Position numbers and translations under genes: made by a program
The notes under the pieces: model-generated
What the model saw: only the letters and a program-made list of their open reading frames with translations
The model's database searches: none
What the model was told of the DNA's origin: nothing
DNA from: an uncultured virus (IMG/VR IMGVR_UViG_3300029705_000102)
Taxonomy: Duplodnaviria > Heunggongvirae > Uroviricota > Caudoviricetes
Reading direction: 5' to 3' (one strand)
Virus record (IMG/VR): IMGVR_UViG_3300029705_000102
DNA length: 20,000 bases
Part shown: positions 1-20,000 of the stretch, piece by piece
How positions within the stretch are numbered: the first letter of the stretch is position 1
Layout: each line of letters opens with the position of its first letter

Positions 1-186
1 TACCAAAAACTTCGCAATTTTGCTGTAAAAGCTTTACGTGAAGATTTTAAACTACTTAATAAAGCTTTTAATGATTTAGATAAGCAGAATACGAATAAAA
101 CTGCTACTCTAACAATTGAGCTTTTACCATGTGATACTTATAAAAATATAATAAATATCACAGATACATTACATTTGTATTTTTAA
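1..186 (+). CDS. 3' end of an upstream hypothetical protein (partial)
   Basis: Frame 1 is open from base 1 (YQKLRNFAVKALREDF...DTLHLYF) to TAA at 184-186, directly followed by the GGAGGAG RBS of the next gene. Confidence 0.7.
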   Translation, partial: YQKLRNFAVKALREDFKLLNKAFNDLDKQNTNKTATLTIELLPCDTYKNIINITDTLHLYF

Positions 187-200
187 GGAGGAGAAAAAAA

Positions 201-563
201 ATGGATTACTTGATAGAGCATTTTATAAGAGTTCTAGATTCTTATAAGACCTTGAGAAAGGAATATACAAGAAATAGTGATGGTAGCTATACCATTGATA
301 TTTATGATATCCCTCCAGAACTAGATCTAGAGCTTTCTAGACTTAGCTACGATGAGGTTATAGGACAGAAAGAGACTAAAGATAAACATGGACGTGTTAT
401 TGGAGTAGAAAAGATTACTCAAACTACAATGTGTTTTGTTGGTATCGGAGAAGGACTTAATCTTAGGCTTGTTCTCGATAAAGATACATATGCTAAAAAG
501 ATGAATCTAATAGATCCAATTCTTAGGAGATATTTTGCAGCACATCGAAACCTCGGCTTTTAA
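201..563 (+). CDS. Hypothetical phage protein (120 aa)
   Basis: ORF with strong RBS AAGGAGGAG (185-193) and a terminator right after it; no recognisable motif. Confidence 0.8.
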   Translation: MDYLIEHFIRVLDSYKTLRKEYTRNSDGSYTIDIYDIPPELDLELSRLSYDEVIGQKETKDKHGRVIGVEKITQTTMCFVGIGEGLNLRLVLDKDTYAKKMNLIDPILRRYFAAHRNLGF

Positions 564-609
564 AAATGATAAGGATAGAACGAAAATCGTTCTATCCTTA
601 TCATTTTTA
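561..609. terminator. Bidirectional intrinsic terminator between convergent genes
   Basis: Perfect 23-bp inverted repeat TAAAAATGATAAGGATAGAACGA / TCGTTCTATCCTTATCATTTTTA with 3-nt loop, overlapping both stop codons. Confidence 0.9.
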
Positions 610-1374
610 TACAGTAAAGATAAGAGGCTGATGCGCATTAGCAGCAGAAACATGAGCATCATCTAGTCTTTCTATAATCTCATCTCTCTTAGAAGCCTTA
701 CTCTCAAGATCCCCAATCTTAATATCGATATTTGCAAATACAGTTTCTAATCCTTCATAATACTTTAAATTTTCATACAAGAATTTAGCTACATCTGCTT
801 CAGCCAATTCTTCAAAAATTTCCATCATAGAAGGGGGAATAGTCATAAGATTAGGAGCATGTTTAATAAATATTTCTAATGGAAAAGAATTCATTCCTCT
901 CGTAATGTCTGCTCCAGTAACAGTTGAAATCTTAACCATATTAGGAGGTCTATATTCTACAAAGATCTGGTTGTTGAATAGCGACATATGGTCAGCTCTC
1001 ATTTGTAGGAGAGCAATATCATCTAAACCATAATTATTTGTCATAAAATCATAAGTTCCATATCCTTGTGCTTCTTGCAGCCTTAAACTATCTCTTGAAA
1101 ATAGAGACCAGTCTATATCTCTTACTCCTATAACTTCAACACCCTCTGGTACATATTCATCGATAAGGTAATAGCCATCTCTTCTTCTTTGAGCTAGGCT
1201 AATTTGTATATGCATAGAATTTGGAAAATATCTACTAAAAGTATCAAGTGTTTCGTTAGCTATAACTTCTTCGGCCCAAACAGATTTGCATATATCTTCA
1301 GGAAGATTTAGCTGTTTAGTGCCAAGACGACGCTCTATTTTATTCAATAAGGCGTTCATTTTATTCATTGGCAT
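607..1374 (-). CDS. Putative virion neck / head-completion protein (T4 gp13-like), 255 aa
   Basis: RBS GGAGGTG. The N-terminus (LLNKIERRLG...TLDTFSRYFP) recalls the ILRRLG...ALELYGEY start of T4 gp13 neck proteins, and the gene lies next to the terminase. The CDS is secure; the function is tentative. Confidence 0.5.
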   Translation of the reverse strand: MPMNKMNALLNKIERRLGTKQLNLPEDICKSVWAEEVIANETLDTFSRYFPNSMHIQISLAQRRRDGYYLIDEYVPEGVEVIGVRDIDWSLFSRDSLRLQEAQGYGTYDFMTNNYGLDDIALLQMRADHMSLFNNQIFVEYRPPNMVKISTVTGADITRGMNSFPLEIFIKHAPNLMTIPPSMMEIFEELAEADVAKFLYENLKYYEGLETVFANIDIKIGDLESKASKRDEIIERLDDAHVSAANAHQPLIFTV

Positions 1375-1402
1375 AATGATAACACCTCCATATAAACTTT
1401 AT

Positions 1403-1416
1403 TTATTATAAATGTT
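1403..1416 (-). promoter_or_regulatory. Late-promoter-like motif, spacing variant (AACA-N7-TAA)
   Basis: AACATTTATAATAA on the minus strand just upstream of the RBS of 607..1374; one nt longer than the other copies. Confidence 0.5.
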
Positions 1417-1426
1417 AAACGATTAA

Positions 1427-1451
1427 GAGGAGCATGAACAACATGCTCCTC
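1427..1451 (-). terminator. Hairpin downstream of terminase
   Basis: GAGGAGCATG / CATGCTCCTC 10-bp stem, 10 nt after the terL stop; weak U-tail. Confidence 0.65.
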
Positions 1452-1460
1452 CAATCTATA

Positions 1461-3638
1461 TTACCAATATTTACTTAAATTACCGACATTAATAGTATCC
1501 TTCATATACTCTTCTTCAGGATCGCTGTTAAAGTTTAAAAATACATCTGTTGGGATAGTTTGCACAGTAGTCTGTGCCTGAGGAACTACAACATGATACC
1601 TATCAGCCAAAGTCTTCTGAACTAGTTTATCATTTAATAGTCTATCCATAGCAGCTTGATCTCTTGCTGTTTCAGACTTCATCCAATCTTCATATAATTG
1701 ACGACCAGGAGCATTTTCCAACTCTTCGAGCTGTTCATTAATCTCCTCATTATCAGAAATATCAAGAGTTTGAGTCATATCAGACTGGGGTTCACGAATA
1801 TCGGTTACGGCTTCTTCCAGATCTGCATCTGTTCTAAGCACACGTCTTGTGATACCCCAGTTGTTCATTAAGTCTCCACCTTTATAATATACATAAAGCG
1901 CCCATAGCCATGAAAATACTTGGTCGTCGTGAGTATTGGAACTGTGTTCGACTTTACCATTCTTTTTAACTTCCATGCCGCAGAGTTCTTCATATATTGT
2001 AGGTGAAATAATTTTATCTTTATGGTATTCTACACGATCTCTTAATATCTCAACGAGTTCTTCACGCTCTGCTTTTGTAGAATCAGATCCGTAAACTTTA
2101 GTTTTCTGTGTTCTCTTATGAATAGCAGATCCCATTATTCTTTCTTCAACAACCTTATCCTTAATTGTATAGAATAGATTTTTCTTGATTGAAGTTTGTA
2201 ATAGGCGTGCTATAACACTAGATCCAAAACCGCCGTTACGTTCTATATTTACTACAGCATTGGGCAACCATTGAGAAACGATGTGGTGAATAACCATTGC
2301 TAATTCTGGTGTAGAAATAAAGTTGCTATTGAGTTCTGCAACTACTCTTGTACTATAAGAGTCTACTACCGTAATAGCAGATGAGTCTCTTTGATATCCT
2401 CCAGATACGTCAACACCAATAATCGGAGGATATTGAATATTGAATCTTTCAAATATCTTTAATTCATACTTGTTGAATAGAAGTATTGTATTAATCGGCT
2501 GTCTCAATAGACCTTTAATAGTATCAAGATCTTCAGCTCTAAAGGGAGAATTTTCAGAAGAATTCGACCATTCGAGAAGAACCTCGCGGCGGATATCATC
2601 CCACTTCTTATTCATCGCCATGCAAAGCTGCTTGAACCACTGTTCAGTCTTACCAAGCTGCTGATATGTATACTTAATATATACGAATGTAGAATTCGTA
2701 TTTGTCTCAATAATATTTTGAATTTGTTCCTTGCTAAGATCATACCATCTTTCGCTAAACGGAGTTGCAGCCTCTTTAAGGTTGAATGCCTCAATACCCT
2801 CATCTGTTGTAAGCATACCAGGAGTTGTTGTAATTAGCATACCATAAGGAGTTCCATTACGTCTAGCATTATTAGATGCAGTATTAAATGCAGGGACCAT
2901 GTTTGTATAAATAATCGTATTATACTGAATAAAGCCATACTCGTCTATATAAATTAAAGGCGTTGTACGACCACGCATTAGGCTGGCTGCTGCAACTTTG
3001 TTTCTTGCAGATGCTACTGTTCTAATACGGTTATTATTAACTGGGTGCTGCATAGTCTCTACGTTATTCTTTCCTCTAACCTTTACACCATCCGGTCCAA
3101 AGGCCTGGTCCATAACAAGATAACTTGGTAGCAGTTCACGTATATCTTTAATACGCTGCAAGTTTAATTTAGAGTCTTCAAATTTCTTATTTAAGAATGT
3201 CATTTCAGCATTTGCCGTTCCAAAATTAAACAAATACAAATACCATGCAAGACTCGAAATAGTTTTACCTGTCTGACGAGGCTGCTCTAAGAAAATATTC
3301 AAATTCATCATCAGACAGAAAAGAAGAGCTAAATTTCCACGGGTTAATTCGAATTTAACACCAGTCTTTTGACCAGAGTCTGGAATACGAACAACTTCTC
3401 TGAAAAAGTACCATGGATTATATATACATTCTCGTAAAACTTTTTGTTTCATGATCGAATTTAAATTAGGATCATGAGGATCAATTCTGGCCAAATCAGG
3501 ATCTAGCAATACGAGCATAAATCTATAGTTTCCTATACCAGTTTCTTTCAAATAATTTGAAACTTCCAGGAAACTTTTATTAGTCGTACTCATATGATAG
3601 TAGATTGTGGTCTGTGTTTTACCATACATTACGGCCAT
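1461..3638 (-). CDS. terL: Terminase large subunit (725 aa)
   Basis: Walker A QPRQTGKT, Walker B IYIDEYGF, coupling motif ITTTP, RNase H-like nuclease motifs IIGVDVSGG and HDDQV; RBS AGAAAGGAGG. Confidence 0.93.
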   Translation of the reverse strand: MAVMYGKTQTTIYYHMSTTNKSFLEVSNYLKETGIGNYRFMLVLLDPDLARIDPHDPNLNSIMKQKVLRECIYNPWYFFREVVRIPDSGQKTGVKFELTRGNLALLFCLMMNLNIFLEQPRQTGKTISSLAWYLYLFNFGTANAEMTFLNKKFEDSKLNLQRIKDIRELLPSYLVMDQAFGPDGVKVRGKNNVETMQHPVNNNRIRTVASARNKVAAASLMRGRTTPLIYIDEYGFIQYNTIIYTNMVPAFNTASNNARRNGTPYGMLITTTPGMLTTDEGIEAFNLKEAATPFSERWYDLSKEQIQNIIETNTNSTFVYIKYTYQQLGKTEQWFKQLCMAMNKKWDDIRREVLLEWSNSSENSPFRAEDLDTIKGLLRQPINTILLFNKYELKIFERFNIQYPPIIGVDVSGGYQRDSSAITVVDSYSTRVVAELNSNFISTPELAMVIHHIVSQWLPNAVVNIERNGGFGSSVIARLLQTSIKKNLFYTIKDKVVEERIMGSAIHKRTQKTKVYGSDSTKAEREELVEILRDRVEYHKDKIISPTIYEELCGMEVKKNGKVEHSSNTHDDQVFSWLWALYVYYKGGDLMNNWGITRRVLRTDADLEEAVTDIREPQSDMTQTLDISDNEEINEQLEELENAPGRQLYEDWMKSETARDQAAMDRLLNDKLVQKTLADRYHVVVPQAQTTVQTIPTDVFLNFNSDPEEEYMKDTINVGNLSKYW

Positions 3639-3682
3639 AAGATTAGCCTCCTTTCTTATAAAATGAAAAGAGAAATTTTATA

Positions 3683-3695
3683 TTAATTATAAGTT
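3683..3695 (-). promoter_or_regulatory. Late-promoter-like motif AACT-N6-TAA for terL
   Basis: AACTTATAATTAA on the minus strand; an identical 15-mer (tattaattataagtt) occurs at 12881-12895. Confidence 0.7.
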
Positions 3696-3709
3696 GGCTG
3701 CTAAAGAAA

Positions 3710-3737
3710 ATATGAGGAGTCCGAAGACTCCTCATAT
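3710..3737 (-). terminator. Intrinsic terminator of the protease gene
   Basis: 12-bp stem ATATGAGGAGTC/GACTCCTCATAT with a C(UUCG)G tetraloop on the minus strand, followed by TTTCTTT. Confidence 0.9.
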
Positions 3738-3746
3738 CGTGTGTGT

Positions 3747-4568
3747 TTAGACCTTCTTTTTCAGACAATAATTCTGAATCTCATTTGCAATATGATTTTC
3801 GAGATTTACTATAAAAATATCTCCAGTTTTAGCTACAAGCCTAACCTGACTGCCATTATTAATAACAGTTGCAGACTCGTACAAGAAATCAATCTGATTG
3901 ATCAAAGATCTGATATTAGCAGATTCATTCTTAATATAGCTAAGCACGCTAGCATTTGTAATAGGAATAAGCAGTCCATTTTTATTCATAGATTCGATAG
4001 GCTTATTAGCAAATCCTGCAGATTCTGTTACAAGCTTCGTAGTATATGCATGAGGATGAGAAGGATAGATAACTCTATCCCAAGTAATAACTTTAAGATT
4101 TTGAACGACATTACGACCCTTAATAGTTTCAAGAGATCCAAGAGCTCTCAAAGACCAGCTAGGAAGAACTCCTTCTCTAAGATCCTGGTCAAATTCTTCA
4201 CCAAGAGCATTATTTGTACCCTTAAAATGAGCCATAACATTATTTCCATCCATCCAAATCTTAAGGAAACGAGCTACGGTATTATTGGGATCAATAGTCT
4301 GCTGACGAATCATAGCACTATCCATAGGATGACCATTCTCGGACAGCATATTTCCCGTACTAAGCAATTCTTTTGTTCTTGCGCAATTTATTTCACGAAG
4401 AAGATCGTTATGAAGATAGCAGCGGCCATTTCTATTTTCTTCTTCTGCAGTTTGAATAATTCCTTCTCCAATTACTCTTTTGCCATTCTCAGAAATAACC
4501 TTTGCTTCCTGAGCTTCCAAAGGAGCACTTTCGAGGATTACATATCCAATCGTTTTATTCATAGGCAT
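3747..4568 (-). CDS. Prohead core protein protease (T4 gp21-like), about 273 aa
   Basis: Motifs GIIQTAEEENRNGRCY, ENGHP (His), SWSLRALGS (Ser), TWDRVIYPS (Asp). Start moved to ATG 4568 because GGAGGTG lies at 4577-4583 and the ORF-track start (4592) sits at the putative transcription start. Confidence 0.88.
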   Translation of the reverse strand: MPMNKTIGYVILESAPLEAQEAKVISENGKRVIGEGIIQTAEEENRNGRCYLHNDLLREINCARTKELLSTGNMLSENGHPMDSAMIRQQTIDPNNTVARFLKIWMDGNNVMAHFKGTNNALGEEFDQDLREGVLPSWSLRALGSLETIKGRNVVQNLKVITWDRVIYPSHPHAYTTKLVTESAGFANKPIESMNKNGLLIPITNASVLSYIKNESANIRSLINQIDFLYESATVINNGSQVRLVAKTGDIFIVNLENHIANEIQNYCLKKKV

Positions 4569-4592
4569 TGTATACGCACCTCCTAGTTTCAT

Positions 4593-4605
4593 TTATCGAT
4601 ATGTT
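4593..4605 (-). promoter_or_regulatory. Late-promoter-like motif AACA-N6-TAA for the protease gene
   Basis: AACATATCGATAA on the minus strand, about 10 nt upstream of the RBS. Confidence 0.7.
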
Positions 4606-4659
4606 GGCAGTTTAAGACTTTTTAGGCATTAAAAAGATATTACAAAGCCAACGATATAA

Positions 4660-5014
4660 TGAGAGATTATTTCGATTACGGGTATGTAAGCGTGTGGATA
4701 CAGGTGATCGATACTTTTATCAAAATGTATTTTGCATTTGATAAGAGGACATCTCTTATATAAGTTTATTAAGAACTCGAGAGCTTAATAAACTTTGGGA
4801 GGATATGAAAGCTGAAGAAGTATATTTCGTAAATATATAGACCCTAAACTATATATTTGCTATAGCGATATATACGTCTTTTCTAGATTTGGAGGTGATG
4901 GCCCAAATCTAGAGAAAATAATGAGATGACTAATGAATGAAATGTATGTAAGGTCCCTTTATACAGGGCCCGGCCTATAGGCTGAGTCTAAGCAGCCTAT
5001 AGGTTTTACTTTTT
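4660..5014 (+). ncRNA. Candidate structured non-coding RNA (~350 nt)
   Basis: No long ORF. Tandem hairpins at 4741-4759, 4762-4795, 4831-4858, 4882-4913 and 4952-4971; promoter-like AACG-N6-TG at 4650-4661; terminator at 4974-5014. Confidence 0.45.
4974..5014 (+). terminator. Intrinsic terminator
   Basis: CCTATAGGCTG / CAGCCTATAGG 11-bp stem followed by TTTTACTTTTT. Confidence 0.85.
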
Positions 5015-5020
5015 AAAAAT

Positions 5021-5033
5021 AACATATATTTGA
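5021..5033 (+). promoter_or_regulatory. Late-promoter-like motif AACA-N6-TG with no downstream ORF
   Basis: AACATATATTTGA directly after one terminator and about 40 nt before the next. Confidence 0.5.
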
Positions 5034-5114
5034 AGCTCGTGAGATTTTTTCTTTTCTGGTTTTATTCCTTTCACCCGTGTACTCAGTCCTAGAGTGCACG
5101 GGGCTTTTATTTTA
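5032..5114 (+). ncRNA. Candidate ~80-nt pyrimidine-rich small RNA with anti-SD tract
   Basis: Bounded by a promoter motif and a terminator (CCCGTGTACTC/GAGTGCACGGG, 5074-5102, whose G.U pair works only on +); contains TTCCTTTC (5065-5072); no ORF. Confidence 0.5.
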
Positions 5115-5123
5115 TATAATAGC

Positions 5124-5134
5124 TATATATTATA
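5124..5134 (+). promoter_or_regulatory. Possible early-type promoter motif TATATATTATA
   Basis: Upstream of the 5192 gene, which lacks the AAC[A/T]-N6-TAA motif; resembles the TATATTAC early motif of phiKZ. Seen only once. Confidence 0.35.
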
Positions 5135-5191
5135 AAAATAAGAAGTACGAAACTTCTTAATAAAAAAAAATAAATTTTGGAGGACTACGAA

Positions 5192-5782
5192 ATGGAACAC
5201 ATTGTAAGTTTTAAGAACAACAAGAAGCATGAATGTGATTGTGGCGAAAACTGTTCTTGTAATAAAAATACAGCTGTTGCTGCAAAAATCACATATCAAG
5301 AAGTAGCTATGGGCAAGATCAATCAGCTCATGGACTATGAGCAGACTCTATTCGAAGGAGTTCTTCCTAGAATGGAAGAAGCTCAGTTTAGAATTAGTGA
5401 TGAAGGATATTTTGTAAGACCTAAGAATTGCGAAGCTCCGCAGCTTGCGGCTTATTTTCCTGCAATGGCTCTTCATGGTGTTAGCCACGAACCTCATAGT
5501 TGCGCAATGACTATGATTGCTGCTACGGATAAAGGTCTTAGGTATGCACTTCCTGAAGAAGATGGTAAGATTGCAGATGGTGGGCTTGTTTGTACACCTT
5601 GTATGATTGGAAATGCTCAGAGACCTAGTGCTCTTCTTATTCCTCTTGCTCATCCTGATATTGTTAGAGATGGCGTTGAGATTGCTATGCAGATTCATAA
5701 TAATATGCTGGATCAGATTGACGCTATGAAAAATGGATTGAGCGATAATGCGGAGCATATTGCTGTAAACATTCCTGATTAA
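5192..5782 (+). CDS. Hypothetical protein with N-terminal Cys cluster (196 aa)
   Basis: RBS GGAGG 5179-5183 points to ATG 5192 rather than TTG 5177; HECDCGENCSC motif; own terminator. Confidence 0.8.
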   Translation: MEHIVSFKNNKKHECDCGENCSCNKNTAVAAKITYQEVAMGKINQLMDYEQTLFEGVLPRMEEAQFRISDEGYFVRPKNCEAPQLAAYFPAMALHGVSHEPHSCAMTMIAATDKGLRYALPEEDGKIADGGLVCTPCMIGNAQRPSALLIPLAHPDIVRDGVEIAMQIHNNMLDQIDAMKNGLSDNAEHIAVNIPD

Positions 5783-5791
5783 GCTTTTATC

Positions 5792-5834
5792 ATAAAGGCA
5801 GAAGTAGAAAAGGCTTCTGCCTTTATTTTTTTTT
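5792..5834 (+). terminator. Intrinsic terminator
   Basis: ATAAAGGCAGAAG/CTTCTGCCTTTAT stem plus T-run. Confidence 0.9.
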
Positions 5835-5866
5835 CTAAAGTCATTGAATTACTTTACTTGACGTCT

Positions 5867-5879
5867 AACTTATAAATAA
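5867..5879 (+). promoter_or_regulatory. Late-promoter-like motif AACT-N6-TAA
   Basis: AACTTATAAATAA upstream of the GGGAGG RBS of 5908. Confidence 0.7.
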
Positions 5880-5907
5880 TCAAAAATAGAGGGAGGCGGC
5901 AACTAGC

Positions 5908-8319
5908 ATGAAACAAGCACAAGTTAAAGATATTAATAATAGATTGCATTGTCTTACCAAAATCAATAATGCTCAGTCACAGAATAAGAATCGTTCTTTT
6001 CTAGAAGGAGCACAATTTGTTTTGAAACAAAACAGACCAGGAGATATTAAGCGGCACATTGAGGCGGCCGCTTATTCAAATCGTGAAGTTCCATTTTATG
6101 CAGTAATGGAACTATTCGATGCTTTAGCTATAAATGGGACTCCTAGCGATATTTCTAAAATGGCAAGCATTATTGCAGAAAATATTGTTCCTAAAACCAG
6201 AAATGCTAAAGAGATGCAAACTTTGATGAAACGCAAAAATACTTCTATTGCTCATAAAGTATATGCTAATTATGATCGTAAAGATGGCCATACAAGCGGA
6301 GGAATAAATTCTTCTAAAGCCGTAGCTGATCAGAAAAAAGCAGAACAAAATACTGCTGCTATCAAAGAAGGGTATCAAACCATTCTTGATGAAATCAATA
6401 TTTGTATTGCTTGCGATAGAGTTCTAGAAAACTATAATAGGATTTCGAAAAGATTTAATCTTGAGTATCTTATTAATGAAAATACAAAGCATAATGGTGT
6501 TAAAGACACCATAGTCGAATTATGCACAAGAATTGATACATATGAAATGCCAAATGCTGTAAAATTTAATACAGTTATTGAAACAGCGCTATATGGATTC
6601 AGTCAGAATAATATTGAATTCAATAAATCTGATATTATAGAAACTGCATTGAATTACTTTGCGTTCAAGCCAAATGGTTTAAAAGAATGCGGAGAAGTTA
6701 TGGATGCTACTATTTTCTATGATAAGGAATCTGATAGCAATGATAATATTAAAATGCTAATGGAAGATCAACCGGAAGATGATAGAAACGATATTCAAGA
6801 GCAGATTTCTGCATTTTATGCTGGAACAATTTCTGAATCTGTTGAATTCTCAGAATTATTCAATAAATTTAAGAAAGAAGAAGCATCTAAAGATGAAAAA
6901 ACTCTTATGACTCGTTTTAAGTCATTAATTTCTAAGCTTTATGCTAGAAACGTAAATAGCGTTGTAGAAGACACCCCTGATCTTTTACAGTGGATTAGAT
7001 CTTTCTTTATTATTGGATCTGCTGCAATTCCGATCGTTGGCCCTATTTGTATGATTATAGGGTTTATTGCAGATAGATTTATTTCTATTCATATGAATAG
7101 AGAAGAGTCTGAAAAAATGGCTAAATACTTTGCTAATGAAATAAAAGCTAGTAAAGCAAAATTGGAGAGCTCTAATAATGCTGAAGATAAGGAGAGACTT
7201 GAAAAATATATTAAATCTCTTGAAGAAGCTCATGAAAAGATTACTATGTATTACATGGATCTTCGTGGGGATAATGAAGAGTACGAAATTCCTAGTGCTG
7301 AATCTAATAAAGATGAATTTGATTTCGATGATGATTTCTTCGATGATGAATTCGAAGATGATGATCTTTTAGAGTCGGTTTTCTTTAAGAAAAGTGCTAA
7401 ATTAACAGAAGCTGTTGGAGAGTTCGTGCTCGATAATCCGCTTTCTGATTCTTCTATTTATAATCTTGCTTCAGAAGCAGATGATGAAGATCTTATAAAC
7501 CTATGTAGTCTCGCTACAATGTATCCTGATGAATTCCACAAGGATTCAATTTGCCAGGCTATTAGAGATAAATTAGTAGATATCAGATCTGATAAAATAG
7601 TTTTCGAATCTACAATATCTAGAGTTACAAAGATTGCTGCACTATATGATGCTCTCAATATTCTTGAGTCTAATTCTATATCAACTAATGATCCACATTC
7701 GTTGAAAGATATGATGATGAAAGTTTATTACTTTGGAGAGGCATATCAAGCAGTTGTAAGAATGAGTAATGCAATTGCTGAGAAGAATAATTCTATTCTT
7801 GAAGCATCTTTTGGTAATAGTATTAAGCTTGCATCGTTAAAACTTAAACAGGCTATGACAAAGCTAAAAGATAAGGATAAGCAAATTTCTCGAAATATCG
7901 ATATTAGCATGAATAACTTTAAGAAATCGGCAGAAAGAGCACTTACAAATGATAATAGAGAAGCCATTATCAAAGGAAGTGTATTGCCTTCTGCATCAAA
8001 GATTGTAAAGATAGCACTTGCTACTGGAATCACGGCTCTCATTAATCCCGTAATTGCAGTAATTGGCCTACTTGGATATCTCGGATGCTCTGCTAAATTT
8101 AAAGCAAAAGAGCGTCAGATGATTATTGATGAGCTAGAGATCGAGTTGAAAATGTGTCAAAAGTATATTGATATTGCTGAGCAGAAAAATGATATGAAGG
8201 CTCTTAAACAGTTGCTTCAAACTCAGAGAGAGCTTGAGCGTCAGAAACAGCGTATTAAATATAAAATGCAAGTTGACTTTGGTCAAAAGTATTATGATGC
8301 TAAGTCTGATGATGACTAA
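5908..8319 (+). CDS. Putative internal head / virion structural protein (803 aa)
   Basis: Located in the head cluster; many hydrophobic-x-E|S/A motifs, an acidic linker and two hydrophobic hairpin + coiled-coil modules. Function inferred. Confidence 0.55.
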   Translation: MKQAQVKDINNRLHCLTKINNAQSQNKNRSFLEGAQFVLKQNRPGDIKRHIEAAAYSNREVPFYAVMELFDALAINGTPSDISKMASIIAENIVPKTRNAKEMQTLMKRKNTSIAHKVYANYDRKDGHTSGGINSSKAVADQKKAEQNTAAIKEGYQTILDEINICIACDRVLENYNRISKRFNLEYLINENTKHNGVKDTIVELCTRIDTYEMPNAVKFNTVIETALYGFSQNNIEFNKSDIIETALNYFAFKPNGLKECGEVMDATIFYDKESDSNDNIKMLMEDQPEDDRNDIQEQISAFYAGTISESVEFSELFNKFKKEEASKDEKTLMTRFKSLISKLYARNVNSVVEDTPDLLQWIRSFFIIGSAAIPIVGPICMIIGFIADRFISIHMNREESEKMAKYFANEIKASKAKLESSNNAEDKERLEKYIKSLEEAHEKITMYYMDLRGDNEEYEIPSAESNKDEFDFDDDFFDDEFEDDDLLESVFFKKSAKLTEAVGEFVLDNPLSDSSIYNLASEADDEDLINLCSLATMYPDEFHKDSICQAIRDKLVDIRSDKIVFESTISRVTKIAALYDALNILESNSISTNDPHSLKDMMMKVYYFGEAYQAVVRMSNAIAEKNNSILEASFGNSIKLASLKLKQAMTKLKDKDKQISRNIDISMNNFKKSAERALTNDNREAIIKGSVLPSASKIVKIALATGITALINPVIAVIGLLGYLGCSAKFKAKERQMIIDELEIELKMCQKYIDIAEQKNDMKALKQLLQTQRELERQKQRIKYKMQVDFGQKYYDAKSDDD

Positions 8320-8322
8320 TAC

Positions 8323-8354
8323 AAAAGGAAGGATCTTTTTGATCCTTCCTTTTT
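8323..8354 (+). terminator. Intrinsic terminator
   Basis: AAAAGGAAGGATC/GATCCTTCCTTTT stem. Confidence 0.88.
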
Positions 8355-8368
8355 ATTTATGCTGGTTC

Positions 8369-8381
8369 AACATTAAATTAA
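8369..8381 (+). promoter_or_regulatory. Late-promoter-like motif AACA-N6-TAA
   Basis: AACATTAAATTAA upstream of the AAGGAGG RBS of 8412. Confidence 0.7.
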
Positions 8382-8411
8382 ATATTTTTCAGAAAAGGAG
8401 GAAAACTTTAT

Positions 8412-9134
8412 ATGGGTCTTTTCTTTCCAAGATATAAGGTAAAACCACTTAATGAAGTAGAATTAGACGGTCAATCTTCTGAAAATGAAGATGGTACTGA
8501 AGGTACTACAGACTATAGTGCTCAAGCTGAAGATGGAGACAATACTACAGCTACTACGGAAGAGCCTACCGATAATAATGATAATCCCCCTGAAGACCAA
8601 AGCACTTCTAATAATGAAGAGGATAATACTTCAGCAGATGATACTGGTTTAGGTGATGGTATGGAAAATCCAGAGGATGATTCTACAGATTATTCTGCCA
8701 TGGGAGATGAGGGAAGTAATGATAATACTAATGATAATAACAGTAATAGTACACCCTCGACAAATAACGATGGCGAACAAAGTTCTATAGATGAACTTAA
8801 ACGTCAAGAAGAAGAAATGTACGCAGATTTAACTCCTGAGCAATTAGATATCAAACATCGTGAACTGAAGACTCAATTCTTATCAATGTTTGATTTGACA
8901 ACTCAGATTATTGAAAGAATTAATGATGCTGCAACAACAGAAGAAAATATGCCTATTATAGAATTTGTATCTAATAAGCTCTCTTCGCTTAGAGACATGA
9001 TGACAGATTATATAAATAGTGTATATAAAACTAAGTCTTATATTGAAAATTCCATTAATTATAATAAATTTCTTGCTATTTTGAACGGAATTAATAAAAT
9101 TCTAGAGGAAATGAATCAAAAAGAAGTTAAATAA
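8412..9134 (+). CDS. Acidic low-complexity protein, putative prohead core/scaffold (240 aa)
   Basis: Very D/E/N/T/S-rich N-terminal half and helical C-terminus, immediately upstream of the capsid gene. Confidence 0.5.
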   Translation: MGLFFPRYKVKPLNEVELDGQSSENEDGTEGTTDYSAQAEDGDNTTATTEEPTDNNDNPPEDQSTSNNEEDNTSADDTGLGDGMENPEDDSTDYSAMGDEGSNDNTNDNNSNSTPSTNNDGEQSSIDELKRQEEEMYADLTPEQLDIKHRELKTQFLSMFDLTTQIIERINDAATTEENMPIIEFVSNKLSSLRDMMTDYINSVYKTKSYIENSINYNKFLAILNGINKILEEMNQKEVK

Positions 9135-9158
9135 TGTTTTTCAATTCTGACTTATCAT

Positions 9159-9171
9159 AACATCATGGTAA
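9159..9171 (+). promoter_or_regulatory. Late-promoter-like motif AACA-N6-TAA for the capsid gene
   Basis: AACATCATGGTAA about 70 nt upstream of the ATG. Confidence 0.65.
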
Positions 9172-9240
9172 AAATATTGTCCGTAATCAGGGCGTATTTG
9201 AAACATCTTATATTAAGCTTAATAGAAAGGAGCATTTAAT

Positions 9241-11028
9241 ATGCCTGTAATTGGTAATCGCAGATCCACGGCTTCCATGGGCGACGGTTATATGCATGAT
9301 TCCATTTATGCATTTGCCGAGAGCTTTAGAGAAGTCGCTAAGGATATTTACAACGAAGGCGTAGATCTGTTCCTGGAGCCCTATAAGGCTCTTCAGAACG
9401 GAGCTACCAAGAATGCACTTAAGAATTTCTATATGGAGAATTCTTTCGATGCAAACGAGTTTTCCGCAGTTAACCCTGGTCATGCAGCAGAGCTTGCTGA
9501 AGATGCTCAGGCTATGATGGAGGCTCAGTTCGAGAATGACCTCGAAGCTATCTACGAGCACACTAACGTTGGTGCTATGAACCCTGTTATCGGTATGACG
9601 TTCCCGCTTCATAAGAATATCCTTATGAACAACGTATTCGATAAGGGCGCTATTCCGAAGTTTGTTGCTCGTGAACCTAAGTTCACCATTTCCCTTGAGC
9701 AGAGAATTCTTCAGACTCCCGATGGTCAGGAGATCGATATGTTCAAGGAGCAGTACAAGATCCATGACGCGATCGCTGCTACTGCACCCTACAAGGAAGT
9801 AGAGATGACTCTTCCTCAGACCGAGGGCGCTACTGATGTTCTTGCTGAGATCGGTGCTACCGGTGAGGATAATCTCTCTATCGAGACTCACATTTCGGCT
9901 GTTAAGGTTACTGGCGTTCATCTTGAGGCTGGTGACTACAACCCCGAGACTGGTGAGGAGATCACCACTGCTGGCGAGTACTCTTTCTGGGCACCCGTTA
10001 AGCTCGAGTTCACTCCTTCTTACGGCGAGATTGACCGCATCATCGCTTCTCAGGTAGTTATTATCGGTAAGGATGCTGCAAATGCTGGCCAGAAGAAAGA
10101 GTATAAGGACGTTATCACCGGCTTTATGCGTAACAACAAGTTCATGCTGAACGGTTCTACCGGTCTCGTAACTGCTGTTAAGCTTAACGCTCGTATCGAT
10201 ACTTCTTCCGCAATGCTCAAGACCTGCAGCGTTCGTTGGAAGGTTAACACCGATATCGTTGAAATCGGTTCGGCTACTCCTATCAACACGACTGTATCTC
10301 CTGAGGAAGTTAAGGACGTTGGAGCTCTTTACAATGTAAATCAGCTCTCTAAGGTTCTCTCCCTCATGAAGACTGTTCTTGGCGAGTACAAGGATACTTC
10401 TATCAAGAATCAGCTTGATCAGTCCTTCCTCCGTATGCCCGAGACCAACAAGTTCTCGACTACGTTTGACTTCGCTCCTCGTCAGGGCTATGCTCTTGAT
10501 CACGTTGAGTGGCGTCATAAGACGTTCATGGACTACCTTGACAGTGTTTGCACTGGTCTCTTCCAGGTTCTGAACGATCCTAATATGACGGTTTCTATCT
10601 TCGGTGCTCCTGATCTTATTCGTAAGATCACTCCTACCGAGTATACTTATCAGACTCCTTCTAACATCGGTCCTGTTGAGCTTGACTTCGTAAAGACCGT
10701 TGTTACTTCGGACAAGAGAGTATATCAGTTCATCGCATCTGATAAGCTCCGTGGTAACGCAAACCTCATCATCGTACTCTGCCCCAGAAATACGAATCGT
10801 ATTGTATATCGTATTTACGACTACCAGCTGTACGTATCGAATGAGATCCGTAACATGGTTAACCCTGCACTTCCCGCTGTACATGCGTTCGAGCGTTGGA
10901 AGTTCGTAGAGTATCAGCCTGTTCAGGGTCGTATCCAGATTAAGCATCCTACCGGCCTTGCTGAGATCGCTCCTAACGAGGATCCTATCGGCGGTCGTTT
11001 CATGAATGACTTTAATCTTCTTAAGTAA
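9241..11028 (+). CDS. Major capsid protein (595 aa)
   Basis: Strongest codon bias in the window (C/G-ending codons such as AAG, GAG, AAC, TTC, ATC); RBS AGAAAGGAG; acidic N-terminal propeptide-like region followed by a TNVGAMNPVIGMTFPL segment recalling T4 gp23; near protease and terminase; strong UUCG terminator. Confidence 0.78.
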   Translation: MPVIGNRRSTASMGDGYMHDSIYAFAESFREVAKDIYNEGVDLFLEPYKALQNGATKNALKNFYMENSFDANEFSAVNPGHAAELAEDAQAMMEAQFENDLEAIYEHTNVGAMNPVIGMTFPLHKNILMNNVFDKGAIPKFVAREPKFTISLEQRILQTPDGQEIDMFKEQYKIHDAIAATAPYKEVEMTLPQTEGATDVLAEIGATGEDNLSIETHISAVKVTGVHLEAGDYNPETGEEITTAGEYSFWAPVKLEFTPSYGEIDRIIASQVVIIGKDAANAGQKKEYKDVITGFMRNNKFMLNGSTGLVTAVKLNARIDTSSAMLKTCSVRWKVNTDIVEIGSATPINTTVSPEEVKDVGALYNVNQLSKVLSLMKTVLGEYKDTSIKNQLDQSFLRMPETNKFSTTFDFAPRQGYALDHVEWRHKTFMDYLDSVCTGLFQVLNDPNMTVSIFGAPDLIRKITPTEYTYQTPSNIGPVELDFVKTVVTSDKRVYQFIASDKLRGNANLIIVLCPRNTNRIVYRIYDYQLYVSNEIRNMVNPALPAVHAFERWKFVEYQPVQGRIQIKHPTGLAEIAPNEDPIGGRFMNDFNLLK

Positions 11029-11056
11029 TTAAGAAAGATACACTCTAAATAAAAAT

Positions 11057-11094
11057 AAGACAAGAGGGCTTCGGCTCTCTTGTCTTTTTCTTTT
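11057..11094 (+). terminator. Intrinsic terminator after the capsid gene
   Basis: AAGACAAGAGGGC-TTCG-GCTCTCTTGTCTT followed by a T-rich tail. Confidence 0.92.
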
Positions 11095-11104
11095 ATTAGC
11101 TGTC

Positions 11105-11117
11105 AACTATTAAATAA
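11105..11117 (+). promoter_or_regulatory. Late-promoter-like motif AACT-N6-TAA
   Basis: AACTATTAAATAA just after the terminator, upstream of RBS 11154-11158. Confidence 0.7.
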
Positions 11118-11168
11118 TCTTATATTTACGATATAATGAAAAATCCCAAGATTGGAGGAAACACAATC

Positions 11169-12341
11169 ATGAATAAAATAAATTATGATTTCGGTGAATT
11201 TCATAATGTGTTCGAAAGCATGCGCACGAAATCTAATGCTACTCCCGATGAATTGAAAACTCTGAAATATGAGCTTAATAGATTCTTCGATGATTCTACG
11301 TGTAAAGATGTACTTTATACAAATAATCTTGACAATATGTTTTTCGGTATCAAGATAATTCCTATGATCGATGCAGACGAAATTTATGAATATCTGGCAG
11401 ACAATGAGAAGATTCGTATTGAGAGCTACATCGTAGAGATCGATTCCAAACTTCTTAATCCTATTATTGATCTTAATAAGTTTGAGCTTACTGCCATTCT
11501 CCTCGAAGAGGTTGCTAAGATGGTTGGCGACTCTACTCCTATGGAAAATGCTCGCAATGCTCTTACACTCTATCTCTCTTCTAATAGAACTCATATTAAG
11601 ATTTCTCAGTCTGTTCATTATAAGGAACTTCTTGCTTATGGCTTGAAAGACTATTTGTCGAAGTGTACCTCGCTATTCTATAAAGATGATATTACCGATG
11701 TTAATAGTGATGAATTTGCGATCAGTTATTGTCTCGTAGACCATCTGATTTCAGGATATAACAAGATCAAGGGTGATAATCTCAAACTATATCAGGATAG
11801 CGAAATCAGTAAGTTTATTGTATTTAGCTGGGCTTTGAGCTTGTATAATAATATTAAAATTCATAGAGTTGGTGCTCTTAAGACATTGGCTAGATCTAAG
11901 TCTCTTACTGGTTCTAGACTTGAAAAGATGGAAATAGATAACGTTATTCGTAGAATTCAGAGAATTGATGATAGCGTTGTTCTGGAAGCTGCTGAAACGA
12001 CGAGTGGCATCCGCCTTAAGATTAAGGAAAAACTTAAGAAGGCTCGTTTGAATAATCTTCGTACTATTGACAGCACTTTTTATGAGCTGTCTATGCAGGT
12101 AAGAAATGTAGAAGATGAGCATGATGCTCTCTATCTCATGAGACAGATTAACAACTGTATTTCTATTATCGATGAGTACAAGAATCTTCAAGACTGTGAT
12201 GAGTATGAGCAAAATAAGTGGAAAGAAGCATATGATAAGTTCGTACAGCTTCGTGACAAACTTTCCAGTACTGTCGTATATAAGAATAAACACTACGGAA
12301 TTTTCGTAAATTACCCGGATATTGTAGAGAATCGTTATTAA
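11169..12341 (+). CDS. Putative virion structural protein (390 aa)
   Basis: GGAGG at 11154-11158 favours ATG 11169; follows the capsid gene; a VVLE|AA motif precedes a helical C-terminal domain. Function inferred from context. Confidence 0.55.
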   Translation: MNKINYDFGEFHNVFESMRTKSNATPDELKTLKYELNRFFDDSTCKDVLYTNNLDNMFFGIKIIPMIDADEIYEYLADNEKIRIESYIVEIDSKLLNPIIDLNKFELTAILLEEVAKMVGDSTPMENARNALTLYLSSNRTHIKISQSVHYKELLAYGLKDYLSKCTSLFYKDDITDVNSDEFAISYCLVDHLISGYNKIKGDNLKLYQDSEISKFIVFSWALSLYNNIKIHRVGALKTLARSKSLTGSRLEKMEIDNVIRRIQRIDDSVVLEAAETTSGIRLKIKEKLKKARLNNLRTIDSTFYELSMQVRNVEDEHDALYLMRQINNCISIIDEYKNLQDCDEYEQNKWKEAYDKFVQLRDKLSSTVVYKNKHYGIFVNYPDIVENRY

Positions 12342-12352
12342 CAATAAAGTAA
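12340..12352 (+). promoter_or_regulatory. Late-promoter-like motif AACA-N6-TAA overlapping a stop codon, no downstream ORF
   Basis: AACAATAAAGTAA. Confidence 0.5.
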
Positions 12353-12492
12353 AAGTTACTATCTCCCTGCCGTGATGGAACTTTGCCGTAAACCGCGTGT
12401 TTGTGTTTTCATGTTGTTGTTCGATTTTCTCCTCCGTGTAAGTTTATATTTAAAATACCAGTAGAGGCATAGCCTCTACTGGTATGATTTTT
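12351..12492 (+). ncRNA. Candidate ~140-nt small RNA with anti-start-codon and anti-SD tracts
   Basis: Promoter motif, then GTGTTTTCAT (12403-12412) and TTTTCTCCTCC (12425-12435), then terminator 12455-12485. Confidence 0.5.
12455..12485. terminator. Bidirectional terminator
   Basis: ATACCAGTAGAGGC/GCCTCTACTGGTAT 14-bp stem between convergent units. Confidence 0.9.
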
Positions 12493-12493
12493 G

Positions 12494-12865
12494 TTACTCT
12501 ATATATCTTCCAATAATTTGTGGTTTAGTTATGTCCCCTCCAATAAATACAACTATCCACTTTGAGCCTGCTGGAATATAATCAGAATAATCATCAATGC
12601 ATAATGCTTTATTAAGCGGTATTTCAACATAATTACTTATAGTAATATTAGAAATTTCTAGGGCTGTCTTTTTTGTATTTCTTAAATTGCCAGGATTTTG
12701 ATGAATTATATTAGATACTTTTTTAGAGTTATCTAGCGATGGCGTTAATATTGGTATAGAGAATTTAACCAATCCAGGATTGGTTTTATTTATGTCTTCC
12801 AGAGCTATAGCTATTTCTGGGTATTTCAAATCTAAATTATCATAAAAATTATTCATTGTTTGCAT
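12494..12865 (-). CDS. Baseplate hub/spike OB-fold protein (Gp5 N-terminal / GpV-like), 123 aa
   Basis: GLVKFSIPIL and C-terminal IPAGSKWIVVFIGGDITKPQIIG fit the P-x-x-G-x-x-x-x-V-x-F-x-x-G-D-x-x-x-P-x-I-I-G signature of Gp5/VgrG/GpV OB folds; RBS GAGGTGAGG. Confidence 0.65.
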   Translation of the reverse strand: MQTMNNFYDNLDLKYPEIAIALEDINKTNPGLVKFSIPILTPSLDNSKKVSNIIHQNPGNLRNTKKTALEISNITISNYVEIPLNKALCIDDYSDYIPAGSKWIVVFIGGDITKPQIIGRYIE

Positions 12866-12882
12866 ATATCCTCACCTCTCTA

Positions 12883-12895
12883 TTAATTATAAGTT
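12883..12895 (-). promoter_or_regulatory. Late-promoter-like motif AACT-N6-TAA
   Basis: AACTTATAATTAA, identical to the terL copy. Confidence 0.7.
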
Positions 12896-12921
12896 AAAGG
12901 ATATTAATTTATAAGAGCCTT

Positions 12922-12934
12922 AACTTTAAAATAA
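12922..12934 (+). promoter_or_regulatory. Late-promoter-like motif AACT-N6-TAA (divergent partner)
   Basis: AACTTTAAAATAA upstream of the AAGGAG RBS of 12966. Confidence 0.65.
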
Positions 12935-12965
12935 AAATTTTATAGATTAAAGGAGAATAATAACT

Positions 12966-13997
12966 ATGATTTGCTATCATCACACGGACGCAGATGGACA
13001 TTCTGCAGCTTATAACGTACTAAGAGGATCAAAAATTGTTTGCGTACCGGATTTCTTTAAACCTACGAATTATGGTGATAAGTTTGATAAGCATAAAGAT
13101 ACTGATACAGTTTATATTGTAGACGTATCATTTACTGAACCGACTTATCCTGATCTTATTAACATTTGCAAAACAGCTAGACGAGTTTATTGGATCGATC
13201 ATCATCAGTCTTCTCTTGATGTAATTGCTGCTCATAAAGATGAACTACAGAAGATGAAGAATTTGGTATACTTTGTATCTAAAGATTATTGTGGAGCAGC
13301 TCTTACTTATGCATTCTTTAAAATCAAGGACAATATTATGGATAGAGTTATTAATCGTAATATTGAAACTGATTCTTATGAAATTAAAACCATCTATGTC
13401 AACCCCAAGCATAATGAACTTATTACTGTACAAGTAGTTGTCAAGGGACCCACATCTTCAGATTATGAAATGCATAATATTGAAGTTCAGGTTCCTAAAT
13501 GGCTTCGTCATATTGATGATTATGATGCTTGGAAAAAGATCTATCCTGAAACTGAAAAGATTATTAATGGATTTAATTGTCATGAATGGAATCTTGTTAA
13601 TGACGATAAATTCAATATTGATTTTTGGACTAAATTTACAACTGAAGATAATTATATTACCAATCTTTTCAATATGGGTAAAACAATCTCAATGTATAAT
13701 GAACGCAGATTTAATGAAGAATTGAGCGCAACATATGAACTTGAATACAATGGTACAAAGTTCTTATGCAAAAATGGCCATGGCAATTCTTATAACTTTG
13801 CAGACAAGATTTATAAATATGATGCTGTTATTCTTTATCATTTTGAAGGTAGCATTATGAAATATCTATATAGTGTATATTCTTCTGATGCATCATCTTT
13901 TGATTGTAAAGCATTTTGCGAAAAATTCGGTGGTGGAGGTCACTTCCACGCATCTGGCTTTTCAAATGAAAAATCTCCGCTTGAACTTCTTAAATAA
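12966..13997 (+). CDS. DHH/DHHA1-family phosphoesterase (nanoRNase NrnA/NrnB-like), 343 aa
   Basis: Motifs YHHTDADG, VDVSF, WIDHH and C-terminal FGGGGHFHASGF. Confidence 0.9.
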   Translation: MICYHHTDADGHSAAYNVLRGSKIVCVPDFFKPTNYGDKFDKHKDTDTVYIVDVSFTEPTYPDLINICKTARRVYWIDHHQSSLDVIAAHKDELQKMKNLVYFVSKDYCGAALTYAFFKIKDNIMDRVINRNIETDSYEIKTIYVNPKHNELITVQVVVKGPTSSDYEMHNIEVQVPKWLRHIDDYDAWKKIYPETEKIINGFNCHEWNLVNDDKFNIDFWTKFTTEDNYITNLFNMGKTISMYNERRFNEELSATYELEYNGTKFLCKNGHGNSYNFADKIYKYDAVILYHFEGSIMKYLYSVYSSDASSFDCKAFCEKFGGGGHFHASGFSNEKSPLELLK

Positions 13998-14043
13998 GCC
14001 TAATTTGGGCGGTTTAGGATAATTAAGAATTTACAACAACAAA

Positions 14044-14056
14044 AACTTATATATAA
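14044..14056 (+). promoter_or_regulatory. Late-promoter-like motif AACT-N6-TAA
   Basis: AACTTATATATAA upstream of RBS GGAGG 14074-14078. Confidence 0.7.
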
Positions 14057-14086
14057 TCAAAATTTAAAAATTTGGAGGACTTCAAA

Positions 14087-14896
14087 ATGGCATTTGGAAG
14101 CACTTACAACAACAATCAGCAGGCTGCTGCAAAAAGTGGACCTGAGGTAACCATTTATTCTGGTTATCGTATGAACAATGCAGAATCTAAAATCGATCCT
14201 ACTTGTCTTACTTTTAGATTCTGGAAGAGCAATCTTTGTGTCGGAATTTTCCCTAAGAAGAATACCGGCAATGATGAAGTATCTTTTGATATGGACAATG
14301 GTATTACCATTTATTTGTCTCATACAAAAGCTCGTATTCTCGCTAATGAGCTTAGGCTTTTCCTTAGCGACCCTGTATCTTATAATGCAGTTGGCGTTCC
14401 TTCTGGTTCTGCAGCTATTAGTATTTCTAATGGTAGCGAATATGGAAAGAATACCCCTGTATTGACAATTCGTAAAGTAAGCGAGACTGGTGAAGTAGTA
14501 GCAAGTTTTGCTTATGAATTTAAGACGAATTTCCATTTTGCTATTCGTAATTATGATGGAAAGAATTTTGATTCTGCATATGATGACTATAAGAATCTTG
14601 AAATTGAGCAGTTTATCACTGTTCTTGAAGAGTATGTTAAGGCATCTACTAATGCAGTAGCATTTACAGTAATGGATCAGCGTAAATATTCTCAGGCACG
14701 TATGGAAAACAAGATTGATGCTATTGCATCTAATCTTGGAATTGATACAGCTAGATCTTCTGGTTCTTCTCGTCGTTTCAGTGGCAACACATATTTCAAT
14801 AATGCATCTGGTGGTAATTCTAGTAATTCTGGCAGCAATAATTATTCCTCGAATGTAAGCTATGGTGCTGCAACCATCGATGATCTTGAAGATTGA
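14087..14896 (+). CDS. Putative single-stranded DNA-binding protein (269 aa)
   Basis: Start at ATG 14087 after GGAGG. Aromatic, beta-rich core, G/S/N-rich flexible linker and acidic tip (ATIDDLED) typical of SSBs. Confidence 0.55.
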   Translation: MAFGSTYNNNQQAAAKSGPEVTIYSGYRMNNAESKIDPTCLTFRFWKSNLCVGIFPKKNTGNDEVSFDMDNGITIYLSHTKARILANELRLFLSDPVSYNAVGVPSGSAAISISNGSEYGKNTPVLTIRKVSETGEVVASFAYEFKTNFHFAIRNYDGKNFDSAYDDYKNLEIEQFITVLEEYVKASTNAVAFTVMDQRKYSQARMENKIDAIASNLGIDTARSSGSSRRFSGNTYFNNASGGNSSNSGSNNYSSNVSYGAATIDDLED

Positions 14897-14910
14897 TAAT
14901 AAAGCAATTC

Positions 14911-14945
14911 GAGAGTTGATCTTTCATAGATCAACTCTCTTTTTA
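14911..14945 (+). terminator. Intrinsic terminator
   Basis: GAGAGTTGATCT/AGATCAACTCTC stem plus T-run. Confidence 0.85.
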
Positions 14946-14964
14946 TTTTAAGGAGGTATAGTCA

Positions 14965-15624
14965 ATGTCTGGAACAAATTCAGTACTATTTGATTTCTAT
15001 TCTCTTGTGGATAAAAAACTATCTGTTATTAAGTATATTGCTGGAGAATATAGAGATGCTGCTCTTAATCATTTTGATAAAGATAGAATACTATATACAC
15101 CAAATGATACTTGGATATTTGATAGACTTTATAATCCGGAAGATGTATTCAGATCTATAATTTCCGATGTAAGTAAGAAAGATTCTTATGAAAAAATAAT
15201 GGAAATGATTATAAATAGAGATGAAGGAAACATATGGAAGAAATATGCATTCCAAACATCTTTAAATAGACTTATTACTGCTTATGCTAAAGCTGGTAAT
15301 GGTGTTATAAAAACAGCAGTTCAGTGCGAAAACGAATTGCAAAAAGAATATATCCAAAAACTATATCCAGATACTCCTATTGAACTCGGTAGTAGAGAAA
15401 ATATTGATATGGAGAAATATGGTAGACTTATAGTTGGAGATTATAAGGATGCTTTAAAATATAAATTAGAAGGTCCAAAGAGTATTCTAGTTTTAAATTT
15501 TAGAGAAAACTTTACTCCTGGAGATATTACACAATTAAACCCTGAACTTATTATTAGTTTAGGCGATATTCATGATATCGAAGTTGTATCCGCATATACC
15601 AATGAATTTGATATCAAAGGCTAA
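14965..15624 (+). CDS. Hypothetical protein, possibly degenerate HAD-fold (219 aa)
   Basis: RBS AAGGAGGT. N-terminal VLFDFYSLVD resembles HAD motif I but lacks the second Asp; LIVGDY sits late in the sequence like motif IV. Confidence 0.55.
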   Translation: MSGTNSVLFDFYSLVDKKLSVIKYIAGEYRDAALNHFDKDRILYTPNDTWIFDRLYNPEDVFRSIISDVSKKDSYEKIMEMIINRDEGNIWKKYAFQTSLNRLITAYAKAGNGVIKTAVQCENELQKEYIQKLYPDTPIELGSRENIDMEKYGRLIVGDYKDALKYKLEGPKSILVLNFRENFTPGDITQLNPELIISLGDIHDIEVVSAYTNEFDIKG

Positions 15625-15647
15625 ATTTATAAAAAGGAGAACGGCAT

Positions 15648-17387
15648 ATGAAAACACTTATTATGAACAACGTAATCCCTAAAGAAAAACTGAGAGAAAT
15701 TCAGGAAAATACTCTTAACGAGCTAGCTGACATTCTCTCTAACTCTTTTGGTCCTAATGGATCTAATGCGTGTATTAAGAAAGAAAATGCTCTTTCTAGA
15801 TACAGTAAAGATGGCCATACTATTATTGGCTCTCTTCATTATAATGGCATCATTGAGCAGTCTATCAAGGACGATATCGAATCTATTACTCGTCATATTG
15901 TAAAGACTGTTGGAGATGGCACAACTTCTGCAGTTATTCTTTCATCTCTTATTTTTAAGTGCATCAAAGATGTAGAAGATTCTGGTTCTTATAAACCTGT
16001 CGAAATCGTTACAGCTCTTGAAAAGGTTGTTTCTGACCTTAAGAAGAAAATCAAATCCACTGCCAGAGAAATTACTGACAAGGATATTTATGATATTACA
16101 ATGATTTCTACAAACGGTAATGTAGATATTGCAAATATGCTTGTCGATATCTATAATGAGTTTGGAAAGACTGTATTTATCGATGTTAGCCCCTCTACTG
16201 GTGAAGAGATGGTGATCAAGTCCTATAACGGTATGACTCTTAATACCGGATATGACGATGCTTGTTTTGTAACTGATGCTACAAAGAATATTTCTGAAGT
16301 CGATAAGCCTGAAGTATATTTCTTTGAAGACCCTATCGATACAAGAGAAATTGGAGTATATCTTGACTCTATTATTTCTCATAACTTTATTACTCCTGCT
16401 AATGCACAGAACTGGGATGCGATTAGACCTACTGTTATCTTTGCTCCCAAGATTTCTAGAGATATGTCTAGTACAATGAATAGTCTTATTTCGACAATGG
16501 CTTCTATGCCTGTTGAAAATAGACTTCCTATTTGTATTATAACAGATCTTCATGAGACTGAACAGCTTAAAGATCTTGCAAAACTTTGTGGAGCTAAGAT
16601 GATTCATAAATATATCGATAAAGGCGTTTATGAAGCTGATGTAGCAGCCGGTAGAGCTCCCACCCCTGAAACTATTTTTAATTTTGCTGGAAGATGTGAT
16701 AAAGTTATAGCTTATTCTAGCAAGACTACATTTATCCGCCCTGCTCATATGTATAAGGAAGATGGAAGTTATAGCGAAATGTATAATAACCTCCATGCAT
16801 TCCTGAAATCTGAAATTATTCGTGAGACAGCAGATGGTGGAGATGCTAGAACTATTGGAACTTTGAAGAGAAGACTTCATTCGCTTGAGGCTAATATGGT
16901 TGAGTTGTTTGTCGGAGGCATTACTCAGGCAGATAGAGATTCTCTTAGAGATCTTGTCGAAGATGCTGTACTTAACCTTAGGTCTGCTGCTGAAAATGGA
17001 GTTGGATATGCAGCTAATATGTCGGCTGTAATTGCAATTAACTCTGTAGATATTAGTAAATACAATGATCTTGAAAGATCTATTTTTACAGCTATTGCTG
17101 AAGCATATGAGGCTCTTGTATGCAGACTCTATGAAGTGACAGAGTATGCTCGTTGTATTAAGAACGAAGGAAGCACAAATGCAGATCTTTATGCTAATAT
17201 TGTGAATAATGCTATTAAGGATGGACTTATTTATAACATTCGTGAAGAAAAGTGGTCTGATAATGTCGTTACATCTATTATGTCCGATGTAACAATTCTT
17301 GATACAGTTTCTCGTATCATTGGAATTATGGCAACTTGTAATCAGTTCATTCTTCCCACAGCAATGCATAATGTCTATATGGACTAA
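15648..17387 (+). CDS. groEL: Phage-encoded GroEL-like chaperonin (579 aa)
   Basis: SFGPNG, SKDGHT, VGDGTTSA ATP-binding loop, VGGITQ...RDLVEDAVL; no GGM tail. Confidence 0.92.
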   Translation: MKTLIMNNVIPKEKLREIQENTLNELADILSNSFGPNGSNACIKKENALSRYSKDGHTIIGSLHYNGIIEQSIKDDIESITRHIVKTVGDGTTSAVILSSLIFKCIKDVEDSGSYKPVEIVTALEKVVSDLKKKIKSTAREITDKDIYDITMISTNGNVDIANMLVDIYNEFGKTVFIDVSPSTGEEMVIKSYNGMTLNTGYDDACFVTDATKNISEVDKPEVYFFEDPIDTREIGVYLDSIISHNFITPANAQNWDAIRPTVIFAPKISRDMSSTMNSLISTMASMPVENRLPICIITDLHETEQLKDLAKLCGAKMIHKYIDKGVYEADVAAGRAPTPETIFNFAGRCDKVIAYSSKTTFIRPAHMYKEDGSYSEMYNNLHAFLKSEIIRETADGGDARTIGTLKRRLHSLEANMVELFVGGITQADRDSLRDLVEDAVLNLRSAAENGVGYAANMSAVIAINSVDISKYNDLERSIFTAIAEAYEALVCRLYEVTEYARCIKNEGSTNADLYANIVNNAIKDGLIYNIREEKWSDNVVTSIMSDVTILDTVSRIIGIMATCNQFILPTAMHNVYMD

Positions 17388-17397
17388 TATAAATAGA

Positions 17398-17431
17398 AAT
17401 ACCACTAGAGGAATTTTCCTCTAGTGGTATT
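17398..17431. terminator. Bidirectional terminator
   Basis: AATACCACTAGAGGA/TCCTCTAGTGGTATT 15-bp stem between convergent genes, with a T-run on +. Confidence 0.9.
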
Positions 17432-17439
17432 ATTTTTTT

Positions 17440-19944
17440 TTATTTAGGAATACAATAATTATCAGCAGAAATTCCTGATAAAACTGTTGTAGAAAGCTTT
17501 TGAAAATCATTATAGCCATCTGGTGTTACAGTAATGATAGCAATATTGTCATTAGCAGATGCATCAATATTGATTGGTTCTTTGCTAAGAGTCAGATGAG
17601 GAGTTTTTTCAGAAGATTCTGATTTATCACTCTTTTTCATATTGTCCAACTTAATATCACTATTCATTTCAATATCATCAACTATTTTAGCTGCAATAGC
17701 TCTAGAGCTATCTACATTCTTTTTATCGAAATTATAATTATCAGTATCTTTGTCATCAGTTAGAGTATCTTTTTCAAATTCATCAACAACAGTTTCATCT
17801 GCTGACATAAGTTTTCTGAGATTCGTTTTAAATCTAGAAAGATTCTTAAGTTCAAATGTGCTGAAATCAACTTTAAAATATCCTCTTGTACCGACAAAGA
17901 TAATGTCTTTACCTCCCCATGCTTTCTTAAGAGCCATAGGATTGGTACGAATAAGACGGAAAATAATAGAAATCGGATTTAGATTTTTCCTAAAGTCTGT
18001 TACTTCAGTATTGGGCTGAGTAGGCCATACATCTGCATCAACAGGAATAAATATAGTTTTCTTTTTGTATTGACTATCAATTTCTTTATTATTCAGCAAC
18101 CTATTAAGGAAATCAAAATAATAATTAACAGCCCTATCAAGCTTATATACATTCTTTTGTAAAAATAGTGCATGATAATATGAAAGATCTACAAAAATAT
18201 TGTATCTCTTATACATATCAAGTTTAATATACATTCTACGGATTTCAGGGTTAAGAGTTTTGATTTGTTCATAAACCTGGAGAGTTCCTCTATTATTCTT
18301 AATACGTTCTTTGTATAAATATTTCTTAAGAGTCTGAGAATATTTATCCCCTTCTGCTTCAGAAATAAAAGCCATATCAGAAGTTACAAAAGAACTTTCT
18401 GTCATAGCAAATTCTTCATAATCAGGAGTAGGTTTCATATAATCAGGAATCTGTCTCCACATATCATTTTTAAGAACTACTGGAAGTATCAAAATATCCC
18501 TACCGTATTTATCTTCTTTATTCGTTTCCATAAATCCATTTTTCAAAGCAAGAGACTTTGAAGCGGGATTATCTTTGTGCACTGTCCAATAATAGGTAGT
18601 AAAATGATGATCTTTATGAAGATCATAGGAAAGCATTTCTTTTACCATTGAATCTGCAATGCCTTGACCTCTAAAATCGCTATGAACTGCAATGACAATC
18701 TGAGCAAGATGAGGCTTAGAAGGGAAATGATAAACATCAAGAAATCCTGCAGCCTTAGGTCCTACGTATTTAATAATACGCTTAATAATAAATTTAGAAT
18801 CCCTATATGTATCATAAAAACTAATACGAGAGAATTCTTCTTTATTTAAACTATTGCAAACGGCAAGTACATCGGCATAATCACTAGGAATGAAAGATTC
18901 TGTAATAGATTCTTCCTTTTTCTCTTCTTCCTTTTTATAGTATTTCTTAAATCTATTTGCTGCACTAACTTTAACATCTTTGATTTCGAACTTCTTAATT
19001 TTGCGAATAATATTTTCAGCAAGTTCTTCTTCATCATCAGGATCGCAGTTATTAAACATACGAATTGCAGCTCTAACATGATCCTCATCGTTAAGAGGAT
19101 ATTTTCTTTTATTAGGTATGCCAAATTCAGAAGGTAATAATCTTTGGCGTTCCATATAAGAGAGCTCTCCCTCAAAGAGCATAGCTCTTAAACCACCAAG
19201 AGAGGATTTAAGAATAAAATCTCTAAATACCCCAACATCAGCAGTTTCTATATATTTTCTAATGGCCCTATTACCCTTTGTATCAAGCATTCTGATTATA
19301 GCTCTAATGAATTGATCATCAAATTCAATAGGTGTATTAGAGTATTTATATTTAGTCGTAATAATTTTATTAGACCCTATAAGTGCATATACAACTTTTC
19401 GTGTTACAAAATAATCCAAGTCAGGATTAATCTGCATAAATACATTGGTTAGTATTTCGGCAAGTACATATATAGCATATGGAAGTTTTGTATCTTTTTC
19501 ATTATATACATTATAGCTTAGCAAATGCGAATATTCTCCACTACTAAATGAATATAATTTATCTTTATAAAGTTTTGTCAATTTTGTAGGAGCAGCATTT
19601 TCAAGAGCCGATTGCGTTGGATAAACCTCAATGAATATATTTTCAGGAATGAATTTAAGCTGAAGACTGGAAGAAAAGAATTCAATAACTTTGGAATTGG
19701 CAACTTCCTCGATACGCTTTCTATTCATTAACGTAATATCTTCATTAAACTTTATCTTTGTTTTACCAGACCATGCTCTTTGTAATGCTTCAGATACAAC
19801 TTCTTCCTCTTGCTCATCAAAATCAAGATCTTCTTCTGGCATATTATCTATATATGCCATGATATTTCTATCCATATAATATGATACGAATAGGTTAGGG
19901 TTTTGAATATAAGGCAGCTTCATGAGTCTGCTTGAAATTTCCAT
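17440..19944 (-). CDS. Multidomain putative virion protein with internal GNAT acetyltransferase and DUF6582-like module (at least 834 aa, N-terminus probably incomplete)
   Basis: GNAT motif A IAVHSDFRGQGIA and WTVHKDNPASKSLALKNGF; LPSEFGIPNKRKYPLNDEDHVRAAIRMFN module; no RBS before ATG 19944. Confidence 0.75.
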   Translation of the reverse strand: MEISSRLMKLPYIQNPNLFVSYYMDRNIMAYIDNMPEEDLDFDEQEEEVVSEALQRAWSGKTKIKFNEDITLMNRKRIEEVANSKVIEFFSSSLQLKFIPENIFIEVYPTQSALENAAPTKLTKLYKDKLYSFSSGEYSHLLSYNVYNEKDTKLPYAIYVLAEILTNVFMQINPDLDYFVTRKVVYALIGSNKIITTKYKYSNTPIEFDDQFIRAIIRMLDTKGNRAIRKYIETADVGVFRDFILKSSLGGLRAMLFEGELSYMERQRLLPSEFGIPNKRKYPLNDEDHVRAAIRMFNNCDPDDEEELAENIIRKIKKFEIKDVKVSAANRFKKYYKKEEEKKEESITESFIPSDYADVLAVCNSLNKEEFSRISFYDTYRDSKFIIKRIIKYVGPKAAGFLDVYHFPSKPHLAQIVIAVHSDFRGQGIADSMVKEMLSYDLHKDHHFTTYYWTVHKDNPASKSLALKNGFMETNKEDKYGRDILILPVVLKNDMWRQIPDYMKPTPDYEEFAMTESSFVTSDMAFISEAEGDKYSQTLKKYLYKERIKNNRGTLQVYEQIKTLNPEIRRMYIKLDMYKRYNIFVDLSYYHALFLQKNVYKLDRAVNYYFDFLNRLLNNKEIDSQYKKKTIFIPVDADVWPTQPNTEVTDFRKNLNPISIIFRLIRTNPMALKKAWGGKDIIFVGTRGYFKVDFSTFELKNLSRFKTNLRKLMSADETVVDEFEKDTLTDDKDTDNYNFDKKNVDSSRAIAAKIVDDIEMNSDIKLDNMKKSDKSESSEKTPHLTLSKEPINIDASANDNIAIITVTPDGYNDFQKLSTTVLSGISADNYCIPK

Positions 19945-20000
19945 GCTAGGTGTTAATAGCAGAATAGATGCATTTTTGCGTCTATCTTTTCATCCACAGG

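Follow-up and report, generated by a model that had tools for sequence, protein, structure and literature searches.

What does a phage make from an interval that has a promoter at one end, a terminator at the other and no gene in between? The question is raised by positions 12340-12492 of a 20,000-nt stretch of viral DNA (the window), where an AACA-N6-TAA motif over the stop of a 390-aa gene, an ORF-free stretch and a strong terminator had led to the original prediction of a small RNA that occludes translation-initiation regions (TIRs) late in infection. All of these elements, and every string quoted with them, were located where the prediction had placed them. The window (G000:88903-108902 of a 223,865-bp virus record, GC 34.6%) encodes terminase, prohead protease, major head protein, a DHH phosphoesterase and a chaperonin. 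The whole record, G000, is estimated to be 90% complete, and the related genomes used for comparison 72-89%. Its source is an uncultured AR9-like jumbo phage with two multisubunit RNA polymerases (RNAPs): the record exceeds 200 kb, carries two RNAP beta-type genes (Rpb2_6 matches at G000:44436 and 153426) and uses the late promoter AACA-6N-TA/G. The nearest cultured phages are Listeria LPJP1, Staphylococcus SA1-like, Bacillus Goe21 and Yersinia phiR1-37, at 30-34% identity, and the virion RNAP beta is ~33% identical to Goe21. Strong use of Shine-Dalgarno (SD) sequences suggests a Bacillota host. No Hfq-like family was found in Pfam scans of 179 of the ~211 G000 proteins.

The same record holds several other features of interest. 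An interval of ~880 nt with no long ORF (G000:C1:5725-6606) has G+C above the genome by eye, many minus-strand GGA motifs and no Rfam match, and is a candidate large non-coding RNA. A group I intron match of 38.9 bits, below the cut-off of 50, lies at G000:C1:209607-210233 (L165:108-734) with a tRNA gene inside it (L165:363-444), and weak intron matches also occur at 137264 and 200397. At G000:C1:147630-151458, a 495-aa reverse transcriptase beside a 155-nt repeat pair (85% identity, one copy ending a 483-aa gene) looks like a diversity-generating retroelement. A 149-aa protein (G000:C1:81236-81685) matches Tad8, a type II Thoeris inhibitor, at E 3.5e-20. A tandem 17-nt repeat before a hairpin (G000:C1:37590-37720), in a 900-nt intergenic region, is a possible replication origin; ~300 nt of structured-looking intergenic sequence follow an early-type motif at G000:C1:83788-84124, with sub-threshold Rfam hits only; and a tRNA-like sequence at G000:C1:212742-212823 (+) has a late promoter and its own terminator.

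AACA-N6-TA is a real late promoter of the window phage. The motif AAC[AT]-N6-TA[AT] stands 10-75 nt 5' of 62 of the 211 called genes, as against 12.1±3.4 (maximum 23) in 200 mononucleotide shuffles, and the N6 spacing is far above N5 and N7 in all 10 genomes tested. A sigma-70 scan stayed at chance level (92 matches, 86.9 expected). In AR9, the last base of the late consensus AACA-6N-TA/G is the start site (PMC5312081), a rule that predicts +1 at 12351 for the unit studied here. The promoter 13-mer has only one other copy in the genome, at G000:39049; that copy, too, lies over a stop codon, and the sequence behind it has no ORF but contains pyrimidine blocks and a terminator.

At the level of sequence, the locus qualifies as a candidate sRNA gene, with its own promoter and terminator and no same-strand ORF (Table 1). 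The upstream 390-aa gene has 353 homologues and shares the terminator; no Pfam or PHROG family matched its protein. From 5' to 3', the unit consists of promoter, 5' hairpin, anti-start-codon block, exposed anti-SD seed and terminator. Read on the minus strand, these blocks amount to one SD-spacer-ATG followed by 17 codons, with an SD-to-ATG spacing of 16 nt that is above the median of 9-10. The seed has an unpaired probability of 0.94 against a mean of 0.53. The fold z-score is -4.6 with the terminator and -1.5 without it, so the terminator supplies most of the folding signal and the RNA body alone folds only modestly. The terminator pairing at 12455-12485 is the top-listed of 25 found, against 8.7 expected. 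Rfam gave no match at 12340-12492 among 10 hits at E<=5, and likewise none for the paralogous units described below.

Table 1. Features of the 12340-12492 locus and of comparable units (window positions unless G000 is named)
Feature	Position	Strand	Remarks
Conserved hypothetical gene, 390 aa	11169..12341	+	Longest form from 11136; SD favours 11169
AR9-type late promoter AACA-N6-TA	12340-12351	+	AACAATAAAGTAA begins at 12340, inside the TAA stop of the 390-aa gene; predicted start 12351 by analogy with AR9
Predicted small RNA, ~140 nt	12351..12492	+	Delimited by promoter and terminator, from sequence only
5' hairpin	12352..12384	+	Predicted by folding; spans +2 to +34, at the predicted start site
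17-codon ORF MKTQTRGLRQSSITAGR	12359..12412	-	Strong SD 16 nt away, ATG, double stop; basic peptide
Anti-start-codon block GTGTTTTCAT	12403-12412	+	Complement of ATGAAAACAC; held in a weak second hairpin
Anti-SD seed	12425-12436	+	Single-stranded; TTTTCTCCTCC at 12425-12435
Intrinsic terminator	12455..12492	+	14 pairs at 12455-12485; convergent with the 123-aa gene
Convergent gene, 123 aa	12494..12865	-	Sole possible source of minus-strand read-through over the unit
Second candidate unit in the window	5021..5112	+	AACA-N6-TG promoter 5021-5032, hairpin, unpaired TTCCTTTC anti-SD, terminator 5074-5102; no anti-ATG
Example units in G000	80663 (-), 39060 (+), 58534 (+), 195412 (-), window 5032 (+), 56851 (+)		

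The 12340 element is one member of a family of anti-TIR units. To count them blind to content, a unit was defined as a promoter followed within 300 nt by a terminator, with no called gene of at least 75 aa on either strand. The related genomes G000-G004 contain 71 such units, 28 of which hold 44 reverse-complemented SD+ATG modules, whereas 300 dinucleotide shuffles give 8.8±3.1 (maximum 18); neighbouring ATGs are counted separately in data and null alike, orthologous units are counted repeatedly, and some modules may start true short opposite-strand genes. The excess is strand-specific, with 12 modules on the sense strand of the 71 units against 7.5 in shuffles. With promoters disregarded and ATGs collapsed, G000-G004 yield 41 modules where the summed null is 14.3; the fewer segments of G006, G009, LPJP1, Goe21 and SA1 yield 6, the null being 4.5. 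A module is present in 25 of the 57 segments that have a promoter and in 8 of the 112 that have none (p=4e-8), and in 26 of 49 cases an ATG stands behind the SD at TIR distance, compared with 10.3 after shuffling. As a class, the promoter, the terminator and the presence of a reverse-complemented SD+ATG all exceed chance.

Members of the family differ in how many modules they carry. The unit at G000:C1:56851-57070 (+), with a late promoter, a ~220-nt RNA and about five tandem anti-TIR modules within one terminal closing stem, is the strongest case for a multi-target RNA; other tandem units have two or three modules, and several units have an anti-SD alone. Among 23 hand-picked units, 16 have no convergent gene able to transcribe the TIR strand, the 12340 unit being among the other seven. 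The 195412 unit has look-alikes in G001-G004, with the core shared in three and synteny seen directly only for G002. The second unit of the window sits in a long intergenic region (4593-5176) with several hairpins and two terminators (4972-5005 and 5074-5102).

Comparison of the slot behind the 390-aa gene reveals which parts of the unit are kept. Three scans gave 112 loci, representing 79 distinct sequences 3' of 390-aa homologues, most of which have a terminator within ~30 nt of the stop. In the set with at least 61% identity (six distinct sequences including the window; L001 and L007 are 100% identical to it and not independent), five of six carry an insert of 83-129 nt. An anti-SD lies 14-30 nt 5' of the terminator in all five of these close-clade inserts, and the anti-ATG is found in only two. 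TTTTCAT is kept in L006/L009 and was not found at matching spacing in L003, L037 and L039. The window and L006/L009 alone have in common a more extended block, TTTTCAT..TTGTTG..GATTT(T)CTCCTCCGT, and the late promoter, AACAATAAA(G/T)TAA. Conservation of both pairing blocks had been proposed as a check, and it holds for the exposed anti-SD seed in all five close inserts and for the extended block in two of the five. Predicted 5' stems, of unrelated sequence, recur in L008, L009, L037 and L039, and the inserts cannot be aligned beyond short blocks. A promoter stands at the stop in 6 of 10 sequences with an insert and in 2 of 58 without (p=5e-5), as scored in 68 of the 79 sequences after 11, including L039 and L027, were dropped for want of a terminator call or for a short flank. 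In a lineage at 32% identity (L027, L075 and L085), the homologous slot is occupied by ~118 nt of inserted sequence, in which there is a hairpin and TTTTACCTCCGC immediately precedes the terminator; this is apparently an independent gain.

Cultured AR9-like phages provide a precedent for such units. In Goe21 (OM728297), a promoter at 83714 (-) is followed by 23 nt containing UCCUCCU and then by a terminator (to ~83643), between two annotated genes. AR9, PBS1 and Internexus have the same stretch at 99-100% identity, and it is present in all seven AR9/PBS1-like records matched. Its AR9 counterpart (KU878088, 75478 to ~75407, -) is ~72 nt long, bounded by a terminator, has an unpaired anti-SD and occupies the gap between g090 and g091, at a distance of 77 nt from the former. 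A late start was mapped at 75478 (-) and labelled 'antisense g090', with a step height of 3757, the second highest among the rows of Table S3 part 1; the available portions of that report treat the transcript as antisense to g090 and give no function (PMC5312081). Since the start lies in the gap, a terminated RNA would not reach g090, and from the mapped start, the gap position and the terminator we infer a discrete sRNA. Much like the 12340 unit, it combines AACA-6N-TA/G, an ORF-free gap, an unpaired anti-SD and a terminator; unlike that unit, it is only ~72 nt long, has its seed at the 5' end and has no anti-AUG, and the two share no sequence homology. The AR9 unit shows that such units can be transcribed late. 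A search of cultured-phage DNA found no homologue, and a DNA search of five distant clade records returned only matches at E>0.05. Goe21 also has, at 211555 (+), a late promoter followed by a hairpin with a CCUUUC loop and a terminator-like stem; the promoter 12-mer ends at an AR9 start assigned to a tRNA, and this locus may be a tRNA leader.

The original prediction named two targets in the window, gene 201 and the chaperonin. The complementarity is there: TTTTCTCCTCC is the exact complement of 187-197, and ATGAAAACAC (15648-15657) and AGGAGAA (15635-15641) are both present at the chaperonin start. As targets, both were rejected, since with the 47-nt core of the RNA they rank 17th and 4th, respectively, among the 195 TIRs of the phage and are equalled by foreign TIRs and shuffles. 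AGGAGAA occurs 62 times on the plus strand of the genome and in 43 of 195 translation starts. Of the 195 own starts, 6 have an exact match of at least 10 nt; in four foreign phages, with 149-179 starts each, the number is 1-6. For the whole-RNA duplex, the best own TIR scores -33.8 and the chaperonin -33.6, with foreign phage TIRs at -31.6 to -32.4. The shuffled controls suggested with the prediction also went against it: for the 47-nt core, which contains 24 U and 11 G, 10 of 40 shuffles that keep both blocks reach the best own-TIR score, and in a separate module test 7 of 12 shuffles equal the best own match. What endures of the prediction is a promoter-delimited plus-strand RNA complementary to TIRs, for which motif statistics, the conserved promoter, anti-SD and architecture without a conserved peptide, the paralogous units and the AR9 precedent all argue.

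That the 12340 RNA base-pairs functionally is probable, a judgement that pools a non-self target, a self target and part of a generic-decoy role. We give about an even chance to the specific proposal that it is a late, trans-acting base-pairing sRNA blocking ribosome binding, with a target that is most likely non-self. The non-self part is inferred from pairing and from the composition of the modules. The phage's own TIRs pair no better than foreign ones, and the modules favour GAAAGG (13 of 33 modules against 94 of 846 phage TIRs, p=4e-5); AAA as second codon appears in 10 of 36 modules against 89 of 846 phage TIRs. Under this proposal, the non-virion RNAP would start at 12351 and stop at the shared terminator. 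The 5' hairpin and the terminator are computed to leave UUUUCUCCUCCG unpaired and would protect the RNA. The seed would pair with the SD of the target, and the U/G-rich tract would extend the duplex over spacer and AUG with an extra 5-7 nt looped out, so that loading of the 30S subunit would be blocked. By exclusion, the target would most likely be an mRNA of the host or of a co-resident element rather than of a phage gene. Scans for an outside target found none. In the single GTDB scan, a 25-nt module of a paralogous RNA gave one Ignavibacteriaceae match that did not extend past the pattern and is attributed to chance; plasmid searches yielded only noise at E>0.5; and viral scans brought up the loci of origin, relatives at the same slot, short ORFs and a 202-aa gene family that is unrelated. 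A two-block pattern matched two of five Bacillota records, once each.

The same RNA and mechanism could instead be aimed at the phage's own mRNAs, for example to damp early genes with AGGAGA SDs, much as in the late switch first envisaged; we regard this as unlikely. AGGAGA, which the seed matches, is present in 47 of 90 early-motif TIRs against 34 of 233 late-motif TIRs in five genomes, yet by duplex energy the 12340 RNA does not separate the early from the late class (p=0.19). The ranks of its named targets and the success of its shuffles point the same way, and the RNAs of three relatives share no high-ranking orthologous target among 64 orthogroups (best combined rank 0.07). On the side of self-targeting, a few other modules have standout own matches (17 exact nt for G003-227, -32.7 for G004-133362); a module-level count in which 9 of 38 beat all 12 shuffles is given no weight, being biased by shuffles that disrupt the ATG block. 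In the particular case of the AR9/Goe21 RNA, the 5' tract and the Goe21_01290 TIR form a 22-bp duplex that includes two G:U pairs and one bulge (-25.5, against -19.4 for the next of 236; 2 of 200 shuffles reach it). The same TIR precedes AR9 g113, which is expressed at 40 min. This single test is a lead; it shows that the best match may well be found among the phage's own genes.

A further explanation gives the insert no separate function and sees in it a 3' UTR or, next to the shared terminator, the decaying remains of a minus-strand accessory gene since lost, reduced to SD, ATG and a few codons. The region does double as the 3' UTR of the 390-aa gene, whose TAA stop supplies part of the AAC, and 58 of the 68 scored relatives have no insert; the poor alignment of the inserts and the weak folding of the body would fit as well. 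Nevertheless, we hold this to be improbable, since a stub needs neither a same-strand promoter nor a stem at +1 nor an exposed seed, and since modules associate with promoters and, at G000:56851, stand in tandem within one closing stem. A second strain, known from a single low-depth contig, points weakly in the same direction, with no change in 104 nt of RNA body against 5 in ~200 nt of the next gene (p=0.07); on that contig the terminator has three differences, all in the loop.

The minus-strand ORF had been held out from the start as the possible real feature. The plus-strand RNA would then be the cis-antisense, type I toxin-antitoxin-like partner of a small peptide expressed by read-through from the 123-aa gene, for which the strong SD, the ATG, the double stop and the convergent feeder gene (a trait of 7 of the 23 hand-picked units) provide some basis. 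The peptide is not conserved, however. The counterpart ORF in G002 encodes 46 aa rather than 17, in another frame and of unlike sequence, and in three other inserts (L003, L037 and L039) the SD is not followed by any start codon at usable spacing. Type I systems have a conserved, usually hydrophobic toxin ORF, in contrast to the basic, unconserved 17-aa peptide found here. Moreover, the minus strand has no late or early motif within the unit, the terminator lies directly before the SD, and the ORFs opposite the modules at the second conserved slot (195412) range from 5 to 53 aa and are unlike each other. A peptide gene is therefore quite improbable, and we judge the ORF a likely by-product of the anti-TIR module.

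Finally, we consider it very improbable that the RNA is a general decoy, imitating the 3' end of 16S rRNA so as to sequester strong-SD mRNAs indiscriminately, or an SD-binding protein, instead of acting on chosen targets. In many modules the sequence is ACCUCCUUU or CCUUUC, resembling the 16S tail, several units are anti-SD only and U/G richness permits wobble pairing, but ATG complements at TIR spacing are enriched, the modules are diverse, and the phage's own late genes use strong SDs and would be affected too.

Pairing with the SD is familiar from Bacillota, in which RsaE/RoxS and RNAIII use unpaired CCUCC/UCCC seeds for it, largely without Hfq. Those C-rich sRNAs are host-encoded and conserved in sequence; the 12340 RNA would pair alike and has no Rfam match. 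Among phage RNAs, c4 of P1/P7 resembles the proposed sRNA in being phage-encoded and trans-acting and in blocking translation by loop-exposed pairing around the RBS, and differs in belonging to temperate phages, in having one known phage target (ant) and in its conserved, Rfam-type structure (PMC12197685). SviR of the satellite PLE likewise acts in trans in a phage conflict, lowering translation of targets in another genome (10.1101/2022.04.08.487710), as do PreS and VpdS, trans-acting sRNAs of phage conflicts that are both described as Hfq-linked (review). Each of the three is one conserved RNA, encoded by a satellite or a temperate phage of Proteobacteria; the window clade, by contrast, would make many unrelated RNAs per genome, with swappable modules and from a phage polymerase. 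Small non-coding intergenic transcripts are reported for the dual-RNAP jumbo phages phiR1-37 (misc_4, for which host targeting was proposed; PMC4848604) and phiKZ (PMC8545117). They are non-homologous to the 12340 RNA by phage DNA search, and the available portions of both reports describe neither a validated target nor an anti-TIR module. A 2026 review states only that jumbo-phage non-coding RNAs exist and may regulate (PMC13282480). We found no description of a modular late anti-TIR family in listings of the literature or, for PMC10690425, in the main text; its lists of candidate viral RNAs could hold such RNAs.

The preferred reading, a late sRNA with a non-self target, would make the 12340 RNA one of a clade-wide set encoded behind late genes, each with one to five interchangeable anti-TIR modules. 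It is conceivable, if on balance doubtful, that the clade maintains a repertoire of late antisense RNAs that can be re-programmed. Modules would be copied from translation starts of the host, stacked in tandem and gained or lost at fixed slots, and chosen host genes (such as defence, envelope or receptor genes) would be silenced with no protein effector. Phage sRNAs of established mechanism come mostly from temperate phages and satellites. The idea is testable in AR9, a phage in culture on Bacillus subtilis 168, whose counterpart of this RNA has both a mapped start and a predicted target. If true, it would give lytic jumbo phages a sequence-readable mechanism for selective translational control, in which each module points to its target and which could reveal the host genes that need silencing and help to assign hosts.
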